A stretch of DNA of 64,000 bases from Candidatus Yanofskybacteria bacterium RIFCSPHIGHO2_01_FULL_43_32 (lineage in GTDB: Bacteria > Patescibacteriota > Minisyncoccia > 2-02-FULL-40-12 > GWA2-44-9). Positions within the stretch are counted from its first letter, which is position 1; every line of letters starts with the position of its first letter. This document shows, piece after piece, positions 1-64,000 of this stretch. The stretch lies in assembly GCA_001794125.1 (NCBI GenBank), contig MGJF01000002.1, forward strand, positions 236,514 to 300,513. Direction: 5' to 3'. Under the pieces are notes generated by a model. That model was given only the letters and a program-made list of their open reading frames with translations, was not told the DNA's origin and did not search any database. The translations under genes and the position numbers were made by a program.

Positions 1-200
1 TTGTGGTCCACGGCGGGGGGTTGAGCGGTCAGGCCGGCGCCATCAAACACGGCATAGCCAGAGCATTGGTTGAATTTGACCTCAACTTCCGAAAAAAACT
101 CAAAAAGTCCGGCTTCCTCACCCGCGACTCCCGCATCAAAGAACGACGCAAGTACGGCCACAAGAAAGCCAGAAAAATGGGTCAATTTAGCAAACGTTAG
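1..200 (+). CDS. rpsI: 30S ribosomal protein S9, C-terminal part (5' end outside window)
   Basis: ORF 3..200 ends ...[22 protein letters not shown], the canonical S9 C-terminus. Confidence 0.85.
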
Positions 201-290
201 TTTGGTAAATTACCCGATTATTTTTCGCAGTCCCGTACCAATCCCGCCCTCTTTCTTAATGGCGGACAGCGGATAAGATTGGTGGCAGGG

Positions 291-323
291 ACAAGAAAAA
301 TGGGACAGTTCAGCAAACGTTAA
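291..323 (+). repeat. Imperfect duplicate (28/32 nt) of the last 32 nt of rpsI including its stop codon
   Basis: acaagaaaaatgggacagttcagcaaacgttaa vs 169-200 ccagaaaaatgggtcaatttagcaaacgttag. Confidence 0.6.
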
Positions 324-326
324 TCC

Positions 327-366
327 TAATAATCAACGGCTCACATGTGTGAGCCGTTGATTATTA
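327..366. repeat. Perfect 19-bp inverted repeat hairpin (taataatcaacggctcaca tg tgtgagccgttgattatta); possible rpsI terminator; half-site gtgagccgttgatt recurs at 19477-19490
   Basis: read directly; no T-tract follows. Confidence 0.5.
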
Positions 367-412
367 GGCGGAAGAATGGGAGTTTGACCTCCGCCTCAAA
401 TTCTCGTAAGGT

Positions 413-901
413 ATGGCTAGAGTTTCTTTGAAAAGAGGCAAGGAAATGACTGCGAATGTCATCTTCAGTTCTCTTCAAATAGAACCTACCGAAAGCCAAA
501 TTGGCGATATAAACGCACTTTTAAAACAGCTCACGAGCAAACCTAAAGAAGTAAACAGGGTAGTCTTGAATGAAATTTTAAGCCAATCGGGCGTTTCTAT
601 TTTATTGGTTAAAAATTCGGAAGACAGAATTATTGCTATGGCCACTTTGGCTGTTAGGCGTTTACTTCTGAATAAGACCGCAATAATTGGGGATGTCGTG
701 GTTGATGAACAACACCGCGGAATGAAGTTGGGAAAAAGAATGATGGAATTTTTGATAAATAAAGCACGGGAAGAAAAGGTTTTATTTATCAGTTTAACCA
801 GCCACCCTCATCGTGAAGCAGCAAATCATATGTATCAAAGTTTAGGATTTGAACTTATAGGAAAGGTTGGGGAGAGTAACTATTACAGACTGCCGCTATA
901 G
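413..901 (+). CDS. GNAT family N-acetyltransferase
   Basis: acetyl-CoA binding-like motif HRGMKLGKRMMEFLINKA and C-terminal ...YQSLGFELIG typical of GNAT fold. Confidence 0.7.
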   Translation: MARVSLKRGKEMTANVIFSSLQIEPTESQIGDINALLKQLTSKPKEVNRVVLNEILSQSGVSILLVKNSEDRIIAMATLAVRRLLLNKTAIIGDVVVDEQHRGMKLGKRMMEFLINKAREEKVLFISLTSHPHREAANHMYQSLGFELIGKVGESNYYRLPL

Positions 902-949
902 AGGCGGCTTTTGTTTATTGATTTTTGGGCAGAGAAGTGATATTTTTTA

Positions 950-1180
950 TTGACACCGTTTTTTGATAAGATGATGACAATGAAAGCAAAACTCGTCCTG
1001 CACCATGACGATCCGCCGTGTACGGCACGGCTGGATGCTAACGGCAATTGTCCGGAATGCGGAGTTCATCCGGACATGCAAAGCACCGCTTTTCATTACT
1101 ATTGTACCATCTGCCGGGTCCCGCTGAAAAACATGACCTGTATCGTCTGCAGAACAGCTTTCGAGAAGCCGGCAAAATAG
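950..1180 (+). CDS. Small Cys-rich zinc-ribbon protein (CPEC, CTIC, CIVC), hypothetical; true start may be an internal Met near 971-980
   Basis: three CxxC pairs; coding segment is GC-rich; TTGACA-like box at 951; antisense ORF 947..1210 judged less likely. Confidence 0.4.
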   Translation: MTPFFDKMMTMKAKLVLHHDDPPCTARLDANGNCPECGVHPDMQSTAFHYYCTICRVPLKNMTCIVCRTAFEKPAK

Positions 1181-1202
1181 CCGGTTTTTAATTAAAATAA
1201 AT

Positions 1203-1217
1203 CCGCACAATGTGCGG
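1203..1217. terminator. Hairpin CCGCACA a TGTGCGG between convergent genes (bidirectional terminator-like)
   Basis: perfect 7-bp stem, AT-rich flanks. Confidence 0.4.
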
Positions 1218-1219
1218 TA

Positions 1220-1452
1220 TTAGCTTAAAGCTTTTGTTATAAGAGGCGACTTCATCTTTAATACTGCTCCCGGATCTGTCCTGTCGTCATAGTCCGTATC
1301 TACAGTAATCGACCCGCATACTATGCACCACCTGACAACATCACTCTCCATATCGCCTCCTGATTCATAAATTTTTACAAGCGTGTGTTTGCCATTTTTA
1401 CATTCTCTCTCAACAATTTTATCAACATTGGCCTTGTATTTTTCTCTTGTCA
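1220..1452 (-). CDS. Small hypothetical protein with CxxG/CxxC motif (track ORF extends to 1654; N-terminal extension probably not coding because it consists of a dispersed repeat)
   Basis: Met at 1452 preceded by GAGAGG RBS; upstream 1521-1605 is a repeat whose other copy (40929-41013) is intergenic. Confidence 0.4.
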
Positions 1453-1520
1453 TCGCAAACCTCTCACAAAACAGGACTTCGCTGATAATACCGCGATTTT
1501 TTATTCTAAGCAACTCATGA

Positions 1521-1605
1521 GCGGCAAATCTTTCTTGTCTCTCGGCATTATTTAAGAACCAAGCAAATAATGCCTCCGAGTCCTTCTCTGAAGGCACATG
1601 TCCTT
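1521..1605 (+). repeat. Dispersed structured repeat family 1, copy 1 (hairpin CTCGGCATTATTT-aAGAACCAAGC-AAATAATGCCTCCGAG followed by CCTTCtctgGAAGG)
   Basis: ~85 % identity with 40929-41013; stem differences are compensatory (tattt/aaata vs ttcg/cgaaa). Confidence 0.6.
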
Positions 1606-1754
1606 CGCTGCCATGTTTAATTACGAAAGGAACCCCGGTCGTCTTAAGACACATAAAGACCCTCGCGAAGGCGAGGGCGTAAGGTAGCTGAGGTTCAGCA
1701 GAACCGGAAGCGGGCCGTAGATGACCGGGGTTCCTGGAGGATTATTTTCAAACA

Positions 1755-2615
1755 CTAATTTACTTCTACAATATTCAATCCGCCGCGTTTGTCTAACTCT
1801 ATGACCTTATATCCGCTTGAATCAACAACAATATGGTCGCTGTCGCGAAACCATGCGGCGTTATTTATTTTGACGGAGAATTTTGTTATCAATTCTTTGT
1901 CTCCGGCCTTGCGGTACGGCTGATAATCGGTATCCGAAAGCCACATCACCCAGAGTTCATTTTCGTTCCACCAAGTAATTTTTTTGCCGTCTGGCGATAC
2001 GACGAATCCGGCCACAAGATAAGCCAGACGCTCGGTCTCACCGTTTTCCATATTCTTAAATAAAACCCCGTTCTTGACATAGAAAGGTTCTGTTGATACG
2101 GGAACCGGCGAAGGAGCCGGGGTTTTACTTGGAGATGGTTTTGGCGCAGGTTTTGAACCCGGTTTTGGAGAAGGATATAGGAGTTCGGTTATTTCCTTCT
2201 TTAGGGCCACGGCTTTATCTCCCGATTTAGGAAGAAGCAGGATTCTGGAATAGTCGCTTACCAATCCTTCCTCTACGGGGACTTTTTTCTGCCATGAACT
2301 GAAATTATCTTTTTGCAGGCGAACCGTATACTGTCCCGGCAAAAGCCCGCTTATCGCATATGAGTTGCCGAAGAAAGACGTTGAATTTAAAAACTTATCA
2401 TTCAGATACACTTTTGCGTCTTCATTTGCTTTCACAAATATTGACCCCGTCCGGAAAAACCTCGCTTCGGAAAAACTGTATTTATATCCTTGAGCGTAAA
2501 GAATAATAACATAGCTCAACAAAACAAAGATAACCGCCGCCGAATAAAACAGAGCTCTTTTTGTTTGTTTAGTCATTATAGAACCAGATAAGTTTAGCAT
2601 ATCAGCGGGCACCAT
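1755..2615 (-). CDS. Membrane-anchored exported protein with Pro-rich linker (PSPKPGSKPAPKPSPSKTPAPSPVP), hypothetical; alternative start at 2576 (MTKQTKR...)
   Basis: N-terminal TM segment after MTKQTKRALF, low-complexity PxP linker. Confidence 0.6.
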   Translation of the reverse strand: MVPADMLNLSGSIMTKQTKRALFYSAAVIFVLLSYVIILYAQGYKYSFSEARFFRTGSIFVKANEDAKVYLNDKFLNSTSFFGNSYAISGLLPGQYTVRLQKDNFSSWQKKVPVEEGLVSDYSRILLLPKSGDKAVALKKEITELLYPSPKPGSKPAPKPSPSKTPAPSPVPVSTEPFYVKNGVLFKNMENGETERLAYLVAGFVVSPDGKKITWWNENELWVMWLSDTDYQPYRKAGDKELITKFSVKINNAAWFRDSDHIVVDSSGYKVIELDKRGGLNIVEVN

Positions 2616-2686
2616 TCAATGTTATGTCTTGCTTTTTTATTAAATTCATGATATAATATAACTATCGAAATCAAGGGAGGTGGAAA

Positions 2687-3022
2687 GTGATAAGTACCTT
2701 GGAAAAATTGGTCATGAAATTCTGCGTGATATCCATGCTCACAGGCGCGTGCCTGAACTACATCGTTCTTTTCGTCAACGACGGCAAAATGCCTGTCGAT
2801 ACGACGGAGCCGGTGATAAGCGAGCGGCATATCCCGATGAACGAGTCCAGCCGGCTGACCATGCTGGCCGACATCTTCCACGCGGAATTGCCCTATGGGG
2901 TCAAAGCCACATACAGCATCGGAGACGTGTTCATCTATTCCGGAGTGCTGACAGCCCTGATCCTCCTCACGGGGTATTTCTTCCTGATGCTGAAATACTT
3001 CAGTCGGCGTCTCATTTTTTAA
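2687..3022 (+). CDS. DUF5317-like membrane protein, apparently only the C-terminal half (NDGKMPV ... SIGDVFIYSGVL)
   Basis: GTG start preceded by GGGAGGTG RBS; GC-rich relative to surroundings; motif resemblance recalled, not searched. Confidence 0.45.
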   Translation: MISTLEKLVMKFCVISMLTGACLNYIVLFVNDGKMPVDTTEPVISERHIPMNESSRLTMLADIFHAELPYGVKATYSIGDVFIYSGVLTALILLTGYFFLMLKYFSRRLIF

Positions 3023-3071
3023 TGGGGGATGCCGACTTTTATTTTTGTCCAAAAAATGTATCATATAGTGC

Positions 3072-4319
3072 ATGGATAAATTTGTTATCAACGGGGGAAA
3101 CAAACTCAAGGGCAAAATAGAGGTCAGGGGCGCAAAGAACGCCGCCCTTAAAATTTTTGCCGCTTCGGTTCTTACATCAGGAACCGTAAGAATAAAAAAT
3201 GTTCCAGAAGTGGAAGACATAGTCAGAATATCCGAATTACTGAAAAATCTTGGCGTTGAAGTTCTCCATCCCAAACACGGCGAGTATCGAATAACGGCCG
3301 CCAAAATAAAAACTTCGGCCATAAATCCGAAAATAGCCAAAAAACTCCGGGCTTCTATCGTGCTCACGGCTTCGCTCCTCGCCCGCGCCGGAAATGTTAA
3401 ATTTCCTCACCCGGGCGGATGCGTGATAGGCGAAAGGCCGATAGACATATTTCTGGACGGCTACAAAACATTAGGGGCAAAAATAAATTACCGCAACGGA
3501 CTTTATGAAATCAAAGGCAAGCTGATAGGCGCTAAATTTACGTTTAACAACGTAAGCGTCACCGGAACCGAGGCCATGATTATGGCCGCTTCTCTCGCCA
3601 AGGGCAAAACTATTTTAAAAAATTGCGCCTGCGAACCGGAAATAGAGAGTTTGGCAAATTTTTTAAATTCATGCGGAGCCAAAATCCAGGGAGCGGGCAC
3701 TCCTTTCATCGCGATTGAAGGGGTAAAGAGTTTAATTGGGGGCGAATATCAAACCATCCCCGACAGAATAGAGGCCGGAACGTTCGCTATTTTAGCGGCG
3801 GCGACAAAAAGCAATATTTTAATAAAAAATTGCGAGCCGGAACATTTGGATTCTTTGTGGAATGTATTGAGAAAGGCCGGCGTCCGTTTAAATATAGGCA
3901 AAAATCAGGTTGAGGTCATTCCTTCCGGATTAAAAACCGTAAACGTCAAGACCCATGAGTATCCCGGGTTTCCTACCGATTTACAGTCGCCTGTTTGTGT
4001 GCTATTAACTCAAGCAGAGGGTCAGGGACTGGTTCACGAAACAATTTACGAAGGGAGACTGCTCTGGACCGAAGAGTTAAAAAGAATGGGCGCGAATGTT
4101 TTGATGCACGACCCCCATAGAATTTCCATACAGGGACCGACAAAGTTGAGGTCCAGAAATATTGAAAGTCCTGATTTGCGGGCGGGAATGGCATATCTTA
4201 TCGCGGTGCTGTGCGCAAAAGGAAAGTCGGTTATCAATAACGTGTATCAAATCGACAGGGGATATGAAAAAATAGAGGAGCGCTTAAGAAAAATAGGGGC
4301 GGATATAAAAAGAATTTAA
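3072..4319 (+). CDS. murA: UDP-N-acetylglucosamine 1-carboxyvinyltransferase
   Basis: MDKFVINGGNKLKGKIEVRGAKNAALKI... and catalytic Cys region PHPGGCVIGERPID. Confidence 0.9.
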   Translation: MDKFVINGGNKLKGKIEVRGAKNAALKIFAASVLTSGTVRIKNVPEVEDIVRISELLKNLGVEVLHPKHGEYRITAAKIKTSAINPKIAKKLRASIVLTASLLARAGNVKFPHPGGCVIGERPIDIFLDGYKTLGAKINYRNGLYEIKGKLIGAKFTFNNVSVTGTEAMIMAASLAKGKTILKNCACEPEIESLANFLNSCGAKIQGAGTPFIAIEGVKSLIGGEYQTIPDRIEAGTFAILAAATKSNILIKNCEPEHLDSLWNVLRKAGVRLNIGKNQVEVIPSGLKTVNVKTHEYPGFPTDLQSPVCVLLTQAEGQGLVHETIYEGRLLWTEELKRMGANVLMHDPHRISIQGPTKLRSRNIESPDLRAGMAYLIAVLCAKGKSVINNVYQIDRGYEKIEERLRKIGADIKRI

Positions 4320-4322
4320 AAA

Positions 4323-5324
4323 ATGAAGAAAATAGGCATCGATCTCGGCACAACTAATACTGTGGTATTCATACCCAAAAAGGGAATTATCATCAATGAA
4401 CCTTCTGTTGTCGCCATTTCCATTTTAGACAATAAAATAATGTCCGTCGGCAATCTCGCCAAAGAAATGATAGGCCGGACGCCTGACAGTATTATCGTAT
4501 CCAAGCCGTTGATTGACGGCGCCATCGCCGATTACCGCGTTACGGGAGCAATGCTCCGTTATTTCATCAAAAGGGCCGGAGGATTCTTGAGTTTTGTTAA
4601 GCCGGAAGTTTTGATATCGGTTCCGGCAGGAATTAACTCCACCGAGAAAAGAGCAGTTATTGAAGCGGCGCTCAATGCGGGAGCCAAGGCGGTTTATCTT
4701 GTCAAAGAGCCGGTGCTTGCCGCCATCGGAGCCAAGATATCCATAAACAGTCCGGCGGGAAATATGATTTTGAATATCGGAGGAGGCACCACCGAAATAG
4801 CCGTCATTTCCCTCGGCGGAATTGTAACCTGGAAATCAGTCCGCATCGGCGGAAATAAGCTTGATCAGGCAATCGTTGAATATATTAAAAAGAAACACGG
4901 CCTGGCAATCGGCGAAAGAACCGCCGAACTTCTTAAAATTTCCATCGGAAGCGCCATGAAAGTGCCCGAAGAGGAAAAAATAAATATCAGAGGAAGAGAT
5001 CTTGCCACCGGCTATCCTAAAACAATTGAAATAACCACCAACGAAATCACCGAAGCCATCACCGAACAACTCCGGGAAATAGTCCAGATAATTAAAAGCG
5101 TCCTTGAAATAACCCCTCCGGAACTTTGCTCGGACATCATGGACAAAGGAATTCACATTTCCGGAGGCGGAGCTTTGCTTAAAAACATAGACAAGCTGAT
5201 TACCAAAGTAACAGGCGTTCCGGCAACGATTGCCGACGATCCGCTATTCTGCGTCGCCCGCGGCACAGGCATAGTTCTTGAGAACCTGGATATCTACAAA
5301 CGTAATGTTCTCGCAAAAAGATAA
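4323..5324 (+). CDS. mreB: Rod shape-determining protein MreB (actin-like ATPase)
   Basis: [16 protein letters not shown]... phosphate-1 motif and actin-fold throughout. Confidence 0.9.
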   Translation: MKKIGIDLGTTNTVVFIPKKGIIINEPSVVAISILDNKIMSVGNLAKEMIGRTPDSIIVSKPLIDGAIADYRVTGAMLRYFIKRAGGFLSFVKPEVLISVPAGINSTEKRAVIEAALNAGAKAVYLVKEPVLAAIGAKISINSPAGNMILNIGGGTTEIAVISLGGIVTWKSVRIGGNKLDQAIVEYIKKKHGLAIGERTAELLKISIGSAMKVPEEEKINIRGRDLATGYPKTIEITTNEITEAITEQLREIVQIIKSVLEITPPELCSDIMDKGIHISGGGALLKNIDKLITKVTGVPATIADDPLFCVARGTGIVLENLDIYKRNVLAKR

Positions 5325-5349
5325 AACCGCCAAATAAAAAGGCCGGCGA

Positions 5350-5775
5350 TTACGCCGGTTTTACCTTACCATGTTGAGTGATTGTTACCGTTCGACCGTC
5401 TGGGTCTCTCGTTTCAGCTAAAGTACAACAAAAATACATCTTGGGATTTCCCGGCCTTGAAACCGGAGTATCCATTTCCATCAGCTTCTTGAGCACTTCA
5501 GGAACATTTTCTACATCAAATCCCAGCCCGTGGGGGCTGACCACTGGCAATCCAGATTTCAACGGATGGATCTCAAAGAAAATTCTCTGTCCGCCATGCT
5601 CAAGAATATCAAGATAATGATACTCTCCACTCCACTCGCCTCGGGACTTCTGGAGGTTGAGTCCGATCGCATTATAGAATTCGGCTGTCTTGTCCATAAA
5701 TACCGAAAAAAGGGTGATACGACTTACAGCCACATCGATGGTCATTGCTTTCTCCCAATAAAAGAACTTGGACAA
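5350..5775 (-). CDS. VOC/glyoxalase family protein (start more likely at 5745, MTIDVAV...)
   Basis: glyoxalase-like beta-alpha-beta motifs; size 130-140 aa. Confidence 0.55.
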   Translation of the reverse strand: MSKFFYWEKAMTIDVAVSRITLFSVFMDKTAEFYNAIGLNLQKSRGEWSGEYHYLDILEHGGQRIFFEIHPLKSGLPVVSPHGLGFDVENVPEVLKKLMEMDTPVSRPGNPKMYFCCTLAETRDPDGRTVTITQHGKVKPA

Positions 5776-5832
5776 AGAATATCAGAATCCGGGACTCTTT
5801 GTAAACATTCCCGATTGTGATATTAATTACAC

Positions 5833-6924
5833 ATGAGAATCGCATTCGTGCATGACTGGCTGAACAACCTCGGCGGGGCCGAGAGGGTTTTGGTGGAACT
5901 CCACAAGATATTTCCGGACGCGCCGATATATGTCCTTTTTTCCAATAAAAAATTTGTCCGGGAATTTCTGCCCGACGCGGAAATCAGAGCAAGTTCTCTC
6001 CAAAAAATTCCTTTAATAAACAGATTATACAAATATTTATTTTTCCTGATGCCGCCGGCAATTGAGTCTTTTGACCTGTCTGGTTTTGATATTGTTATAT
6101 CTTCGTCAGTCATATTTTCCAAAGGTCTGGTTCTAAAACCAAAAACAAAACACATCTGCTACTGCTACAGCCCGACGAGATTTTTGTGGGACAGGCATGC
6201 TGAATATGAAAACCGGGGTGTATTGGCTGGATTGTCCCGTCATTTATTGAGAATCTGGGACAGGCAGGCTTCGGACAGGGTGGACAAGTTTATCGCCATC
6301 TCCGAGCATGTCCAATCAAGAATTAAAAAATATTACGGCAAAGAGTCACAAATTATTTACCCCCCAATATCCCCAACCTCATACCCGACACGCCGTGTCG
6401 GACATGAGAAATCTGTGGATAACTCGGAATATTATTTAATAGTAAGCCGGCTTTTTCCTCATAAAAATATAGACATTGCGATAGATGCATTCAATAAATT
6501 GGGGTACGAACTCGTGATCATCGGCGACGGACCGGCCAAGAACAACCTGAAAAAAAAGGCCGGCAAGAATATAAAAATCCTCGGATACAAAAAAGATGAA
6601 GAGGTTGGGAATTACTACCGCAACTGCAAAGCGTTCATCATGCCCCAGGAAGAAGATTTCGGACTGACACCTCTTGAAGCAATGAGCTTCGGCAAGCCGG
6701 TATTGGCTCTCCGGAAAGGCGGAGCGCTGGAAACGGTAGCAGAAAATATCACCGGAGAATTTTTTGACGACCCGATTCCGGAGGCGCTGGCCGACGGCGT
6801 CCGCCGCCTGAACAAGAATTACAAAAATTATAACCCCTTAATTATCCGGAAATGGGCCGAAAAATTCTCACGGGACAGATTCCGGAAAGAAATGTTAAAA
6901 TTAGTAAACGAAATATGCGGCTAA
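5833..6924 (+). CDS. Glycosyltransferase family 4 (GT-B, group 1)
   Basis: MRIAFVHDWLNNLGGAERV... N-term and C-terminal EEDFGLTPLEAMSFGKPV motif. Confidence 0.8.
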   Translation: MRIAFVHDWLNNLGGAERVLVELHKIFPDAPIYVLFSNKKFVREFLPDAEIRASSLQKIPLINRLYKYLFFLMPPAIESFDLSGFDIVISSSVIFSKGLVLKPKTKHICYCYSPTRFLWDRHAEYENRGVLAGLSRHLLRIWDRQASDRVDKFIAISEHVQSRIKKYYGKESQIIYPPISPTSYPTRRVGHEKSVDNSEYYLIVSRLFPHKNIDIAIDAFNKLGYELVIIGDGPAKNNLKKKAGKNIKILGYKKDEEVGNYYRNCKAFIMPQEEDFGLTPLEAMSFGKPVLALRKGGALETVAENITGEFFDDPIPEALADGVRRLNKNYKNYNPLIIRKWAEKFSRDRFRKEMLKLVNEICG

Positions 6925-7799
6925 CCATTATTACAATCAACCACAATAGTTCGGAAAACACGATAAAACTTTTGGAATCATTAAAAAACCAGACCGAGAA
7001 AGATTTTGAGGTTATCGTTATAGATAACAACTCTGATAATGTAGGCAAACTGATGGATTATGAGACACCAGAAACCAACATAATTTACATAAAGAACGAC
7101 CGCAATCTGGGTTATTCGGGAGGCAATAATGCGGGTATCAAAAAAGCCCTTGAAAACGGGGCAGATTGGGTGCTTTTACTCAACAATGATACTTGGGTTG
7201 AAAGCTCATTTATAGAGCGTCTAAGGGCTGTTTTGGACTCTTCGGCGGGCTCAGGGCAAAGGGGCAAGGAAGGAATTATCGGCTTAGCTTTGGATGAAGG
7301 AAGCAGAACCTCTTTTGCCGGCCTGATTCAATGGTTAAAACCAACACTTATCCACATAACGACCTTCAAGGTCGTTAGTCCACGGGCTTATGCTATCGGC
7401 GGGGCGATGCTTATTCATAAGAATGTTTTTGATAAAACAGGATTTTTGGATGAGAATTATTTTTTGTATTTTGAGGACGCTGATTTTTGCCAAAGAGCCC
7501 GCAAAGCAAGGATTCCGGTATCTTTTCTATCCGAAATAAAAATCTCTCATTCCGTTTCCGCCTCAACCAAAAAACTGGGCTCGCCGATGCTTCTGCGGTA
7601 TCACTATCGTAATGCCCTCTATTTTAATTTTAAAAATGGGCCGTGGTATATTAAACTACTGACTCAGCCGTGGAGTTGGTTGATTGCTCTAAAACAAATA
7701 ATAAAAATAGTGATCGGCAAAAATAAGGAACAATCCCTTGCAATACTAAAGGGGGTGGGGGATTGGTATGCCGGCAGAATGGGAAAATTACATGATTAA
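6915..7799 (+). CDS. Glycosyltransferase family 2
   Basis: MRLTIITINHNSSENTIKLLESL...VIVIDNNSDN; ATG at 6915 overlaps upstream stop. Confidence 0.75.
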   Translation: MRLTIITINHNSSENTIKLLESLKNQTEKDFEVIVIDNNSDNVGKLMDYETPETNIIYIKNDRNLGYSGGNNAGIKKALENGADWVLLLNNDTWVESSFIERLRAVLDSSAGSGQRGKEGIIGLALDEGSRTSFAGLIQWLKPTLIHITTFKVVSPRAYAIGGAMLIHKNVFDKTGFLDENYFLYFEDADFCQRARKARIPVSFLSEIKISHSVSASTKKLGSPMLLRYHYRNALYFNFKNGPWYIKLLTQPWSWLIALKQIIKIVIGKNKEQSLAILKGVGDWYAGRMGKLHD

Positions 7800-8901
7800 A
7801 AAAATCGGCATTGAGTGCGAGCCGATCGAAAACGACACTTGGGGAGTCGCCCGTCTTACAAGCAAACTCCTCGAAGAGATATCAAGACGTCCGGAACTCA
7901 AAAATAAGTTTGAGTTTTATTTATATTTTAAATCAAAAATCCCCGATTATTCTTATCTCAAAAATCCTATTTTTAAGAAAAAAATATTAAAACCTCCGAT
8001 TATTCCGGCCTCGTTCAGTTTGTATTATTATGTTTATCTTCCGATTTATTTGCGGTTCAAGCGGGTTGATGTAATGTTTTTCCCGAATTATATGCTCCCT
8101 CTGATATTTTCCGGCAAATCGGTGGTCATGCTTACCGACGATGTTTATTATGAATCAAGAAATCAAAAACTTCCATTGCGATACAGGCTGGCATACCGCG
8201 TATTTGCAGGATGGGCCGCCGGTCATGCTTCACAAATTATGGCAATTTCTGAAACTTCAAAAAAAGAACTGGTCAAATTATTTAAAATAAAGCCGGAACG
8301 CATCGTAGTAAATCATTTGGGGGCAGATGTTCCTGCAACACAAAAAACTGATAACAATAATAAATATATTTTGTATGCCGGACAGGCCTTTCCGCGCAGA
8401 CACCTTAAAGAAACCATTTTGGCATTTGAAAACATAGCATCGATCTTCCCTGATTTAAAACTAATAGCCATTGGACCCGATAAATACGAAACTCCGACCA
8501 TCAGCCCCCTTGTTTCTCAAGTTAACGGCCGACTCCACCGGGAAGCCGTCATCCACAAGGACCATGTTAAAGATGACGAACTGGCTGATTTATACGCCGG
8601 AGCAAAAGCTTTGGTGTATGTCTCCGACAGGGAAGCCTTCGGTCTGCCTCCGATGGAAGCGCTTTCATTTGGCGTTCCGCCGGTTATCGCTGATAATGAA
8701 CTGGGGCACGAACTTTTCGGCGAATACGCCTTTTATTCAAAAAGTGGCGAAGTTGATGATATTGCCGAGACAATCGGACAAGCGTTAACTGACAATCAGA
8801 AAATTGATAAAATAAGATCCGAAGGCCCGGAATTCGTTAAAAAATATAATTGGAAAAGTTTTGTGGACAGGTTTTTAAAGCTAATAGAAAATGATCATTA
8901 A
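7792..8901 (+). CDS. Glycosyltransferase family 4-like (GT-B)
   Basis: C-terminal DREAFGLPPMEALSFGVPPV motif; start MIKKIGIE at 7792 overlapping upstream gene. Confidence 0.7.
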   Translation: MIKKIGIECEPIENDTWGVARLTSKLLEEISRRPELKNKFEFYLYFKSKIPDYSYLKNPIFKKKILKPPIIPASFSLYYYVYLPIYLRFKRVDVMFFPNYMLPLIFSGKSVVMLTDDVYYESRNQKLPLRYRLAYRVFAGWAAGHASQIMAISETSKKELVKLFKIKPERIVVNHLGADVPATQKTDNNNKYILYAGQAFPRRHLKETILAFENIASIFPDLKLIAIGPDKYETPTISPLVSQVNGRLHREAVIHKDHVKDDELADLYAGAKALVYVSDREAFGLPPMEALSFGVPPVIADNELGHELFGEYAFYSKSGEVDDIAETIGQALTDNQKIDKIRSEGPEFVKKYNWKSFVDRFLKLIENDH

Positions 8902-9421
8902 TATCGGTTCAAAAAATTTAATAAAAGTGGGGGCTGTTGAAGAAATTTTAAATGATTATCCTCACTTAAGAAAGGCTGAGATTATTGCCATAGAAGCATC
9001 ATCGGAAGTTGGTGATCAGCCTAAATCTTTAGAAGAAACAATTAAAGGGGCAATGAACCGCGCAAAAAACTCTTTTAATAATTGCGATTTTAGTTTTGGC
9101 ATTGAATCAGGTTTAATGGCCGTGCCTCATACAAAAACCGGCCATATGGATGTCTGCGTATGCGCTATATTTGATGGCAAAGAATATCATTTAGGACTTT
9201 CTTCTGCATGGGAAGCGCCCCAAAAGGTTGCTGACTATATGCTCAAAGAAGGTTTGGATATGAATGACGCCGCGCATAAATCGGGACTAACTAAAAATCC
9301 AAAAGTAGGTTCCGCGGAAGGATTGGTCGGAATAATGACGAGAGGCCGGTTAACCCGCAAAGAGTATACCAAAGAAGCCATAAGAACAGCATTAATTCAT
9401 ATAGACGTTGAGAATGAATAA
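8891..9421 (+). CDS. yjjX: Inosine/xanthosine triphosphatase-like non-canonical NTPase (YjjX/DUF84 family)
   Basis: GLVGIMTRGRLTRKEYTKEAIRTAL resembles YjjX C-terminus [25 protein letters not shown]. Confidence 0.6.
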   Translation: MIINIGSKNLIKVGAVEEILNDYPHLRKAEIIAIEASSEVGDQPKSLEETIKGAMNRAKNSFNNCDFSFGIESGLMAVPHTKTGHMDVCVCAIFDGKEYHLGLSSAWEAPQKVADYMLKEGLDMNDAAHKSGLTKNPKVGSAEGLVGIMTRGRLTRKEYTKEAIRTALIHIDVENE

Positions 9422-10874
9422 AAAATTAATCAATTGGATTTTTGCGGCAGAAATTATTTTGTTCGGTTTGATAGTAACCGGCATTTTGCCGCGCGCGGTT
9501 GTGCCATATCTGGCCGTAGCTTTGGCGGTATATGCACTATTCGCTTCGCTTGAAGATGCGACTGTGTTTTTTGTCCGCTCAATACCTTTTTTTATTGCCA
9601 TACCGCTCACGGCAACTTTTGACAACTTCAACACATGGAGGATATTGTCGGGAATAATATTCCTTAAATGGCTTTATAAAGAATGGCCTGATTACCGCAA
9701 ATACTTTTCAATACCGCTTTTATTACTTCTCGCAACGGCAATTTTATCAGTCATTCCCGCTCCTGATAAAATGCTGGCAGTAAAAAGAATAATTTATTTC
9801 CTTAATTTGAGTTTGATTGGCGTGGTGATTTCTGATCTGGCCCGAAAAGATGAATTCGCTAAACAACTGACAAAAAACATATCTATCCCGGTTATCATCG
9901 TGACCTTAATCGGTTTCCTCCAGCTTGGTTCAACGTATCTGATGGATATCTACCAATTCATGGGATTTTGGGCGGGCAAGGTGCAATTTAACCAGTTCGG
10001 CGCCGGCTGGTCGTATATCGTTTATAATCTGGGAAACACTTGGTACGCCTATTACGGCGAGCAAATATCGTTGAGGATGTTCTCTCTTTTCCCGGATTCT
10101 CATTCTTTTCCGCAGTTTATTTTGCTTGGGTTGCCGGCAATATTTGTAATATTCTTTAACAGAAAAAAAATACTCGTCCCGCTGGTTTCCTCGGTCTTTT
10201 TAGCCGCGATACTGACCGGCACAAGAGGAATCTGGGCGGCAGGCGCGGCATCGGCCGTTATCGCCGTCTTCGGGATCTTCCGGTTTAAAAGAATAAAAAC
10301 AAATCAAGAAAATCAAAAAATATTTAAAAAAATATCGCTTCATTTTATTATTTTTTTCACATTATTTATCATCGCTTTCCCGATATTCGCCTCGCCACAG
10401 TTCCGGCTTTATAAACTGGACTCGGACTTATTATCCAAAAGAGTGCGTTCTATAATAAATTTTGGCGAGACATCAAACAAAGAAAGGATAAGGATATGGA
10501 AACTTTCTCTGGAATCAATAAAAAACCGTCCGCTTCTAGGTGTGGGGATAGGAAACTTTCCTGTTGTTTTGAATCAGGACTTGTTTTTAGCCAAAGCCGG
10601 CTCTTCTGCCCATAATATTTACCTGCAAATTGCCGCCGAAATGGGAATTCCGGCCCTGATCTTTGCTCTCTGGTTTTTGTGGCTTTTGATGCAAAAGGCC
10701 CATAACAACTTTGTAGCTTCAAAAGACCGTGAAATAACCATTTACAATGGCGCGGCTTTGATTTTCGTTCCTTGGGTTTTAATTTATTGCCTGACCGACG
10801 TGGCTCTTTTTGACGAGAGAGCATTCTTGCTTTTCGTAACTACTGTTGCTCTAATTTCAGCCGGACATGAATGA
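9408..10874 (+). CDS. O-antigen ligase/polymerase-like polytopic membrane protein (Wzy_C domain)
   Basis: ~10 TM segments and LTGTRGIWAAGAAS motif; TTG start at 9408 or ATG 9414. Confidence 0.7.
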   Translation: MRMNKKLINWIFAAEIILFGLIVTGILPRAVVPYLAVALAVYALFASLEDATVFFVRSIPFFIAIPLTATFDNFNTWRILSGIIFLKWLYKEWPDYRKYFSIPLLLLLATAILSVIPAPDKMLAVKRIIYFLNLSLIGVVISDLARKDEFAKQLTKNISIPVIIVTLIGFLQLGSTYLMDIYQFMGFWAGKVQFNQFGAGWSYIVYNLGNTWYAYYGEQISLRMFSLFPDSHSFPQFILLGLPAIFVIFFNRKKILVPLVSSVFLAAILTGTRGIWAAGAASAVIAVFGIFRFKRIKTNQENQKIFKKISLHFIIFFTLFIIAFPIFASPQFRLYKLDSDLLSKRVRSIINFGETSNKERIRIWKLSLESIKNRPLLGVGIGNFPVVLNQDLFLAKAGSSAHNIYLQIAAEMGIPALIFALWFLWLLMQKAHNNFVASKDREITIYNGAALIFVPWVLIYCLTDVALFDERAFLLFVTTVALISAGHE

Positions 10875-11985
10875 CGCCCTAATCACAATCAACCTCGTGG
10901 TTCTGAACGGCGAAAAGTATGTCCGCCATTGTTTGAATTCCGTAAAAGATCAAACTCACCCTCATAATCGGATTGAACTTAATATTCTTGATAATGGTTC
11001 GGTTGATTCTACAAAAACCATAATCAAGGAAATGGCCGGCGAATTTTCCGATTTTTTAAAATTCAATCTGATTGAAAACGATAAAAATCTGGGTATGTGG
11101 CCGGGGCAGGAAAAACTTTTAGAACATTCCGCCGGAGAATATGTGATAATTTTGTCGGTTGACGTCATTCTTGATAAGGATTTTGTTTCAAATGCGGTTA
11201 AGGCAATAAGTAAAGATGAAAAAATAGGCGCCATTCAAGCCAAGGTCTATAAATATGATTTGTCTGATTTAGAAAATGAAAATTATAAAATTAAAACCGG
11301 AGGAACGATTGATACCTGCGGATTTCAGATATTCAAATCCCGAAGAATAATAAACATAGGCCACGGAGAAAAAGATAACGGCCCCTCCTTCACTAAAGTT
11401 TCGGCGGGCAAGCAATTCGATTTTAACAAAGAACAGGAGATATTCGCGGTAGAGGGGGCGGTTCCGGTTTTCCGTAAAAATGCTCTGGAAAATTGCCGGA
11501 TTATGGGTCAAAGCGAGGGTTCACGCGAAGCGGGAATCGTCTCCGAAATAGCCGACCACGACATGTTCTGGTACGCGGAAGATTTGGATGTTGCGTGGAG
11601 AATGAGGCTGTTCGGATGGAAGCAGTTGTTTGTTCCCGATGTAATTGCCTGGCACGACCGCCAGACCACCAAGAATTTGAGCAGAACTTTCTCTGATTTT
11701 CTTAAAATTAGAAGGCGATTATCCTTGCAAAAAAGGCGTTTAGAATGGCGAAATATTCGCTTTACAATTATCAAAAATGATTATACAATAAATATCTTAA
11801 AAGACCTGCCGCATATACTCAAGCGGGAGATAATGATGCTTGGTTATATAATCATTTTTGAGCCCAAAATACTTGCCGAAGTGCCTACGTTTTTTCGGCT
11901 TCTTCCAAGAATATTAAAGAAACGGGGGCAAATTATGAAACGCAGGGTGGCCGGTCCGGAAGAAATGAGAAGATGGTTTATTTAA
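10867..11985 (+). CDS. Glycosyltransferase family 2
   Basis: ITINLVVLNGEKYVRHCLNSVKDQTH ... ELNILDNGSVD. Confidence 0.7.
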   Translation: MNDALITINLVVLNGEKYVRHCLNSVKDQTHPHNRIELNILDNGSVDSTKTIIKEMAGEFSDFLKFNLIENDKNLGMWPGQEKLLEHSAGEYVIILSVDVILDKDFVSNAVKAISKDEKIGAIQAKVYKYDLSDLENENYKIKTGGTIDTCGFQIFKSRRIINIGHGEKDNGPSFTKVSAGKQFDFNKEQEIFAVEGAVPVFRKNALENCRIMGQSEGSREAGIVSEIADHDMFWYAEDLDVAWRMRLFGWKQLFVPDVIAWHDRQTTKNLSRTFSDFLKIRRRLSLQKRRLEWRNIRFTIIKNDYTINILKDLPHILKREIMMLGYIIIFEPKILAEVPTFFRLLPRILKKRGQIMKRRVAGPEEMRRWFI

Positions 11986-13019
11986 ACAATCAGCACAATT
12001 TTATCCAGCCTGATTTCAACGAAAGACCTCGATTCAACAAAAAACGCCTCGGCGTCATTGTTTTAATTTTATCCTTGGTCGTAATCGGGTATTTTTTAGG
12101 CAGCAGATCAAAAACCATTGAGGTAAAAAACGGGACAACTCCTTTCTGGCAAAAAGTGGCCAGTATTTTCAGCTTCGCTTCCGAACCGGTTGATCCTGAC
12201 TATATAATGCCCGCCGAAGAACCGGACCGTTTTGATGTTTTGGTTTTAGGTTTAAGAGGAGAAGATGACCCGGACGCAAAAGACGGCGGAGCTCTTCTTA
12301 CCGATACGATAATGATTCTAAGTTTTGATAAAATTACCAAAAAAACTTCGCTGACATCAATTCCACGCGACCTTTACGTAAAAATAGACAAAAATAAAAA
12401 AGACAAGATAAATACGGCTTACGAATACGGCTATTACCGTAAAAACGGAGGGGTTAGTTATGCGAAAGAGCTGGTTTCGAAAATAACCGGGGTTTACATA
12501 GACAAAGTGGCGGTTTTAAATTTTTCTTCTTTTGAAAAAATAATAGACCAGATCGGCGGGATAGATATTGTCCTTGCGCAGCCGTTTGAAGAAAAAAAAC
12601 AGTGGGGATTTGAATTTTCTTTGCCGGCCGGAACCAATCATCTGAACGGAAAAAATGCTCTTTATTATGCCCGCTCAAGATTTTCGTCCAACGATTTTGA
12701 CAGGTCAAGACGCCAACAAGAGGTAATATTCGCCCTAAAAGACAAACTGACGAATCTGAACTTCTGGTCCGATCCTGTTAAAACCATTTCGATTCTGAAT
12801 AGTATACGTTCGAATATTAAAACCGACGTTAATATCTGGGACACCAAAGAATTGCTGGATCTGGCCAAAGAAGCCGGCTCTTCCGGAAAAATTAAAAAAT
12901 ATGTTATAACCACTGAAAATCTTCTCTATGAATCCCGCGCCAACGAATCCTACATACTTCTTCCAAAAGGTGATAATTTTACTCAAATAAAGCAACTTTT
13001 TCAGGATAACCTAAAGTAA
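11973..13019 (+). CDS. LytR-CpsA-Psr (LCP) family cell-envelope polymer transferase
   Basis: N-terminal TM anchor then DTIMILSFDKITKKTSLTSIPRDLYVKI LCP core. Confidence 0.75.
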   Translation: MVYLNNQHNFIQPDFNERPRFNKKRLGVIVLILSLVVIGYFLGSRSKTIEVKNGTTPFWQKVASIFSFASEPVDPDYIMPAEEPDRFDVLVLGLRGEDDPDAKDGGALLTDTIMILSFDKITKKTSLTSIPRDLYVKIDKNKKDKINTAYEYGYYRKNGGVSYAKELVSKITGVYIDKVAVLNFSSFEKIIDQIGGIDIVLAQPFEEKKQWGFEFSLPAGTNHLNGKNALYYARSRFSSNDFDRSRRQQEVIFALKDKLTNLNFWSDPVKTISILNSIRSNIKTDVNIWDTKELLDLAKEAGSSGKIKKYVITTENLLYESRANESYILLPKGDNFTQIKQLFQDNLK

Positions 13020-13028
13020 ACTTCGTCC

Positions 13029-13844
13029 ATGCTATCTATTATTATTTTAAGCTACAAAAACCCGGCCTTGCTAAGATTGTGCCTCTCCTCATTTGCCAGA
13101 TCGTTATCAGCCGGTTTAAATTACGAAATTGTTGTCGTAGACAACGAGACCTCTTTGGAAACACAGAGCGTGGTCTTGGATGAATTTCAGGATAAATTTA
13201 AAAATATAAAACTCATACCCCTGCAAAAAAATTGCGGGTACACTCGGGGAGTAAACGAGGGGATTAAGGCCTCCAAAGGAGAGTATGTTTTGTATTTTAA
13301 TTATGACGTGGTGGTGGAACCCGGCGCCATAGAGAAACTTTTTGATTATTTTAAGAAACATCGGGACGTAGGCTTGTTGGGTCCGAAATTAATTAATTTC
13401 AACGGAACAGAGCAGGCTTCCTGTTTCAAATTCTATTCGCCTTGGACGGTTATTTGCAGAAGGATCCCGTACCTGCCTTATGCCCAAAAAATTCTCGGCC
13501 GTTTTTTAATGAAAAATGCCGATCTTTCCAAAACACAGGAGGTAGATTGGGTTTCCGGCGCCGTATTTATTACATCAAAATCAGCCATTGAAAAAGTGGG
13601 GCTTCTCGATGAAAAATTGTACCACTATTTCAGCGACGTTGACTGGGCAAGACGTTTTTGGGAAAATGGGTATAAGGTTATTTACTTTCCTGACGCGAAA
13701 ATTTTTCACTACCACGGACAGACATCCAGAGGAAGATTGGGCATCCTGGAATTTATCTTTAACCGCGCAACCAGATGGCACGTTAAAGACGCCATTTTCT
13801 ATTTTAGCAAATATGGGCTTCGAATACCAAGGTCAGATAATTAA
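13029..13844 (+). CDS. Glycosyltransferase family 2
   Basis: MLSIIILSYKNPALLRLCLSSF...VVVDNETS. Confidence 0.75.
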   Translation: MLSIIILSYKNPALLRLCLSSFARSLSAGLNYEIVVVDNETSLETQSVVLDEFQDKFKNIKLIPLQKNCGYTRGVNEGIKASKGEYVLYFNYDVVVEPGAIEKLFDYFKKHRDVGLLGPKLINFNGTEQASCFKFYSPWTVICRRIPYLPYAQKILGRFLMKNADLSKTQEVDWVSGAVFITSKSAIEKVGLLDEKLYHYFSDVDWARRFWENGYKVIYFPDAKIFHYHGQTSRGRLGILEFIFNRATRWHVKDAIFYFSKYGLRIPRSDN

Positions 13845-14113
13845 CCCATTTTATCAATTTAGCGGAGCGGATTTTAGCCAAATCCGAGACGCGAGTCTGC
13901 AGATGTAGATGATTCTACTTCAAGGACGAGCAACAAAGGATTTGGTCTAAAATCAGCCCGCCCGCTGCGGGAAACAAGGAATAGACCGATTCCATTGTCT
14001 CTCCTCCTCAATATAGAACAATCTATATCTTCGTCGTCGTTCCTCGGACTCGGTCTATTCTTTGGCTTCTAAAATGATAAAATGGATTAAATATCTGACT
14101 CGATAAATAAAAC

Positions 14114-15355
14114 ATGACAAAAACAAAACAAATATTAATTATAAACATAATTGTTTCCCTCGCTTTAGGCTTTACGGGCGGTTTCTTGTTTAAAGATTTT
14201 GGCAGCGGAAATTCCGTGGCGGCGATTAAGCAACTGATAAACCTCGACAACGGCAAACCGGAAGATGTTGATTTTTCTCTTTTTTGGAAGGTATATAACG
14301 ACCTTGGCGCCAAATATGTTGATAAAGGGAAAGTAGACCCTCAAAAAATTCTTTACGGGGCCATAAACGGGCTGGTCAACAGCGTCGGCGACCCCTATAC
14401 TGTTTTTTTTGAGCCGGTCACAAGCAAGAAATTCCAGGAAGAAATATCCGGAAGTTTTGGCGGCGTCGGAATTGAAATAGGAAAGAGAAACAACATCCTT
14501 ACCGTCATAGCTCCCCTTAAAGATACGCCTGCTTTCAAGGCGGGAATTAAAGCGGGAGATAAGATATTAAAAATAGACGCCAAACCAACCGCAAATTTGA
14601 CAATTGAAGAAGCTGTAAACTTGATAAGGGGCAAAAGGGGGACAAAAGTTGTCTTGACCATACAAAACAGCGCCACCAAAGACATTGAACTCATCAGAGA
14701 CGCCATAAAAATACCGACCATTGACTGGGAACTGATTGACAGTCCGCCAGCCGGCGGAGGCAAAAAGATCGCTTATATGCAAATATATTCCTTTAATCAA
14801 ACAGTGGATTCGGAATTCAAAAAAGCATCGGAAGAAATACTGAAATCCAATGCCGATAGATTAATAATCGACCTGCGAAACAACCCCGGAGGATTGTTGG
14901 ATTCGGCCATAAATTTGGCCGGCTGGTTTTTAGACAAAAACCAAATTGTGGTCAGCGAGGTATTCAGAGACGGAACGAGAAATGAATTCCGGAGCGATGG
15001 CGATGCTTTATTGAAAAAATACCCCACGGTTATCTTGATGAACGGCGGTTCCGCTTCGGCATCGGAAATCTTAGCCGGCGCCTTGCATGATAACCGGGGA
15101 ATTAAAATAATAGGGGAGAAAAGCTTCGGGAAAGGCTCGGTTCAAGAACTGGAGAAATATACTGACGGTTCTTCCTTGAAAGTAACCATCGCAAAATGGC
15201 TTACTCCGGCCGGAATTTCAATCTCTGACAAAGGCATAGAAGCCGACGTTGAGATTAAGTTCAAAGAAGAAGACCTCAAAGAAGAAGGCAAAATAGAAAT
15301 CGGTACTCCGGGCAAAGACCCTCAGTTAGATAAAGCGATCGAGATTGTAAGATAG
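14114..15355 (+). CDS. ctpA: Carboxyl-terminal processing protease (S41, PDZ domain); carries in-frame PPAGGG palindromic insert
   Basis: PDZ GGVGIEIG...GIKAGDKILKIDAKP and S41 NGGSASASEILAGAL. Confidence 0.85.
   Translation: MTKTKQILIINIIVSLALGFTGGFLFKDFGSGNSVAAIKQLINLDNGKPEDVDFSLFWKVYNDLGAKYVDKGKVDPQKILYGAINGLVNSVGDPYTVFFEPVTSKKFQEEISGSFGGVGIEIGKRNNILTVIAPLKDTPAFKAGIKAGDKILKIDAKPTANLTIEEAVNLIRGKRGTKVVLTIQNSATKDIELIRDAIKIPTIDWELIDSPPAGGGKKIAYMQIYSFNQTVDSEFKKASEEILKSNADRLIIDLRNNPGGLLDSAINLAGWFLDKNQIVVSEVFRDGTRNEFRSDGDALLKKYPTVILMNGGSASASEILAGALHDNRGIKIIGEKSFGKGSVQELEKYTDGSSLKVTIAKWLTPAGISISDKGIEADVEIKFKEEDLKEEGKIEIGTPGKDPQLDKAIEIVR
14743..14758. repeat. 16-bp palindrome TCCGCCAGCCGGCGGA, copy 1 (in ctpA, encodes PPAGG)
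   Basis: exact string. Confidence 0.8.
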
Positions 15356-15486
15356 AGCTTTCACTTCATCATTTTTCTGCTCATAATCTTCATTTTGTCA
15401 TTCGCTTCAAGTAATAGGCATGTATGTATCAAAATAACAGGTAACCCACACTTGCCTCTTCTAAAATTACTTTATTAAAAACGAAA

Positions 15487-15528
15487 AGCCCGCGAGGCTA
15501 AGCACAAATGTGCGAGCTAATCGCGGGC
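15487..15528. terminator. Bidirectional terminator hairpin GCCCGCGA...TCGCGGGC flanked by A/T runs
   Basis: 8-bp GC stem with inner GCACAaaTGTGC palindrome between convergent genes. Confidence 0.5.
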
Positions 15529-15532
15529 AAAA

Positions 15533-15760
15533 CTAGTCGTAGTCTATACCCAAAAGATCACAGATCCCAAAAGTGGACATGAGCACAAGGCCAATGAAGG
15601 CGATGAACCCGATCACGTAGACTAATCTCCCAATCGCATCCGGAAGAATCGAGAATACCGCCTCAATGACCCGCAGATTGAGAACCCAGAGGCTGGCATG
15701 AAAACCAACCCATATAATCACAAGGCCAATTAAAAGAACGGGGATAAACTTCATCACCAC
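15533..15760 (-). CDS. Small two-TM membrane protein, hypothetical
   Basis: consensus-like promoter TTGACT-18-TATGAT and GGAGGTG RBS upstream on minus strand. Confidence 0.5.
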   Translation of the reverse strand: MVMKFIPVLLIGLVIIWVGFHASLWVLNLRVIEAVFSILPDAIGRLVYVIGFIAFIGLVLMSTFGICDLLGIDYD

Positions 15761-15843
15761 ACCTCCATAAATGTAATCATATCACAAAATATACACAAAA
15801 GTCAAGTTGCAAAAAGTCGGTTAAAATGGTAGGATTTTAAGTA

Positions 15844-16290
15844 ATGAAAGTTATATTACTACAAAACATAAAAGGGTTCGGGCAGATAGGGGATGTGAAG
15901 AACGTGTCGGACGGCTATGCTAAAAATTTTTTATTGCCGAGAAAAATGGCCAAGGCGGCTACCGGCGGCTCTATGAAAGAAGTTGAGTCGTTGAAGGCAA
16001 AACGGATTATCATGATCGAGGCTGAAAGAAAAAACGCCCTTGAAGCCGTTGAAAAATTAAAAGATATTGTTATAGAATTCGCCCGCAAAGCAACCAAGAC
16101 GGGCAAACTATTCGCCGGAATCGGCAAGGACGACTTGGTTAAAGAAATTAAAAAGGCCTCCGGAGTCCAGCTTCAGGAAGAAATGATAGGCCACGAAGAA
16201 CCCATCAAACACATCGGCGAGCATCTCGTGGACCTGAATCTGTCTCCAGAGGTTAAAACTCAAGTCAAGGTGTTAGTAAAGGCAGAATAA
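15844..16290 (+). CDS. rplI: 50S ribosomal protein L9
   Basis: MKVILLQNIKGFGQIGDVKNVSDGYAKNFLLPRKMA. Confidence 0.85.
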   Translation: MKVILLQNIKGFGQIGDVKNVSDGYAKNFLLPRKMAKAATGGSMKEVESLKAKRIIMIEAERKNALEAVEKLKDIVIEFARKATKTGKLFAGIGKDDLVKEIKKASGVQLQEEMIGHEEPIKHIGEHLVDLNLSPEVKTQVKVLVKAE

Positions 16291-16329
16291 CCAGCTCCGC
16301 TCCCGCCAATCCCCATCCTTATCCTTATC

Positions 16330-16740
16330 GCTCCGCCACTCCCCATTCTCGACCTGTTGCCTGCGCCTTCGGTCTCCTTCGGACAAATGCTTAAATTTAT
16401 CTCAATTCAGCTATGAATTTTGTTATCCATTCCTGCTTCGCGACCAAAATTCATTCTTAGTTGAATTTTCAACAAATTTAATCATTATGTTACCCTCGGA
16501 GGCAAACGGTCTAAAATGGGGATAGGGCTTTCGCTATTAAACACAGAGCCCCCAGTCGCCAATCTCTCTGATAGCACTCCACGCAGCAATGGGGTAAACA
16601 AAATAGGGGTCAAATGAGTAAATATGCGAATTAGCAGAGCGCTCTCGCATATTTATGAAATGAGACCCCATTTTGTTCGCATTGCGGAGTTGTGATAGAG
16701 GAGAGATTGCGATGGAGGGGCGGTAGAGAGGCGGAGTGAG
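16330..16740 (+). repeat. ~410-bp structured non-coding element, family 2 copy A (conserved blocks CGACCTGTTGCCTGCGCC..GGTCTCCTTCGGACAAAT, GTTACCCTCGGAGGCAAAYGGTCTRAAATGGGG, GCGGAGWTGTGAT..GATTG)
   Basis: second copy 37027-37440 in same orientation; no ORF; internal hairpins differ in sequence but keep position. Confidence 0.6.
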
Positions 16741-16744
16741 TTAT

Positions 16745-17023
16745 TTAGTTGGCAACCACGTTGACGATTTTCACAAGTCGCTTAGAACCGTCGTATTTAG
16801 TTTTCTTTTTGGTAGTGAATTTGACTTTGCCGTTTATAACTGCGTAAATAGTATCGTCTGAACCGATGCGGACGCCATCGCCGGGAATGAATTTAGTTCC
16901 TCTTTGCCGGATTATAATATTGCCCGGTTTGGCCACTTCGCCTGCATAAAGTTTCACGCCCAAATATTTTGGTTGCGAATCTCGTCCAAGTTGTGTAGAC
17001 CCTATAGCCTTTGTATGCGCCAT
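16745..17023 (-). CDS. rpmA: 50S ribosomal protein L27
   Basis: [45 protein letters not shown]. Confidence 0.9.
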
Positions 17024-17037
17024 GAATTTATATAATT

Positions 17038-17421
17038 ATGAATAGTATATTAGCAAAAATTATTCAAGCAGTCAAGAACCATTACAAAGATATCTTTCTA
17101 TGTTTTTGCATTATTTTAATAGCTATCATAGGTTTTAATATTGGCCGGATAAACGCCCTCAACAAAACGCCTGCCAAAACAACCGAAAAAGCTGATGTTT
17201 ACCAGGCAACAACGGGAACCCCCGTTCCAAATAGTTCCAAACAAACTCCTGCCAAGCCACAGGATTTAAGAGTCGTCGCCTCAAAAGCGAGTTCTACCAA
17301 AAAATATCACTTTACATGGTGTCCCGGAGCCAAACAAATAAAAGAAGTTAATAAACTCTGGTTTGCCAACGAGTCCCTCGCCCAAAAAACCGGATATACT
17401 CTTGCTGGTAATTGTAATTAA
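17038..17421 (+). CDS. Membrane-anchored hypothetical protein with C-terminal Cys-containing domain (YHFTWCPGAKQI...)
   Basis: single N-terminal TM, ST-rich linker. Confidence 0.5.
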   Translation: MNSILAKIIQAVKNHYKDIFLCFCIILIAIIGFNIGRINALNKTPAKTTEKADVYQATTGTPVPNSSKQTPAKPQDLRVVASKASSTKKYHFTWCPGAKQIKEVNKLWFANESLAQKTGYTLAGNCN

Positions 17422-17436
17422 TGTTATTATATACAA

Positions 17437-17520
17437 GCGAGTGACGAGGTTGTCTGGGGCGCCTAACAGCGCTTGTACACACTGCCCAGCATGTTTTCCT
17501 TGTCACTCGCGCCTTTTTTA
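17437..17520 (+). terminator. Long-stem hairpin GCGAGTGACGAGG...CCTTGTCACTCGC followed by GCCTTTTTTATTA; terminator of upstream gene and/or leader of typA
   Basis: 13-bp stem, ~48-nt loop, T-run. Confidence 0.45.
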
Positions 17521-17529
17521 TTACCCAAA

Positions 17530-19320
17530 ATGCAAATCAGAAATATCGCAATAATTGCCCACGTAGACCATGGGAAAACGACTCTGACCGATGCCCTGAT
17601 GAAACAGACGGGGATGGTGGAGGAAGGATTCAGCATGGATGTTAATGCGCTCGAACAGGAGCGCGGTATTACGATTTATGCAAAAAACGCCTCTCTTTAT
17701 TATAAAGACACCAAAATAAACATCGTTGACACCCCCGGCCATGCCGATTTCGGCTCGGAGGTAGAGCGTGTTTTACGTTCAATTGATTCCGTTCTTTTAA
17801 TTGTAGACGCACAGGAAGGGCCGATGCCCCAGACCAAGTTCGTATTAAAGAAGTCTCTTGAACTGGGTTTAAAACCAATCTTGGTTATAAATAAAATAGA
17901 CAAACCCGCCGCAAAGCCGGACGAAACCCACGAAAAGGTATTTGAATTATTTATGGACTTGGGAGCAACCAACGAACAGCTGGATTTTAAAACTATTTAT
18001 GCAATAGGAAAAACAGGTACGGCAAAATTAAACCTCACTGATGAGTCCAAAGATCTCACCCCTCTTCTCGATTTGATTTTAAGAGAAGTGCCGGCCGCGC
18101 CGTCTGACGCTTCCGCTCCGTTGAGATTTCAGCCTTTCAACTTGGCCTATGATAATTTTTTAGGACGCCTCGGAATAGGCAGAGTTTGGTATGGAACAAT
18201 GAAGGTGGGGGATAATGTTTTTATAAAGAAGCCGACAGGGGAAACCCGCTCGGGCAAGATAACCCAGCTTTTTACCTTCCGCGGAATGAAAAGAGAAGAA
18301 GCGAAGGAGGCTGTCGCAGGCGACATAGTTATGGTTGCCGGATTGCCGGATATTTATATCGGAGAAACGGTCTCGACTTCTCCCGACGTGGAACCATTAT
18401 CAGCTATCAATGTGGACGAACCGACCATATCTTTGAATTTTTTAATCAACGACTCTCCGTTTGCCGGCCAGGACGGTAAATTCGTAACCAACAGACAGTT
18501 GAAAGAGCGTTTGGAAAGAGAACTTGAGGTTAATATCGGATTAAAAGTTGATTTTTCATCTACGGAGTCCTACAAGGTCTACGGGAGAGGAGAACTGCAC
18601 ATCGCCATTCTTTTGGAAAATATGAGGCGTGAGGGCTATGAGCTTCAGGTTTCTCAGCCCCAAGTTATTATCAAAGAAATAGACGGCCAAAAAATGGAAC
18701 CTTTTGAAGAGGCCGTGGTTGATGTTCCTGAAAATCTCTCCGGAACCGTAATACAAAAACTCGGCAAGAGGGCCGGAAAAATGATGGGCATGATACAGCA
18801 TCATGGCGAGGTTAGGATTACTTTTGAGATTCCGACCCGAGGTCTTTTGGGCTATAGAAATGAATTTATGGTAGACACGAAAGGTGAAGGGATACTCGCA
18901 AGCCACTTTATCGGTTTCCGGCCGTATGCGGGAGAAATAAAAAAGAGAAGCGTCGGTTCCATGGTTTCAATGGAGACGGGCAAAGCTCTGGGTTTTTCGT
19001 TATACAATCTCCAGGACAGGGGTACGCTTTATATCGGGCCGACCACTGAAGTTTACGAAGGTATGGTCATCGGAGACGTTTCAAAGGGAATGGATATGGC
19101 GGTAAATCCGATTAAAGGAAAAAAACTTACCAACATGAGAGCCTCGGGTTCAGATGAAAATATTATTCTCACACCTCCGCATCCGGTTACCCTTGAAGGC
19201 GGATTAGAAATCATGCAGGAAGACGAATATCTTGAAGTCACTCCCAAAAACATCCGCCTCCGAAAACAATTCCGCACCGAAAACGACCGAATTAAAGCAG
19301 CTCGTTCTGCTTCGCAATAA
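17530..19320 (+). CDS. typA: Translational GTPase TypA/BipA
   Basis: MQIRNIAIIAHVDHGKTTLTDALM G1 motif, DTPGHADF, NKIDK. Confidence 0.9.
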   Translation: MQIRNIAIIAHVDHGKTTLTDALMKQTGMVEEGFSMDVNALEQERGITIYAKNASLYYKDTKINIVDTPGHADFGSEVERVLRSIDSVLLIVDAQEGPMPQTKFVLKKSLELGLKPILVINKIDKPAAKPDETHEKVFELFMDLGATNEQLDFKTIYAIGKTGTAKLNLTDESKDLTPLLDLILREVPAAPSDASAPLRFQPFNLAYDNFLGRLGIGRVWYGTMKVGDNVFIKKPTGETRSGKITQLFTFRGMKREEAKEAVAGDIVMVAGLPDIYIGETVSTSPDVEPLSAINVDEPTISLNFLINDSPFAGQDGKFVTNRQLKERLERELEVNIGLKVDFSSTESYKVYGRGELHIAILLENMRREGYELQVSQPQVIIKEIDGQKMEPFEEAVVDVPENLSGTVIQKLGKRAGKMMGMIQHHGEVRITFEIPTRGLLGYRNEFMVDTKGEGILASHFIGFRPYAGEIKKRSVGSMVSMETGKALGFSLYNLQDRGTLYIGPTTEVYEGMVIGDVSKGMDMAVNPIKGKKLTNMRASGSDENIILTPPHPVTLEGGLEIMQEDEYLEVTPKNIRLRKQFRTENDRIKAARSASQ

Positions 19321-19348
19321 AACTCGCTCCGCCTCATCTGAACAGTTG

Positions 19349-19468
19349 ACACAACCTCCATGCATGACTGCGGGGTGCACTTTTTAAAAATTTACTAATT
19401 TTAAAAAAGCACACCCCCTCCGCCGGTTGTTTAGAGTATAGCTGATAATTAACAATAAAGAGTCAAAC
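19349..19468 (-). repeat. Structured repeat family 3, copy L (promoter-like TTGACT-N19-TATACT, AACAACCGGCGGAGGG, stem, CATGCATGGAGGTTGTGT); inverted relative to copy R
   Basis: aligned by eye to 21181-21301 and 50381-50559. Confidence 0.6.
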
Positions 19469-19515
19469 CATCTCTGGTGAGCCGTTGATTGTTGGTATGA
19501 AAGTTATGCCTTGCA

Positions 19516-20538
19516 ATGGGTGGCAAAGATAGTAAAATTAAACCAATGACAAATCATAAGATTGTAATTGGCGACTCAAGGAAAATGGCAGAGATTGCCG
19601 ATGAATCTGTCCAGCTTGTTATTACTTCGCCTCCATATTGGCAACTCAAGGATTATGGATCAAAAAATCAAATTGGTTTTGACGATTCTTACGAGGACTA
19701 CATAAATAATTTAAACTTGGTTTGGAATGAGTCATATCGTGTCTTAAGTCCGGGTTGCAGACTTTGTATAAACATAGGAGACCAATTTGCTCGCTCCGTT
19801 TATTATGGAAGGTATAAAGTCATTCCAATTCGAACGGAGATAATTAAGTTTTGCGAAACCATCGGTCTTGATTATATGGGCGCCATAATTTGGCAGAAAG
19901 TTACAACGACAAACACAACAGGTGGCGCAAGCATTATGGGCAGTTTTCCATATCCAAGAAATGGTATTTTGAAATTAGATTATGAATTTATTTTGATTTT
20001 TAAAAAACCAGGAGCACTACCTCAACCACCCGAAAACATTAAAGAGAAATCAAGATTAACAATAGACGAGTGGAATAAATATTTTGCAGGACATTGGAAT
20101 TTTAACGGTGCCAGACAAGAGCAACATTTAGCCATGTTTCCGGAAGAGTTGCCAAAAAGACTTATAAAAATGTTTAGCTTTGTGGGGGAGACGGTACTCG
20201 ACCCTTTTTTAGGAAGTGGTACAACTACTTTGGCGGCAAAGAATTTAGAACGAAATTCTGTCGGATACGAAATTAATAACAATTTTCTGCCACTTATTAA
20301 GGAAAAAATAGGGGTAAATCAAAAAAACTTGTTTTCTAATGCCAAATTAGAATTTGTTAAGCAAAACAAATTCAACCAGGATTTTAAAATAGCCGTTGCC
20401 GACCTATCTTACGTTTTTAAAGACCCGATAAAAATTACGAGGAATATTAATACTAAAAAAATGAAGTTTGGTTCGAAAATTGATTCATCTGACTTTAATT
20501 ATAAACCCTTAAAGTTAAAAGAAGCATTCTTTAAATGA
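19516..20538 (+). CDS. Type II DNA methyltransferase, beta-class amino-MTase (N6-adenine or N4-cytosine)
   Basis: motif IV VITSPPYW precedes motif I DPFLGSGTT. Confidence 0.8.
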   Translation: MGGKDSKIKPMTNHKIVIGDSRKMAEIADESVQLVITSPPYWQLKDYGSKNQIGFDDSYEDYINNLNLVWNESYRVLSPGCRLCINIGDQFARSVYYGRYKVIPIRTEIIKFCETIGLDYMGAIIWQKVTTTNTTGGASIMGSFPYPRNGILKLDYEFILIFKKPGALPQPPENIKEKSRLTIDEWNKYFAGHWNFNGARQEQHLAMFPEELPKRLIKMFSFVGETVLDPFLGSGTTTLAAKNLERNSVGYEINNNFLPLIKEKIGVNQKNLFSNAKLEFVKQNKFNQDFKIAVADLSYVFKDPIKITRNINTKKMKFGSKIDSSDFNYKPLKLKEAFFK

Positions 20539-21128
20539 AAACTCTCAAAATTGATAATAAAAAGCTCCTTGAACTTCTAAATATTGAGCCGCCTAAATTT
20601 GCAAAATATTCCGGGCCTCTAATGAATTTAGCAAATCGGTTTATTGGCGGCACTAAACCAAAAGTAGTGGGACAAATGAGCGAGTTAATAAAAGAATTTG
20701 ATGGCAAAACTTTTAAAGAGTGGGAAAGTTGGTATTTGAAAAAACATCCTAAAGCTATTGATGCGGCAGTAGAGAAGATTACCCAAATGCTCATTAATTT
20801 TAAAGATGTTTTAGAAAAAACCGACGAGGCATCTATAAAAAGGTGGGTGCGTGACCTTGTAATTATTAAGACATTTGTCGGCTTGAAAAATCAAGAGGCA
20901 ATTTTAAAATCAGTTGCCGAATATTTTAAAACTGAATATAGATCGGCCAAACCAGCAGAGGAGTCAAAAGGAATTGACGGTTTCATCGGAGAAAAATCTG
21001 TAAGCATTAAACCGCATACATACTTACTCAAACCTGAACTATTGGAAAAGATTGAAGCTCCCATTATTTACTACGAAAAGACAAAGACCGGACTCAAAAT
21101 ATATTTCCCAGAAAACTTAACAAAATAA
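20535..21128 (+). CDS. Putative cognate type II restriction endonuclease (assignment by context only)
   Basis: start codon overlaps MTase stop (ATGA); 197 aa, no recognisable family motif. Confidence 0.4.
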   Translation: MKTLKIDNKKLLELLNIEPPKFAKYSGPLMNLANRFIGGTKPKVVGQMSELIKEFDGKTFKEWESWYLKKHPKAIDAAVEKITQMLINFKDVLEKTDEASIKRWVRDLVIIKTFVGLKNQEAILKSVAEYFKTEYRSAKPAEESKGIDGFIGEKSVSIKPHTYLLKPELLEKIEAPIIYYEKTKTGLKIYFPENLTK

Positions 21129-21180
21129 TTAACCCAGCATTATTATTCCCCTAAGCAAGGCTTCTGGGAACATTAAAGAA

Positions 21181-21301
21181 GTTTGACTTTCTATTGCCAA
21201 TCGTCACTCATTAACCAAAACAACCGGCGGAGGGAGCATGCTTTTATAAAATCAGCAGTATTTTAGAAAAGTATGCTCCGCAGCATGCATGGAGGTTGTG
21301 T
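21181..21301 (+). repeat. Structured repeat family 3, copy R
   Basis: GTTTGACTttctattgccaatc...AACAACCGGCGGAGGGAGCATGC...GTATGCTCCGCAGCATGCATGGAGGTTGTGT. Confidence 0.6.
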
Positions 21302-21304
21302 GAG

Positions 21305-22048
21305 TTATCTTATTTTCTTCAACCAATACTCATTCTCCCAAGCCCATAAATCTTTGCAGGCTAAGAAGGCCTTGATATCGGAGTCAAAGGTGTTTAGTTC
21401 TTTTATTTCTACTTCGCCTTTCATTGGACCCCATTCGTGTTCACATTTTCCTTTTTCGCCACGGATTTTTTCCCGTCCGCCTTTGTCGCGCATGGTTGCC
21501 GGGCATCTTAAGCAATGTTTTGACTGGTCAAGACGCAATATCCAGCGGGTAAGGGGAGGGAGGGTTTTGTCCTCGCTTAAAGCTTCTATGTAAGCCGAGG
21601 TCTGCATGCTGTAGTCGCGGTATATCGCCATTGAGGTTTTGATATCCAAGACGCCCAAAACGCCGTTTAATTCGGCCAGAACATCCATAGTTCCGGCAAA
21701 ATGGTGTTTTTTTGACACAACTCTCTCTTCTATCTTGTGGGCGATCACCTCGTTCTTATTATAAAAATCCATAAAAGCGGAGACGGCCGGTTTGACCTGG
21801 TCGGGGATAACGATAGGTTCTTTTCTCAAAATCGCCTCAACCGTTTCGTGAAGCAATGTCCCTTCTTCCGCGGACTTGGATTTAATATCTTCCCCGGTCT
21901 TATAGTCAGGCAATCCGGCATAAAACATATAAAGTGCCGGTTTGGCTTTGATTGAAACAATCGACGTAACCCGCGGATACCAAATTCCGTCTATTGTGTA
22001 GCCGTTGCCTTCTTTAAAACTATCTACTGTTGTGTACCAGTTGCTCAT
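21305..22048 (-). CDS. PD-(D/E)xK nuclease, Cas4/RecB-like with C-terminal Cys cluster
   Basis: DVLAELNGVLGVLDIKTS D..D/E.K core; CLRCP...C...C cysteines. Confidence 0.6.
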   Translation of the reverse strand: MSNWYTTVDSFKEGNGYTIDGIWYPRVTSIVSIKAKPALYMFYAGLPDYKTGEDIKSKSAEEGTLLHETVEAILRKEPIVIPDQVKPAVSAFMDFYNKNEVIAHKIEERVVSKKHHFAGTMDVLAELNGVLGVLDIKTSMAIYRDYSMQTSAYIEALSEDKTLPPLTRWILRLDQSKHCLRCPATMRDKGGREKIRGEKGKCEHEWGPMKGEVEIKELNTFDSDIKAFLACKDLWAWENEYWLKKIR

Positions 22049-22728
22049 TTGTTTTGCATGTACTTTTCCCAGTAATGGAAAAGTTCCTTGGTTGCTTTAA
22101 TGTCGTCAAAACAATATTTGGCTATCTTGAGATATTCTTTTTCTTTATAGAGGCGGGCCACATCGTCGCCGCTGACGCCTTTTGCCTTCGGACTTGATAT
22201 GCCGAATGCCTGGCACCACATATGAAGATTCCTTTTGAACCTTACTGCTCCAAAATTAGTCAGCCGGTCGTAAAGGTCGAAATGCGGAGCATCATAATAC
22301 CGGTTGTGGATCAAGCTCTTGGTCGGTTTAATTTTCAGTATAGCCGAGCGTATGGTCACAAACGGGCAATCAAAAGAATGGCCATTGAAGGTAATGAATT
22401 GATTATAATGGGTCGCCGATTCCCAAAAATGCTCCAAAACCTCTTTCTCGTTGAGACACGGCACATATTGCGCATTCTTGTCCTCTGTTTTTTCTATATT
22501 TTTCCCCGCTTGAAAATAAACCGCGCCTTTATCAGTATCGGGGTTTAATATTCCAATAGCCACTACCTCCCCGGTAAGAGGGGAGAAACCGAGACCGTTT
22601 TTGACATTTTCAATCTCTTCCGGCGAGTCGGCATAAAAAAGCAAAAATTCTTTGGCTTTTTCATCCAAAGAATCAAATTCAACTCCCACAGTTTCTATGT
22701 CAAAGATTAACTTGGGGGAATTTAGCAT
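22045..22728 (-). CDS. DEDD-type 3'-5' exonuclease related to the PolB exonuclease domain
   Basis: Exo I motif IFDIETVG, RNase H-like fold cues; 4-bp overlap with downstream nuclease gene. Confidence 0.6.
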   Translation of the reverse strand: MLNSPKLIFDIETVGVEFDSLDEKAKEFLLFYADSPEEIENVKNGLGFSPLTGEVVAIGILNPDTDKGAVYFQAGKNIEKTEDKNAQYVPCLNEKEVLEHFWESATHYNQFITFNGHSFDCPFVTIRSAILKIKPTKSLIHNRYYDAPHFDLYDRLTNFGAVRFKRNLHMWCQAFGISSPKAKGVSGDDVARLYKEKEYLKIAKYCFDDIKATKELFHYWEKYMQNK

Positions 22729-22759
22729 GACTTATTTTAACTTAAAGAAAACTGTCCGG

Positions 22760-22867
22760 CAAATGTTATGCGATATAAAATGTTGCATAACATTTGCACA
22801 TTGTGCGAGGCACTAAAAATGGCCGGGGGAGTCCGGCTTTTCTTGCTTTAGTGCTTCGCACAATGTA
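22760..22867. promoter_or_regulatory. Nested palindromes upstream of nuclease operon: GCAAATGTTATGC/GCATAACATTTGC and CATTGTGCGAGGCACTAAA/TTTAGTGCTTCGCACAATG enclosing terminator hairpin 22823-22845
   Basis: read directly; 13-bp perfect and 19-bp (1 mismatch) inverted repeats. Confidence 0.45.
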
Positions 22868-22921
22868 GGTTATGCGACGTAAGTATTCTCTGTTTCAGAG
22901 CCCCGAGCCTTCCATGGCTAT

Positions 22922-23392
22922 TTATTTGAGTACGCTTAATATTCCTCTGAGCACCTGCGAGGTAATGGAGATAATCAATATGCTCAAGTTAATTCCTGTT
23001 ACGGCCGCTTCTTTCAAGAAGCTCGAAATGTCATTATAGGACACATTGCCTGAACTGAAGAACTTGCTGAAATCTATGTTCTGCGAGGGGCTTTTAACGG
23101 GACTTAGGGGTATTCCGGTACCAATATTTATCATCTGATCGAACCTAAGGCCGTTTATGGCATTGTTTATCAGATCGTTTACCGAAGCGGTAATGTCGTT
23201 TATTTGATTAATCGGATTTAAATCAAGTTTTAATTCTGTTGATTTGTTTGCGGGAATAGTATCTATTACATAAGCGCGCAGCGGAAGACTTCCGTTAAAC
23301 ATAAGGGCCGTAACGGCAATTCCAACCAAGAAACTTGCCACTCCCCACTTCCCCACCGCGCCTAAATAATTACGAAACCATATTTTATTCAT
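22922..23392 (-). CDS. Hypothetical membrane protein
   Basis: N- and C-terminal hydrophobic segments. Confidence 0.5.
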   Translation of the reverse strand: MNKIWFRNYLGAVGKWGVASFLVGIAVTALMFNGSLPLRAYVIDTIPANKSTELKLDLNPINQINDITASVNDLINNAINGLRFDQMINIGTGIPLSPVKSPSQNIDFSKFFSSGNVSYNDISSFLKEAAVTGINLSILIISITSQVLRGILSVLK

Positions 23393-23446
23393 ATGTCAAA
23401 CTATTGCTTTATTTCGTATATTAAATTATATCACAATATTTTTTTC

Positions 23447-24691
23447 TCAGTCGTTTTTTGTGAACATGGTTATTTCCTGCCGGAAAACGGCGATTGCTTT
23501 TCTGAAAGGAAGGATTGAAACCAAATATCGAAGGTCTACAAGTTCTCTTATGATCCATCCCGCAAATCCCGACACTTTCCATCCTCCCCATAGATGAGCC
23601 GAAGAAAATTTTCCTCCCACCGGGGCGATCCAAACCCCGTAATAGGGTTTGTACGCTTCAGTGTTTTTACCGTTCAATATATTATAAATATTTCCGGCTA
23701 CAACCTTGCCCTGATCAACTGCCGTGTACGCCAAAGCCGGAACCGGTTTTTGGGTTTTAGGATCAATGAACTCCTGGTTATCTCCTACGGCAAAGATATT
23801 TTTCCACCCCTGAACCAACAAATTCTCATCTACAATAATCTTGCCCCTGTCTGTCACTGGAAGTCCGGCTATGGATTTTAAGAATTCATTTGCCTTAATT
23901 CCCGCTGTCCAAACAACCATATCCCCCTCCAGTATTTGTCCGCTTTTTAATTTCACAAAACTTGCTCCCACTTCTTCAATAGGAGAGTTTTCCATCAGCA
24001 CCACGCCAAGTTCGGTCAGGCGTTTGGAAATTATATTTCTTTCGCTGTCGGAAACCATCGGCAAAATTTTGGGTCCGGCTTCTATGAGAGTTATTATCGC
24101 GTGTTTATCTCTCATGCCGCGTTCCCTGCATATTTTTTTGACACAGCATGAAATTTCAGCGGCAAATTCAATCCCGCTGAAACCAGCCCCGCCGATCAAT
24201 ATCTTGAGCAAATCCATTTTTTCTCCCGAATCCATTTTTTTAATTAATTTTCCTATTTTTACGTTAATGGCTACCGCATCGTCAATGTTCTTGAATTGAT
24301 AGGCGTATTCTCTGACTCCAGGAATCCCAAAATCGGCGGTCTGGCTCCCAAGAGCAATCACCAAATAATCGCAGGACAAAATCTCACCGCCCTTGGTTCT
24401 AACGCTCTTTTCTTTCAAATCAACCGCGGAAATCTCGGCCTGAATAAAATTTATTTTCTTCCCGGCAAATATGTCTTTGTAGGGTATGCAGACCGTTTTT
24501 CGCATTTTTACCGTGAAGGGGTCTTTGTTTGTTTCGTAAATCGCCGCGACTTCATAAAGCGAGGGCAAAAAAAGATGATAGCTGTTTCTGTCCACTAAAG
24601 TGATCTGGGCTTGCTCTTTAAATTTTTTATCCAAATCTAAGGCGCATCTTACGCCCCCGAATCCCCCGCCAAGAATGAGAATCTTAGTCAT
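23447..24691 (-). CDS. ndh: Type II NADH:quinone oxidoreductase (NDH-2)
   Basis: two GxGxxG dinucleotide folds: MTKILILGGGFGG and KILIGGAGFSGIEFAAE. Confidence 0.8.
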   Translation of the reverse strand: MTKILILGGGFGGVRCALDLDKKFKEQAQITLVDRNSYHLFLPSLYEVAAIYETNKDPFTVKMRKTVCIPYKDIFAGKKINFIQAEISAVDLKEKSVRTKGGEILSCDYLVIALGSQTADFGIPGVREYAYQFKNIDDAVAINVKIGKLIKKMDSGEKMDLLKILIGGAGFSGIEFAAEISCCVKKICRERGMRDKHAIITLIEAGPKILPMVSDSERNIISKRLTELGVVLMENSPIEEVGASFVKLKSGQILEGDMVVWTAGIKANEFLKSIAGLPVTDRGKIIVDENLLVQGWKNIFAVGDNQEFIDPKTQKPVPALAYTAVDQGKVVAGNIYNILNGKNTEAYKPYYGVWIAPVGGKFSSAHLWGGWKVSGFAGWIIRELVDLRYLVSILPFRKAIAVFRQEITMFTKND

Positions 24692-24723
24692 GTGGTCAGA
24701 TGTTTAACTTAATTATATCACGA

Positions 24724-26016
24724 TTAAGGAAGATAATCGCGAGGATCTATTGTATTGTCATAGTTGAAGTATAGCTGGCCGTTTTTTTCTTTAACATAAG
24801 TAAAGAACTCTTTATAGATGCTCAGGTGGACATGGGAACCGGTAGAAAATCCTGTTGAACCTTCATATCCTATTATATCGCCCGCTTTGACCTGCGAACC
24901 AACTCTCACAAACTCAAATGCGCTCATGTGAGCATAGATACTTACAAGATTATAAGGCGGGTGTTTGATAGCCACCCAATTTCCCCAGCCATCATTTTTA
25001 CCATTGGCAACAATCTCTCCGTCGCCAATTGCTTTGATGGAGGTACCGTAACCAACCTTAATATCTATGCCGTTGTGTATCGCTCCGCCATAAGCCCCGC
25101 GGGAACTTCCACAGCGGGCAAACTTGGTGCAACCATAAGTTTGAGTGGTTGTAAAACCATCCTCCGGCCACCGGAAAAGATCGGTTCCCTTTTTCGGCAA
25201 GTTTTCCGCTTTAACATGAAGAATATAAAGTCCGCCTTGAATAACTTTGGTTTCAATTTCTTTTAGTTCCGTAAAGAAAAGAGACTGCTTTATTTCCACT
25301 TCTTCCAGCATTTTTTGGTATGCCGCCTCTTGGCCTTTAGTTGCTTTTAATAATCCGTCTTTATCTTTCGTTGCCTGATCTAACGAAGACTTCTGGGCGC
25401 TTTGCTGCCGTTTCAACGATTCGAGGTCGTTTTTCTTGCCTTCCAAATTATTTTTATTCTGATTTAACTGGTCTTCCATATCCTGCAAGTCGTCCACCAA
25501 ATTCATCAGATTGGTATTTACCGTCAAAGCTGATTGCGTCTGTCGGAAATAATCGGACAAGTCATTGTTTTTTAATATAATACCCAAAAGACTTTCTTTA
25601 TCCATGCGATCCATGAATAATAAGAGCCGGCCGATAGTGTTTTTTTGCCTGTCTACCTTTTCTTGAGTATTAAAAATATTATTTTGGACATTGTTCAGCT
25701 CTATTTTGGTCTTATCTATTTTTTTTCCGGTCAGCGAAATTTGCGTCTGCAGGGATGTTATCTGGCTTTTAAGATTAGCAATCTGGTTCTTCAGGGTATC
25801 GGCTTGTTCTTGTTTTTGGGAAATGGTCCCTTTCAACTGCTCGGCTTGCTGTTCAAGCGCCTGAATTTGGGCTTTCAAATCAGCCATTTTCTCTTCGTCG
25901 GTCTGGGCGGAAACAATGTTTGCAGAAAGCAGGAAGCAGAAAACGGATAAAAACAGAAAAAACGAAAAAAATTGACAATTTAAAATTTTTTTGTTTTTAT
26001 TGCCCAAGTTGCTCAT
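24724..26016 (-). CDS. M23 family metallopeptidase with N-terminal coiled coil (EnvC-like)
   Basis: HNGIDIKVGYGTSIKAIGDGEIV ... GSHVHLSIY. Confidence 0.8.
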   Translation of the reverse strand: MSNLGNKNKKILNCQFFSFFLFLSVFCFLLSANIVSAQTDEEKMADLKAQIQALEQQAEQLKGTISQKQEQADTLKNQIANLKSQITSLQTQISLTGKKIDKTKIELNNVQNNIFNTQEKVDRQKNTIGRLLLFMDRMDKESLLGIILKNNDLSDYFRQTQSALTVNTNLMNLVDDLQDMEDQLNQNKNNLEGKKNDLESLKRQQSAQKSSLDQATKDKDGLLKATKGQEAAYQKMLEEVEIKQSLFFTELKEIETKVIQGGLYILHVKAENLPKKGTDLFRWPEDGFTTTQTYGCTKFARCGSSRGAYGGAIHNGIDIKVGYGTSIKAIGDGEIVANGKNDGWGNWVAIKHPPYNLVSIYAHMSAFEFVRVGSQVKAGDIIGYEGSTGFSTGSHVHLSIYKEFFTYVKEKNGQLYFNYDNTIDPRDYLP

Positions 26017-26037
26017 TTTAAATTTGGCGGGTAAAAA

Positions 26038-26487
26038 GTGCCGACGAAAAAAATTCTCGTTGGTCTGAAGTTTGGAATAATTAATTTAATCATAGTGGCA
26101 ATGATAGCCGGTATTTTCTATGTTTTTGTGCAATTGGGAATAATATCCGAACCATCCAAAGTGGTAACGAACGAAGATTTTAAGCGGCCGATATTTTTAT
26201 TTTTCTTAATGGTTGCAATGGCTCCTTTTATGGAAGAGGTTCTGTTCCGGTTTTTGCCCATAAAAGGAGTAAAACTCATAACCGGTGACAAAAATGCTCT
26301 TTGGGTCGCCATTATTCTTGTGTCGATATTATTCGGATCGCTCCATGGTTCATGGCACCACATATTCATACAAGGCGTATCTGGAATAATTTTTTCATTG
26401 TCTTTTTTGCGAGGCGGTTTTGTGTCTTCTGTTGTATCCCACGCTCTTACCAACCTTGTTGCTTGGTCGTTGGTCTTCATAACATAG
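26038..26487 (+). CDS. CPBP (CAAX) family intramembrane metalloprotease
   Basis: FMEEVLFRFLP motif 1 and FGSLHG motif. Confidence 0.7.
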   Translation: MPTKKILVGLKFGIINLIIVAMIAGIFYVFVQLGIISEPSKVVTNEDFKRPIFLFFLMVAMAPFMEEVLFRFLPIKGVKLITGDKNALWVAIILVSILFGSLHGSWHHIFIQGVSGIIFSLSFLRGGFVSSVVSHALTNLVAWSLVFIT

Positions 26488-26489
26488 CG

Positions 26490-27857
26490 TCATGACGACA
26501 ATCTTGCGGCTTTCTCGACCCTTTCAAGGGTCTTTTCTTTTCCGAGAACAAAAGCAATATCTACCGGATCCGGTGATTTCTCTCTGCCGGTCAACGCAAC
26601 CCTGAAAGGCCAATAGACCAACCCCTTGTCACCTACTTTGACCGAAAACTCGTCCAAGACCTTTCTCAATCCGTCTTTTCCTTTTTCAAAATCAAAATCA
26701 TCAATTATTTTTTTAACTTCGGTTAAAGTTTCAATGGACTTATCCAAATCTGCCTTTTTCCATTTTAATAATTCTTTGTCGTATTCAGGTTCTTTCCAGA
26801 AATAAGAAAACTCCTGAGCGTCTGAAAGTCTCTCCAGCCTCTCTGTTATTAAAGTCGTATCGTCGTCAGATAATGAAAATCCTGGTATTACATTCATAAT
26901 TTTCCAAAATATTGCCGGATCTAAATTTTTAACCCATTGAGAATTTATCCAGTTTAATTTTTTAACATCAAAGACCGCTCCCGATTTATGGACTTTTGAA
27001 AATTCAAATTCTTCAATCATTTCTTTTTTAGTCATTATCTCCTTACTGAATGTATGAGAAAGAGTGCCGAGAAAATTAATAACGGCTTCTGGCAAATAAT
27101 CTTTTTTGTATCCTATAGCTGCGGTATTACCATGCCGTTTTGAAAGTTTTGATTTATCACTTCCCAAAATTAACGGTAAATGCGCAAATTTTGGCACCGC
27201 CAAACCAAGAGCTTCATAGATGAGTATCTGCTTTGGTGTATTGGAAATGTGGTCTTCACCTCTAATGACATGGGTAATTTCCATATCTGCATCATCAACA
27301 ACAACGGCAAAATTATAAAGCGGTTCATCAAGGGATTTGGCAATACTAAAATCTCCCAACAAGGAAGTTTTAAATTCAATATGACCGCGGATTTCATCTT
27401 CAAAAGAAACTGTGGAATCGGCATCGCGTGTGACCGCAAGGCGGATAATGCCTCCGGGGGTTGTACCTTTTTCTGAATCCTTATGATTACAAACATGCTG
27501 AGGCGGTACTTTTTCTCCTTCTTGCGCTTGGCGCTCTGCCTCAAGTTCATCCTTGGTATGATGACAATAAAAAACCTTTCCTTCGGATAACAACTGCTCC
27601 AATACCTCACGATATTTGGCAGTATTTTCAGATTGACGCACCACCTTGCCATCCCATTTCAAGCCCAACCACTCTAATGCGTCTAAAATACTTTGTTCGT
27701 ATTCTTTTGTTGACCTCTCTTTATCTGTATCCTCAATACGCAAATGAAATTCTCCGCCATTTTTGTGGGCAAAAAGCCAATTATAAAGCGCCGACTGCGC
27801 CGTACCAATATGCAAAAATCCTGTTGGTGATGGGGCTATACGGACTTTAACTTTCAT
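26490..27857 (-). CDS. gltX: Glutamyl-tRNA synthetase
   Basis: APSPTGFLHIGTAQSALYNW HIGH region and KLSKR. Confidence 0.9.
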   Translation of the reverse strand: MKVKVRIAPSPTGFLHIGTAQSALYNWLFAHKNGGEFHLRIEDTDKERSTKEYEQSILDALEWLGLKWDGKVVRQSENTAKYREVLEQLLSEGKVFYCHHTKDELEAERQAQEGEKVPPQHVCNHKDSEKGTTPGGIIRLAVTRDADSTVSFEDEIRGHIEFKTSLLGDFSIAKSLDEPLYNFAVVVDDADMEITHVIRGEDHISNTPKQILIYEALGLAVPKFAHLPLILGSDKSKLSKRHGNTAAIGYKKDYLPEAVINFLGTLSHTFSKEIMTKKEMIEEFEFSKVHKSGAVFDVKKLNWINSQWVKNLDPAIFWKIMNVIPGFSLSDDDTTLITERLERLSDAQEFSYFWKEPEYDKELLKWKKADLDKSIETLTEVKKIIDDFDFEKGKDGLRKVLDEFSVKVGDKGLVYWPFRVALTGREKSPDPVDIAFVLGKEKTLERVEKAARLSS

Positions 27858-29864
27858 ATGCTTTATTATACCTTAGTTATAACAGGTATCCAAGACCAAA
27901 TCATGTATATCGTAGAAGTCATCCCTCTAACCATCCTGCCCTCCAACGTACCCCAATTGTTGAGTTACTTTTTTAATAAAAAACTGGAAAAAGGCGCGAT
28001 AGCAGAGATACCGTTCGGAAACCGGAAAGTCCTGGCCGCTGTGGTCGCTTCAACACCTCTTGAGCACCAAAAAATCCTTCTTAAAAAAACCGGCTTTCAG
28101 CTCAAGAAAATATCTAACGTAATCAGCGAGACCTCTCAAGTAAGCAATAATCAATTTAAAACAGCTCTCTGGCTCTCAAGATATTATTACGCCCCTTTGG
28201 GATATTGTTTAAAAACAGTTCTTCCGCCATTCTTTTTAAAAAAAGGGTACGGGACACTCACACAGAATTCTCTGCAAGACATCGCTTTGCCGGAAACAAG
28301 ACGATATCTTGCTAAACCGTTATTTCTTTTATCCGGCGCAAAAGAAACCTTGGCCAATATTCTTCCTTTTATAAAAAAAGCGGTGGGGGGACAAGGCCAG
28401 GTCGCTCTTATCGTTCCCGACACATCCACTCTCCGGTATTTTTACGGAGAGTTGTCCCGGAATTACGAGGTCGCCGCGGTCCATTCCGGGCTGAACAACA
28501 AAAAGCTTTACGAAGCATGGCAAAAAGCCGGTTCAGGCAAAGCAGACATAATCCTCGGAACAAGGCAGGCGCTGTTCCTGCCGTTCAAAAACCTTAAACT
28601 TCTTATTGTGGACGATGTCCCGCACGAGTTCTACAAATCCGACATGACTCCCAAATATAACACGCCCGACCTTGCCCGGGTAATCGCCGGTTTTAATAAT
28701 GCCCGAATTATTTTTGTTTCGGTTATCAGCGGAGTGGAGAATTATTACCGCCTCAAAAATAAGGATTACGAACTGCTGGATGAAACAAAGCCCCGTTCTC
28801 CCGTTAAAATAGCCGACATGGCCGGGGAAATAAAAAACGGCAATTTTTCTCTGTTCAGCCGGGAATTTAAAAATCAAATCACCTCTTCGATAAATCCCTC
28901 GAGTCAAAATAAGAAAATTTTGATTTTCTCTCCCCGGCGCGGTCATTCCGGCGTTCTGATCTGCCGAAATTGCGGATATGCCGTCAAATGCAAAGAATGC
29001 GGCATTGCTTTCCGGATCCACAAGACCACAGACCTCATTCTGGTCTGCCACCACTGTTCCAGAAGTCTGAAAATGCCCGAAAATTGCCCAAATTGCAGCA
29101 GCTTCGAGTTCAAAACAGCGGGTCCGGCCGGTACGCAAAAGATCTACGAAGAAGTCCGGAGATTAGTAAAATATAGTGGGGCAGAAAAGATTCCAATCAT
29201 GGTTCTTGATGCTGATGTCGTAAAAAACGAGACCGAAGAAGAGGAAATAATTGAAGAGATTAATAATCCAGGAACGTCCGTCATCATTTCCACGCAGATG
29301 ATCTTCAGTCACCGCTATGACGTAAAATTTGATCTGGTTGGAATTTTAAACGCCGACAGTCTTATCGGCGCGCCTGATTTCAGAACAGAGGAAAGACTGT
29401 TTTACCAGATGGAAAAATTGCTGGATTTCCTGCCTGCCGGCAGGCACGGCCAATCTAAAAACATGATAATTCAAACTTATAATTCCGAAAATCAGGCAAT
29501 TCTGACGGCAAGCGAGGGAACATACAAAGATTTCTACGACAAAGAATTGGAAACAAGAAAAATCTTTTCCTATCCTCCTTACTCCCGGCTGATAAAATTG
29601 ACATACAGGCATAAATACAAAGACAAGGCCTCTTATGAAGCGAGGGTTCTAAGCGGAAAATTAAAAATGGCGATAGCTCAAATGAAATTGGAACAAAAAA
29701 TTAAACTGATTGACCCACACCCTTCATTTGTCGAAAAAGAAAGGGGTCTGTTTGTTTATAATATTGTTTTAAAAATACTTCCAGAATTTGAAAATATTAA
29801 AGACATCCTAAAATACGTACCCTCAAATTGGTCAATTGATGCTGACCCAAGGACAATTATCTGA
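27858..29864 (+). CDS. priA: Primosomal protein N' (PriA)-like with degenerate Walker A/B; likely start at 27906
   Basis: Cys4 zinc region CRNCGYAVKCKECG...CHHCS and C-terminal PriA features; GSGKT replaced by GAKETL, DEEH by DDVPHE. Confidence 0.7.
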   Translation: MLYYTLVITGIQDQIMYIVEVIPLTILPSNVPQLLSYFFNKKLEKGAIAEIPFGNRKVLAAVVASTPLEHQKILLKKTGFQLKKISNVISETSQVSNNQFKTALWLSRYYYAPLGYCLKTVLPPFFLKKGYGTLTQNSLQDIALPETRRYLAKPLFLLSGAKETLANILPFIKKAVGGQGQVALIVPDTSTLRYFYGELSRNYEVAAVHSGLNNKKLYEAWQKAGSGKADIILGTRQALFLPFKNLKLLIVDDVPHEFYKSDMTPKYNTPDLARVIAGFNNARIIFVSVISGVENYYRLKNKDYELLDETKPRSPVKIADMAGEIKNGNFSLFSREFKNQITSSINPSSQNKKILIFSPRRGHSGVLICRNCGYAVKCKECGIAFRIHKTTDLILVCHHCSRSLKMPENCPNCSSFEFKTAGPAGTQKIYEEVRRLVKYSGAEKIPIMVLDADVVKNETEEEEIIEEINNPGTSVIISTQMIFSHRYDVKFDLVGILNADSLIGAPDFRTEERLFYQMEKLLDFLPAGRHGQSKNMIIQTYNSENQAILTASEGTYKDFYDKELETRKIFSYPPYSRLIKLTYRHKYKDKASYEARVLSGKLKMAIAQMKLEQKIKLIDPHPSFVEKERGLFVYNIVLKILPEFENIKDILKYVPSNWSIDADPRTII

Positions 29865-29872
29865 CCCAAAAA

Positions 29873-29903
29873 GGGCCCGGCCGGAATTAACCGGCCGGGA
29901 CCC
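29873..29903. terminator. GC hairpin GGGCCCGGCCGG..CCGGCCGGGaCCC after priA
   Basis: 12-bp stem; no U-tract. Confidence 0.35.
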
Positions 29904-30231
29904 ACAGGACTCGGAACACGAACACCCAAGGAAGCACTGCGACGAACAAGCAGAATATCGTGAGTATTGCCACGATGCCGTGAAACTGGCACAGGTGAAG
30001 CCAGATTCCCAATCCTACCGCCACAAGCTTGACCGTCATCAGTCCGAGTCCGATTCCCATTACCGACATCGTCCAGCCAACGACAGGATTGGCTTCCGCG
30101 GCAAGTCCCCAGTTTGTCACCCCGACATAGGTAAGCGCGCCGTCCAAACACTGGACCAGAATAAACGCCACGATAACAATATTGCCGGGTGTGTCCGGTC
30201 TCTTCCAAGAGCTTCTCATAAAACCTCCCAT
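29887..30231 (-). CDS. DUF5658-like small membrane protein (GC-rich patch; two overlapping alternative ORFs exist)
   Basis: multi-TM, LDGALTYVGV...EANP motif; choice among overlapping frames uncertain. Confidence 0.4.
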   Translation of the reverse strand: MGGFMRSSWKRPDTPGNIVIVAFILVQCLDGALTYVGVTNWGLAAEANPVVGWTMSVMGIGLGLMTVKLVAVGLGIWLHLCQFHGIVAILTIFCLFVAVLPWVFVFRVLWVPAG

Positions 30232-30340
30232 ACGCTTGAGCGTGTTTTAATGTAAAAACTCTTGATATTTATATTATGCAACATTTCAAGTGATTTTACG
30301 AGCAGTTGTTTTGTCGCTTAAAATCAGCTACAATTAAGCC

Positions 30341-30805
30341 GTGGAAATTACTAAAATACCCGACAAAATACTGGCCAAAAAAACCGAAAAGATCGGGTTA
30401 AAAGATATCAAGAACGGCTCATTTAGAGAGCTGGTTTCAGATATGAAAAAATCAATGAAAGATAATGAGGGCATTGGCCTTGCGGCAAATCAAATTAATA
30501 AAGATTTGAGTATTTTTGTTATTGATGAGAAATTGGCGGCCGAGAACAACGTGCCGGATGTCTTTTTCAATCCTGAAATTACCGAATATTCCAGGGACGA
30601 AGACGAACTCGAAGAGGGCTGTCTTTCAATTCCCGGTTACGGCGCCAACATCAGGCGTTCCAAAAAAATAAAAATAAAATCCGTAGACGAGAACGGCAAT
30701 AAGATAAAGCTGAAAGTGAGAGGATTTCTGGCCCGGGTCCTTCAGCATGAAACGGACCACCTGAACGGGATAGTCATTAAAAACAGAGCGGGAAAACAGG
30801 CATAA
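30341..30805 (+). CDS. def: Peptide deformylase
   Basis: GIGLAANQI, EGCLSIPG, HETDHLNG motifs. Confidence 0.85.
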   Translation: MEITKIPDKILAKKTEKIGLKDIKNGSFRELVSDMKKSMKDNEGIGLAANQINKDLSIFVIDEKLAAENNVPDVFFNPEITEYSRDEDELEEGCLSIPGYGANIRRSKKIKIKSVDENGNKIKLKVRGFLARVLQHETDHLNGIVIKNRAGKQA

Positions 30806-30811
30806 AAATAG

Positions 30812-30840
30812 TGAGGCCCGCCTCACGAGTGAGGCGGGCT
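30812..30840. terminator. Hairpin GCCCGCCTCAC gag TGAGGCGGGC between def and convergent gene
   Basis: perfect 10-11 bp stem. Confidence 0.5.
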
Positions 30841-30857
30841 TGCGAAGGAAGGAACGG

Positions 30858-31106
30858 TCAGGGTCCTATGATGGTGCCGGCCAGGCCGGCGATGGCCAGA
30901 ATGACCCCAGCCAGAAAGACGTGTTCGCGGCTTTTCACGGCCTTGATCTGCTGGTTAAAGAGCCAGCTATCCAGGATCGGATAATCGGCCCACATGCTTT
31001 GCGGCTTTAACAAAGCTGCGAAGCACAGACCGGCGCCTGTCAGCGCCGTCAACATCGACATCGACATCGGGGTCGACGAGATGTAGGACGAGAGGTAGTT
31101 CAACAT
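30858..31106 (-). CDS. Small membrane protein, hypothetical (GC-rich)
   Basis: two hydrophobic helices. Confidence 0.4.
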   Translation of the reverse strand: MLNYLSSYISSTPMSMSMLTALTGAGLCFAALLKPQSMWADYPILDSWLFNQQIKAVKSREHVFLAGVILAIAGLAGTIIGP

Positions 31107-31159
31107 TTGTCATTATCCTCCAGTTTTTATATTATACCATATTTAAACATAATAAGTCA

Positions 31160-32026
31160 ATGGGAGAAAGACGTCTAAAAACAGTGTTTTTCGGCACTCC
31201 GGGCTTTACCGCCCCGGTTTTAAAAGCCCTCCTGAACAACGGCGGATACGACATTGTGGCCGTTTTCACGGGCAGAGGACCGCTTGCAAAACTTGCCGAA
31301 GAACACGGCATAAAAGTTTATCAGCCGGTTTCTTTGAAGAAAGACGACCTGGTATTTGAAGAATTCAAAAATTTAAAACCCGACATCTGCGTCGTGGCCG
31401 CTTACGGCAAAATATTTTCCAAAAGATTTTTGGACATCCCCCGTTACGGATTCGTGAATGTCCACCCTTCTCTTCTTCCCGAATACCGCGGTCCGTCCCC
31501 TATCCAGACTGCGCTTCTTAACGGCGACAAAGAGACCGGCGCCGCAATCATGCTGATAGACGAAAAGATCGACCACGGCCCTCTTCTGGCCGAAGAAAAA
31601 TACGATATCGGCGTCGGCAAAGACCTTGTTGAAATATCCGAGGAACTTTTCGGGCTTGGAGCCAAACTGCTCATAAAAACACTGCCCGGTTATATCGGCG
31701 GGGATATAAAACCGCGGGAACAGGACCATAGCAAGGCCACGTTCACAAAAATATTTACCCGGGGAGACGGCAGAATAAACTGGAACGATCCGGCGCAAGA
31801 AATTTATAACCGTATCCGGGCGTTGAATCCCGAACCGGGAACATGGACCCTCCTTCGCTCCTCCGGAGCTTCGGAAGAACAAACAAAGATTATAAACATT
31901 AAAAGTGCCGAGATTGTAAACGGAAAACTTCAAATTAAAACGATTCAAATGGAAGGGAAAAAAGAAATGCCTTTTGAAGAATTCCTCCGCGGCCACCCTG
32001 ATTTTGACATCTCGCAACTAAAATAA
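31160..32026 (+). CDS. fmt: Methionyl-tRNA formyltransferase
   Basis: VFFGTPGFTAPVLKAL ... NVHPSLLPEYRGPSPIQ. Confidence 0.85.
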   Translation: MGERRLKTVFFGTPGFTAPVLKALLNNGGYDIVAVFTGRGPLAKLAEEHGIKVYQPVSLKKDDLVFEEFKNLKPDICVVAAYGKIFSKRFLDIPRYGFVNVHPSLLPEYRGPSPIQTALLNGDKETGAAIMLIDEKIDHGPLLAEEKYDIGVGKDLVEISEELFGLGAKLLIKTLPGYIGGDIKPREQDHSKATFTKIFTRGDGRINWNDPAQEIYNRIRALNPEPGTWTLLRSSGASEEQTKIINIKSAEIVNGKLQIKTIQMEGKKEMPFEEFLRGHPDFDISQLK

Positions 32027-32053
32027 AACCCGCCGGAGAGGCGGGTTTTATTT
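32024..32053. terminator. Rho-independent terminator AAACCCGCC ggagag GCGGGTTTTATTTT
   Basis: GC stem plus T-run, between convergent genes. Confidence 0.6.
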
Positions 32054-33318
32054 TAGAGCACTATCGGCTTGTCGGTTTTATACGCGGCAAGTTCGGTTTG
32101 GTTTATGGGAGCAATCTGTTCAAGGTCTATTTTCATTCTCTTAACGGCTTGAGGCGTAACATATCTTTTGGTCTTTCCCTGAATAATCTGAAAGACGTCG
32201 CGATTAAGGGGATTTTCTAAAAACACGAATTGGTTCTGGGGATAGAAGTTAAATTCCTTCTTGCTGATTATAATTATATCCTCATCTCTGTCTCCATAAG
32301 AGCCGGAAACGTTTTTGTCGGGAATAAGGCGTATCATTCCTCCTTCGGTAAAGTAATATGTCTTCTTTTTGTTGCCCGTAATCTGTATCAATTTAATTCT
32401 TGGAAATTTGTCGAGTTGTTTTTGGGTTATGTCTTGAATTTGTTCAACCTTGAATCCATAGTCATAAAATATGTCCATTGTCGGAATCAAGTGTTTTTTG
32501 CCGCCGACTATTTCATATATTTCTGTTTGCCCCTTAACCTTAACCAGGTTGACCAAGTCGCTGCCTTCCTGTTTTTTGCCTGCGGTATAAATGGTAGCCG
32601 CTAAATTGGAATTGTTTCCGGAATTATTCGAGGTATTTGAGCTCGCTGTCGTAACGGTCGCAGAAGTCGGGATAACGGTCTGCGCAGACTTGGCATAAGT
32701 GGCGGGTGAAGCCGCATTACAGCCAAGACCGACCAGTGACAACGCGCTGCAGACATAAGAGTTTATATCGCCGCCATTACTTAAAACACCGTTGCTGTTA
32801 TATCCCGAATTGCTGTAAACGTTGTTTTGGTTTACCGCCAAAGTGTCGCTTACCGTGTAAGCAAGGTATACCGAGTCAACGGAAGCGCTTTGAACAAGCA
32901 AACTTTCCCTTGTTATTATCGCTTTCCAGCGCAACTGATTGCCGACAGAGTCAAACGAATAAGTATATCCGGGATTAACCTGCATAAACCTGTATCCGTT
33001 ATCGTTAGAAATGTAATAAACTATCCTGGTATTGGAGGGTATATTGTCTGAAACATCCAAACGCGCGCTTACAATAGCTTTTGAGGAATTGGCCACAACA
33101 CTGGAAATAACGGCCGAAGAAACGGAATCATCGGCGGTAAATGCCCTCCCGCCGCTGATTTTGGCTCTGGTTTGAAACATGTCCAGATTATAACCGGATG
33201 ACAGGTCATCTGAATATGCAAAAACCTGGTCGGCTAAAACCGGAAAAGCGGTCAAAGATATTGCTGTCAAAATAACCGGCACAACAAAATACTTGAGTTT
33301 TATATTAGAATTAAACAT
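32053..33318 (-). CDS. Large exported hypothetical protein (signal anchor, S/N-rich)
   Basis: N-terminal signal peptide AFPVLADQ. Confidence 0.55.
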   Translation of the reverse strand: MFNSNIKLKYFVVPVILTAISLTAFPVLADQVFAYSDDLSSGYNLDMFQTRAKISGGRAFTADDSVSSAVISSVVANSSKAIVSARLDVSDNIPSNTRIVYYISNDNGYRFMQVNPGYTYSFDSVGNQLRWKAIITRESLLVQSASVDSVYLAYTVSDTLAVNQNNVYSNSGYNSNGVLSNGGDINSYVCSALSLVGLGCNAASPATYAKSAQTVIPTSATVTTASSNTSNNSGNNSNLAATIYTAGKKQEGSDLVNLVKVKGQTEIYEIVGGKKHLIPTMDIFYDYGFKVEQIQDITQKQLDKFPRIKLIQITGNKKKTYYFTEGGMIRLIPDKNVSGSYGDRDEDIIIISKKEFNFYPQNQFVFLENPLNRDVFQIIQGKTKRYVTPQAVKRMKIDLEQIAPINQTELAAYKTDKPIVL

Positions 33319-33390
33319 GACAATAGTATATCATATTTTATTATTTATGTCAAAGTGGTTAATTTTATTTAATTCTACTATAATTTCTGT

Positions 33391-34107
33391 GTGGTTAACC
33401 AGCAAACAATTTTGAGTGTAGAAAACTTGGGAGTAAAATTTGATAATAATGAGATCCTAAGAGGGCTTAATTTTATTGTTCAAAAGGAGGACGTTTTGGC
33501 CATTGTCGGCCCTAATGGAGCCGGTAAATCGGTATTGTTCAGAGCGCTTCTGGGGTTAATTCCCTATTCCGGCAAGATCCAGTGGGCTCCCGGCCTGAAG
33601 ATAAGTTACGTTCCCCAGAAATTCAACATCGACAAAGACCTCCCCTTAAGCGTTGAAGAATTTTTGAAATTTAAAGAAAAAAATCCCAAGAAAATAATCG
33701 GCGCCTTGAAATCGGTTGGCATAACCGATGAACACCACATTGAACATCATGTCTTAAAAGAAAGGGTCGGCTGGCTGTCCGGAGGCCAAATCCAGAGAGT
33801 TTTAATCGCCTGGTCTATTTTGAATAATCCTGACGTTCTTTTGTTTGACGAACCCACTGCCGGAATCGATGTCGGAGGAGAAGAAACAATTTATAATCTT
33901 CTGAAAAAATTAAAAGACGAAAGAGGTTTTACCGTCCTGTTAATTTCCCACGACCTGAACATTGTTTACAAATATGCCAATAATGTCATCTGCGTAAATA
34001 AGGAGATGGTTTGCCACGGCGAACCGAATGTGGTTCTTGATCCGGCTTCTCTTGCCAAGCTTTACGGCGGGGAAACGAGTTTCTATAAACATGAACATTT
34101 TCACTAA
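33391..34107 (+). CDS. Metal (Zn/Mn-type) ABC transporter ATP-binding protein
   Basis: Walker A GPNGAGKS, signature LSGGQIQR, Walker B LLFDE. Confidence 0.8.
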   Translation: MVNQQTILSVENLGVKFDNNEILRGLNFIVQKEDVLAIVGPNGAGKSVLFRALLGLIPYSGKIQWAPGLKISYVPQKFNIDKDLPLSVEEFLKFKEKNPKKIIGALKSVGITDEHHIEHHVLKERVGWLSGGQIQRVLIAWSILNNPDVLLFDEPTAGIDVGGEETIYNLLKKLKDERGFTVLLISHDLNIVYKYANNVICVNKEMVCHGEPNVVLDPASLAKLYGGETSFYKHEHFH

Positions 34108-34864
34108 TCTCCTGTCTTTACAGCTTTTGGTCGGAATACTTACCGGCTTGGGAGCCGGCTATCTTGGTTCGTTCATGATATTGAAAAGGATGTCTCTTGT
34201 CGGAGACGTCATCTCGCATGTTGCCCTGCCCGGAATCGCTATCGCCCTTATTTTTAAAGTTAATCCTTTTTTAGGCGCCTTTACCGCTTTATTTTTAGCC
34301 GTTATTGGAATATGGATTCTGGAAAGAAAAACCGAACTGCCGTCAGAAACCTTGGTGGGGATATTTTTTGCGTTGAGCTTGGCCTTAGGAATTTTAATAA
34401 CACCCGAACCGGAACTGCTGGAAGCATTGTTCGGCGACATTTCTAAAATAGGCCCTGTGGATGTTTTTTTAACCGCCGCTCTGATTGCCGTCATATTTTT
34501 TACAATGTTCCGGATATACCGGGGATTGACCTTGAGCGTAGTCTCCAAACAACTCGCTCAATCCATGGGAATTAATGTTTCAAGGACAAATTTTTTGTTT
34601 CTTTTTTTGGTAGCCGTCATTGTCGCTCTTGGACTTAAGGTGACCGGAATATTTCTGACGGGGGCCTTGGTCATAGTTCCCGCCGCGGCGGCTAAAAATG
34701 TTTCCATCGGTTTAGCCGGTTTTACCAGATCGGCGGCATTATTCGGGGGCATGTCCGCTTTGGGGGGGATTTTATTCGCGAGCCATTTTAATCTTCATCC
34801 CGGACCCATCGTGGTTCTGGCCAGCGGAGTTATATTCCTCATCACTCTTTTGTTTAAAAAATAA
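34091..34864 (+). CDS. Metal ABC transporter permease (ABC-3 family)
   Basis: polytopic; ATG at 34091 overlaps upstream stop by 17 nt. Confidence 0.75.
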   Translation: MNIFTNLLSLQLLVGILTGLGAGYLGSFMILKRMSLVGDVISHVALPGIAIALIFKVNPFLGAFTALFLAVIGIWILERKTELPSETLVGIFFALSLALGILITPEPELLEALFGDISKIGPVDVFLTAALIAVIFFTMFRIYRGLTLSVVSKQLAQSMGINVSRTNFLFLFLVAVIVALGLKVTGIFLTGALVIVPAAAAKNVSIGLAGFTRSAALFGGMSALGGILFASHFNLHPGPIVVLASGVIFLITLLFKK

Positions 34865-34910
34865 GCCGTGGCTTGTTTTTTTGTTAATTTTCAGTTAACG
34901 TATACGCAAC

Positions 34911-35486
34911 ATGAGCTTGGGCGTAAATGAACTAAAGCCTAAAACGTTTTTAATATACGAGGGTCAGCCCTATGCTGTTTTGGAAACCCATCATTTGAAA
35001 ATGCAGCAGAGACGGCCTACCGTGCAGGTTAAAATGCGCAACGTGGTAAACGGCAAAACCCTCGAAAGGAATTTCGCCCAATCTGATGTTTTTGAAGAGG
35101 CCGATATTGAGCGCCAAAAAGTTAAATTTTTATACAACCACAAAGACCAGTATTGGTTTTCTTATGAGGATGAGTCCTCAAAAAGATTCCTGCTTACCGA
35201 AGAATTAATCGGGGAAGCCACCAAATTCTTAAAAGCTAATACCGTCCTTGATGCCATTGAATATAATGGCGTCATTATTAACATTGAACTTCCTGTTAAA
35301 ATGGAATTTAAAGTTTTGGAAGCTCCTCCCGCGATCCGAGGCGACACCGCTCAGGGCGGAGTAAAACAGGTCAAAATAGAGACCGGCGCCTACTTGAACG
35401 TCCCGTTATTCATAAATCAGGATGATATTATCCGCATAAACACCGAAACAGGACAGTACGTTGAACGGGTTGAAAAAGGTAAATAA
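34911..35486 (+). CDS. efp: Elongation factor P
   Basis: MSLGVNELKPKTFLIYEGQPYAVLETHH... Confidence 0.9.
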   Translation: MSLGVNELKPKTFLIYEGQPYAVLETHHLKMQQRRPTVQVKMRNVVNGKTLERNFAQSDVFEEADIERQKVKFLYNHKDQYWFSYEDESSKRFLLTEELIGEATKFLKANTVLDAIEYNGVIINIELPVKMEFKVLEAPPAIRGDTAQGGVKQVKIETGAYLNVPLFINQDDIIRINTETGQYVERVEKGK

Positions 35487-35500
35487 AAGATCCAACCCCT

Positions 35501-36457
35501 ATGACTTCAGATAAAATAAGAGTGGTCTGTTTCGGAGGAGGTACGGGATTGCCAACCCTGCTTTCGGGGATTAAAGCGAATCCTTTCTTTGAGATATCGG
35601 CCATCGTGACAATGTTTGATACCGGGGGAAGTTCGGGAAAACTTAAAGATAAATTCGGCATACTTCCTCCCGGTGATATTCTAAAATGTATTTTGGCCCT
35701 ATCAAAAAACGAACAGGCCACGCGTGAGATATTCCTGAAAAGAATTACGGATATAAATTATCCGGGCCATACCGGCGGCAATATTCTTTTGCTTGGCCTT
35801 GAAAAGGTCTACGGCAGCCTGACAACGGCTATTAACGCCCTCGGCGAAATATTATCAGCCTCCGGCAAGGTGTACCCCGTAACACTTGCCAAAAGCACTC
35901 TTTGCGCGGAATTTTCAGACGGAACAACCGTAAAAGGAGAAACCCTTATAGATGTGGGGATATTTGAGGGCAAAGCAGTAAAAAAACTTTTTCTTAATCC
36001 GAGCATTAAAGCCAACCCCAAGGCTTTATCAGCCATAAAAAAGGCGGACATATTGATAATGGGTCCCGGCAGTTTTTACACCAGCCTTCTTCCTAATTTT
36101 CTGCCTCAAGGCGTCAAGGAAGCTATAAAGGAATCCGAAGCAAAAACAATTTATGTCTGCAATCTCTTGACCGAAGGTTATGGAATGAAAAATTACAAAA
36201 TGGATACTTTCATAAAAACAGTTGAATCATATGCCGGCCGTAAAATTGACAGGGTTATAGCAAATTCTCATATTCCTTCAAAGCGTCTCGGCGAATATGC
36301 CGCAGAAAGAAAATATCCCGTCAAAATATCTGGCAAATTTCCAAAAAATAAAATTGTGGCAGCGAATCTCTGGACCGACTCTAATTTGGCCCGGCATGAC
36401 CAAAAAAAATTATCTTACCTTATAGACAGAGTTGTTTTTAGTCTTCTGAACCTCTAA
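35501..36457 (+). CDS. YvcK/CofD-like (UPF0052) gluconeogenesis-factor family protein
   Basis: RVVCFGGGTGLPTLLSGIK N-terminus. Confidence 0.75.
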   Translation: MTSDKIRVVCFGGGTGLPTLLSGIKANPFFEISAIVTMFDTGGSSGKLKDKFGILPPGDILKCILALSKNEQATREIFLKRITDINYPGHTGGNILLLGLEKVYGSLTTAINALGEILSASGKVYPVTLAKSTLCAEFSDGTTVKGETLIDVGIFEGKAVKKLFLNPSIKANPKALSAIKKADILIMGPGSFYTSLLPNFLPQGVKEAIKESEAKTIYVCNLLTEGYGMKNYKMDTFIKTVESYAGRKIDRVIANSHIPSKRLGEYAAERKYPVKISGKFPKNKIVAANLWTDSNLARHDQKKLSYLIDRVVFSLLNL

Positions 36458-36998
36458 ATTTTTTATTTCTTCTCATGAAAGAAACGACCGCGATAGGCGC
36501 CAAGAACCAATAAAATAATGCCTCGTGAGTTGAGAAATACTCGGAAACATAAGACAGATTGCCCGATATTTTTAAAACGCTCACCGGAACTATGTTTGTG
36601 GTTATTGTAATCAAAAGTCCTAATTGCATGATACTGATGATGGAAACCGATAAAAAAGATGCCTCTTTGATGGTCAGACGGCTTTTGACAAGAGAGTTGT
36701 TGAGCACGGCGAACACTAATACATAAACAAACAAGAACAATCCGACGCGCGTAATATACAACTCCGGCGATATTTTGATGAGTTCGTGCAAGCGGTCAAG
36801 GTAAGGGAATACCGACATGATTGCGTAAGCGATATAAATCCCCAAAAGAGATATCAGCGCCCGCGTCCTGCCCAAGCTCAACCCGTAAAGCAGTAAAAAT
36901 ATCAGGCCCAAAATGGCAAACAGCCCGGAAGGCCCGAAATTAAAATTAAAAAGATTGGTTATCGCAGCTAAATTAAAATTTGGAATATATTTCTCCAC
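36438..36998 (-). CDS. Polytopic membrane protein, hypothetical
   Basis: 5-6 TM segments. Confidence 0.5.
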   Translation of the reverse strand: MEKYIPNFNLAAITNLFNFNFGPSGLFAILGLIFLLLYGLSLGRTRALISLLGIYIAYAIMSVFPYLDRLHELIKISPELYITRVGLFLFVYVLVFAVLNNSLVKSRLTIKEASFLSVSIISIMQLGLLITITTNIVPVSVLKISGNLSYVSEYFSTHEALFYWFLAPIAVVSFMRRNKKFRGSED

Positions 36999-37026
36999 TG
37001 ATTAAAGTATAACACGCTTCTTCAGT

Positions 37027-37440
37027 TTCGCCTCTCCCCATTTCCGACCTGTTGCCTGCGCCTCCGGTCTCCTTCGGACAAATCATCAAATTATTCTCAA
37101 TTTGCTTAATAAATTTCAGTAACCGTTCTTTCTTCATAAGATTCAGGAATTTCCGACTAAAATTTATTGGGATTAAGCAAATTATCAAATAATTTGATGA
37201 TCGTGTTACCCTCGGAGGCAAATGGTCTGAAATGGGGGGAAGCCTGCACTTTAAGTTGACAAGTAAAATCCCAGCCATATCCCTGTCTGAATCACTCCTC
37301 GCAGCGATACGGTAACATAAAGAAGCTGACAGATAGGAAATTGAAGCTATAGTCGAAGCGATCGCTTCAATTTCCGTACATCCGTCAGCTCTTTTGTCGT
37401 ATCGCGGAGATGTGATGAAGAGAGGGATTGGCAGGGAATA
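37027..37440 (+). repeat. ~410-bp structured non-coding element, family 2 copy B
   Basis: shares three conserved blocks with 16330-16740; internal long inverted repeat ATCATCAAATTATT..ATTTGCTTAAT/ATTAAGCAAAT..AAATAATTTGATGAT and hairpin GAAATTGAAGC...GCTTCAATTTC. Confidence 0.6.
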
Positions 37441-37500
37441 AGCAAGTGGGAAAGGTTGAACATAAAGTTTAATTAAAAAAGCCGACGGTGGTCGGCAATA

Positions 37501-37839
37501 CTATTCTCTCATTTCCGGATAGAATTCGGGGCATACATGAGGCCGGCCCGTGGTGGTTCCGCATAGTTGGCAAGAAAATGTTCGTCCTTCTTTTTGGTTT
37601 TGTTCTTGCATAAATTTAACCCCTAAAACCGTAGGGACATAGCGATATCTTTCCGGAATTTGACTGACCAATTGCAGCAGGCCCATAGCGCACATTGCCC
37701 GTAATTCTATCTCCAAGTGACTTTGTTCCTTGTTGAGTTTGGCGGCAATTTCAGGAAGAGTGTGAATATTATGAGCTAATTCCAAAACCTTATCCCAACC
37801 CCTCTCCGCGGCAAATTCAAACAACTTTTCTTTCGTCAT
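37501..37839 (-). CDS. Small hypothetical protein, winged-helix-like core plus C-terminal zinc ribbon (CQLCG...CPEF)
   Basis: palindrome CTGATAAtttTTATCAG in its upstream region. Confidence 0.45.
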   Translation of the reverse strand: MTKEKLFEFAAERGWDKVLELAHNIHTLPEIAAKLNKEQSHLEIELRAMCAMGLLQLVSQIPERYRYVPTVLGVKFMQEQNQKEGRTFSCQLCGTTTGRPHVCPEFYPEMRE

Positions 37840-37929
37840 CCTTGACCTCTTTATATTTCAAGAACCTGATAATTTTTATCAGATAACGAAAAAATTGTCA
37901 AACAAAAAAGCGGCTTCTATTGCCGCCAT

Positions 37930-38559
37930 TTATGATTCTTTTGTCCCGATATTGTTCTCGAACGGCTGACATTCAATCTGGCACCGATTTAATATGTTGA
38001 CGTGTTTATTATATTCCTGCGCATATTTTTTAAATCTTTCCACACCAACAATGCCGATAAGCGCCGAGTTGAAAAATTCGTCATAAAGTCTTAATTCGCC
38101 GGAGCGAAAAGCTCTGACATTGGCGGGTCTTTCTGCCGCCTTCTCAATTGAAGATGCCATTGAGGACGCTATTGATTTCAGGTCTTCTTTGGTAAAATGT
38201 TCCCGGAACCACGGACTCATGATTTCAAGATTATCGCGCGTATACCTGACGACATCAATCATTGCCTTACGAATTGTATCAAAATAGACCAGATAACTCA
38301 CGGGAACAGAAAAATTTGTTCCGGCTGTCATGCGCCCGAAAAGAGTAATTCGGCTTTTAGCCAGAACTATCGTCTCGACAATTTCGGGCAGAGATTCCGG
38401 CTGTCCAACATCTTCCTTGATTATGCCCAGCATAATTTCCTCCATAGACACCCTCAGGGCTTCGTTCAAATCACGACCTGAATAATTTTTAAAGAACACT
38501 TCTCTGACAGCCGCTTCCGTCATTTCATCATCCCCACACAATATAGAGTAACAAAACAA
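37930..38559 (-). CDS. Hypothetical protein (probable start at 38523 MTEAAV...)
   Basis: terminator hairpin 37910-37926 with downstream T-run on minus strand. Confidence 0.5.
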   Translation of the reverse strand: MFCYSILCGDDEMTEAAVREVFFKNYSGRDLNEALRVSMEEIMLGIIKEDVGQPESLPEIVETIVLAKSRITLFGRMTAGTNFSVPVSYLVYFDTIRKAMIDVVRYTRDNLEIMSPWFREHFTKEDLKSIASSMASSIEKAAERPANVRAFRSGELRLYDEFFNSALIGIVGVERFKKYAQEYNKHVNILNRCQIECQPFENNIGTKES

Positions 38560-38600
38560 TACAACAAAACACCAAGCCAGTCAACACTGGTAAGCAAGCT

Positions 38601-39407
38601 CTACTTAATCCTGATATTCAATACCAAATCCCCTGACATCTTTCCGGCTTTGCCGGTGTTTCCGCCTTTGGGAATAACTATATTGTAATTATTTTCTAAA
38701 TTTTCGGGAATGCGGATTTCCAGTTTCTTTTTGGCTTTAACCCTGCCCGCTCCTTTGCACTTGGAACATTCTTTTTCGGGCATCCTGCCTTTGCCTCGGC
38801 AAGTACCGCAAACACCAATACGGGTAAACATGCCCATCGCAGTCCTTGAGGTATATCTTATCTGGCCGGTGCCATGGCAGGTGTTGCAGGTAATAATTTT
38901 ATATCCCTTGGCAACTCCTTGCCCCGCGCATTCATCGCAGGTTCCAAATGAATCATATTCAACCGTCTTGGTAGTTCCTAAATCTTTTTTGCTTATAGTC
39001 AACTCCAGATACAAATTCTCCCCCTTTGAGTCCTCTTCTTCCTGTTGGGGCTGACGGAATCCGCCGAAAACATCCGAGAACATTTCAAACAAATCCTCGG
39101 CTCCGCCGGTTCGCCCCTGTGAACCGCCGAAGAAATCCCAGAAGTTTCCTCCCTGTCCGCCAAAATCATATCCCCCCTGCTGGAATCCCCCATCACTGTA
39201 ACCAAAACCGAAGTTGTCGTAATTAGACCTCTTCTTTGGATCGGATAAGATTTGATAGGCCTCGTTTATCTCCTTGAACTTCGCCTCATTGCCTGTTTTC
39301 TTATCAGGATGATGCTCGTGGGCCAACTTACGAAATGCTTTCTTAATCTCATCTTCCGAGGCATTTCTCTGAACACCTAATATATTGTAATAATCCTTAT
39401 TTTGCAT
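38601..39407 (-). CDS. dnaJ: Molecular chaperone DnaJ (short form: J-domain, G/F region, CxxCxGxG zinc finger, truncated C-terminal domain)
   Basis: [31 protein letters not shown]; four CxxCxG repeats. Confidence 0.8.
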
Positions 39408-39440
39408 AAAAATGGCTTATTTTCTTACTATTTTACACTA

Positions 39441-39542
39441 CTTGACCCCTCACCTTTTGAGCAATTGTGATTATATCACAATTTTGCAGATTTTTGCTCG
39501 AAAGGTGAGGGGTTGACAAAATGATTCAATATATGATATAAT
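39441..39542. promoter_or_regulatory. Divergent promoter/operator region: 21-bp inverted repeat CTTGACCCCTCACCTTTTGAGC / GCTCGAAAGGTGAGGGGTTGACAA, inner palindrome AATTGTGATtataTCACAATT, and plus-strand TTGACA(39513)-18-TATAAT(39537)
   Basis: read directly. Confidence 0.55.
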
Positions 39543-39547
39543 TAAAA

Positions 39548-39996
39548 CATAGTTACGTAATCGCCGTTTTAGAGGCCCGGCGGCTTGTAGAATAGAGCCT
39601 CAAAGTTCTTCGAAATTCGGGGGGGTGCACGACACGCGACCCGATAGAGGGTTGGCGCGCAGTTCTCTCCCGATACCTGGCCAGAAGGAAAAGATCGGCA
39701 GCGACGAGTGATGCGCAGATGGCGCATCTGTTGTCATGGGCTGTCGACAAGAACCCCTTCTGCGAAAGGCCGGATCAGACGCACCAGGGCGTCCCGGCGT
39801 TATTCGTCTTTTCGGCGGATAAGAACCTGCCTTGTGCATTCACAGGTAGGAATGCATCGTAAAGCGGTAGAGGCCTCAAGCCCAATTCCGCAGCTGGGTA
39901 CGTCAACCCCAGCACGCGTCTTCCTTTTGCGGAGTGGTCTCCTAACCGTGCTTTAGCCGGTTAAGGAACTCTGTCGGGAAGGCGTTTTTTGTTTTT
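39548..39996 (+). ncRNA. Candidate abundant structured ncRNA (GC-rich, ORF-free); possibly RNase P RNA (P4-like GAAAGGCCGG...AGGGC and AGCCGGUUAAGG) but unconfirmed
   Basis: consensus promoter immediately upstream, GC ~58 % vs AT-rich genome, many local hairpins, ends in T-run 39985-39996; followed by 19-bp stem hairpin 39997-40059. Confidence 0.45.
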
Positions 39997-40060
39997 CCCC
40001 GCCGTTGAAAAGAAATGGTTTGCAACAATGCCAAAGGCAGTTTCTTTTCAACGGCGGGGT

Positions 40061-40855
40061 TTAAACCACCAACACTTCCGCTTTCACATCCTTCTCTTCG
40101 GTCCGGACAACCCGGGTCTTTTTTAATATCCAGAACAAAATCATTCCGACCAGCATACCGCACCAGATAAAAATAAATGACAGGCCAGACAAAATAAGAA
40201 ACAGTCCAAATGCCAATATCGGCGGCGCAAACCGGAAATACGGTTTTAAAAATTGGTTGACTTGCTGATAAGCCTGACTGGCAATTTGGCCGACAATATA
40301 TCTACGTTCAGCGGCATTTTGCGTGTCCAAACGCGGACCGATAAACTTATCAGCGACCTGCTGAAAAAAAGTCTGCGTCTGACCGGGCAAAGCGCCGGCT
40401 TTTTCTATTTGAGTTAATAACGGACTCTGATATGCGGCAAAGGATATCATTACAAAAAGCCCCAGGACCACTGATGTAAGACCATGATAAAACATGTCGG
40501 GAATGTTCATTATTTTCCGTTCAATAATCTCGCGCCGGACCCGGTTGGCTGACCAGAGGTTAAAAATCAGAAAAATTCCAACGGCGACAAAATTAAGCCA
40601 ATTCCAGCCAAAAACATAAAGAAATATAAGTCCTATGATTCCGGCCGTGGTCAGAGACCAGCGCCGCTGTTGGAACAAAACATATCCAAGCACAAGAACC
40701 GCAATTAGCAAAACGAAAGCACCCAGAGCCGGTATCTTGAAGTCGATTCCCGTAACGGCATCAAATTTAGCCGACTGACCGCCTAACCACATCCGCCAAG
40801 CCAAAACCGCCACCCCCGCATGCCAGATAATTAGTTTTGTTGTTAATTTATTCAT
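40061..40855 (-). CDS. Polytopic membrane protein, hypothetical
   Basis: 7-8 TM segments. Confidence 0.55.
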   Translation of the reverse strand: MNKLTTKLIIWHAGVAVLAWRMWLGGQSAKFDAVTGIDFKIPALGAFVLLIAVLVLGYVLFQQRRWSLTTAGIIGLIFLYVFGWNWLNFVAVGIFLIFNLWSANRVRREIIERKIMNIPDMFYHGLTSVVLGLFVMISFAAYQSPLLTQIEKAGALPGQTQTFFQQVADKFIGPRLDTQNAAERRYIVGQIASQAYQQVNQFLKPYFRFAPPILAFGLFLILSGLSFIFIWCGMLVGMILFWILKKTRVVRTEEKDVKAEVLVV

Positions 40856-40928
40856 GCATTCACAAAATTAGTTCCTCGAAGACTGTTCAGGATATATGCC
40901 TTCCTCGAACCAGAATAGATTTGTTCCG

Positions 40929-41013
40929 GCGGCAAATCTTTCTTGTCTCTCGGCATTTCGCAGAACCAAGCCGAAATGCCTCCGAGTCCTTCTCTGAAGG
41001 CATATATCCCTCA
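40929..41013 (+). repeat. Structured repeat family 1, copy 2 (intergenic)
   Basis: GCGGCAAATCTTTCTTGTCTCTCGGCATTtcgcAGAACCAAGCcgaaATGCCTCCGAGTCCTTCTCTGAAGGCA. Confidence 0.6.
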
Positions 41014-41028
41014 CTAAAAATTCTATAA

Positions 41029-41364
41029 TCAATCTTGTTCATTTATCAATTTAAACTTAACCACCTTAACCATTGTATCTAAATTTACCTTATCACCATA
41101 ATATTTCTTTAGGGATTGCAGCATCTCATCTTTACTATCCCACTTCTCGTGTCCATCAAGGTCAATGTCGTCAATCTCGCCAAGCTTTTTATACACCACT
41201 TCGGTTATTACGGCTTTGGAAAACGCCTCTCCGGAATCGCTGTTTACTAATTCCAATTCATCACCATCTTTCAAATCCTTATCATCAAAAAGGCGCATGG
41301 TGGCAGTTTTAACTCCTTCCAAAATCCATCTCGCCTTAAAATCTTTAAATTTCAGAGTTTTCAT
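41029..41364 (-). CDS. ASCH domain protein
   Basis: ARWILEGVKTATMRLFD motif typical of ASCH. Confidence 0.7.
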   Translation of the reverse strand: MKTLKFKDFKARWILEGVKTATMRLFDDKDLKDGDELELVNSDSGEAFSKAVITEVVYKKLGEIDDIDLDGHEKWDSKDEMLQSLKKYYGDKVNLDTMVKVVKFKLINEQD

Positions 41365-41384
41365 TTATTAAGTATTTTTAGAGC

Positions 41385-41515
41385 CCCCAGCCACATACCC
41401 ACAGGGAGAACTTGCGCAAACGTTTCGGCTTGGTTCTTCGAAACGTTGAGCATGTAGATAGCGCCGAGCCGCTGGAGCGAGGCGACTATCGGTCGAGTCG
41501 GGGGTATGTGGCTGG
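41385..41515. repeat. Large palindromic structure (CCAGCCACATACCC ... GGGTATGTGGCTGG) enclosing an inverted copy of the family-1 hairpin (CGTTTCG gcttggttctt CGAAACG)
   Basis: read directly; lies between dnaK stop and ASCH gene start. Confidence 0.5.
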
Positions 41516-41548
41516 GAGCGATTCTGAAAAATGAATGAGATAGAGCGA

Positions 41549-43429
41549 TTAGTCTTTAGGGTCCTCCTTCGGAATCTCGTTCTCCGGATTTGGCGGTGTC
41601 GGCTGAGGTTCGGCTTGGCCGGATTTGTACAACTCTCCCCCGATTCTTTGCGCCACTTTGGATAATTCTTCCGTAGCTTTTTTGATCTCCTCTATGTTCT
41701 CCGACTTTAAGATGGTTTTAACCGCTTCGGCCTTTTCGTTCAATTCCTTTTTATCCTCTTCTTTTATTTTAGCATCATTTTTCTTGACCATCTTTTCCGA
41801 AGTGTAGGCAAGTGTTTCTCCGAGATTTCGAGCCTCAACCAATTCTTTCTTTTTGGCGTCTTCAACGGCATGCTTTTCGGCATCAGCCATCATCCGCTTC
41901 TTCTCATCTTCAGTCAGACCGGAAGAACCCTCTATTTTTACCGACTGTTCTTTTCCGGTAGCTTTATCTTTAGCTTTTACATTGAGAATTCCGTTAGCAT
42001 CTATATCAAAGCTTACTTCAACTTGAGGAATACCCCGAGGAGCCGGAGGAATGCCATCCAGAATAAATCTTCCGAGAGTTTTATTGTCATGCGCCATGGC
42101 TCTTTCACCTTGTAGCACGTGAATCTCCACCGAGGGCTGGTTATCAGCCGCGGTTGAGAATATCTGAGATTTGGAAACCGGAACAGTCGTGTTCTTGTCT
42201 ATCATTTTAGTAAACACCTGGCCGAGAGTTTCAATTCCCAGCGACAACGGCGTTACGTCCAGAAGCAGCACATCGCGGATCTCGCCCTGCATGATTCCGC
42301 CTTGCACGGCCGCGCCTAAAGCGACGACTTCGTCCGGGTTTATGTCTTTGTGAGGATCTTTTCCGAATAAATTCTTAACCTCCTGGACTATCAAAGGCAT
42401 TCTCGTCTGTCCACCAACCATAATAACTTCATTAATGTCGCCAATTTTAAATCCGCTTTCATCTAATGTCTTTTTTGTAAGTTGGATGGATTTGTCCACC
42501 AGGTCTTTAACTAATTCTTCAAGCTTGGCTCTGGTAAAAATAACAGAGAAATGTTTTGCGCCCGAGGCATCAGCGGAAATGAAAGGAATGCTCACTTCCG
42601 TCTGCATGGTGCTGGAAAGCTCGTGCTTGGCCTTCTCGGCGGCATCTTTTAACCTTTGGACAGCCAACTGGTCTTTTGAGATATCTACTCCGTGTTCTTT
42701 TTTATATTCTTCTATAAAGTAGCTTATAATCTTCTGGTCTATATCGTCTCCCCCCAAATGAGTATCTCCTCCCGTTCCTCTGACTTCTATCGTGTCGTCT
42801 CCTATTTCAAGCACAGAAACATCAAATGTTCCTCCGCCAAAATCATAGACTACTATCTTTTCATCCTTTTTCTTGTTTAGTCCGTAAGCAAGCGCGGCGG
42901 CTGTAGGTTCGTTAATAACTCTTTTTACATTAAGTCCCGCGATTTCTCCCGCATCTTTGGTGGCTTTTCTTTGAGAGTCATCAAAATACGCCGGCACAGT
43001 AATGATCACGTCTGTTATTTTTTCCCCCAATCTGTCTTCAGCATCAGCTTTTAATTTTTGGAGAACCATCGCCGATACTTCGGCCGGTTTAAGCCACTTA
43101 TCGCCCATCTTTATTTCAACATCATCGTGAGCTCCCGCTCTTAATTCATAAGGAAGAAGTTTTTTGTCTTTCTGAACTTCGGCATCGGAAAACCGGCGGC
43201 CGATAAGCCGTTTCATCGAATAAATAGTGTTGGCCGGATTTGTAACCGCTTGTCTCTTAGCGGTTACACCAACATATCTTTCGCCATTTTTGCCCATGGC
43301 GACAACGGACGGGGTAGTCCTCATCCCCTCTTTGTTTTCCAATATTCTCGGTTGACCCACTTCTACTACTGCCATCGCCGAATTGGTTGTTCCTAAATCG
43401 ATTCCTAATATTTTTGCCATTTTGAACAA
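41549..43429 (-). CDS. dnaK: Molecular chaperone DnaK (Hsp70)
   Basis: [23 protein letters not shown], full-length 626 aa. Confidence 0.95.
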
Positions 43430-43487
43430 TGAACAGTGAACAATGAACAGTGAACAAATTTTTAATGCTCATTGCTCAATGCTCACT
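43423..43487. repeat. Two tandem heptamer arrays abutting dnaK start: (TGAACAR)x5 and (TGCTCAN)x3
   Basis: tgaacaatgaacagtgaacaatgaacagtgaacaa ... tgctcattgctcaatgctcac. Confidence 0.55.
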
Positions 43488-43491
43488 GAAT

Positions 43492-43935
43492 TTATTTTGT
43501 TAATTTTACTCTTGCGGGGCGGATAACTTTGCCGTGCATTGTATATCCTGCCCTAACCTCAACCATTTTTGTCCCTTCTTTTTCCGTTTCCACTGCCTCA
43601 TGTAGGGCTGGATTGAATTGACCTTCCATGTTAATTCTTTCTACTCCATATTTTTTAAATAATTCACTGAATTTTTTACTTACATGTTCCAGACCGACAC
43701 CGGGAACTTCTTTCGCAACAATCTCCAGGTCATCTACCAGCTCCATCATCTCAAGAACAAGGTCCTCATTTGCGAACCTCGCAAATTCTTCCATTCTCCG
43801 CGACTCATCTTTCTTATAATTTATAAAGTCCGCCCTTTCTCTTTTCCAGTTGTTCAGATATTCCTCTGCTTTATCTGCGGTTTCAACCGGTGTTTCTTCG
43901 GCCACTATTTCGTTTTTTATTTCGTCTTTATCCAT
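43492..43935 (-). CDS. grpE: Nucleotide exchange factor GrpE
   Basis: position in hrcA-grpE-dnaK and C-terminal GrpE beta domain VRAGYTMHGKVIRPARV. Confidence 0.8.
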   Translation of the reverse strand: MDKDEIKNEIVAEETPVETADKAEEYLNNWKRERADFINYKKDESRRMEEFARFANEDLVLEMMELVDDLEIVAKEVPGVGLEHVSKKFSELFKKYGVERINMEGQFNPALHEAVETEKEGTKMVEVRAGYTMHGKVIRPARVKLTK

Positions 43936-43939
43936 GTTT

Positions 43940-44695
43940 TTATTTATTAATTAATTTATTTAATTCCTCTGTCATAAATTTGATTAAAGCGATATTTTTC
44001 TCATAATCCATTCTCGTCGGCCCAACCAGTGTCAGTGAGCCGACACAGTTTCCCGGAAGACCATATTTGGCGCACATTACTGTTTCATGCTGAATCTGCC
44101 GGAAAGGACTTTCTTTGCCTATCATTATCTGAACAGGAATGCCTCGTGGGGCTCCCAGAGTATTAAAGAATTCTCTTTCAATAAACTGAAACATCCCCTC
44201 AAACTCTTCAAAAAATCTTGCCAACTGAAACGCCTCGCCAAACTCTTTAAACTCCGGATTTTCAAATAAACTTACCAGTCCCTTTTTAAAAAAATCCTGA
44301 TCTTGTGATATCCCTGTGATTACCAGATTTTCAGAAAGATTGGACAATACTCTGGCAACAACTTTATTTATTTCTCTTGGATCAGGAGGTATCCCGTTAA
44401 GCGCATCTTTAATTTTCTTTTTATGCCCCGTTTCAAGGTTTAAATTCTTCTTGGTCTCCAGTAAGGAATTTACATAGTATCGGTAGGCCTTGTCTGTCGG
44501 CACCCTCCCGCCGGAAGTGTGGAGCTGAGCAAGGTAGCCGGTCTTTTCAAGTTCTGCCATTTCATTCCTTAGAGTAGCCGGACTAAGCTTAAAACCCGCT
44601 TTTTTGGCTATCAAAGCAGACCCTACCGGCTTTGCGGTTTTTACATGTTCTCTTATTATGAAATCTAATAGTTTTACCTGTCTTGAACTTAACAT
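43940..44695 (-). CDS. hrcA: Heat-inducible transcription repressor HrcA
   Basis: wHTH N-terminus PVGSALIAKKAGFKLSPATLRNEMAELE. Confidence 0.85.
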   Translation of the reverse strand: MLSSRQVKLLDFIIREHVKTAKPVGSALIAKKAGFKLSPATLRNEMAELEKTGYLAQLHTSGGRVPTDKAYRYYVNSLLETKKNLNLETGHKKKIKDALNGIPPDPREINKVVARVLSNLSENLVITGISQDQDFFKKGLVSLFENPEFKEFGEAFQLARFFEEFEGMFQFIEREFFNTLGAPRGIPVQIMIGKESPFRQIQHETVMCAKYGLPGNCVGSLTLVGPTRMDYEKNIALIKFMTEELNKLINK

Positions 44696-44712
44696 TTTTG
44701 TATATTATCAAA

Positions 44713-44739
44713 ACTGGCACTCCGATGTCAAGACTGCTA
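44713..44739. promoter_or_regulatory. CIRCE operator (cTGGCACTC-N9-GAcTGCTAA vs consensus TTAGCACTC-N9-GAGTGCTAA) 18 bp upstream of hrcA
   Basis: 15/18 match, N9 spacing. Confidence 0.65.
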
Positions 44740-44846
44740 ACTCTGTGGATAAATAAAAGCCCTTCAATGGTCAATGATTACCCCCTCAAACAGTTGTTTA
44801 TTAATTATTTAATGATAAAATAAAATATCTGACCCCATCTGATACC

Positions 44847-46157
44847 ATGCCAAACAAACTAAAAAAATTCTGGAAGTCCCTCGGGCCGGGTTTGATAACC
44901 GGCGCCTCGGATGATGATCCTTCTGGCATAGTCACCTACTCGGTGGCTGGTTCCCGGCTGGGACCAAGCGCGGTGTGGACAATGCTTTATATTCTCCCCC
45001 TGATGATATCCGTTCAGAAAATGAGCGCGAAGATAGGCATATCCTCGTCGTGCGGGCTGACCGGAAATATCAAGCGTTATTATTCTAAAAGCCTTCTGAT
45101 ATTCATATCGAGTCTTATTATAATATCCAATACATTCAACATCGGGGCCAATGTTTTCGGAATGGCCTCTGCCATAGAAATGTTCACTCCCCAATCAACA
45201 AACTTGATATCTTGGGCGATAATAGGTTTAATACTTATTCTTATCATCATCCTGCCATACAGAAAGATAGTCACAATTTTCAAGTGGCTTGCTTTTTCTT
45301 TGTTTGCCTATGTAATTGCAGGACTGCTGGTAATAAACGACTGGCCGAGACTAATGTATCATCTGGTGGTACCGTCCATATCCTTTGATAAAAGTAGCCT
45401 GATGATACTGGTAGCCATTTTCGGCACCACTCTTTCGCCATATATGGCTTTCTGGCAAGCAAGCGAAGAGGCGGAAGAAAAAAAGATTAAAACAGGCGGT
45501 GAAGGCAAGAATTTCGTTTGTGAATATAAAATAGTGACAAAAAACGAGCTAAGGCGCGTTACCCACGATACCAGTGTGGGAATGTTCTTCTCTAACTTTA
45601 TCGGATTCTTTATTATAGCCCTGACCGGTGCCGTACTTTTTGGCGCTGGTATAAGGGATATTGAAACCATAAAAGAAGCAGCAGAAGCCTTAAGACCACT
45701 GGCCGGAGACTATGCTTACATCTTGTTCGCTCTGGGTGTTATCAGTGCCGGAGTTTTGGCAATACCTATTCTGGCCGGATCGTCGGCATATGTACTGTCG
45801 GAAATATTCAACTGGGGAGGAAGTCTGGATAAACCATTTTCAAAAGCCAAAGAATTTTATCTTGTTATAATATTTTCCGCCATTATTGGACTAATAATTC
45901 CTTATCTTGGAATAGGTCCCATTAAAGCGCTTCTTTGGACATCCATAATTCATGGAATTGTGGCTCCGTTCCTGATAGTGACGCTGATACACATGGCAAA
46001 CAATCCCGCGATAGTCGGCCCGAATGTTAATAATAAAAGAGAGAACTCCATTGCCTATTTTGCCTTATTCCTGATGTCTTTGGCTGTTATTGTGTTCTTA
46101 TTCATTGAAACACCGGTTGAAGATGCAAAAGCGCTTATTTTTAATCTGCTTAAGTAG
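44847..46157 (+). CDS. mntH: NRAMP family divalent metal (Mn/Fe) transporter
   Basis: GPGLITGASDDDPSGI motif and 11-12 TM. Confidence 0.8.
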   Translation: MPNKLKKFWKSLGPGLITGASDDDPSGIVTYSVAGSRLGPSAVWTMLYILPLMISVQKMSAKIGISSSCGLTGNIKRYYSKSLLIFISSLIIISNTFNIGANVFGMASAIEMFTPQSTNLISWAIIGLILILIIILPYRKIVTIFKWLAFSLFAYVIAGLLVINDWPRLMYHLVVPSISFDKSSLMILVAIFGTTLSPYMAFWQASEEAEEKKIKTGGEGKNFVCEYKIVTKNELRRVTHDTSVGMFFSNFIGFFIIALTGAVLFGAGIRDIETIKEAAEALRPLAGDYAYILFALGVISAGVLAIPILAGSSAYVLSEIFNWGGSLDKPFSKAKEFYLVIIFSAIIGLIIPYLGIGPIKALLWTSIIHGIVAPFLIVTLIHMANNPAIVGPNVNNKRENSIAYFALFLMSLAVIVFLFIETPVEDAKALIFNLLK

Positions 46158-46159
46158 TT

Positions 46160-47551
46160 ATGAAAATATTTAACACTCTAACAAAACAGCTTGAACCGCT
46201 TCCCTCGCCTGACGAGCAAAAAAAACTCAATATGTTTGTCTGCGGTCCGACGGTCTATGACTATATTCATATCGGCAACGCAAGAACGTTTGTCATGTTT
46301 GATGTTGTTGCTAAATACCTGCGCTACCGCGGTTATGACGTAAATTATATCCAGAATATCACTGATATTGATAATAAAATTATTGAAAGAGCGCAGAAAG
46401 AAAATACTGACCCGCTGGAATACGCCAAAAAATACAGCGACTTTTTCAAACAAGACATGCTGGCGCTTGGCGTCACCTCTCCGGAATACAAAAACGCCGT
46501 CGACCACATCCCCGAAGTAATTAAACAGGTCCGGACATTATTGGACAAAGGCAATGCTTATGTAATCGAGAACGACGGCATATATTTTGACCTGTCCACT
46601 TTCCCCGACTACGGCAAACTATCAGGCAGAACCGCCAGCATGGCTGATGACGCCGTTTCCCGTATAGACGACAGCGACAGGAAGCGCAATCGCGGAGATT
46701 TTGCCCTTTGGAAGTTCGGCCGACCAGGCGACCCTTCCTGGCCGGCGCCCTTCGGCGCCGGCAGGCCGGGCTGGCATATTGAAGACACCGCCATTACCGA
46801 AAAATACTTCGGCCCGCAATACGACATCCACGGCGGAGGACAAGATTTGATATTCCCCCACCACGAAGCCGAGATTGCCCAGCAAGAGTCGGCATCAGGT
46901 TTAAAACCATTCGTTAAATATTGGATGCACAGCGGATTTTTGATTAATAAAGAATCAAAAATGTCTAAATCGCTTGGTAATTTTACAACGCTCCATGAAG
47001 CCCTGAAAAAATATGGTCCAAAAAATTTAAGGCTGTATTTGTTGTCAGCCCATTACAGATCGCCGCTTGCTTTAGATGAAAACGGACTGACTTCGGCAAT
47101 CGTAAGCAACGCGGGGGTTTATGCTTTTGAAGAACGCCTCGAGTTGGTTAGAAAATCAAAAAAAACATCTGATGACGGGGCGAATAAAATAATTGACGAG
47201 GCTGTTCAGGGTTTTGAAGATAGTTTAGACAATGACTTCAATACGCCGAAAGCATTAGCTTCATTTTTTACCTCCATTAATAAGTTTTTTATGCTCTTTA
47301 ATAAAGGAGGGTTGGGTTTGAATGATGTTCTTAAAATAGAAGAATATTTGAAAACAGTTAATAATATCTTGGGTATTATTAACCAACCTAAAATAAAAAT
47401 CCCGGAAGAGATAGTGAAAAAGGTTGAAGAAAGAGAAGTTGTAAGAAAAAATAAAGAGTGGGTCAAATCAGACGAATTGCGGCAAGAAATAGAAAATTTA
47501 GGATTTGATATTGACGATACCCCATACGGCCCTCTCGTTTCTGAAAAATAA
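46160..47551 (+). CDS. cysS: Cysteinyl-tRNA synthetase
   Basis: CGPTVYDYIHIGNARTF HIGH region, KMSKSLGN. Confidence 0.9.
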   Translation: MKIFNTLTKQLEPLPSPDEQKKLNMFVCGPTVYDYIHIGNARTFVMFDVVAKYLRYRGYDVNYIQNITDIDNKIIERAQKENTDPLEYAKKYSDFFKQDMLALGVTSPEYKNAVDHIPEVIKQVRTLLDKGNAYVIENDGIYFDLSTFPDYGKLSGRTASMADDAVSRIDDSDRKRNRGDFALWKFGRPGDPSWPAPFGAGRPGWHIEDTAITEKYFGPQYDIHGGGQDLIFPHHEAEIAQQESASGLKPFVKYWMHSGFLINKESKMSKSLGNFTTLHEALKKYGPKNLRLYLLSAHYRSPLALDENGLTSAIVSNAGVYAFEERLELVRKSKKTSDDGANKIIDEAVQGFEDSLDNDFNTPKALASFFTSINKFFMLFNKGGLGLNDVLKIEEYLKTVNNILGIINQPKIKIPEEIVKKVEEREVVRKNKEWVKSDELRQEIENLGFDIDDTPYGPLVSEK

Positions 47552-47576
47552 AAAGCCCATTTCAAAAAAGGGGCTG

Positions 47577-47864
47577 TCACTCGTTATTATTTTTAGCAAG
47601 CTGATAGGACCAGTAAAACAGGGCCGAAAGACCGGCAAAAACAAAAGCGGATATTTTCAAATTGCCGGCTTGGCTTAAAGATATTTGGCTGTTGCCACAA
47701 TAAAGGATAACCGCGCACGAAAAGACTAAATTAAGCAAACCAAACGCCAATAGCTTGGCCCATTTTATGTTCCCTAAAACACTGAGATAAAAGCTGTAAA
47801 AAAACAGGGTTGCGGCTGAAATCAGGCTTCCCAACAAAACCAGTGCCAAGATTTCCGTTTTCAC
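47577..47864 (-). CDS. Small three-TM membrane protein, hypothetical
   Basis: hydrophobicity only. Confidence 0.4.
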   Translation of the reverse strand: MKTEILALVLLGSLISAATLFFYSFYLSVLGNIKWAKLLAFGLLNLVFSCAVILYCGNSQISLSQAGNLKISAFVFAGLSALFYWSYQLAKNNNE

Positions 47865-47899
47865 CTGCTCAAGAATTACGATTTTCTAAAGTTTACATC

Positions 47900-47979
47900 T
47901 TTTTAATCAGATGGTCAAGAATAATTTATTTTTTAATCACAGTTAATGAACAGAAAGCTTGATTATCTTTTTTTAATCA
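47900..47979 (+). promoter_or_regulatory. Three direct repeats of TTTTTAATCA (at ~47900, 47929, 47968) upstream of dnaB
   Basis: read directly; 30- and 40-bp spacing. Confidence 0.35.
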
Positions 47980-47989
47980 ATGATAATAT

Positions 47990-49378
47990 ATGGTAATGAA
48001 TAAGGTCTCTGCCGATAAATTACCGCCGCAAGCGCTGGAAGTCGAAAAAACCCTGCTCGGTTCTCTTTTGATTGACCGGGAAGCGATAAACAAAGTCGCC
48101 GATCTGTTAAAACCGGAAGATTTTTACCAGAGAAGCAACCAGGTTGTTTATCAGGCGGTCCTGGCTCTTTTCGATAAACGCGAACCGATTGATCTTTTGA
48201 GCTTGGCCAACAAACTGGAAGAAATGGGCCACCTTGAGGATGTCGGCGGAATGGCATACCTCACTTCTTTGGCCGGCTCTGTGGGAACTTCGGCCCATAT
48301 CCTCTCTTACGCCAAGATAGTCCAGCGCAAAAAAATGTTAAGAGACCTAATTGATGCCGCGCACCACATAATCGGCATCAGCGCCAACGAGAACGAGGAC
48401 GTTGAAAATCTTCTGGATGAGGCCGAAAAGAAACTTTTTTCCGTTTCCCAAAAATCAATCACGAAAAACTTTTTACATCTTGGCGGTACTCTGGATGACG
48501 CAATGAACAGAATACTCAACCAAGGTGACGGTAAACTACGAGGCCTAAAAACGTATTTTAACGGATTAGACGATAAACTGGGCGGACTTCAGAAATCAGA
48601 CCTAATCGTCATTGCCGCAAGGCCATCCGTCGGTAAAACATCTTTTGCGTTAAATCTTGCTTTAAACATAGCCAAAGATAATGTCCCGGTTGGGATATTC
48701 AGTATGGAAATGTCGCTTGACCAGATTGTTGACCGTCTTATCGCCGCCCAATCGGGAGTAAGCGTATGGAAGATGAGAACGGGCAAACTCGGAGATGAAC
48801 TTCAGGAAACGACCCGGGCCTGCGAAGAACTGAAAAACCTGCCCCTGTTCATAGACGATTCCCCTTCACCGAACATTCTTCAAATGAGAGCTATGGCAAG
48901 AAGATTACAGTCAGAACACGGCTTAGGCCTTTTGGTCGTTGATTATCTGCAGTTAATGTCCGCCCGCAGAAATTACGACAGCCCTGTCCAGCAAGTCACG
49001 GAAATATCCCGCGGTCTCAAGGGCTTGGCCAAAGAATTGAATATCCCGATAATCGCCATTTCCCAGCTCTCCCGAGCCGTGGAGCAAAGAGACGGCCACA
49101 GGCCCAAACTATCCGACTTGAGGGACTCCGGCTCCATTGAACAGGATGCCGACCTTGTCATGTTTATTCACAGAGAAGACAAGGTCAAAGACAAGGATAA
49201 ATTGAACGCCGATCAAATAAACACCGCTCAGCTTATCATCGCTAAACACAGAAACGGCCCCACCGGAGAAATTGATTTCAAGATCAATCCTGACAGCTTA
49301 AGGTTTTTGGAACTTGATAAAATTCACGGCGACCTGGGGGTGGTAAACGATATGGGCGAAGGCGAAAATTATCTTTAA
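47990..49378 (+). CDS. dnaB: Replicative DNA helicase DnaB
   Basis: Walker A ARPSVGKTSF, RecA-like core, N-terminal DnaB domain. Confidence 0.9.
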   Translation: MVMNKVSADKLPPQALEVEKTLLGSLLIDREAINKVADLLKPEDFYQRSNQVVYQAVLALFDKREPIDLLSLANKLEEMGHLEDVGGMAYLTSLAGSVGTSAHILSYAKIVQRKKMLRDLIDAAHHIIGISANENEDVENLLDEAEKKLFSVSQKSITKNFLHLGGTLDDAMNRILNQGDGKLRGLKTYFNGLDDKLGGLQKSDLIVIAARPSVGKTSFALNLALNIAKDNVPVGIFSMEMSLDQIVDRLIAAQSGVSVWKMRTGKLGDELQETTRACEELKNLPLFIDDSPSPNILQMRAMARRLQSEHGLGLLVVDYLQLMSARRNYDSPVQQVTEISRGLKGLAKELNIPIIAISQLSRAVEQRDGHRPKLSDLRDSGSIEQDADLVMFIHREDKVKDKDKLNADQINTAQLIIAKHRNGPTGEIDFKINPDSLRFLELDKIHGDLGVVNDMGEGENYL

Positions 49379-49380
49379 AA

Positions 49381-49986
49381 ATGAATACCAAGTTTAAAGA
49401 CATCGTAAAATTATTTCAGAAACTCCCCGGCGTAGGACCGAGACAGGCAGCCAGATTTGTCATTGCTCTAATGGACAAACCGGAAGAAGAACTTCGTGAA
49501 TTCGGCAAAGCCGTAGCGAATTTGCGCAAGGAAATATCTTTTTGTCCTGTCTGCTTTAATATATCCGATAACGGTCTTTGTTCGGTGTGTTTAGACGGCA
49601 AAAGAGACCAGGCGAAACTATTGGTGGTAGAGAAAGTTACAGACTTGGATTCCATTGAACGGACAGGACTTTATAAAGGCCTTTACCACGTTCTTGGCGG
49701 AGCGATAAATCCTCTGGACGGCCTTACTCCCGAAACGCTTCGTTTAAAAGAACTTGCAGAACGCATAGGCAAGCTGGGAGACAAAAACATAGAACTTATC
49801 ATCGCCACTAATCCCAACACCGCCGGCGAAACAACTTCCCACTATATCCGAGAGGTTTTCGGCTCCGCCAGCTGGCGGAAAAAAGGGGTCTACCTGACCC
49901 GCCTCGCCCGAGGCCTTTCCTCCGGCTCAAATTTAGAATACACGGACGAGATAACACTGAAGAATGCGTTGGATTATAGGAAATAG
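49381..49986 (+). CDS. recR: Recombination protein RecR
   Basis: HhH LPGVGPRQAARF, C4 zinc finger CPVC...CSVC, Toprim. Confidence 0.9.
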   Translation: MNTKFKDIVKLFQKLPGVGPRQAARFVIALMDKPEEELREFGKAVANLRKEISFCPVCFNISDNGLCSVCLDGKRDQAKLLVVEKVTDLDSIERTGLYKGLYHVLGGAINPLDGLTPETLRLKELAERIGKLGDKNIELIIATNPNTAGETTSHYIREVFGSASWRKKGVYLTRLARGLSSGSNLEYTDEITLKNALDYRK

Positions 49987-50380
49987 TCGCTCGGCCTCAT
50001 TGTATTTTTCAGCCCGTTTCGATTGCTCCTGCGGCAATCTCCACTTGTCCTCACGACGGCGGGTCCAGCCTGCCGTGTCACTAAGTTTATTGCATAGTAA
50101 AGCTTATCTGACGGAAAGCCTAAATCTTGAGTAGCTTATCTCACGAACTCCGGCGTGGACACCAAGCCCGCCTGTTCGGACGGGCTTCAAAATGCAATAA
50201 GACCTCACTTTTTTTAATTTTAAACAAAAAAAAATACACTGAGGAGATTCTGAACCTCATTAGTGCAGGGAATCGACAGATCGATTCCGCTCTTCTGGTA
50301 TGAAAACCAGAATAGTTGTAGCATAACAAATCTGGTTGTCTCTGTCAATAGTATAACCCAGCCACATTTCTTTTTTGTCG

Positions 50381-50559
50381 CTTTGAACCTCTATTGCCAA
50401 TCACCACCTATTCACCAAGGCAACTGGCGGAGGGAGACGCCTTTATCCCAAAGAAGAACGTTCGCAGACGGGTAGCCGAGATAGAGCAAAAACCCGGCAG
50501 GGTTTTATGCGGTCTTCGTGGGATGAGGGCGTCTCCTTCCGTACGCGTAGAGGTTGTGT
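50381..50559 (+). repeat. Structured repeat family 3, solo copy 3 (longer central stem GGAGGGAGACGCC...GGCGTCTCCTTCC)
   Basis: CTTTGAACctctattgccaatc...CAACTGGCGGAGGGAG...GTAGAGGTTGTGT; followed by terminator 50571-50603. Confidence 0.55.
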
Positions 50560-50570
50560 AAACTATTCAG

Positions 50571-50603
50571 AAAAAATCACCGCTTTAGGCGGTGATTTTT
50601 GTG
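50571..50603. terminator. Hairpin AAAAAATCACCGC ttta GGCGGTGATTTTT overlapping the last codons of rplU (bidirectional terminator)
   Basis: perfect stem with flanking A/T runs. Confidence 0.6.
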
Positions 50604-50890
50604 ATTTGAATCTTGGTATATGGCTGGCGGTGGCCTTTTTTCTTATGCTGACGTGTTTTAGATTTAAATTTGAAAACCATCTTTTTTTCGCCTTTTCCTT
50701 CCTCTAACACCTTGGCGGAAACCTTGGCTCCGGAAACAACCGGCTTGCCAAGTTTTACCTCGCCGTTGACCACCAATAACACATCTTTAAAAACAATTTC
50801 TCCACCTTCAGTTTCCAATTTTTCAACCCTTAAAACATCGCCCTCGGCGACTTTATACTGTTTCCCTCCTGTTTTTATTACAGCAAACAT
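50585..50890 (-). CDS. rplU: 50S ribosomal protein L21 (start at internal Met [14 protein letters not shown]; track ORF extends to 50938)
   Basis: L21 N-terminal consensus; promoter TTTACA-N17-TATCAT just upstream. Confidence 0.85.
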
Positions 50891-50940
50891 GATTTGTATA
50901 TGATATCTCAAAAAATTTGTTTTGTAAAGCAGGGCCAATA

Positions 50941-51004
50941 GAGAACATTGGAAAACTTTGTTTGGTCAAATTTATGAGTATTTTATGAAAAATCCTTTAG
51001 ATTT
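50941..51004 (+). repeat. Direct repeat family 4 copy a (AGGGCCAATAGAGAACATTGGAAAACTTTGTT...AAAATCC)
   Basis: matches 51651-51715. Confidence 0.6.
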
Positions 51005-51047
51005 TGAGTTTGCCATTGTTTTTGCCAATTAAAAAGATAGCATAAAG

Positions 51048-51452
51048 CTATCTATCAACTGAGATTATTTCTATTTCACGGAAAATTCTTGACTTAGTAT
51101 ATGAGACCTTGAGAATATCGCCGACATGAGTTTGGTCATAGAATTCCTTAAAAACCTGAATTTCAGAAGATTGGTCCTTGATATTGAATGATAATTGCCA
51201 TTTCTCTGGTACGAGGAAACTGGCACCCGTTGATGTATGCCCTCGATGAGGTTCAAGGTGTTCCTTGTCTATAACAGCACTGTCTATGTGTTGGGCAGGT
51301 AAAGCAACGAAGTCCGACAACAAGGTCATTCCCAGAATAAATAGGATGCAAAACGCAATAACAAATCTCTTTTTCTCGGATCGACTCATCGGAGATGATG
51401 GTTTATCACCCTCGTATTTTCGACGACGGCTACTACGCATCTGACTAAACAT
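51048..51452 (-). CDS. Membrane-anchored hypothetical protein
   Basis: GAGGAG RBS, N-terminal TM after basic stretch. Confidence 0.55.
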   Translation of the reverse strand: MFSQMRSSRRRKYEGDKPSSPMSRSEKKRFVIAFCILFILGMTLLSDFVALPAQHIDSAVIDKEHLEPHRGHTSTGASFLVPEKWQLSFNIKDQSSEIQVFKEFYDQTHVGDILKVSYTKSRIFREIEIISVDR

Positions 51453-51650
51453 GATAACTCCTCAGTCAACGAACTAATAGATTTATAAACTTATTTTTAG
51501 ATAGTGTCAATTATTCGTTATTTGGCATTTTCAGCCCAAAGTTTTCCCCTCCCCTTAGCCCCTCCGAAAAAGCTGTTTTCGGAAAACTCAAATTGGCTCA
51601 ATTACATAGATACCTCCTTAGTCATTTCATTTTGACCATTCTCCTTGGGT

Positions 51651-51715
51651 AGGGCCAATAGAGAACATTAGAAAACTTTGTTCTCTGATATTTATACATA
51701 TTTTATTCAAAATCC
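51651..51715 (+). repeat. Direct repeat family 4 copy b
   Basis: AGGGCCAATAGAGAACATTAGAAAACTTTGTT...AAAATCC. Confidence 0.6.
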
Positions 51716-51814
51716 AATTTTAGACCGCTAGAAATAAAAAACACTCTACATTGACATCATATATAATTTATAGTATAGTTTAGAAAAGTTACTTTAAATA
51801 AGGAGTGTATCGGT

Positions 51815-52129
51815 ATGTGGAGTTTGTATCTGAAGTATAATCCCATTATTGTATTCGTTCTACGACCAATCCTGAGGTTGGTAGATGCCCATAATCACCC
51901 GCTATTGGGCGGTGTAGCAACAGCCATTGCATCAGGACTAGTCCATTATGGAATAATTCTGCCTTTTTGCTGGCAAGAAGCTGGGTTGATAGCTTCCCTA
52001 GCGGTAATCCCAATAGCAATTCACGCTCTATTTTGTATTAACATTCTTTCTAACCTTCTACTTGGGGTCAGTAGATATACAAGTGGTAAATATGGGAATA
52101 GACCCATCAATGACACACGGGGTGCATAA
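51815..52129 (+). CDS. Small polytopic membrane protein, hypothetical
   Basis: hydrophobicity only. Confidence 0.45.
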   Translation: MWSLYLKYNPIIVFVLRPILRLVDAHNHPLLGGVATAIASGLVHYGIILPFCWQEAGLIASLAVIPIAIHALFCINILSNLLLGVSRYTSGKYGNRPINDTRGA

Positions 52130-52188
52130 AGCATCCCGTTTTTATTTACTAAAATTTTATGTAACGGTTTTCCACTCCCCTTGGCCCC

Positions 52189-52443
52189 TCAAATAATGGG
52201 TTTACCGAATTTAATAAGATTTAATTTTTTCTCGCGCCGCCATCCTTTGATTTGTGCCTCTCTTTTTAAAGCCCCGGATACACTATTATACTTTTCGGCA
52301 TATAAAACTTTCACGACTTTTCTTGCTCGTGTATAACGGGCGCCCTTACCAGCTTGGTGCTCAAGAAACCTTCTCTCAACATCTTTCGCAATACCAGCAT
52401 AAAACGTACCATCCCCACATTGAATAAGGTATACAAAATACAT
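52189..52443 (-). CDS. GIY-YIG nuclease family protein (URI domain, 84 aa)
   Basis: YFVYLIQCGDGTFYAGIAKDVERRFLEHQAG ... YTRA. Confidence 0.7.
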   Translation of the reverse strand: MYFVYLIQCGDGTFYAGIAKDVERRFLEHQAGKGARYTRARKVVKVLYAEKYNSVSGALKREAQIKGWRREKKLNLIKFGKPII

Positions 52444-52528
52444 AAATTATTTTTTGAAGCGCCCTTCGATAAACTCAGGGCACTTCTCCGGCTCAGCTTG
52501 CACTGAGCCTGTCGAAGTGCAGCGCCAC

Positions 52529-52600
52529 GGAGAATCGAACTCCGCTTCCATGCTTGAGAAGCATGTGTCCTAACCGATAGACGATGGCGCCATATTTATA
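52529..52600 (-). tRNA. tRNA-Glu (anticodon CUC)
   Basis: cloverleaf folded by hand: acceptor GGCGCCA/TGGCGCT, D GTCT/GGAC, anticodon stem CATGC/GCATG loop TTCTCAA, T-arm CGGAG-TTCGATT-CTCCG; trailer hairpins 52487-52527. Confidence 0.75.
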
Positions 52601-52635
52601 ATTATTTTAGGCCAATTTTAGCATATTTTCCTGAT

Positions 52636-52665
52636 TTGACAAATAGGGTTAAAGTATGCTATAAT
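52636..52665 (+). promoter_or_regulatory. Consensus sigma70 promoter TTGACA-18-TATAAT driving small peptide gene
   Basis: read directly. Confidence 0.6.
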
Positions 52666-52700
52666 ACATTCATAAGCAGTTCCCAAAAAAGGAGTGCGCC

Positions 52701-52853
52701 ATGAGAAGCATTGTTGGAATTCTCGGACTGCTCGTTTTCCTTGTCCTCGCCTATCTGGCCGCCGGTTCCTACATCGACGGCATCAAGGCGAAAACCGAGA
52801 CGAAGTGCTCCGAAACGCGCCAGACCCTCGGTCTGTGCGAACCAGGCAAGTAG
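52701..52853 (+). CDS. 50-aa small membrane peptide (N-terminal TM helix, polar C-terminus with two Cys); type-I-toxin-like architecture; below the 60-aa ORF-track cutoff
   Basis: AAGGAG RBS 8 nt upstream of ATG, consensus promoter, strong terminator; GC-rich coding. Confidence 0.45.
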   Translation: MRSIVGILGLLVFLVLAYLAAGSYIDGIKAKTETKCSETRQTLGLCEPGK

Positions 52854-52879
52854 CGCGTTCGGCTCACCAAGCCGGAGCC

Positions 52880-52910
52880 AAAGCCCCAGAACATCGGGGC
52901 TTTTGTTTTA
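52880..52910. terminator. Terminator AAGCCCC agaacat cGGGGCTT TTGTTTTATTT (also serves convergent murF)
   Basis: GC stem plus T-run. Confidence 0.6.
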
Positions 52911-54218
52911 TTTAGAAAGCCACTTTTTACCCTGTCTGACCAGCAGGTCTTTTTTATTTCCTCCGCCGGCTGGCGGATCCGCCATTATTTCTTCCACTAT
53001 TTTTTCCATCCTCATTCCCTGCGAACCTTTTATCAAAATTAAATCCCCTTCTTTGATTAACTCTTTAACTTTCAATTTCGCTTCATCCGACGTATCAAAT
53101 CTATAAATATTTTCTCTGGGCATCTGATTGAAGGCCGAGTCAGCAATAAATTTCGCCCTTGAACCCACACAAACAAGCAAATCAACAAAACTTCCGGCCA
53201 CATTTCCCGCTTCTTTATGGGCATCTATCGTATATTTTCCCAACTCAAGCATATCTCCCAAAACAGCGACCCTCCGCGTTCCGGGTAAGTCCCGGAGTGT
53301 TTCCAACGCTAAATGTGTAGATAAAGGAGATGCATTATATGTGTCGTCTATGATTGTAGAGTTTTTGATTCCTTTCAGTATTTTCAATCTGCCTTTCGGT
53401 CCGTGATATTCAGAAATGGCCTCGCTTATATCAACCAAATTCATGTCGAAAATTGAACCGATCGCGGCCGCCGCGGCGGCGGCATATCCTTGGGATTTAC
53501 CCAAAGAACCGCTCAATTTAAATGGCACAAAACTATCATTATAATTTATTTTAAAACTCACTCCTTCTGGTCTCTCGTTAGAAATTAGAGATTGGAAATT
53601 AGAAATTTTAATATTTGCTCCCTCGCCAAACCCGAATGTAAGCACTTTTGCTTTTGTCCTTTCTTTCATTTCAAAAACAGCTAAATCGTCAAAGTTCAAA
53701 ACCGCGAAATCAGAGACCGAAAGCGCCTCGATAAGCCGGCCCTTCTCTTTGGCCACACCTTCAGGTCCGGAGAAATATTCTACATGAACCGGCACTTCCC
53801 CGACCGCGGTTACCACTCCGATATGAGGTTTGAACTTGGCGGCTAATCGCTTTATGTCGCCCGGCTTATCCGCTCCGTATTCTAACACTAAAATCTCCGG
53901 ATAATTTTTTTGAAAAAACAGGCCACAAAAAGAAACCGCCAAAACTCTGATCCAAAAAAACAAAGTATTCTCCGCTTCATAATATTCATCGGCCCAATTG
54001 CCCACGATGGTCAGCGGCACGCCGAATTCGTTGTTAAGATTGCCCTTTCCGGATCTGACTCTTTTTGACCTCGCCAACACAGCCGAAATCGCTTCTTTGG
54101 TTGATGTCTTGCCGACATTTCCGGTAATAGCGATAATTTGCGGTTTATAGCGCCTTAAATACATTTTGGCGATTATGTCGAGTTTCCAGACGATTATTTT
54201 TTTAATAAAGTTTTTCAT
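52908..54218 (-). CDS. murF: UDP-N-acetylmuramoyl-tripeptide--D-alanyl-D-alanine ligase; C-terminal PPAGGG palindromic extension
   Basis: IAITGNVGKTSTKE P-loop and NLNNEFGVPLT MurF hallmark. Confidence 0.8.
   Translation of the reverse strand: MKNFIKKIIVWKLDIIAKMYLRRYKPQIIAITGNVGKTSTKEAISAVLARSKRVRSGKGNLNNEFGVPLTIVGNWADEYYEAENTLFFWIRVLAVSFCGLFFQKNYPEILVLEYGADKPGDIKRLAAKFKPHIGVVTAVGEVPVHVEYFSGPEGVAKEKGRLIEALSVSDFAVLNFDDLAVFEMKERTKAKVLTFGFGEGANIKISNFQSLISNERPEGVSFKINYNDSFVPFKLSGSLGKSQGYAAAAAAAIGSIFDMNLVDISEAISEYHGPKGRLKILKGIKNSTIIDDTYNASPLSTHLALETLRDLPGTRRVAVLGDMLELGKYTIDAHKEAGNVAGSFVDLLVCVGSRAKFIADSAFNQMPRENIYRFDTSDEAKLKVKELIKEGDLILIKGSQGMRMEKIVEEIMADPPAGGGNKKDLLVRQGKKWLSK
52962..52977. repeat. 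16-bp palindrome copy 2 (in murF, encodes PPAGG; adjacent second palindrome TGGCGGATCCGCCA)
   Basis: exact string (reverse complement). Confidence 0.8.
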
Positions 54219-54219
54219 T

Positions 54220-55950
54220 TTATTTTCTCGTAGGTGGAATCTTATAGTAATTAATTAAAAACTGCGCAACTTCTCTGAATGTCGGAGACAAGCTGTCGGC
54301 GGCGAATTGGATTCCTTTCGGCCGGTCCATTTTTATCAGAATTACGAACTTCGGGTCCAGGCCTGGCGCAAATCCGAGAAAATCATGAATAAACTCTTTT
54401 TCGTCATAACCGCCTTTTCCGTCAGGTATCTGCGCGGTTCCGGTTTTACCGGCTATATCATATCCCTTAATTTTAGCTTTATCAAAACCGTTGTCTACCA
54501 CCCCGACCAGCATTGTTTTTAATTTATCTGATGTTTTTTTGGAAAATGGGATGCTTATTATTTCCGGCTTGGTAACCGTTTCTTCTCCCCCTTCTTTGAC
54601 TATTTTTTCAACAACATATGGCCTCATCAGTTTTCCTCCGTTTGCGATGGCCGAATACGCATTTATAAGCTGTATCGGCGTAACCGCTATTCCCTGACCG
54701 AAGGACGCCGTCAAATAATTAATTTTTCTTCCGCTGTAAAGATTGGTAATGTCGCCGTTAACTTCGCCCGGCAGATCTATGCCGGTTCTTTGTCCGAATC
54801 CGGTATTTATCGTGTAGTTGAGAAAATTATCGTCGCCTACGGAATTTTCAACAAACATCGCTCCGGTGTTTATAGATTTTTCCAACACTTGAGACATAGT
54901 CTGCAGACCAAAAACTTTATTGCTGAAGTTGCGTATGGTATATTCAGCGGCTTTTATAAATCCTTCGTCGGTAAATGTGGTCTGAGGAGTGACCTTAGCC
55001 AAATCCAGTCCCATAGCCATAGTTATTGGCTTATAAGAAGAACCCGGCTCAAAAACTTCCTGCACGCCTTTATTTAAAAAAAGGGCGGTTGGGTAATCAC
55101 TATAGTTATTAGGGTCAAATGTCGGCTTATCGGCCATGGCCAATATCTTGCCCGTATTCGGGTCCTGAACAATGATTGTCCCGCCCCGGGCATCCCATTT
55201 TTTCAACACGCTTTCGAGTTTATCTTCTGTGTAAGCCTGTATGTTCTTATCTATGGTCAAAACAATATCCGACGGTCGGTTGAACGTGTTATTTCCGCCG
55301 GATAGCGAATTACTGCCGGAAATAAGGTTTTTAATAAAACCAACCGCTCCTGTGGCAATCGGCGCTTTTGCGGCCGTCTTACCGAACAAGTCATTATCAT
55401 AATAAGACTCGATGCCATATTGTCCGGAACGGCCGTTCAGGTCATATCCCAAAAATCCCATGACATTGGATGCCAACTCCTGTCCGGGATAGAACCTGTC
55501 CGTTTCGTATGAAATACCCAGTCCCCTTAAATTCAGGCCTTTTATTTGTTCGACCTGATTCGTCTCCAGCCGTCTTGCCAGTACTTTGGAAGAGTTTTGT
55601 CCCGATTGGATTGTGTTTAGGATCCGATCTTTATCAGTTTTTAAAATATCGGCCACCCGGGATATTTTTTCCCCGTCGGTTTTCCAGTCAATTTTGGCCG
55701 GAACGACATAAGCGAGGGGGAACTTCTTGTTGGTAGCGGCGAGGAACAAATTATTAGATGTCGGGTCTTTCAGATATATATTGCCCCTGGCCAGAATGTT
55801 GGTGATATTATCCCTTTGAGCCGCTGCGGTCCGGGAATAAACCGAATGCCGGATATAAGATAAAATAAAAAGCCTGTATAAAATCAGGCCCGAAACGATC
55901 AAAACAAGAACAAAAAATATGTTTATGCGAAAATTATCATGTTTACTCAT
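54220..55950 (-). CDS. ftsI: Penicillin-binding protein 2/3-type transpeptidase
   Basis: SxxK SSYKP, KTGTA AGKTGTAQ; N-terminal TM anchor. Confidence 0.85.
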   Translation of the reverse strand: MSKHDNFRINIFFVLVLIVSGLILYRLFILSYIRHSVYSRTAAAQRDNITNILARGNIYLKDPTSNNLFLAATNKKFPLAYVVPAKIDWKTDGEKISRVADILKTDKDRILNTIQSGQNSSKVLARRLETNQVEQIKGLNLRGLGISYETDRFYPGQELASNVMGFLGYDLNGRSGQYGIESYYDNDLFGKTAAKAPIATGAVGFIKNLISGSNSLSGGNNTFNRPSDIVLTIDKNIQAYTEDKLESVLKKWDARGGTIIVQDPNTGKILAMADKPTFDPNNYSDYPTALFLNKGVQEVFEPGSSYKPITMAMGLDLAKVTPQTTFTDEGFIKAAEYTIRNFSNKVFGLQTMSQVLEKSINTGAMFVENSVGDDNFLNYTINTGFGQRTGIDLPGEVNGDITNLYSGRKINYLTASFGQGIAVTPIQLINAYSAIANGGKLMRPYVVEKIVKEGGEETVTKPEIISIPFSKKTSDKLKTMLVGVVDNGFDKAKIKGYDIAGKTGTAQIPDGKGGYDEKEFIHDFLGFAPGLDPKFVILIKMDRPKGIQFAADSLSPTFREVAQFLINYYKIPPTRK

Positions 55951-55968
55951 GGCAACAAATTATAATTA

Positions 55969-56011
55969 TGAGCGAGGAGTGAAATGACCAAAAGTCATTT
56001 CATCCGAGCGA
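55969..56011. repeat. dcw intergenic motif copy 1: GAGCGAGG-hairpin(GTGAAATGAC/GTCATTTCAT)-CCGAGCGAG
   Basis: matches 56435-56477. Confidence 0.5.
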
Positions 56012-56057
56012 GTTAAATATGCAAAGTATAATGAGAAACAGCAAAACTTGAAAGAAT

Positions 56058-56390
56058 TCACGGCTTCAAAGCCACATCCCCGTTTTCAAAAAGATATACC
56101 GCGTTTTTTGCCTCCTCCATGTTTTGGCTTAAGGCAAAATCAAGAATCCTTGCCGGATCTTCCATTAATGATTTTTGGGCGGCTAAAGAACTGCGAACCT
56201 CGTTTAAAGATTCCAGCTTTTGATTCAACAGATTTGTTTTATAATTTCCGGCCGCAACTATATTGGCTTGAACCACGTAATAAATCGTCAAAAGTCCGGC
56301 AATCAACAATATTATCGTGTTGAGCAGAAAAACCGTGCTTACTGAATTATGATTTAATTCTTTGACTCCCGCATGTTTGGTTACTGTCAC
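56058..56390 (-). CDS. ftsL: FtsL/DivIC-like septum protein (TM plus coiled coil)
   Basis: position between rsmH and ftsI, single TM, leucine heptads. Confidence 0.5.
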   Translation of the reverse strand: MTVTKHAGVKELNHNSVSTVFLLNTIILLIAGLLTIYYVVQANIVAAGNYKTNLLNQKLESLNEVRSSLAAQKSLMEDPARILDFALSQNMEEAKNAVYLFENGDVALKP

Positions 56391-56434
56391 TGTTTTAGGG
56401 TTAGGGCATTCCTACCCATCCCGTTTATGGTTGG

Positions 56435-56477
56435 CAGCGAGGATGATTGAAGGTTATTTCAATTCATCCGAGCGAAC
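56435..56477. repeat. dcw intergenic motif copy 2: AGCGAGG-hairpin(GATGATTGAA/TTCAATTCATC)-CCGAGCGA
   Basis: read directly. Confidence 0.5.
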
Positions 56478-56537
56478 CAACTAAACCGATTTTATTTTAT
56501 AAAATGGTTCCTTGTTTATAATTTTGTTGCTACTTTC

Positions 56538-56553
56538 TCCGCCAGCCGGCGGA
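56538..56553. repeat. 16-bp palindrome copy 3 (9 nt after rsmH stop, would read NPPAGGE in rsmH frame)
   Basis: exact string. Confidence 0.8.
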
Positions 56554-56561
56554 TTGACGCT

Positions 56562-57431
56562 TCAAACCTTCTGTGCAACCTTCATCTTTGCACTCCTGCT
56601 TCGCGGATTTGTCCTCTGTTCTTCCCAGCTCGGCCTTATCGTTCCTTTTACCGCTAATTTTATGGCTCCGGCTTTCACATTCTCTTTAAATACTTCCTTC
56701 ACCGTCTTGTCTTCCAACCCCTGAAACGATATCACCGCCAATCTTCCGCCCGGTTTTAACACCTCTATCGCCGCCTGAACGCCCTTTCGGACGTTTCCCA
56801 ATTCGTCGTTCACTTTCACCCTTAACGCCTGGAATGTCTTGGTCGCGAAGTTTATTTTCTGTTGCTTGTACCATTCTGGAACCGACCGGCTGATAACATT
56901 TACAAGGTCCTCGGTCATAATAATCGGCTTTTCACGCCTCGCTCTGACAATGTTCTTGGCTATATTTCCGGCAAACTGTTCTTCGCCCAGATAACTTATT
57001 AATTCCCTCAATTCGTCTTCGCTGTATTTATTCACGATATCAACGGCGCTTTCGGGCTGGATTTCGGGATTAAACCTCATGTCCAGTATTTCATTTCTCT
57101 TGAAAGAAAATCCCCTGCCGCTTTCTTCGTAATGCCATGACGACAATCCAAGATCAAACAATATTCCGTCCGGTTTAAATTTGTAATCTTTAACTATGTT
57201 TTTTAAATTTACATAACTATCATTAATTTTTATCAACCTATCGTCATTCAACTGCAAGCTTTTAAACAACGTGGGGTCAAATTCTATGCCCAGGATCTTT
57301 ACCTCGGGATATTTTTCAAGGATTGCCCTCGTGTGCCCCCCTCCGTCGAGAGTGGCATCTATAATGTTGCTGTTCTTTCCTATGTTTAAATATTCAATCG
57401 CTTCTTTTAATAAAACGGGGGTATGCGCCAT
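56562..57431 (-). CDS. rsmH: 16S rRNA (cytosine1402-N4)-methyltransferase
   Basis: MAHTPVLLKEAIEYL ... DATLDGGGHTRAIL. Confidence 0.9.
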   Translation of the reverse strand: MAHTPVLLKEAIEYLNIGKNSNIIDATLDGGGHTRAILEKYPEVKILGIEFDPTLFKSLQLNDDRLIKINDSYVNLKNIVKDYKFKPDGILFDLGLSSWHYEESGRGFSFKRNEILDMRFNPEIQPESAVDIVNKYSEDELRELISYLGEEQFAGNIAKNIVRARREKPIIMTEDLVNVISRSVPEWYKQQKINFATKTFQALRVKVNDELGNVRKGVQAAIEVLKPGGRLAVISFQGLEDKTVKEVFKENVKAGAIKLAVKGTIRPSWEEQRTNPRSRSAKMKVAQKV

Positions 57432-57509
57432 GCTCGGAATGGGATTCCCTGGGTCGCCCGCGAGGGCCCCTTTAGGGACACGCGTCGGCGACTTAGGGAT
57501 TTCTGTTTT

Positions 57510-57944
57510 TTATATCAATCCGAGCTCCCCCAATTTCTCGGCTATTTTATCCGAATTTTTTTCTAAATTATTTTTATAACCGTTCCATCTTTCTTCATCC
57601 CATATTTCCAGCCTGTTGAACAATCCGGAGACCACCACTTCTTTATTCAAACTCGCAAATTCTTTTAAATTGTCCGGTATTAATATTCTTCCCAAAGAAT
57701 CGAATTCCACCTCTACGGCTCCCGAAAGGAATAAGCGGGCAAACGACCTGGTGTCCTGTTTTCCTATGGATAATCCCCCAATCATCTCGGCGAATGGCGC
57801 CCAGTTCTTTAAAGGAAAAATGAACAAACAGCCATCAAGACCCTTGGTAAGAACCGCTCCATCTCCAAGCTCTTTCCTGAATTTTGAAGGGATAGCAAGC
57901 CGTTTCTTGGGGTCCAGATTGTGCCTATATTCACCGATTAACAT
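57510..57944 (-). CDS. mraZ: Transcriptional regulator MraZ (start at MLIGEYRH; track ORF to 57953)
   Basis: two SpoVT/AbrB-like repeats LDPKKRLAIPSKFR and EFDSLGRILIPDNL. Confidence 0.9.
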   Translation of the reverse strand: MLIGEYRHNLDPKKRLAIPSKFRKELGDGAVLTKGLDGCLFIFPLKNWAPFAEMIGGLSIGKQDTRSFARLFLSGAVEVEFDSLGRILIPDNLKEFASLNKEVVVSGLFNRLEIWDEERWNGYKNNLEKNSDKIAEKLGELGLI

Positions 57945-57948
57945 AGTT

Positions 57949-57993
57949 ATCAACAGTTTTCTATTAACGACACCCCGTGTCGTTAATCAACAG
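57949..57993. promoter_or_regulatory. Perfect 23-bp palindrome TTAACGACAC ccc GTGTCGTTAA flanked by direct ATCAACAG repeats, 20 bp upstream of mraZ
   Basis: read directly. Confidence 0.45.
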
Positions 57994-58101
57994 ATTACGG
58001 TAATCATTAACACTTCTATCCACAATTCACCACTTACAGAATAAGTATAGCACCGCTCCGGACGGACGCAAGTGTGCATAACTTCCGGTCCTTTCCGAAT
58101 A

Positions 58102-58127
58102 AAAACCGGCCCCTTGGGCCGGTTTTA
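58102..58127. terminator. Hairpin AAAACCGGCCC cttg GGGCCGGTTTT in divergent intergenic region
   Basis: 11-bp stem with A/T flanks. Confidence 0.4.
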
Positions 58128-58307
58128 GAAGTCATCACCGCAATCGCCGAATTTTTGAAGAAAGCGGTTTATTACCTCCTCGGTAACCGGCGCCGGAGGC
58201 GCCGGTCAGAGTCAGGATCACACATCCCTCTTTTTCAATGAACAGCTGGTGTTTTTATAACACATCTGATATCCTTGGAACAAGTTTTTTTAAATCAAGG
58301 AGAAATT

Positions 58308-58964
58308 GTGACTAAGCGGGGCCTGTGCTTTGACCTGGACGGAACATTAATAGATTCCGGAAGAGAAGGATTAAAAAGAGTACTCAAAATAGCCGCGGTG
58401 CGAAATCTTCCGGTGACGCCAGAGATCAAACAGCGCATCAGAGACATGTGGGGCGCCGAACCATTCAAACTCTTGCGGATAATTTGGCCCGATGAAGACC
58501 CAAAGGCTTTTTTCAACGAATGGGAAAATTTGGATATAGCTGAACCGCTTCCGGCGTTTCCGGGAACAAGAGAAGCCTTGAAAAAGCTTCGCCCGTATTT
58601 CAATATGAGTATTGTGACCAACCGCCAACCCAGAACGATCTTTGCCCAACTTTTGCACAATGACATCGCAGAATTCTTCGAACAGATAATTACGCCGGCG
58701 CACAACGGCCACAAAAAACCTGAACCGGAAATTATGGAGCCCATTTTTGAAAAATACAAAGCCGACCAAATAGAGCGGGGGGGTATAATTCTGGTCGGCG
58801 ATACTGTTGAAAACGACTGGAAACTTGCTCAAGCAACCGGAATTGAATTTTATGCCGTTGTTTCCGGAGGAATGGACACTCGCGAGAAATTCCTCGCCGC
58901 CGGAGTCCCTGAAGACCATATCACTGACTCGGCGGCCGATCTGCCCCGAATCTTACTAAAATAA
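58308..58964 (+). CDS. HAD superfamily hydrolase (phosphoglycolate phosphatase-like)
   Basis: motif I CFDLDGTLIDS; GTG start after AAGGAG RBS. Confidence 0.75.
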   Translation: MTKRGLCFDLDGTLIDSGREGLKRVLKIAAVRNLPVTPEIKQRIRDMWGAEPFKLLRIIWPDEDPKAFFNEWENLDIAEPLPAFPGTREALKKLRPYFNMSIVTNRQPRTIFAQLLHNDIAEFFEQIITPAHNGHKKPEPEIMEPIFEKYKADQIERGGIILVGDTVENDWKLAQATGIEFYAVVSGGMDTREKFLAAGVPEDHITDSAADLPRILLK

Positions 58965-58985
58965 ACCCCGAATGGGGTTTTATTG

Positions 58986-59057
58986 TGGGCTCGAGAGGGA
59001 TTGAACCTCTGACCTTCCGAATGTGAATCGGACGTTCTACCACTGAACTACGAGCCC
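58986..59057 (-). tRNA. tRNA-Val (anticodon CAC)
   Basis: GGGCTCG/CGAGCCC acceptor, D GTTC/GAAC with AGTGGTA loop, anticodon stem TCCGA/TCGGA loop TTCACAT, T-arm AGAGG-TTCAATC-CCTCT. Confidence 0.85.
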
Positions 59058-59062
59058 GAACC

Positions 59063-59650
59063 TTATAATCCGAGTTTATTGATTATTTTTTCGTGCGGCC
59101 CTTCAAGCAATACGCGGACGAAACGGTCGAACATTCCATGGCGATAATCGAATTCTTCTTTGTCCATGATGCTTAATTTTACTTCCTTCCCCACCTCCGC
59201 TTCAAGCGCTTTTAAAAATATCCGCAATTTATCTTTGTTTATTTCATCCCCGACAATGAAAAGATCGGCTGCGGAATTATCGCTGACAGCGCCGTTATTG
59301 TTCAAAAAAACTCCCGACACCAAAGCCAATTTTATCCGGCCAAGTTTAAGAATTTTAGCGACCATCTTATTCTTTTCCGCGGGAGAGGCCTTCAAGATAA
59401 GGGCTTTTAATTCCTCAAAAAATTCAAAATTCGGATTCAGGGAATATTTGATTTTGGCTGTTCTTGTTTTTTTAATCAGACGGAGTTTCGCGAGGGCTTC
59501 GATTTCCAGTTTTGCCGCCGGATATGTTTCTTGTATCCTTGTGGCTAATTCTCCGGCGGAAAAATCTCCGGGATAATTTCGGAATAATAATTTCAGGATT
59601 TTAATCCTGACTCTTGAGCCGAACAGGTTATCAAGTATATCCTTTGACAT
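59063..59650 (-). CDS. Hypothetical winged-helix DNA-binding protein
   Basis: N-terminal RVRIKILKLL...GELA wHTH-like segment. Confidence 0.45.
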   Translation of the reverse strand: MSKDILDNLFGSRVRIKILKLLFRNYPGDFSAGELATRIQETYPAAKLEIEALAKLRLIKKTRTAKIKYSLNPNFEFFEELKALILKASPAEKNKMVAKILKLGRIKLALVSGVFLNNNGAVSDNSAADLFIVGDEINKDKLRIFLKALEAEVGKEVKLSIMDKEEFDYRHGMFDRFVRVLLEGPHEKIINKLGL

Positions 59651-59671
59651 TTATATTAAAAGTGAATTAGA

Positions 59672-61510
59672 ATGGGGTTAATATCATCAGTAGTTTACAC
59701 CAAAAGATTAAAAAGTAAAATCTGTTCAAGCATGGAAAAAATTTTCCTAAAACCGACTCCGAAGGAGATACTCATCAGAGGATCTCAAAAAGAAGGACAT
59801 CTCGATATTTTTTCATACGATTACAATTCCGACGAAGCAAAAAGGAAACTCGGCAATTTATATATAATCGGCAATGTTCAGCATAATGACGGCGACTTCA
59901 CGGATCGAAACTACGAAGAAAAGACCGGGGAATCCGATTCGACTTATGCAACCAATCTCGTTGCCTCTTTGGCTAAACGCGAGTATTACTCAAATCCGGA
60001 CCTTTCTCCTAAAGAAGCGTTTTCCGCTGCGCTCAAGAAAATCAATGACGTTGTTGATGAGTTCTTCGTTAACAAGGATGTCAAAATTAATATCGGCATT
60101 TTTGCTCTTGCCGGCGAGAATATAAACATATCCAGGATAGGCAAATTCAAAATACTTCTTGCCCGCGACAACAAAACCATAGACATTCTCAACAACATAG
60201 ACATCTTCAGCAAAGAAAAAGTTCAGGAGAAAGAGTTCTCCCATGTTGTTTCCGGCAGGATCGCTCATGGAGACAAGATATTGGCCTTCTACCCCGGCCG
60301 GTCGGTCACTGCGCGAGAAAAAGCCATTAAGGAAAGTTTTCTCAGGCTCGATACCGAACAATTCCTTGAAAAAATAGACGCCCTCAAAGAAGAGAAGGCC
60401 GGTTTGGCTTATGCCGCTTTATATATTAACCTGAACAGGGTTAAAGAGCCGGCAATAGTTCCCAAGGCGGCAAAAATTCTTCCTCCTCGCGCCGCGGTAT
60501 CCGAAGTTGCCGAAAAAGAACCGGTTAAACAAGGCGATAAACGACCGGAATATGTAATTCCCGAACCGGAACTTCCAAGAATAATAAGATCCGAATTCTC
60601 ATTGGGCAAAAAGGATAATTCTTTTGCCGTCGTCCTTGGAAAAATAAAAATGCTTTTGCCAAAAAGACAAAATAAGGCGGTGATTTTCGTATCGTTGGGG
60701 GTCATGGTCCTTGTCGGCGCGTGGGCCGTCAAAGTGTTCTTTTTCGTCAGCCCAAACCAAAGACAGACGGCCAATGCGGTCAGTGAAGCCCAAAACAACA
60801 TGAAACTGGCAAAAACCAAGATCAGTCAGAATGATTCCTTGGGGGCAAGAAAACTTTTGTTTGGTTCTATTGTCAGCATCAGTTCGGTTGCCCCTTCCGA
60901 TAAAATAAATGACGCCAAAAATGAGATAATCAAACTTTTAGACGATATGGATAAGCCCGTCGTTGAATCCTCTCCCACTCTTACCGAAATATTGCCGAAA
61001 AGCGTCAGCGATAAGGCCTCTCTGCTTGCCGCTGAAAAAACAAAAACAGGCGCGATAAGCTTGGATATTTATGAAGACAATCTTTACTTCATAGCCGTTG
61101 ACGGGATTTCTAAGATTGCCGACGTTTCCAATAAACCTAAAGATGCCGTCGGGTGGCTCAAAGGCGGGGTATTGCCTCCGGAACCGTTACTGCTCGCCGT
61201 CGACGGAAAGGTCTATGTTTTAAATAAATCCGGCCTTCTGACCGTGTATTACAAAGGTGAAAAACAAAACGAAATAAACACCCTCATTCTTCCCGATGAA
61301 TCAAGCGTGCTGGCAACAACCAAAGATTCACAATATCTTTATTTGATAAATAAAAACATGGGCAGAATATATTTGATAAGCAAAGCGGGCGGAACATTAT
61401 TCAAGACTTTCAAAGTTTCCAGCCAGGAAGCATTCGCAGAAGCTTATCTCGACCAAGATGAGGCCGTATATCTCGTAAGCAAAGACAACAAAATCTGGAA
61501 GGTGCAATAA
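59672..61510 (+). CDS. Large hypothetical protein with central TM segment
   Basis: 612 aa, TM AVIFVSLGVMVLVGAWAV, no confident domain. Confidence 0.5.
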   Translation: MGLISSVVYTKRLKSKICSSMEKIFLKPTPKEILIRGSQKEGHLDIFSYDYNSDEAKRKLGNLYIIGNVQHNDGDFTDRNYEEKTGESDSTYATNLVASLAKREYYSNPDLSPKEAFSAALKKINDVVDEFFVNKDVKINIGIFALAGENINISRIGKFKILLARDNKTIDILNNIDIFSKEKVQEKEFSHVVSGRIAHGDKILAFYPGRSVTAREKAIKESFLRLDTEQFLEKIDALKEEKAGLAYAALYINLNRVKEPAIVPKAAKILPPRAAVSEVAEKEPVKQGDKRPEYVIPEPELPRIIRSEFSLGKKDNSFAVVLGKIKMLLPKRQNKAVIFVSLGVMVLVGAWAVKVFFFVSPNQRQTANAVSEAQNNMKLAKTKISQNDSLGARKLLFGSIVSISSVAPSDKINDAKNEIIKLLDDMDKPVVESSPTLTEILPKSVSDKASLLAAEKTKTGAISLDIYEDNLYFIAVDGISKIADVSNKPKDAVGWLKGGVLPPEPLLLAVDGKVYVLNKSGLLTVYYKGEKQNEINTLILPDESSVLATTKDSQYLYLINKNMGRIYLISKAGGTLFKTFKVSSQEAFAEAYLDQDEAVYLVSKDNKIWKVQ

Positions 61511-61551
61511 TTGAGAACGATAATAAAAACCCCGCCATGGCGGGGTTTTTA

Positions 61552-62355
61552 TTATCTGCCGAAATTTATTTTTGCCTTTCCTGACAACGAGACAAATCTG
61601 CCCAAGAAACAGGAGACCGCAACAGTGTTAAACAATGTCAGGATAAGCACGATGTTTCCCAAAACAGTTCTCTGTCCCATAATACTGTTTGACGGATTAC
61701 TCCCTCCTGAAATATTAGCCGACAATGAACCGGCTGTGTTTGCCGACGCTGATTGTTTGGTCGAAGCGACGGACGGATTAGCGCTTTGCGCTGTTTGTGT
61801 TTTGACGGTAGGAGCCGCGATTGTCTGACCTGCGGGGACAATCGTGAAGTGAACTCCGTTGGCATTAACTAAAATATTGTTGCCCGTGCCGTCAGAAGCG
61901 GTTATTGCGCCATCAGTGAATGAAATGTCGTTTTCACCAACACCCGAAGATATGAAGGTTATGCTTAAAACCTTAAGCGCATCGCCCGAAATTTCTTTCG
62001 ATGTTCCTCCGATAAATACGATTGTGCCGTCTGTGTTTGAAAAATTCGGTTCCTGAAGCCAAAAATTAAAGACGGAATCATTTGTAGAAATACTTTTAAC
62101 CTGCATTATTTCCGGTGAAAATTTAATTTTTGCTTGAGATGCGTTAATTAAGGTTCCGGCGGTGTCTATTTTTATATCAACGACAAAAATCTTGCCCGGA
62201 TTGAGCTTGTTATTATCTGAAAGGATGTTAAAATCAGCGGCCATTGCCGGATTAAAAACGGTAAATATCGGCAAAAATGAGACAATTACTGACAGTAGGT
62301 ATCGATTGAAAATATTCATATATCCAATTATAACACCAATTATAATTAATGTCAA
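61552..62355 (-). CDS. Secreted S/T/N-rich hypothetical protein
   Basis: signal anchor then low-complexity. Confidence 0.5.
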   Translation of the reverse strand: MTLIIIGVIIGYMNIFNRYLLSVIVSFLPIFTVFNPAMAADFNILSDNNKLNPGKIFVVDIKIDTAGTLINASQAKIKFSPEIMQVKSISTNDSVFNFWLQEPNFSNTDGTIVFIGGTSKEISGDALKVLSITFISSGVGENDISFTDGAITASDGTGNNILVNANGVHFTIVPAGQTIAAPTVKTQTAQSANPSVASTKQSASANTAGSLSANISGGSNPSNSIMGQRTVLGNIVLILTLFNTVAVSCFLGRFVSLSGKAKINFGR

Positions 62356-62429
62356 TAGTCTAATTCAATGCCAAAAAACGTAACTAAAAAGCCCCTTTTG
62401 CGGGCTTTTTAGTTACGGCAGTAAAACCG

Positions 62430-62804
62430 TTATTTGAGTTCGACTACTCCGCCGGCTTCTTCTATTTTCTTCTTCATCTCTTCGGCATCGGCTTTCTTAA
62501 TGCCTTCTTTGACGTTGGCCGGAACCTTGTCGGTCATGTCTTTGACCTCTTTTAATCCCAAGCCGGTCATCTCCCGGAGAACCTTGATAACCTGTATCTT
62601 GGCTGAACCGGCGTCTTTCAAGACAACCGTGAAACTGTCTTTCTCTTCACCGGCTTCTGCACCGCCAGCCGCAACTTGCGCTGAGCCTGCCGAAGCGAAC
62701 GCGGCCGCGGATACGCCAAACTTCTCTTCTAAGGCTTTGACCAAATCGTTCAATTCGGTCACTGACATCGACTCAATACTTTTTATAAATTCGTCTTTGT
62801 TCAT
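62430..62804 (-). CDS. rplL: 50S ribosomal protein L7/L12
   Basis: Ala-rich hinge and C-terminal [17 protein letters not shown]. Confidence 0.9.
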
Positions 62805-62837
62805 ATTGTTTAATTAATTTATTTTTATATTTAGATT

Positions 62838-63362
62838 TTAAGCTCCGACCTGTTTCTTTTTAACTATTTCGCTTAAAACCATTGCTAATCCGGAAACCGG
62901 ATATTTCATCATTCCGAACAATCTTGCCAGCAATATTTCTCTGGACGGCATCTTGGCCATTTCTAAAAATTTTTCTTTGTCCATGAAATGGCTTTCAAAA
63001 ATAGCTCCGAAAAACTGGAGGGCCTTATTTTTCTTGGCAAATTCGTAAAGTTTCTTGGAAATCGCATAAACATCCCCGCTTCCTAAAACTAATCCGACAG
63101 AACCTTCCATGTTGTAGACATCAACGCCCTCTCCGCCAGCTGGCGGATTTGATTCTTTCAAAACCAAATCCATCAAGGTTTTTTTGGTTACAAAGTATTC
63201 GGCATCCATGGTTCTCAATGCCTTTTTTAATTCCGACATCTGGGCCACAGACAAGCCTTTCTCGCCCGCTCTTGAGAAGGTGGTAAATACCGTTATTTTG
63301 GACTTCGGAAGTTTGGTTTTTAGCTTCTTTAGTTCCGTTGATTTTTGGGTTTTGCTTTTCAT
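62838..63362 (-). CDS. rplJ: 50S ribosomal protein L10; contains in-frame NPPAGGE palindromic insert
   Basis: position upstream of rplL and L10 N-terminal fold. Confidence 0.85.
   Translation of the reverse strand: MKSKTQKSTELKKLKTKLPKSKITVFTTFSRAGEKGLSVAQMSELKKALRTMDAEYFVTKKTLMDLVLKESNPPAGGEGVDVYNMEGSVGLVLGSGDVYAISKKLYEFAKKNKALQFFGAIFESHFMDKEKFLEMAKMPSREILLARLFGMMKYPVSGLAMVLSEIVKKKQVGA
63132..63147. repeat. 16-bp perfect palindrome TCCGCCAGCTGGCGGA copy 4 (in rplJ, encodes PPAGG)
   Basis: exact string. Confidence 0.8.
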
Positions 63363-63480
63363 GATTCAAACAAAAAAGTCTGCTTTCCGCAGACAATAAC
63401 AGCCGGTTATGGCTATTACCTCGGCGTTCATCACGCTGTCTACGGCTGTGTCCTCCGAAGCTTTAGCGAAGGAGGATATT
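63363..63480 (-). promoter_or_regulatory. Candidate L10 autoregulatory leader (hairpins GTCTGC..GCAGAC, CAGCCG..CGGCTG, CCTCCGAAGC..GCGAAGGAGG)
   Basis: structured 5' UTR upstream of rplJ; identity not verified against a model. Confidence 0.3.
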
Positions 63481-63508
63481 AAAATATTAACAAAATCCAA
63501 ATTTAATG

Positions 63509-64000
63509 TCAAATCCCCAGATATTTTCGGCGGTTAGTCGCGTGTTCGGCGGCTGTTTTGGAAAATATCATTTGGCTCCCGTCTCGGGTAGAAAGATAGT
63601 ATAGATAATCGCTTTGTTTTGGATTCAAAACCGCCTGAATAGCCGTAATCCCCGGATTGGCAATCGGACCCGGCGGAAGACCTGATCTTTTATAACTATT
63701 GTACGGGGAATCAATGCGGATTTCCGCCCCGACCGGTATCTGGCTCACATCGCAGTTTTTCTTAAAATCGACAGCGGTTGCTTTGCGCAAACAGGCGCCG
63801 TAAGAAACGGTAGCGTCTATCTGCAGGGTCATTTTCTTGGCAAGACGATTTCTTATAACTCCCGCCACCAGCCGCATATCTTCTTCGTTCCGGGCTTCCT
63901 TTTCAAGTATAGAGGCCCTTGTCAGCGTGTCCCGCAGAATCAAGGAACTGAAGATCAAAGAAAATTCTTTAAATTTCAAATTCAGGTGGTTCTTCATCTT
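63509..64000 (-). CDS. mltG: Endolytic murein transglycosylase MltG/YceG, C-terminal part (N-terminus beyond window)
   Basis: LVAGVIRNRL ... YNSYKRSGLPPGPIANPG ... YLYYLSTRDG. Confidence 0.7.
   Translation of the reverse strand, partial: KMKNHLNLKFKEFSLIFSSLILRDTLTRASILEKEARNEEDMRLVAGVIRNRLAKKMTLQIDATVSYGACLRKATAVDFKKNCDVSQIPVGAEIRIDSPYNSYKRSGLPPGPIANPGITAIQAVLNPKQSDYLYYLSTRDGSQMIFSKTAAEHATNRRKYLGI

Follow-up and report, generated by a model that had tools for sequence, protein, structure and literature searches.

ERIC (or IRU) elements are dispersed intergenic repeats of about 127 bp that form a long imperfect hairpin and lie in either orientation relative to their neighbors. Longer variants of ERIC have internal insertions, and ERIC is thought to affect mRNA stability after being co-transcribed with neighboring genes. 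REP elements are simple hairpins of 20-40 nt with a 5' GTAG, are recognized as single strands, and often occur in inverted pairs (BIMEs). The Correia elements of Neisseria and the BOX and RUP elements of pneumococcus are MITE-like, structured, modular intergenic repeats that are transcribed; promoter-like sequences can occur in them, and RNase III cleaves them. Integron attC sites have R''/L''…L'/R' boxes and a terminal GTTRRRY core, and they lie in one orientation behind cassette ORFs.

Here we describe a new noncoding, Y-shaped element of about 140 nt, many copies of which are scattered in the small genomes of Candidatus Yanofskybacteria (candidate phyla radiation). We studied it in a 64-kb stretch of DNA from one of these genomes (the window). 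The copies are intergenic, fold stably, and are found at non-homologous loci in more than one genome, as in other dispersed structured intergenic repeats. Our best reading is that they form a new family of dispersed structured-RNA repeats, broadly of the kind to which ERIC, REP, BOX, and Correia belong, and we infer a possible function below.

The new family resembles ERIC in being intergenic, dispersed, and folded, in having both orientations, and in having longer insertion variants. However, it has no sequence similarity to ERIC; it has a three-way junction, while ERIC is a simple rod; its subfamilies show full turnover of the stems with fixed loops and junctions; its host is from the candidate phyla radiation; and we saw no TA target duplication at the Yanofskybacteria copies. 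Like REP/BIME, it is a short, structured, multi-copy intergenic repeat, with several subfamilies per genome, frequent inverted pairs, and strand-specific hairpins. But the unit is 115-215 nt across the family, Y-shaped, and closed by GCGA…GAGC; there is no GTAG at the foot of the element, no RAYT gene adjoins any copy, and the gene between the inverted pair in the window encodes an ASCH-domain protein. The family is modular, as are Correia and BOX (it has an outer shell, P0; it occurs in tandem with another repeat, module X; and copy 2 has a promoter-like site), but again there is no sequence similarity. Correia, BOX, and RUP are conserved over their full length and this family only in its loops, and we did not see their signature of terminal inverted repeats plus a duplication. 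The elements do not look like attC sites either, as their ends are AAGCGA…/…GAGCG and their orientations are mixed.

The window contains three members of the family: 40880-41019 on the minus strand, 41379-41523 on the plus strand, and 1457-1613 on the minus strand (Table 1). Each contains the 10-mer AGAACCAAGC, which has three exact occurrences in the window (1555 and 40962 on the plus strand and 41428 on the minus strand), as compared to about 0.12 expected by chance (64 kb x 2 strands / 4^10). A first-pass annotation of this DNA had placed the two direct copies correctly: 1521-1549 and 40929-40957 are identical at 29 of 29 positions, and 1569-1609 is 90% identical to 40975-41015. It was also right about the compensatory change in the stem. 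The stems of copies 1 and 2 differ at four positions per arm and by one base of length, and both pair perfectly around AGAACCAAGC; the upper stem is CATTATTT/AAATAATG in one copy and CATTTCG/CGAAATG in the other, and covariation extends across the family. The unit that it had delimited (1521-1605) was too short, as it covers only about 60% of the element; the full unit is about 140 nt (40880-41019 for copy 2). Similarly, it had reported an inverted third copy of the hairpin within a palindrome at 41385-41515. The hairpin is there, with a third, fully compensated stem (AACGTTTCG/CGAAACGTT), but the palindrome is itself a complete, diverged family member on the opposite strand.

Table 1. Members of the repeat family and their parts. 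Locations without a contig label are in the window.
Feature	Location	Strand	Description
Full-length subfamily-A element (copy 2)	40880..41019	-	162 bits (model R1), 154 bits (model R2); GC/tandem G·A, P1, P1a, P2 and P3
P1 5' strand, GGGAUAUAUGCCUUC	40996..41010	-	includes CCUUC; partner is 40889-40903
P1 3' strand, GAAGGCAUAUAUCCU	40889..40903	-	pairs with 40996-41010
P2 arm (copy 2)	40947..40986	-	invariant loop GCUUGGUUCU at 40962-40971
P3 arm with extension P3a, AGAA-AGAUUUGCC / GGAACAAAUCU-A-UUCU	40912..40943	-	loop of the conserved GCNGGA type
Promoter-like TTGATA-18-TAGAAT	41020..41049	-	consensus match only; ends just before the 5' end of copy 2
Full-length, strongly diverged subfamily-C element	41379..41523	+	P1 41386-41400 / 41501-41515; P2 hairpin 41419-41447; P3 41457-41489
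Intact 5' two-thirds of copy 1, subfamily A, type-1 stem	1521..1613	-	P1 5' strand, P2, P3 5' strand
Decayed 3' third of copy 1	1457..1520	-	about 66% identity to intact copies; 15-nt insertion in the P3 loop
Probable "mini" member, subfamily D (weak assignment)	50427..50542	+	21.8 bits (E = 0.0016), with filters off only
Subfamily B	L035:3120-3259, L035:10642-10781		covariance-model match
Subfamily C	L034:142-286, L026:841-985, L038:8325-8469		covariance-model match
Subfamily D (shorter, different P2 loop)	L033:49-163		covariance-model match

The minimum-free-energy fold of copy 2 (-53.6 kcal/mol, z = -5.1) matches the family structure. The subfamily-C element at 41379-41523 scores 62 bits with model R1 (E = 4e-13) and 113 bits with model R2 on the plus strand, as compared to 14 bits on the other strand. 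The palindrome within it folds at -68 kcal/mol (z = -4.8 to -7.2), and its nearest kin are the other subfamily-C copies, in L034, L026, and L038. Copy 1 aligns across the whole covariance model (58-75 bits), but it can no longer form P1, and the fold of the whole copy is unlike that of the family (z = -0.6). Its intact part is 100% identical over about 90 nt to another copy in the same genome (L038:19713-19854; L038, a 20-kb stretch of the genome that the window is from, contains three copies). With a perfect 5' part and a decayed 3' part, copy 1 looks like the product of a partial gene conversion. The probable mini member has a P0-like outer helix, a short P2 with a GGGUA loop, and P3; it folds at -68 kcal/mol (z = -9.2) and resembles the subfamily-D copy in L033 (33.8 bits). 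A structure at 1620-1745 scored only 13.8 bits, and we did not count it as a member.

If the copies are aligned on the strand with GCUUGGUUCU (the complement of AGAACCAAGC, and the functional strand), then homology spans about 140 nt. The hairpin around this loop is one arm, P2, of the element. The other parts are a closing helix (P1), a short helix (P1a), and a three-way junction that joins P2 to a second arm, P3. According to RNAalifold with 14 subfamily-A copies, P1 is a 15-bp helix with CCTTC in its 5' strand and a far-off GAAGG in its 3' strand, and P3 is AGAUUUGCC/GGAGCAAAUCU with a GCNGG loop. At the base of P1, GC pairs flank a tandem G·A (GCGA…GAGC), and this paired closing motif explains why AGCGA…GAGCG recurs. 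About half of the copies have an additional outer helix, P0 (CACCUUCAUCCCA/UGGGAUGAGGUG), which is closed by the same motif as P1 and brings the element to about 215 nt. One copy, L023, has a 44-nt palindromic insertion in the loop of P3.

The second hairpin of the first-pass annotation, CCTTC-tctg-GAAGG, is present in both direct copies, but across the family the CCTTC arm pairs with the distant GAAGG to form P1. The 5' strand of P1 could also pair locally in several subfamilies (CCUUC/GAAGG in A, GUUC/GAAC in one B copy, and CCC/GGG in C). We rejected the local hairpin (CCUUC-AGA-GAAGG) as a fixed feature, as P1 competes with it, and it can be no more than an alternative fold. We also tentatively set aside the lower half of P1a as predicted by RNAalifold (GGA/UCU), which has no covariation; the alternative, an extension of P3 that we call P3a, covaries (AGAA/UUCU versus AUAG/CUAU, with two compensated positions). 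L024 and L029 favor the GGA/UCU pairing over P3a. Another idea, that GGUUCGAG forms a T-loop or tRNA elbow, was dropped: this segment is the 3' strand of P1a, and its partner is GAA, GGAAC, or AAGAAC in subfamilies A, B, and D.

Besides the members in the window, we found about 20 copies, in four subfamilies (A-D), on related contigs from groundwater Yanofskybacteria (labeled L0nn). Scanning species-representative genomes with the loop and its 3' flank as a pattern gave three copies in one metagenome-assembled genome (L021-L023), and a pattern scan of metagenomes gave 13 more true loci. These patterns required the P2 loop and two junction words. Covariance models (R1, which was built from 14 copies, and a second model, R2) found diverged copies beyond the reach of the patterns, in DNA that had been collected for other reasons. 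Large collections were scanned by exact pattern and the covariance models were run on the window and the collected contigs, so copy number and taxonomic range are rough. In the sampled DNA, the density is roughly one element of 140-215 nt per 10-20 kb. Proteins from the window are also encoded on contigs of three Candidatus Yanofskybacteria assemblies (GCA_001794385, GCA_001794695, and GCA_001795855).

We did not find a known family at these loci. At the gathering threshold, Rfam 15 has just two matches in the whole window, both to tRNAs, and at E ≤ 10 nothing beyond miRNA and snoRNA noise comes up in 1100-1900 and 39300-41700. ARAGORN reports tRNA-Glu (52519-52591) and tRNA-Val (58985-59057) in the window and nothing at the elements. 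Searches of the literature found nothing on such repeats in Patescibacteria or Parcubacteria. A phage origin was rejected, as there was no blastn match in a phage collection and no pattern match in viral contigs.

The stems are wholly different between subfamilies and remain paired: 94-95% of the cells in our alignments can pair. In a structure-blind MAFFT alignment of 13 copies from subfamilies A, B, and C, RNAalifold recovers P1, P2, and P3, with 94.6% of cells paired as compared to 26-47% if the partners are slid by 1-3 columns. Both sides have changed in 23 of the 33 pairs in this alignment (3-9 when slid), and none of 500 shuffles reached the observed percentage paired or covariation score. 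Fitting 23 distinct sequences to the covariance model gave similar values: 94.3% of cells are paired, and both sides have changed in 27 of 43 pairs (11/15 in P1, 6/10 in the upper stem of P2, and 8/9 in P3). Minimum-free-energy folds of single copies from A, B, C, and D give the same architecture (z from -5 to -9). Judging from these alignments, the covariation is strong enough to indicate a real structured nucleic acid.

The loops and junctions, on the other hand, are nearly invariant across the family: 19 of 36 unpaired columns are invariant, versus 13 of 86 paired columns. The P2 loop is invariant in subfamilies A and B and in most of C; it is altered in the C copy L038:8325 and absent from D. 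Because the scan patterns fixed the P2 loop and the junction words, the invariance within subfamily A is partly built in, and only subfamilies B, C, and D, which were not selected by pattern, give an independent test.

Among non-Watson-Crick pairs on the GCUUGGUUCU strand, there are 67 G·U and 12 A·C. This excess implies that one strand carries the structure; the complementary strand would pair far less well. Copies that are antisense to the flanking genes show the bias too (23:3), but the copies are homogenized, so this argues only softly for selection of each copy on its own strand. From its sequence features, then, we take the functional form to be a single-stranded nucleic acid. The tandem G·A, the many wobble pairs, the branched junction, and the conserved loops on varying stems favor RNA. 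A single-stranded DNA form would give the same strand asymmetry.

The copies do not always precede genes, as the first-pass annotation had wondered. Among about 20 distinct loci, the element is upstream of a gene in the sense orientation at about 13, often with its 3' end 25-40 nt from the start codon, and it is antisense or behind a stop codon at about 7. In the window, copies 1 and 2 do lie upstream of minus-strand genes, at 68 and 74 nt from their starts, but the first start is at 1453 and not at 1452. The downstream genes have no common function (they encode a membrane protein, an FtsB-like protein, RelA, L32, S2, SecD, an HD protein, UDG, and a peptidase). We considered an enrichment of translation genes among the neighbors, but it is not above expectation for such a small genome.

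The flanks that we compared contain no promoter or terminator signal that is common to the copies at a fixed distance, and we found no terminator-like site in 40700-41700. A minority of copies, including the long-form L021, L030, and L032, are followed by T-runs on the 3' side. AT-rich, -10-like hexamers often lie a few nucleotides before the closing helix (TATAAT in L036). Copy 2 has a promoter-like site just before its 5' end (Table 1), but such sites are no more frequent in this region than in shuffled sequence. Between the element and rpmF, both L023 and L024 have a conserved promoter-like TTGCWT-N17-TAATAT.

We propose, with a probability of about one half, that the element is a transcribed RNA module whose loops are recognized by a protein or an RNA, and that its copies have been spread and homogenized as in ERIC, REP, BOX, and Correia. 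The element would act as RNA from the strand with loop GCUUGGUUCU. A long closing rod (the tandem G·A base, P1, and P1a) would present the arms P2 and P3, and a host factor or a complementary RNA loop would recognize a surface made up of the P2 loop GCUUGGUUCU (with CUUG, a putative YUNR-type motif), the P3 loop GCNGGA, and the purine-rich junction. Copies would spread to new intergenic sites and be kept alike by recombination or gene conversion, perhaps with mobilization in trans. Any effect on a neighboring gene would come via RNA ends, processing, or stability rather than ligand sensing. The copies do behave as repeats: at unrelated loci they reach 97-100% identity, which points to spread or gene conversion, and those at orthologous loci of different species are not more alike (94% for L021 versus L030). 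At the rpmF locus, the stem is type 2 in L023 and type 1 in L024. Contigs of other assemblies start or stop inside copies. Several observations fit less well. No common promoter or terminator signal flanks the copies; about one-third of them are antisense to both neighbors and as RNA would need a promoter of their own; the strand asymmetry would also be expected for single-stranded DNA; and the loop is altered in L038:8325 and missing from subfamily D.

It is possible, but we think rather doubtful, that the elements are instead non-autonomous mobile DNA (of the MITE, PATE, or REP type), in which a strand-specific enzyme acts in trans on a fold of single-stranded DNA and the RNA structure is a by-product. 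The enzyme could be an HUH/Y1 transposase (RAYT or IS200/IS605 TnpA) or another recombinase that is encoded elsewhere in the genome. The copies are numerous and dispersed, with the same near-identity at unrelated loci. Related species also differ in which copies they have: L025 lacks the C copy that the window has between dnaK and the ASCH gene. Other features that fit mobile DNA are the nested modular forms (the shell around long-form A copies is the outer helix of subfamily D), the palindromic insertion in the P3 loop of L023, the recurrent divergent pairs (A/C around the ASCH-domain gene in the window, A/B in L035, and A/D in L033), and the proximity to other rod-shaped repeat families. In particular, two A copies directly follow module X, another conserved rod-shaped repeat of about 215 nt; the module X in the window precedes long simple hairpins instead. 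Because single-stranded DNA systems are strand-specific, mobile DNA would also explain the excess of G·T over A·C.

However, no target-site duplications flank the copies, there was no clean empty site among the loci that we compared, and no transposase adjoins any copy at the loci that we collected. At the ends, P1 or P0 form inverted repeats, as a MITE would have, though with free covariation from one subfamily to another and with G·U pairs, more as one would expect of a helix than of a terminus bound by protein. Invariant loops and junctions with turnover of the stems are unlike known transposon ends, whose protein-bound arms are conserved, and the tandem G·A and frequent G·U are typical of RNA helices. 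The sole apparent rearrangement is in L005, where a C copy runs into another gene, with the join precisely where the element ends. We rejected this as proof of mobility: L005 is a k141 MEGAHIT contig with a 145-nt repeat, so it may be a chimeric join.

We consider it unlikely that the elements are independently transcribed small RNAs that act in trans, with the P2 loop kissing complementary AGAACCAAGC loops on transcripts that are antisense to copies. One such target could be a dnaK-ASCH-membrane gene transcript that reads through the C copy. If so, the loop would be forced to match its own complement in many copies, and this would freeze it, as seen. In the window, the sense A copy and the antisense C copy have 86% complementarity over 28 nt centered on the loop, and in general sense and antisense copies give perfectly complementary loops, as in kissing-loop antisense RNAs. 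The 5' and 3' ends are paired with each other, as in many stable small RNAs, and whichever way the neighboring genes point, it is the element's own strand that folds well and shows the G·U bias. The -10-like hexamers near the closing helix (TATAAT in L036; TTGATA-18-TAGAAT in the window) and the T-runs after the three long-form copies could be a promoter and a terminator. As leads, we note that CopA/CopT, RNA I/RNA II, and RNA-OUT also have stems of free sequence that present a fixed loop with a YUNR-type motif, and that the Qrr, csRNA, and LhrC families of small RNAs have several near-identical copies per genome. The CUUG in the P2 loop GCUUGGUUCU may be such a YUNR-type motif. Against small RNAs, the promoter and terminator signals are not shared at any fixed distance, subfamily D lacks the P2 loop, and the window has 7 further near-matches to AGAACCAAGC where 3.75 are expected, which is not a clear excess. 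The element is also larger than the kissing-loop and multi-copy small RNAs, it is branched, and we found no defined promoter or terminator for it.

A more speculative proposal, which we also view as improbable, is that the elements are a new class of self-propagating, branched RNA modules in candidate phyla radiation bacteria, with a frozen loop of the U-turn type. Kissing between sense and antisense copies from many operons would then make a genome-wide RNA network, or the loop would be a handle for a copying enzyme. This would explain why the loop is fixed while every stem can change.

It is quite improbable that each copy is a cis-regulatory 5' leader, such as a riboswitch or a protein-binding attenuator, of the gene downstream. 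The idea has its attractions: most loci are sense-upstream and many are close to the start codon, the fold covaries as strongly as well-supported riboswitch motifs do, the junction is conserved, which is also true of RNAs that bind ligands, and the alternative local pairing of the 5' strand of P1 is a switch-like feature. The first-pass annotation had raised a cis-regulatory RNA read on the minus strand, and it chose the right strand for copies 1 and 2 (the GCUUGGUUCU strand, with G·U:A·C of 67:12), but the element does not behave as a leader of particular genes. At seven loci it is antisense or lies at a 3' end, so orientation already weakens this reading, and position varies as well. The downstream genes are functionally unrelated, and in L023 and L024 the promoter-like site of rpmF is downstream of the element. 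Paralogous copies are near-identical even in their stems, which is how repeats behave and not how independently evolving leaders behave. Unlike riboswitches, the copies lack an expression platform (there is no terminator and nothing to sequester the ribosome-binding site) and have no match in Rfam.

Finally, we effectively dismiss the idea that the repeat encodes a conserved peptide or domain and that the 144-aa form of ORF 1220..1654 and the small ORFs over other copies are real: gene callers put ORFs on several copies (the 144-aa and 125-aa forms and proteins P0001 to P0005) and one frame (…GLVLRNAERQERFAAGANLFWFEEG…) is open in the type-2 A copies, but type-1 stems have an in-frame UAA in that one frame, and the substitutions are paired across the stems instead of being silent at third codon positions. 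The peptides PSEKDSEA and AERQERFAA share a frame in copy 1 but not in copy 2. Between copies, the frame is broken by a 2-nt difference in stem length, by the 44-nt insertion in L023, and by the type-1 UAA. Translations of subfamilies B and C are unrelated peptides, except for residues that are fixed by the conserved nucleotides. A protein search with the ORF across the element gave only five weak matches, and the 144-aa ORF has no homologue outside the species, as its sole match is the same gene called from another start (125 aa). Since the 67 extra codons of ORF 1220..1654 overlap a copy of this noncoding repeat, it is reasonable to think, from the frames, that they are not translated. A Shine-Dalgarno-like GAGAGG lies 6 nt before the ATG at 1453 and is derived from the decayed closing motif of copy 1. 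The ORF extensions and small "hypothetical proteins" that have been called over copies are most likely annotation artefacts.

Genomes of the candidate phyla radiation are about 1 Mb and strongly streamlined, and these organisms have not yet been grown alone. The DNA sampled here is nevertheless dense in these elements, alongside at least two other rod-shaped repeat families. Recognizing the repeats corrects the annotation of ORFs that were called across copies, and it explains contig breaks and possible chimeric joins in assemblies. We found no description of such a family for this lineage in Rfam or in the literature that we searched, and it gives a testable handle on the noncoding biology of candidate phyla radiation organisms.

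A second dispersed repeat, module X (about 215-240 nt), occurs in the window and in the loci compared with it, with 72-82% identity between copies, and it has no match in Rfam. It folds into a long rod in which, among the five copies in the table, 23 of the 74 pairs have changes on both sides. What comes next, within about 10-25 nt, differs: behind the two window copies of module X it is a long simple hairpin, and in L038 and L036 it is a subfamily-A copy of the Y element, the three-way-junction repeat. The apical halves of the two long hairpins are without sequence relation, yet each of them pairs. Relatives of these hairpins are found at L021:1409-1556 (90%), L035:9973-10139 (87%), L035:132-300, and L022:297-462, and they look like a third family of rod-shaped repeats.

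Structured repeats, noncoding DNA, and genes in the window and in compared loci (L numbers; L038 is from the window's own genome)
Feature	Position	Strand	Remarks
Module X	16310-16547	+	
Module X	37020-37264	+	
Module X	L038:9838-10047		
Module X	L036:2388-2606	-	
Module X	L040:7483-7682		
Long hairpins, near-perfect	16548-16725; 37265-37445		~175 nt; immediately behind module X
Small Cys protein	1223-1453	-	77 aa; 144 aa as called
Heat-shock operon, hrcA-grpE-dnaK…dnaJ	41029-43429 and 38601-39407		
GC-rich ORF-free DNA	39560-39990	-	~430 nt; between membrane-protein gene and dnaJ
Long inverted repeat	39433-39526		centre TTGTGATATAATCACAA; shortly upstream of dnaJ
Strong hairpin	39995-40061		67 nt; behind membrane-protein gene stop codon
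Short GC hairpin TCCGCCAGCCGGCGGA, 5 copies	14741-14760; 49862-49881; 52960-52979; 56536-56555; 63130-63149		

In the window, about 2.1 kb splits hrcA-grpE-dnaK from dnaJ. This insert holds a Y element of subfamily C, a gene with an ASCH domain, a Y element of subfamily A, the gene for a 264-aa membrane protein, and the GC-rich noncoding stretch. In a related species (L025), an extra gene, coding for 146 aa, and a piece of module X stand where the window has the C element. The GC-rich stretch, whose conservation with this species is limited to short islands (UUCUGGCCAGGUAUCGG, GGGUCGCG, and CCGAAUUUCGAA), may be a structured RNA; it has no match in Rfam at E ≤ 10. The stem of the strong hairpin next to it is also conserved in L025. 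The inverted repeat upstream of dnaJ looks like an operator and promoter.

Copy 1 of the Y element (1457-1613) is adjoined at its 5' end by another Y-shaped fold, in divergent orientation, at 1620-1745 (+). This fold is highly stable (-61.6 kcal/mol, z = -7.5), scores only 13.8 bits with the covariance model of the family, and has no relative among the loci that we compared and no match in Rfam. The annotated ATG of the 144-aa ORF falls within it. The small Cys protein is an orphan, related to no database entry except its own gene called from another start; the gene may thus be spurious.

The five short GC hairpins look like a common terminator-type stem. Window positions 15430-15461 and L023:6348-6379 share a conserved block of 32 nt (CAAAATAACAGGTAACCCRCACTTGCCTC); the intergenic regions around it, each about 500 nt, are otherwise without relation. 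The cumulative GC skew has its maximum near 20 kb, and gene direction changes at the same place (about 19400-21300); replication may start or end in this region. The stretch at 20-21 kb has a GC content of just 34% and is bracketed by 52-nt inverted repeats (19381-19432 and 21218-21269, 81%).

In L023, an otherwise typical A copy of the Y element carries a 44-nt palindromic insertion (6945-6988, including ATCGAGGATCCTCGAT) in the loop of its P3 arm, which shows that the P3 tip of the element tolerates expansion.

What the first reader, a model, noticed from the sequence alone, without database searches (positions are those of the whole stretch)
14743..14758. 16-bp GC-rich palindrome TCCGCCAGCYGGCGGA inserted in frame into three unrelated genes, always encoding PPAGG
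- **Occurrences.** The same 16-mer occurs at 14743 (ctpA, giving DSPPAGGGKK between conserved S41 segments), at 52962 (C-terminal tail of murF, MADPPAGGGNKK, abutting a second palindrome TGGCGGATCCGCCA) and at 63132 (rplJ, NPPAGGE; this copy is a perfect palindrome). A fourth copy sits at 56538, 9 nt after the rsmH stop, where it would again read NPPAGGE in the rsmH frame.
- **Why it stands out.** The genome is AT-rich, so four copies of a 16-bp GC palindrome are not expected by chance. The in-frame, length-preserving placement resembles Rickettsia palindromic elements that insert into ORFs.
- **Related motifs.** The half-site CAGCYGGCGGAG resembles the AACAACCGGCGGAGGG box of repeat family 3. 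ACCGGCGCCggaGGCGCCGGT at 58176-58200 is a related GC palindrome in the mraZ-HAD intergenic region.
Basis: seen in the sequence. Interest (0 to 1): 0.7.

Follow-up and report, generated by a model that had tools for sequence, protein, structure and literature searches.

The report
Tiny GC hairpin inserted into genes
A 16-base GC-rich palindrome (TCCGCC-NNNN-GGCGGA) has been inserted five times in this small groundwater bacterium's DNA, four times inside essential genes, where it adds a short tolerated loop to the protein. The same mini-hairpin occurs in unrelated bacterial phyla, so it looks like an undescribed, extremely small selfish DNA element.

Summary
TCCGCCRGCYGGCGGA occurs at five sites in the window, not four; about 1e-5 are expected by chance.

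- **Missed copy:** the fifth site lies in recR and is read as SASWR, so "always PPAGG" is wrong.
- **Insertions:** alignments of L10, RecR, CtpA and MurF show lineage-specific insertions. In each, about 4 nt of the empty allele are replaced by the 16-mer, a net gain of 12 nt or 4 aa. Older copies decay by point mutation.
- **Distribution:** the same hairpin occurs in many low-GC genomes of Patescibacteria, Bacteroidota and other phyla, mostly in non-coding DNA.
    - Contexts include tips of CGTC-tagged REPs, RNase P RNA helices P3 and P12, and truncated tRNA copies.
    - Inside genes the PPAGG frame dominates (22 of 32, p = 5e-5). Selection for a tolerated loop peptide explains this best.
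- **Population variant:** one variant is identical to the window over 3.7 kb but lacks the recR copy. It carries 7 mostly synonymous changes in the adjacent 34 nt, a short gene-conversion tract.
- **Neighbours:** the 16-mers are enriched next to small GIY-YIG nuclease genes and tRNA genes.

Best reading: a non-autonomous selfish mini-palindrome whose mobilising enzyme is unknown, with GIY-YIG as a candidate. It fails the REP/RAYT and RPE membership tests, and I found no published description.

The parts
14743..14758 (+). 16-mer TCCGCCAGCCGGCGGA inside ctpA (S41 peptidase, ORF 14114-15355 +). It is read as (D)S-PPAGG-G.
   Evidence: The orthologue in L138 (88% aa identity, 409 vs 413 aa) has GGAC at this position. 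About 11 of 120 homologues carry the insert.
49864..49879 (.). Perfect palindrome TCCGCCAGCTGGCGGA inside recR (ORF 49381-49986 +). It is read as SASWR.
   Evidence: The variant L136 is otherwise identical over 3.7 kb but has AATA here, plus 7 substitutions within 34 nt upstream. The site aligns to a 5-aa gap in a loop of solved RecR 3VDP.
52962..52977 (-). 16-mer (gene strand TCCGCCAGCCGGCGGA) in the C-terminal tail of murF (ORF 52908-54218 -). It is read as D-PPAGG-G.
   Evidence: Empty alleles are L135 (GCC), L152 (ACCG) and L170 (GCCA). L131 shares the copy in decayed form (TCCGCCAGCTGGCAGA).
52970..52983 (.). Secondary 14-bp palindrome TGGCGGATCCGCCA, formed where the murF insert meets the pre-existing codons ATG GCG GA.
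   Evidence: Sequence. The empty allele ATGGCTGAGCCGGAA shows that the left part is native.
56538..56553 (-). 16-mer (gene strand TCCGCCGGCTGGCGGA) in non-coding DNA, 8 nt after the rsmH stop codon (rsmH 56562-57431 -). No T-run follows it, so it is not an intrinsic terminator.
   Evidence: It is absent downstream of rsmH in L131 and L135.
63132..63147 (.). Perfect palindrome TCCGCCAGCTGGCGGA inside rplJ (L10, ORF 62838-63362 -). It is read as N-PPAGG-E.
   Evidence: The empty allele in L131 has GGAT. Decayed copies are in L133 (TCGTCCGGCTGGCGGA) and L135 (TCCGTCGGCTGGCGGA).
52189..52443 (-). 84-aa stand-alone GIY-YIG nuclease gene just downstream of tRNA-Glu, 516 nt from the murF copy. It is a candidate trans-acting partner only; no link is shown in this window.
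   Evidence: Pfam PF01541, E = 4e-17. GIY-YIG ORFs lie within 170 nt of a 16-mer in 6 of 70 loci from other phyla.
52519..52591 (-). tRNA-Glu(CTC) lying between the murF copy and the GIY-YIG gene. It gives context for the tRNA association seen elsewhere.
   Evidence: 16-mers are 3.3-fold enriched within 500 nt of tRNA genes in other genomes.

Best explanation
The 16-mer is a discrete, non-autonomous, selfish palindromic DNA element. It has a 6-bp GC stem (TCCGCC/GGCGGA) and a 4-nt loop, usually AGCT.

**How it behaves**
- It is copied into new sites by a DNA-level process during repair or replication. A few target nucleotides are lost and the whole 16-nt unit is gained.
- It encodes nothing.
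- Inside genes only some insertions survive: those that keep the reading frame (16 minus 4 = +12 nt) and fall in surface loops or tails.
- Because the sequence is a palindrome, both orientations offer the same three frames. The Pro/Ala/Gly frame (PPAGG) is the best tolerated, so it predominates.
- After insertion the copies evolve neutrally and decay.
- They are also gained and lost between related strains by short-patch homologous recombination.

**Shown**
- Discreteness of the unit.
- Lineage-specific insertion.
- Net +12 nt in all four genes.
- Frame bias.
- Decay of older copies.
- One gene-conversion tract next to a copy.
- Presence across phyla.

**Inferred**
- Selfishness.
- The DNA-level copy mechanism.
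- The identity of the enzyme.
For: - **Non-random:** five copies where about 1e-5 are expected.
- **Lineage-specific insertions** in four proteins:
    - L10, alignment A1.
    - RecR, 29 filled and 91 empty among 120 homologues.
    - CtpA, about 11 of 120.
    - MurF.
- **Exact boundaries:** in every filled/empty pair the same 16-nt unit replaces a few nucleotides.
    - Coding sites: AATA, GGAT, GCCG, GGAC.
    - Non-coding sites: 8 nt in Mucilaginibacter REP copies and 3-11 nt in truncated tRNA copies. The +12 in genes is therefore a frame filter.
- **No target-site duplication**.
- **Decay:** copies in diverged lineages carry stem-breaking and non-synonymous changes.
- **Frame bias:** PPAGG in 22 of 32 ORF copies from other genomes, p = 4.5e-5.
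- **Permissive loops:** the same loop sites hold other, unrelated short insertions in other homologues. The recR site is a loop in solved RecR.
- **Recombination:** L136 equals the window over 3.7 kb except for the element and 7 changes in the adjacent 34 nt, 6 of them synonymous.
- **Wide occurrence:** 83 instances in 70 low-GC loci of Patescibacteria, Bacteroidota, Cloacimonadota, Elusimicrobia and others. AGCT is the loop in 63 of 86 low-GC copies (the 81 with full 12-nt flanks, counted once per distinct flank pair, plus the window's five), whereas chance hits in high-GC DNA spread almost evenly over the four RGCY loops, with GGCC rarest.
Against: - No mobilising enzyme and no insertion intermediate were identified.
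- 16 bp is far shorter than any element known to transpose.
- The identical sequence in different phyla is hard to explain for a purely selfish repeat without a shared enzyme or horizontal transfer.
- All five window copies have intact stems, and the only variable positions are the two loop bases. This could mean they are very young, or that the hairpin is maintained by selection or by homogenisation.
- The same codon of recR and the same loop of L10 are occupied in several separated clades. That needs either target specificity or lateral allele spread, and neither is demonstrated.
- The genome-wide copy number of this MAG could not be counted.
Confidence: 0.6

Rival explanations
1. **Nuclease-driven version of the same idea.** The hairpin is the substrate or companion of small stand-alone GIY-YIG (YhbQ/Slx1-like) nucleases that form mobile cassettes next to tRNA genes. 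Breaks made by the nuclease are repaired by gene conversion or end joining, and this installs, spreads or removes the 16-mer in a homing-like way. Solo 16-mers would be the cassette's hairpin travelling without the gene.
For: - GIY-YIG ORFs (PF01541) lie within 170 nt of a 16-mer in 6 of 70 low-GC loci from different phyla.
- In L052 (Flavobacteriales) and L111 (Wolfebacteria) the ORF is bracketed by two 16-mers embedded in partial tRNA copies.
- Expected by chance: 0.2-0.9 16-mers, P = 5e-8 to 3e-4 for six loci.
- 16-mers are enriched near tRNA genes: 9 of 83 against 2.7 expected, P = 0.0005.
- The recR polymorphism is a short conversion tract that ends at the element.
- The window has a GIY-YIG gene beside tRNA-Glu, 516 nt from the murF copy.
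- Established knowledge: free-standing GIY-YIG homing endonucleases, such as the T4 Seg proteins, drive co-conversion of flanking DNA (abstracts of PMC2988022 and PMC2790892 listed; the details are from my own knowledge).
Against: - Of the four GIY-YIG loci not brought in by the genome or viral scans for the 16-mer (window, L170, L187, L198), none has a 16-mer within 200 nt.
- The six associated GIY-YIG proteins are only 20-47% identical to the window's.
- Both elements may simply accumulate in the same permissive tRNA-proximal or REP-rich DNA.
- GIY-YIG enzymes do not catalyse strand transfer.
- The ctpA, recR and rplJ copies are 3-38 kb from the only GIY-YIG gene in the window.
- An all-against-all comparison of ORFs of at least 100 aa found no other gene family shared by the flanks.
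Confidence: 0.22
2. **REP/RAYT membership.** The 16-mer is an ordinary member of the REP class, mobilised by a RAYT (Y1 HUH transposase).
For: - It is a GC-rich hairpin repeat.
- In other genomes it forms the tip of CGTC-tagged REPs (family definition in PMC3733652).
- Intragenic REPs are known, for example RPE-4 and RPE-6.
- Relatives L131 and L133 carry a RAYT-like Y1_Tnp gene about 4 kb from rplJ.
Against: - The window copies have no GTAG or CGTC tag.
- They have a 6-bp stem and 16-nt length, against 8-9-bp stems and 20-40 nt for REPs.
- Four of the five copies are intragenic.
- There is no Y1_Tnp homologue in the window.
- The Y1_Tnp genes of relatives are flanked by their own 44-46-bp palindromes (TGTAATGGGCATCTTTACA...). 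These are unrelated to the 16-mer and absent from the window.
- CGTC REPs are reported to lack a dedicated transposase.
Confidence: 0.06
3. **Functional motif.** The hairpin is a binding or processing site, as DNA (regulator, R-M enzyme or recombinase site) or as RNA (stability or processing hairpin), recruited wherever it is useful.
For: - The stem sequence is conserved across phyla while the loop varies: AGCT, AGCC, GGCT, GTT, ATCA, GACT.
- The hairpin is stable: -10 kcal/mol as RNA, -6 to -7 as DNA.
- It replaces helix tips in RNase P RNA.
- It is kept at the same place of a tRNA-like leader in Wolfebacteria (35% GC) and Kaiserbacteria (57% GC).
- All five window stems are intact.
Against: - Orthologous copies decay with stem-breaking changes.
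- Most orthologues do without it.
- The positions are unrelated loops of unrelated proteins.
- No T-run or promoter context is present in the window.
- There is no Rfam match.
- No R-M gene was seen among the ORFs scanned.
Confidence: 0.08
4. **Native coding sequence or chance.** PPAGG would be a conserved peptide that happens to be encoded by a palindrome.
For: GC-rich quasi-palindromes can be native. The cysS stretch at 46736-46775 encodes the conserved SWPxPxGxGRPGWH motif (plus my translation).
Against: - No matches in shuffles, and about 1e-5 expected.
- The segment is absent from most orthologues.
- The same DNA is read in another frame in recR.
- It also occurs in non-coding DNA.
Confidence: 0.01

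Closest known systems
Rickettsia palindromic elements (RPE), especially RPE-4 and RPE-6, which Di Nocera et al. 2013 class as CGTC-tagged REPs
   Same: - Palindromic repeats inserted in frame into unrelated, often essential genes.
- They add a tolerated peptide.
- They are absent from orthologues.
- They also occur in non-coding DNA and RNA genes.
- No dedicated transposase is known.
   Different: - The element here is only 16 bp with no tag, against 20-40 bp (tagged REPs, which include RPE-4 and RPE-6) up to roughly 100-150 bp (RPE-1, from my own knowledge).
- It is a perfect palindrome.
- It is found in several phyla and is not confined to one genus.
- No sequence comparison with RPE consensus sequences was possible here.
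REP / REPIN elements with RAYT transposases (GTAG class), and CGTC-tagged REPs
   Same: - A GC-rich hairpin repeat dispersed in many copies.
- In other genomes the 16-mer forms the tip of CGTC-tagged REP hairpins.
   Different: - No tag, a shorter stem, and mostly intragenic in this window.
- No RAYT was found in the window, and the RAYT-like genes of relatives have other flanking palindromes.
Mobile GC clusters and 'byp' elements of yeast mitochondrial genomes (from my own knowledge; a related paper, PMC4478555, was listed but not read)
   Same: - Short GC-rich hairpins that spread in an AT-richer genome and land inside protein-coding genes.
- The mechanism is unknown and thought to be linked to recombination.
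   Different: - Those are organellar and longer (about 30-50 nt).
- Byps are skipped by the ribosome. Here the reading frame runs straight through the element, so it is evidently translated.
HIP1 (GCGATCGC) of cyanobacteria and DNA uptake sequences (from my own knowledge)
   Same: A short over-represented motif, palindromic in the case of HIP1, that is also found inside genes.
   Different: - Those reach about one copy per kb.
- They arise by substitution within existing sequence.
- Here the copies are true insertions, at about one per 13 kb.
Free-standing GIY-YIG homing endonuclease genes (T4 Seg proteins, including SegB in the tRNA gene cluster; from my own knowledge)
   Same: - Small GIY-YIG genes beside tRNA genes.
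- Gene-conversion tracts at polymorphic sites.
   Different: - Cleavage specificity is unknown here.
- The 16-mer travels without the gene.
- The association is statistical and seen only in a subset of loci.

Membership tests
REP (GTAG- or CGTC-tagged; Di Nocera 2013) | An unpaired GTAG or CGTC tetranucleotide at one end of the hairpin | tested here: not met
   The flanks of the five window copies share only a C/G on one side. CGTCATTSCGA is not enriched in the window.
REP (GTAG- or CGTC-tagged; Di Nocera 2013) | Length 20-40 bp; CGTC class with stem 8-9 bp and loop 4-5 nt | tested here: not met
   16 nt in total, with a 6-bp stem and 4-nt loop.
REP (GTAG- or CGTC-tagged; Di Nocera 2013) | Predominantly extragenic, close to the 3' ends of genes | tested here: not met
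   Four of five window copies are inside ORFs. In other genomes 51 of 83 are non-coding.
REP/RAYT system | A cognate Y1 (RAYT) transposase gene flanked by the repeat | tested here: not met
   tblastn finds no Y1_Tnp in the window. The Y1_Tnp genes in L131 and L133 are flanked by unrelated 44-46-bp palindromes. The rest of the genome was not available.
Rickettsia palindromic elements | In-frame insertion into ORFs, absent from orthologues | tested here: met
Rickettsia palindromic elements | Sequence similarity to RPE consensus sequences, with lengths of tens to about 150 bp, in Rickettsiales | not tested
   No RPE consensus was available in the tools. The length (16 bp) and the host (Patescibacteria) differ.
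MITE | Terminal inverted repeats plus a target-site duplication; 50-500 bp | tested here: not met
   There is no duplication. Target nucleotides are lost (AATA, GGAT, GCCG, GGAC). The size is 16 bp.
Homing element (endonuclease-driven gene conversion) | Filled/empty polymorphism with co-conversion of flanking markers | tested here: inconclusive
   There is one clean case: recR in the window against L136, with 7 changes in 34 nt and 0 elsewhere in 3.7 kb. The closest relatives are filled, so parsimony suggests that this event was a loss.
Homing element (endonuclease-driven gene conversion) | A linked or trans-acting site-specific endonuclease | tested here: inconclusive
   GIY-YIG ORFs are adjacent in 6 of 70 loci, P = 3e-4 or lower. 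None of the four loci not brought in by the genome or viral scans for the 16-mer shows this. Cleavage cannot be tested here.
Restriction-modification recognition site or regulator operator | A cognate enzyme or regulator, plus methylation or binding at the site | not testable with these tools
   Ten large ORFs scanned are housekeeping genes. Decay of orthologous copies argues against a required site.
Known structured RNA family (Rfam) | A match to a curated covariance model | tested here: not met
   The only Rfam matches are tRNAs, 5S rRNA and RNase P RNA. None of them is a model of the hairpin.

The most novel reading that the evidence does not exclude
A 16-bp 'nano-element', the smallest mobile DNA unit so far, shared by Patescibacteria, Bacteroidota and other low-GC phyla. 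It would be installed, spread and erased at specific loop-coding sites, RNA helix tips and tRNA-gene loops. The process would be nuclease-triggered repair or gene conversion driven by small stand-alone GIY-YIG (YhbQ/Slx1-like) cassettes. This would also supply the missing mobilisation machinery for CGTC-tagged REPs.
Probability: 0.2. Interest if true: 0.85.

Novelty: new variant of a known kind. Interest (0 to 1): 0.68.

Why it matters
**If it is a real mobile unit**
- It pushes the lower size limit of selfish DNA to a single 16-nt hairpin.
- It shows that such an element can repeatedly remodel essential proteins (L10, RecR, MurF, CtpA) and structured RNAs (RNase P RNA, tRNA copies) in bacteria with minimal genomes.

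**What it makes testable**
- Cultured Bacteroidota such as Mucilaginibacter flavidus carry the same element. This gives a tractable handle on two open questions:
    - How tag-less and CGTC-type palindromic repeats move without a transposase.
    - What the very common stand-alone GIY-YIG genes of bacteria do.

**Practical use**
- The motif is a marker for strain-level recombination in groundwater Patescibacteria populations.
- It is also a caveat for annotation, because PPAGG, SASWR and RQLAE peptides in predicted proteins come from this hairpin.

Tried and rejected
- **Chance or composition:** rejected.
- **Assembly artefact:** rejected.
    - The same sites appear in independent NCBI, ENA, JGI and Logan assemblies.
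    - The element is also in isolate genomes.
- **RNA-level excision (mini-intron):** rejected. Removing 16 nt would shift the frame, whereas the conserved protein sequence continues in frame through the element.
- **RAYT link:** the Y1_Tnp genes of relatives have their own unrelated palindromes.
- **Target-site duplication or a conserved target motif:** none found. The flanks show only a weak preference for A on one side and G/C on the other.
- **Shared neighbouring gene among ORFs of at least 100 aa:** none. The GIY-YIG link appeared only after shorter ORFs were included.
- **Second hairpin family CCGGCGCC..GGCGCCGG:** the copy in cysS encodes a conserved motif and is native.
- **Kinship with the AACAACCGGCGGAGGG box:** the only shared part is GGCGGAG.
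- **Literature:** the exact sequence, PPAGG, and combinations of keywords for palindromic repeats, CPR bacteria, Bacteroidetes, GIY-YIG and YhbQ (COG2827) returned no description.
- **Searches that failed:**
    - A GIY-YIG alignment was too diverse for a locus scan.
    - tblastn against plasmids found nothing.
- **Recurrent independent insertion in recR:**
    - The protein tree scatters the filled alleles.
    - The L136 case shows that recombination can also remove or transfer the element, so the number of independent gains is unresolved.
Full report
**1. What is in the window**

TCCGCCRGCYGGCGGA occurs at five sites: 14743, 49864, 52962, 56538 and 63132. None of 100 dinucleotide-preserving shuffles gave a match, and base composition predicts about 1e-5 copies in 64 kb.
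- The window is about 42% GC.
- A k-mer census shows this is the only GC-rich 12-16-mer repeated three or more times.
- The hexamers TCCGCC and GGCGGA alone are not unusual: 72 observed against 59 expected. Only these five are arranged as TCCGCC-N4-GGCGGA.
- As a single strand the 16-mer folds into a 6-bp stem with a 4-nt loop. The energy is -6 to -7 kcal/mol as DNA and -10 kcal/mol as RNA.

Four copies lie inside ORFs:
- ctpA (14114-15355, +), read as DS-PPAGG-GKK.
- murF tail (52908-54218, -), read as AD-PPAGG-GNKK.
- rplJ (62838-63362, -), read as N-PPAGG-E.
- recR (49381-49986, +), read as G-SASWR-KK.

The fifth copy starts 8 nt after the rsmH stop codon. It has no T-run after it.

The source is Candidatus Yanofskybacteria RIFCSPLOWO2_02_FULL_43_10, a Patescibacteria MAG from the Rifle aquifer. 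The three copies that lie within the loci fetched around rplJ (rplJ, downstream of rsmH, and murF) are identical in independent assemblies from NCBI, ENA and JGI, and the rplJ copy also in Logan. They are therefore not assembly artefacts.

**2. They are insertions**

*L10*
- Most of the 120 closest homologues read ...LKE[LS]K-[SND]E... at this point.
- About a dozen read ...N-PPAGG-E....
- The empty allele in L131 is TCAAA-GGAT-GAAAAT. The filled allele is TCAAA-[16-mer]-GAGGGC.
- L133 and L135 carry decayed copies, TCGTCCGGCTGGCGGA and TCCGTCGGCTGGCGGA.

*RecR*
- 91 of 120 homologues read FGN-KKG and 29 read FG-SASWR-KKG or a decayed form such as SAGWR, SADWR, SANWR, SADWQ or STNWQ.
- The site aligns to a 5-residue gap in a loop of solved RecR 3VDP.

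*CtpA*
- EQ-GN-KK in most homologues against DS-PPAGG-GKK in about 11 of 120.
- L138 has GGAC at the site.

*MurF*
- The empty alleles in L135, L152 and L170 read GA-GCC(G)/ACCG/GCCA-GA.
- L131 shares a decayed copy.

In all four genes about 4 nt of the empty allele are replaced by the 16 nt, a net gain of 12 nt or 4 aa. No target-site duplication is present.

Non-coding pairs in other genomes lose other amounts, so the constant +12 in genes is a reading-frame filter:
- 8 nt in Mucilaginibacter REP copies: ACGA-AGCAACCT-CTACG becomes ACGA-[16-mer]-CTACG.
- 3 nt in a tRNA D-loop copy and 11 nt in a tRNA anticodon-arm copy.

The unit itself always has the same boundaries.

**3. Why PPAGG**

A palindrome offers the same three reading frames in either orientation: SASWR, PPAGG and RQLA(E/D).
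- Among copies from other genomes that lie in ORFs of at least 120 codons, 22 of 32 use the PPAGG frame (p = 4.5e-5).
- Several of the non-PPAGG cases sit just upstream of a start codon.
- In the PPAGG frame the two variable positions of the element, 7 and 10, are synonymous third-codon positions.
- The loops that carry the element also carry other, unrelated short insertions in other homologues.

**4. The element is not specific to this lineage**

- *Numbers.* 70 of the loci are below 50% GC and hold 83 copies.
- *Taxa.* Patescibacteria classes include Saccharibacteria, Shapirobacteria, Gottesmanbacteria, Curtissbacteria, Wolfebacteria, Kaiserbacteria, Harrisonbacteria and Campbellbacteria. 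There are also many Bacteroidota, including isolates such as Mucilaginibacter flavidus with three copies in 8 kb. Cloacimonadota, Elusimicrobia, Bdellovibrionales and low-GC 'Gammaproteobacteria' MAGs also appear.
- *Against chance.*
    - I estimate about 18 chance hits for roughly 200 Gb of low-GC DNA.
    - Several loci hold multiple copies: L040 has 4, and L101 and L070 have 3 each.
    - The loop is AGCT in 63 of 86 low-GC copies (the 81 with full 12-nt flanks, counted once per distinct flank pair, plus the window's five).
    - Presumed chance hits in high-GC viral contigs spread almost evenly over the four RGCY loops, with GGCC rarest.
    - Some single hits are probably still chance.
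- *Contexts.* 51 of the 83 are non-coding. The contexts are:
    - tips of CGTC-tagged REP hairpins, GTCATTSCGA-[16-mer]-GAGSAATC (family defined in PMC3733652);
    - both the P3 and P12 hairpins of a Cyclobacteriaceae RNase P RNA, and P12 in Hanamia;
    - truncated tRNA copies in which a loop segment is replaced by the 16-mer;
    - terminator-like extended palindromes.
- *Variants.* Related hairpins keep the stem but change the loop: GTT, ATCA, GACT, AAA, TAT.

**5. Dynamics**

Contig L136 (3.7 kb) is 100% identical to the window except in two respects:
- AATA stands in place of the recR 16-mer.
- There are seven substitutions, all within 34 nt upstream of the element. Six are synonymous, including a two-step CGA to AGG change.

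Clustered synonymous differences mark a patch imported from a diverged homologue, that is, short-patch gene conversion ending at the element. Error-prone repair would not give this pattern. The other close alleles (at least 90% aa identity: P0122, P0123, P0125-P0127) are filled. Parsimony therefore suggests that this event removed the element using an L140-like empty donor.

The L10 contig L137 is likewise mosaic. It has no mismatches from +100 nt onward and 10-20% divergence across and upstream of the site.

In a RecR tree with the insert masked, the filled alleles are scattered among empty ones. After the L136 result this can be explained by recurrent insertion, by lateral allele transfer or by recombinational loss. 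I cannot separate these.

**6. Search for a driver**

*RAYT*
- A RAYT-like Y1_Tnp gene sits near rplJ in relatives L131 and L133.
- It is flanked by its own 44-46-bp perfect palindromes. These are unrelated to the 16-mer and absent from the window.
- The window has no Y1_Tnp homologue.

*Neighbouring genes*
- No gene family of at least 100 aa recurs beside the 16-mers.
- When shorter ORFs were included, stand-alone GIY-YIG genes of about 85 aa (PF01541) appeared within 170 nt of a 16-mer in six loci from different phyla.
- In L052 (Flavobacteriales) and L111 (Wolfebacteria) the gene is bracketed by two 16-mers embedded in partial tRNA copies.
- By chance 0.2-0.9 16-mers would lie that close to a GIY-YIG gene (P = 5e-8 to 3e-4 for six loci).

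*tRNA genes*
- 16-mers are 3.3-fold enriched within 500 nt of tRNA genes (P = 0.0005).
- The window has such a GIY-YIG gene (52189-52443) next to tRNA-Glu, 516 nt from the murF copy.

*Caveats*
- The four GIY-YIG loci not brought in by the genome or viral scans for the 16-mer have no 16-mer nearby.
- The associated GIY-YIG proteins are diverse.
- Co-accumulation in permissive DNA is a live alternative.

I treat GIY-YIG as a candidate partner and not as a finding.

**7. Verdict**

- **Observation:** confirmed with corrections. There are five sites in four genes and the peptide is not always PPAGG.
- **Interpretation:** right that the sequence is inserted and behaves like an RPE. Wrong on exclusivity, on the related motifs, and on the R-M or regulator idea.
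- **Best explanation (confidence 0.6):** a discrete, non-autonomous, selfish 16-nt hairpin element.
    - It is copied in with loss of a few target bases.
    - It is filtered in genes by frame and loop tolerance.
    - It then decays neutrally and is shuffled by short-patch recombination.
    - The enzyme is unknown.
- **Membership:** it fails the tested REP/RAYT and MITE features, and matches RPEs only in behaviour, since no sequence comparison with RPEs was possible.
- **Novelty:** I found no published description. I class it as a new variant of a known kind, namely palindromic repeats that invade genes. It is unusual for its minimal size and its spread across phyla.

Noticed in passing
window 325-368 and 19477-19490: A perfect 44-bp palindrome, CCTAATAATCAACGGCTCACA..TGTGAGCCGTTGATTATTAGG, has a third half-copy 19 kb away. 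It is the same style as the long perfect palindromes that flank a RAYT-like gene in relatives.
   Followed up: partly
window 19416-19431 (-) and 21219-21234 (+): AACAACCGGCGGAGGG occurs as an exact inverted pair 1.8 kb apart, with a 3-mismatch copy at 50419. It shares only GGCGGAG with the 16-mer, and its role is unknown.
   Followed up: partly
window 58186-58206: A GC hairpin, ACCGGCGCC-GGA-GGCGCCGGT, lies in the mraZ/HAD divergent intergenic region. It has no sequence relation to the 16-mer.
   Followed up: partly
window 46736-46775 (cysS): A GC-rich quasi-palindrome encodes the conserved CysRS motif SWPxPxGxGRPGWH. It is native coding sequence, not an insert, and serves as a useful negative control.
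   Followed up: yes
L129 4274-4680 (Cyclobacteriaceae); L126 about 2824 (Hanamia): RNase P RNA (270 bits) has the identical 16-mer as both its P3 and P12 hairpins. A second Bacteroidota family has it at P12.
   Followed up: partly
L052 7289-7666; L111 2195-2524: A GIY-YIG ORF of about 85 aa is bracketed by two 16-mers. The 16-mers are embedded in partial copies of the adjacent tRNA (tRNA-Met anticodon/variable region; tRNA-Asn D-loop). In L052 the unit is tandemly repeated.
   Followed up: partly
L101 2270-4430 and 7013-7171; L077 6365-7094: GIY-YIG ORFs sit inside clusters of CGTC-tagged REP dimers. This is a REPtron-like arrangement for a REP class that is reported to lack a transposase.
   Followed up: no
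L131 4927-4971 and 5625-5670; L133 5568-5611 and 6288-6327: A RAYT-like Y1_Tnp gene is flanked on both sides by perfect 40-46-bp palindromes. It lies between a giant ORF and the TPR/YceG/rplJ cluster, and is absent at that position in the window's genome.
   Followed up: partly
L152 19774-19803, L153 17118-17147, L212 1479-1508: Two hairpins stand back to back: TCCGCC-AAA-GGCGGA then TCCGCC-TAT-GGCGGA (GGA and TTT loops in L212). They have the same stem as the 16-mer but 3-nt loops.
   Followed up: no
L10 and CtpA homologues (proteins P0001-P0120 and P0241-P0360): The loops that carry PPAGG hold other short lineage-specific insertions in other homologues, for example DDLPTQT, EGLPAQS, NPLRQGSSEAS and DGNPRTQRAEQSSY. 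These may come from other hairpin repeats.
   Followed up: no
window 52189-52443 vs L170 13616-13930: Two related Yanofskybacteria-like genomes both have a GIY-YIG gene at tRNA-Glu(CTC). The genes lie on opposite sides of the tRNA and are only about 33% identical, so this tRNA looks like a hotspot for such cassettes.
   Followed up: partly

Follow-up and report, generated by a model that had tools for sequence, protein, structure and literature searches.

Head-to-head stem-closed cassettes without open reading frames appear to form an interspersed, possibly mobile, intergenic superfamily in Candidatus Yanofskybacteria and close Patescibacteria relatives

What fills the space between the genes rplI (15844-16290, plus strand, stop codon 16288-16290) and rpmA (16745-17023, minus strand, stop codon 16745-16747) in a Candidatus Yanofskybacteria genome, and what kind of element would recur in the same DNA with its hairpins kept in place and their sequences changed? 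The DNA analyzed here is one stretch of 64 kb, referred to throughout as the window. An earlier note on it had described two homologous copies of about 410 bp and had proposed that each is a single element, either a large structured non-coding RNA or a non-autonomous MITE. The two copies, called A and B here, were found where the note had placed them and are clearly homologous, at about 420 bp each, with an alignment of about 450 nt, a mean column identity of 77% and nhmmer E-values of 1e-140 or lower. Copy B occupies positions ~37027-37455 between two minus-strand genes (36438-36998 and 37501-37839), and sensitive blastn and nhmmer searches of the 64-kb window gave no third full copy. The same searches brought out two long imperfect palindromes in each copy, and folding of either strand of both copies gave an outer stem around two long hairpins, with z-scores of -7.8 to -10.4 (dinucleotide shuffles, 0/100 as good). 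The first hairpin is called HP1 and the second HP2, and the features of the two copies and of a related module are as follows.

16291..16744, no strand assigned: copy A, whole composite, spanning the entire rplI/rpmA intergenic region
16295..16327, no strand assigned: C-rich leader of copy A, CTCCGCTCCCGCCAATCCCCATCC..., read from the sequences
16328..16535, minus strand: copy A's HP1 cassette, an irregular long hairpin that includes a three-way junction; minus is the better-folding strand and the one supported by covariation
16350..16388, minus strand: the 5' block of the earlier note, 3' side of the junction on the minus strand, UUUGUCCGAAGGAGACCGAAGGCGCAGGCAACAGGUCG
16488..16522, minus strand: the central block of the earlier note, 5' side of the junction on the minus strand (CCCCAUUUUAGACCGUUUGCCUCCGAGGGUAAC), pairing with 16350-16388
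16547..16721, plus strand: copy A's HP2 cassette, a long hairpin whose base is close to a tandem G.A motif (CUGA / GA); the plus strand folds better
16630..16644, plus strand: conserved apical loop of HP2 in copy A, consensus UAGCGAAGCGCUC, in copy A ATTAGCAGAGCGCTC
16722..16744, no strand assigned: tail 3' of HP2 in copy A, GGTAGAGAGGCGGAGTGAG...
37027..37251, minus strand: HP1 cassette of copy B, of another subfamily than the HP1 of copy A (~72% identity)
37265..37443, plus strand: HP2 cassette of copy B, apical loop 37348-37363, TATAGTCGAAGCGATC
37444..37460, no strand assigned: copy B's short tail, in part complementary to 37015-37035
37481..37496, minus strand: intrinsic terminator of gene 37501-37839, the upstream neighbor of copy B
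41380..41525, plus strand: solitary related cassette of 145 nt, stem-closed, z -5.2, between two minus-strand genes

The three conserved blocks that had been recognized are all present, and the observation that the 5' and central blocks are inverted versions of each other holds, the two being the two strands of one helix region. The stretch at 16350..16388 includes a small CCGAAGG-AGA-CCGAAGG branch and is nearly invariant across 36-38 HP1 copies. The stems under the HP2 apical loop are completely different between copies. The outer stem results from complementarity between the tail at 16722..16744 and the outer end of HP1 (16328-16345). The leader at 16295..16327 is itself a short repeat; L003 also has it upstream of HP1, and L009 has it in inverted form downstream of a module (L-numbers denote fetched loci). 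Copy B is placed between the terminator at 37481..37496 and the -10 box (TATACT, 37006-37011, minus strand) of the membrane-protein gene 36438-36998. The solitary module at 41380-41525 has termini of the same kind as those of HP2 cassettes (AGAGCCCCCAGCC ... GGCTGGGAGCGA), and its interior is related to that of the module following HP1 in L017, with which it has in common a GGCUUGGUUCU loop and a GCCGCUGGAG motif.

The membrane-protein gene beside copy B has a conserved extended -10 box (TGnTATACT/TATAAT; window 37000-37015, minus strand), with equivalents in L005, L029 and L059-L063. This box lies only ~7-12 nt 5' of the GTG start, the cassettes end exactly at the promoter, and the spacing suggests that the mRNA of this gene may be leaderless or nearly so.

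The earlier note had envisaged further copies elsewhere, and relatives of HP1 were found in 52 fetched loci, 12 from genomes and 40 from metagenomes. The genome loci came from an exact-pattern scan of species-representative genomes with the 5' block, and all 12 belong to MAGs of Patescibacteria, several of them labelled Yanofskybacteria; the 40 further loci came from a scan of metagenomes with the central block and are mostly from groundwater. A search with nhmmer and a profile of the first hairpin then delimited ~40 distinct full-length HP1 copies with a clear orientation. The hosts of the superfamily are Candidatus Yanofskybacteria and close Patescibacteria relatives, whose genomes hold several HP1 copies each (five in genome JACPAB01) at a low density of roughly one per 50-150 kb. 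The nearest relative of an HP1 copy is usually found at a non-orthologous locus of another genome; copy A, for example, is 92% identical to the copy in L013 and only 72% identical to copy B. Among the copies compared there were no near-identical HP1 copies inside one genome, and therefore no sign of recent transposition. The window matches contig MGJS01000003.1 of Candidatus Yanofskybacteria without a difference, and copy A showed zero differences and a single orientation in six independent public contigs, so that strain-level polymorphism at this site, which we had considered, was set aside. Truncated cassette fragments occur in L009 and nested insertions in L029.

Several HP1 copies carry short palindromic inserts, namely those of L029 (686-987), L022, L025 and L027, for example CCTGCCTGCCGGCAGGCAGG in the apex, and another insert of ~45-50 nt interrupts the conserved CCTTCGG repeat; with palindromes inserted within HP1 in this way, nested insertion does occur.

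The structure of HP1 (~210 nt) is a three-way junction with an invariant core. In the minus orientation of the window, the consensus fold of 36-38 distinct sequences has 68 pairs, with 97.0% of cells paired, and 26 of the 68 pairs show double compensatory changes, as compared with 14±1.6 in column shuffles (0/500) and at most 10 pairs in slid controls. The consensus read the other way round comprises only 56 pairs, of which 15 are compensatory, and has an energy of -47.9 kcal/mol vs -65.8 kcal/mol on the minus strand. Copy by copy, the minus strand is the more stable in 36/38, by ~12 kcal/mol, and in 35/38 when the sequences are trimmed. The supported pairs, in the minus-strand reading, include 106 G.U cells and 28 A.C cells, which means that the half-way states of the compensatory changes in HP1 are wobbles on the minus strand. 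On this strand the fold begins with a basal C/G-rich helix, often lengthened by tandem G.A pairs (5'-GCGAA/UGAGC-3'), and it is because these pairs extend the helix that the plus strand has the look of direct repeats (TCGCT...TCGCT). The junction itself is formed by the 5' and central blocks, with the small CCGAAGG-AGA-CCGAAGG branch and a long arm whose variable tip covaries. For HP2 (~175 nt), 15 of 39 pairs are compensatory in 10 copies, with 44 double-change cells vs 19.6±3.2 in shuffles, and the plus strand is the more stable in 8/10 copies (-72.6 vs -63.8 kcal/mol), a strand call that is based on 10 copies only. The hairpins at matching positions with different sequences that had been noticed in copies A and B are thus accounted for by compensatory change in both modules, and the selection on structure that they had suggested is upheld by covariation well above the shuffled and slid controls.

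The two halves of each copy are separable. HP1 is the sole module common to all loci and occurs either alone or beside at least five different partner modules. It may be followed by HP2, by a domain of ~200 nt called 'type 2', by one called 'cluster 2' or by other pieces with structure, and in some loci by no more than a short hairpin of the terminator-like kind. HP2 is therefore one of several alternative partners, the HP1+HP2 combination being present in ~10 distinct loci, and modules of the HP2 type and of cluster 2 are also found without HP1. The cassettes are hairpins of 150-230 nt closed by a C/G-rich helix, often with tandem G.A pairs, and single cassettes, with no second end of the terminal-repeat type, are common. 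On the better-folding strand their termini read 5'-AAGC(G)..CCC ... GGG..(G)AGCGA-3', and these AAGC/AGCGA termini are found in HP1, HP2, type 2, the 41380 module and the unrelated modules of L059, L060 and L066. HP1 has minus polarity and its partners plus polarity, with the 5' ends ~10-15 nt apart; the same head-to-head layout is seen for HP2 and cluster 2 in L061 and also at L009:1380-1640. With HP1 on the minus strand and HP2 on the plus strand, the 5' ends abut and the outward tails form an apparent terminal inverted repeat, which is what the complementary ends described in the earlier note turn out to be. The picture of one 410-nt element must accordingly be given up, each copy consisting of two independent modules, and with it that of a single large non-coding RNA, since HP1 stands alone or with at least five partners, HP2 exists without HP1 and the halves fold best on opposite strands.

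The better-folding strands carry purine-rich GA motifs and C-GAA-G triloop motifs, CCGAAGG occurring twice in HP1 and GCGAAGC at the apex of HP2. C-GAA-G triloops are hyperstable in DNA. The complements of the GAA motifs read UUCG-like, most of them without a supporting stem. The UUCG loops reported earlier lie on the worse-folding strand of HP1 and read CCGAAGG on the better one. As judged from these motifs, the presence of GAA triloops on the better strands and of UUCG-like sequence on the other hints at a single-stranded DNA form.

The plus orientation of HP1 is co-directional with the upstream gene in 27/40 copies, in 20 of them within ~10 nt of the stop codon, and a terminator-like plus-strand hairpin often lies 3' of HP1. 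From this mostly co-directional placement after stop codons it follows that the HP1 strand which is surely transcribed is the worse-folding one. Scans for promoters and terminators gave no signal for transcription of the better-folding strand: consensus matches were at chance level, none was conserved so as to bracket the better strand, and neither strand of HP1 or HP2 has a terminator-like site (G+C-rich hairpin and U-tract) at its ends, while separate small terminators adjoin many copies. An internal GTAACA-17-GATAAT match is present on the HP1 minus strand; an RNA starting from it would be without the 5' arm. Replication-strand bias was also considered and is uninformative, as GC skew tracks gene orientation and the two copies are in regions of opposite skew.

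Comparison of orthologous sites provided the evidence on how the cassettes behave as DNA. The genomes compared around copy A are close (LepA 93-95% identical). In L017 only a 28-nt bidirectional terminator lies between rplI and rpmA, and HP1 with another module is found upstream of rplI instead. L034 and L045 have HP1+HP2 in the interval from a 127-aa gene to lepA, which in the window is a spacer of 52 nt. The copy B site, bounded on one side by the terminator of a 112-aa gene and on the other by the -10 box of the gene for the membrane protein, is empty in JACPAB01, where the terminator is followed directly by GATATACT, and three relatives that are more distant likewise have nothing there. 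Different modules occupy the site in L059, L060, L061 and L066; the window, L005 and L029 have HP1 there, with partners that differ. Empty sites in relatives, another expectation of the earlier note, thus exist both for copy A (L017) and for copy B (JACPAB01 and three others). In L016 and L022, whose flanks are collinear (72-80% identity), the ~410-bp HP1+HP2 unit is inverted just upstream of the same gene. Neither a duplicated target site nor a clean scar of insertion was detected in the comparisons of the window with L017, L034 with the window, L059 with L063, and L016 with L022. The cassettes behave as discrete DNA units that are acquired and lost, swapped and inverted at permissive sites between genes, which adjoin stop codons or lie between a terminator and the next promoter.

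Other DNA has entered the neighborhood of the copy B site as well. An rve-family (IS3/IS481-type) transposase gene lies between the membrane-protein gene and efp in L061 (2120-2965), so that conventional insertion sequences visit this neighborhood too, and in L066 (1415-1500) a palindromic insert of ~75 nt (TCCCGAACGAAGTCTCGCTCGCGACAAAGTCGCGAGTCCGG...) separates the conserved GTGGA from the conserved GAGAAAT where the membrane-protein gene begins.

No gene that might explain the cassettes is linked to them. All-against-all blastp of the proteins within 3 kb of ~40 copies gave only syntenic housekeeping genes and no recurrent protein, the neighbors being rplI, rpmA, lepA and the genes for PNPase, DnaJ, EF-P and similar proteins. 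The fetched flanks of ~40 copies showed no RAYT (Y1 HUH transposase), recombinase, integrase or reverse transcriptase, and the 66 fetched loci no parent insertion sequence with the same ends. The cassettes themselves do not encode protein, in agreement with the earlier description of the copies as free of open reading frames: a frame anchored on the conserved core is open in at most 2/35 HP1 copies, and a 10-aa mini-ORF with a Shine-Dalgarno sequence and AUG on the HP1 minus strand, examined as a hidden protein, is missing from the copy B subfamily. Membership in a known Rfam family did not hold up either. Scans of the window and 12 loci against Rfam 15 at the gathering threshold gave tRNAs only, and permissive scans of copy A and the type-2 module (E<=10) gave chance-level microRNA and lncRNA matches only. 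Pattern scans of viral contigs and a distant blastn against 50,697 phage records gave no match that would indicate a phage or virus origin, and full-text searches of the literature gave no published description of these elements.

We put at slightly better than an even chance the explanation that the copies are mosaics of two ORF-less, stem-closed cassettes set head to head, and that these cassettes belong to an undescribed interspersed intergenic superfamily moved by a trans-acting protein. The family, its structure and strand asymmetry, its modularity, its shared termini and its gain, loss and inversion at orthologous sites were observed directly in the loci compared; an enzyme that acts in trans on the folded single strand, and mobility through such an enzyme, are what we infer. 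Pairing is kept by compensatory substitutions on one defined strand. The mechanism could be the following: a trans-acting protein would recognize the folded single strand, as DNA or as RNA, bind the conserved termini and the junction core, and move or copy the cassette, perhaps in the manner in which REP/REPIN elements are mobilized by the RAYT transposase. Cassettes in place would at least sometimes be transcribed within 3' UTRs and may secondarily serve as RNA-end hairpins. A bolder form of this proposal, which we advance tentatively as possible but doubtful, is that the cassettes are ORF-less elements of a new class, whose defining feature is a folded single strand of 150-230 nt, hairpin or three-way junction, with conserved AAGC...AGCGA termini, which an enzyme in ultra-small CPR genomes would recognize and copy or move; the HP1 core would then be the protein-binding or catalytic centre, and head-to-head pairing would ensure one well-folded hairpin per strand. 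Several observations sit poorly with the mobile cassettes that we favor. The fetched flanks yielded no mobilizing enzyme and no recurrent protein, the sites compared showed neither a target-site duplication nor a clean scar, near-identical copies were absent from within genomes, and copy number is low; the strand call for HP2, moreover, comes from only 10 copies. The preferred model leaves unexplained that the surely transcribed HP1 strand is the worse-folding one. In addition, three genomes have kept HP1 upstream of the same membrane-protein gene, with an identity of only 52-74% between the proteins, and such long retention together with an invariant 40-nt core is the pattern that a host-beneficial RNA would show.

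That the cassettes are structured RNAs with a function for the host, either cis-acting 3'-UTR/intergenic elements or small RNA genes, is the strongest competing explanation and a serious one, which we regard as rather unlikely. In this case HP1 would serve as a conserved scaffold or as a domain for protein binding, and specificity would come from the variable partners; possible roles are to protect the 3' ends of mRNA, to terminate transcription or to insulate genes that lie close together. The strong covariation, the invariant junction core and the conserved apical loops are all consistent with it, as are the purine-rich GA motifs on the better-folding strands, the position of HP1 within ~10 nt of the stop of a co-directional gene in 20 copies, often with a terminator-like plus-strand hairpin after it, and the presence of copy A in place of the bidirectional terminator of L017. 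The age of the within-genome paralogues, each with closer relatives in other genomes, also speaks for it. However, the selected strand of HP1 is in most copies antisense to the gene that it follows, no conserved promoter or terminator surrounds the cassettes on the better strand, and the opposite strand preferences of HP1 and HP2 mean that no single transcript is optimal for both. The inversion of the whole unit at an orthologous locus without loss, the site that is empty or occupied by unrelated modules in close relatives, and the existence of truncated and nested fragments are likewise difficult to reconcile with a host RNA.

The remaining explanations invoke known kinds of mobile or invertible DNA. 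A classical non-autonomous MITE, derived from an insertion sequence with a DDE transposase and moved as double-stranded DNA by cut-and-paste through terminal inverted repeats, had been one of the two original proposals and now appears improbable. The composite ends are indeed imperfect inverted repeats, the units are multi-copy and intergenic with presence/absence polymorphism, and an rve-family transposase gene lies near the hot-spot locus L061; but the supposed terminal repeats are cassette tails, filled and empty sites show no target-site duplication, the 66 loci contain no transposase-bearing parent with the same ends, no protein recurs beside the copies, many cassettes are single and lack a second such repeat, and the strong strand-specific selection on the interior structure would be needless for a DDE MITE. 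An inverton, that is, a segment bounded by inverted repeats and flipped by a site-specific recombinase so as to alter the expression of a neighboring gene, would fit the ~410-bp unit with its inverted repeats, the two orientations that it has in two species at the orthologous locus of L016 and L022, a short distance 5' of the same gene, and the position of copy B immediately upstream of a promoter. We consider it still less probable, as copy A has one orientation and zero differences in the six contigs from the species of the window, the flanks contain no linked recombinase gene, no outward promoter is conserved, hairpin covariation is not required, and many copies lie between convergent genes where there is nothing to control. 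Least probable of all is a retron-like or other template RNA for reverse transcriptase, in which inverted repeats would close two domains, one acting as RNA and the other as its single-stranded DNA copy. An outer stem with two hairpin domains, and an opposite strand preference of these domains such as is expected if one is cDNA, recall this arrangement; nevertheless HP1 occurs alone, none of ~40 copies has a reverse transcriptase gene beside it, and the order is wrong: whichever strand is read, it is the first domain that prefers the opposite strand and the second that prefers the strand being read, contrary to the order in msr-msd. The retron analogy was rejected on this domain order and the absence of a reverse transcriptase from the flanks.

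The mobile cassettes of our preferred explanation were also compared, against general background, with known repeats and RNAs, PMC3116915 being one source for REP/BIME/REPIN. The REP/BIME/REPIN elements of proteobacteria, mobilized by RAYT (a Y1 HUH transposase), are similar in being multi-copy extragenic palindromic units without an open reading frame, often at gene ends or between convergent genes, with strand-specific hairpins, inverted doublets, mosaics of different motifs, conserved 'heads', and variable stems and loops. They differ in that the cassettes here are 150-230 nt with a three-way junction (REP 20-40 nt), number a handful per genome (hundreds for REP), pair members of different families in their doublets, and belong to families that cross genera with old paralogues; moreover, no RAYT was seen in the fetched flanks of cassettes. 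The BOX elements of Streptococcus pneumoniae (boxA-boxB(n)-boxC) and those of the ERIC/IRU, Correia and bcr1 types resemble the cassettes in their interchangeable sub-units, stable predicted structure, intergenic location, co-transcription with neighbors and a mobilization mechanism that is not established. BOX modules are 45-60 bp long and always in A-B-C order on one strand, whereas the modules here are independent stem-closed hairpins, head to head on opposite strands, with far more covariation. Integron attC sites, which are recognized on one folded single strand and have a length of 57-141 nt, likewise have imperfect hairpins with structure placed over sequence, conserved ends, a variable middle and a cassette arrangement. 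The cassettes differ from them in their greater length (150-230 nt), in having no RYYYAAC/GTTRRRY core sites, their termini being AAGC..CCC / GGG..AGCGA, in the absence of an integrase or attI from the flanks, and in containing no open reading frame. The large Rfam non-coding RNAs (OLE, GOLLD, ROOL, HEARO/omega RNA, raiA and 6S) are of a similar size range, intergenic and ORF-free with strong covariation, but the cassettes match no covariance model even at E<=10, have no promoter/terminator pair that would define a gene, and are multi-copy, modular and polymorphic in position and orientation. The conceptually closest analogy is that with REP/BIME/REPIN and BOX, the units here being five to ten times larger, low in copy number and of several families with common termini.

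Genomes of Patescibacteria are ~1 Mb in size, and the usual description is that they contain very little DNA that is non-coding or repetitive. It is unexpected that such a streamlined lineage still keeps several structured non-coding units of 150-450 bp per genome, with covariation in the cassettes as strong as that in established RNA families. If the cassettes are mobile, they extend hairpin-based, strand-specific mobile DNA (REP/REPIN, the ends of IS200/IS605, attC) to much larger units and to the CPR, and they point to a new mobilizing enzyme; if they are functional RNAs, they are a new multi-member RNA family with a common scaffold. In either case the alignments are ready for Rfam-type models and should allow better annotation of CPR intergenic regions.

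The same 64-kb window has no fewer than three other structured regions that lack annotation. Positions 39548-39996 (plus strand) are a G+C-rich non-coding stretch of ~450 nt with a z-score of -5.1, bracketed by a near-consensus promoter (TTGACA-17-TATAAT, 39514-39543) and a terminator-like GGGAAGGCGTTTTTTG; a scan of 39500-40020 gave no relevant Rfam match even at E<=1, and the stretch is a candidate large non-coding RNA, possibly a divergent housekeeping RNA. Positions 13832-14099 are a 270-nt intergenic region with a 31-nt closing inverted repeat (90% complementary) and inner hairpins, located upstream of the S41 peptidase gene 14114-15355 and with no sequence relation to HP1 or HP2. A small repeated palindrome, AACGGCTCAC(n)GTGAGCCGTT, lies at 325-368 of the window, where its 21-nt arms are perfect, and beside HP1 in L006, L009, L013, L024 and L029, and its recurrence beside HP1 in several genomes marks it as a REP-like or terminator-like repeat family.
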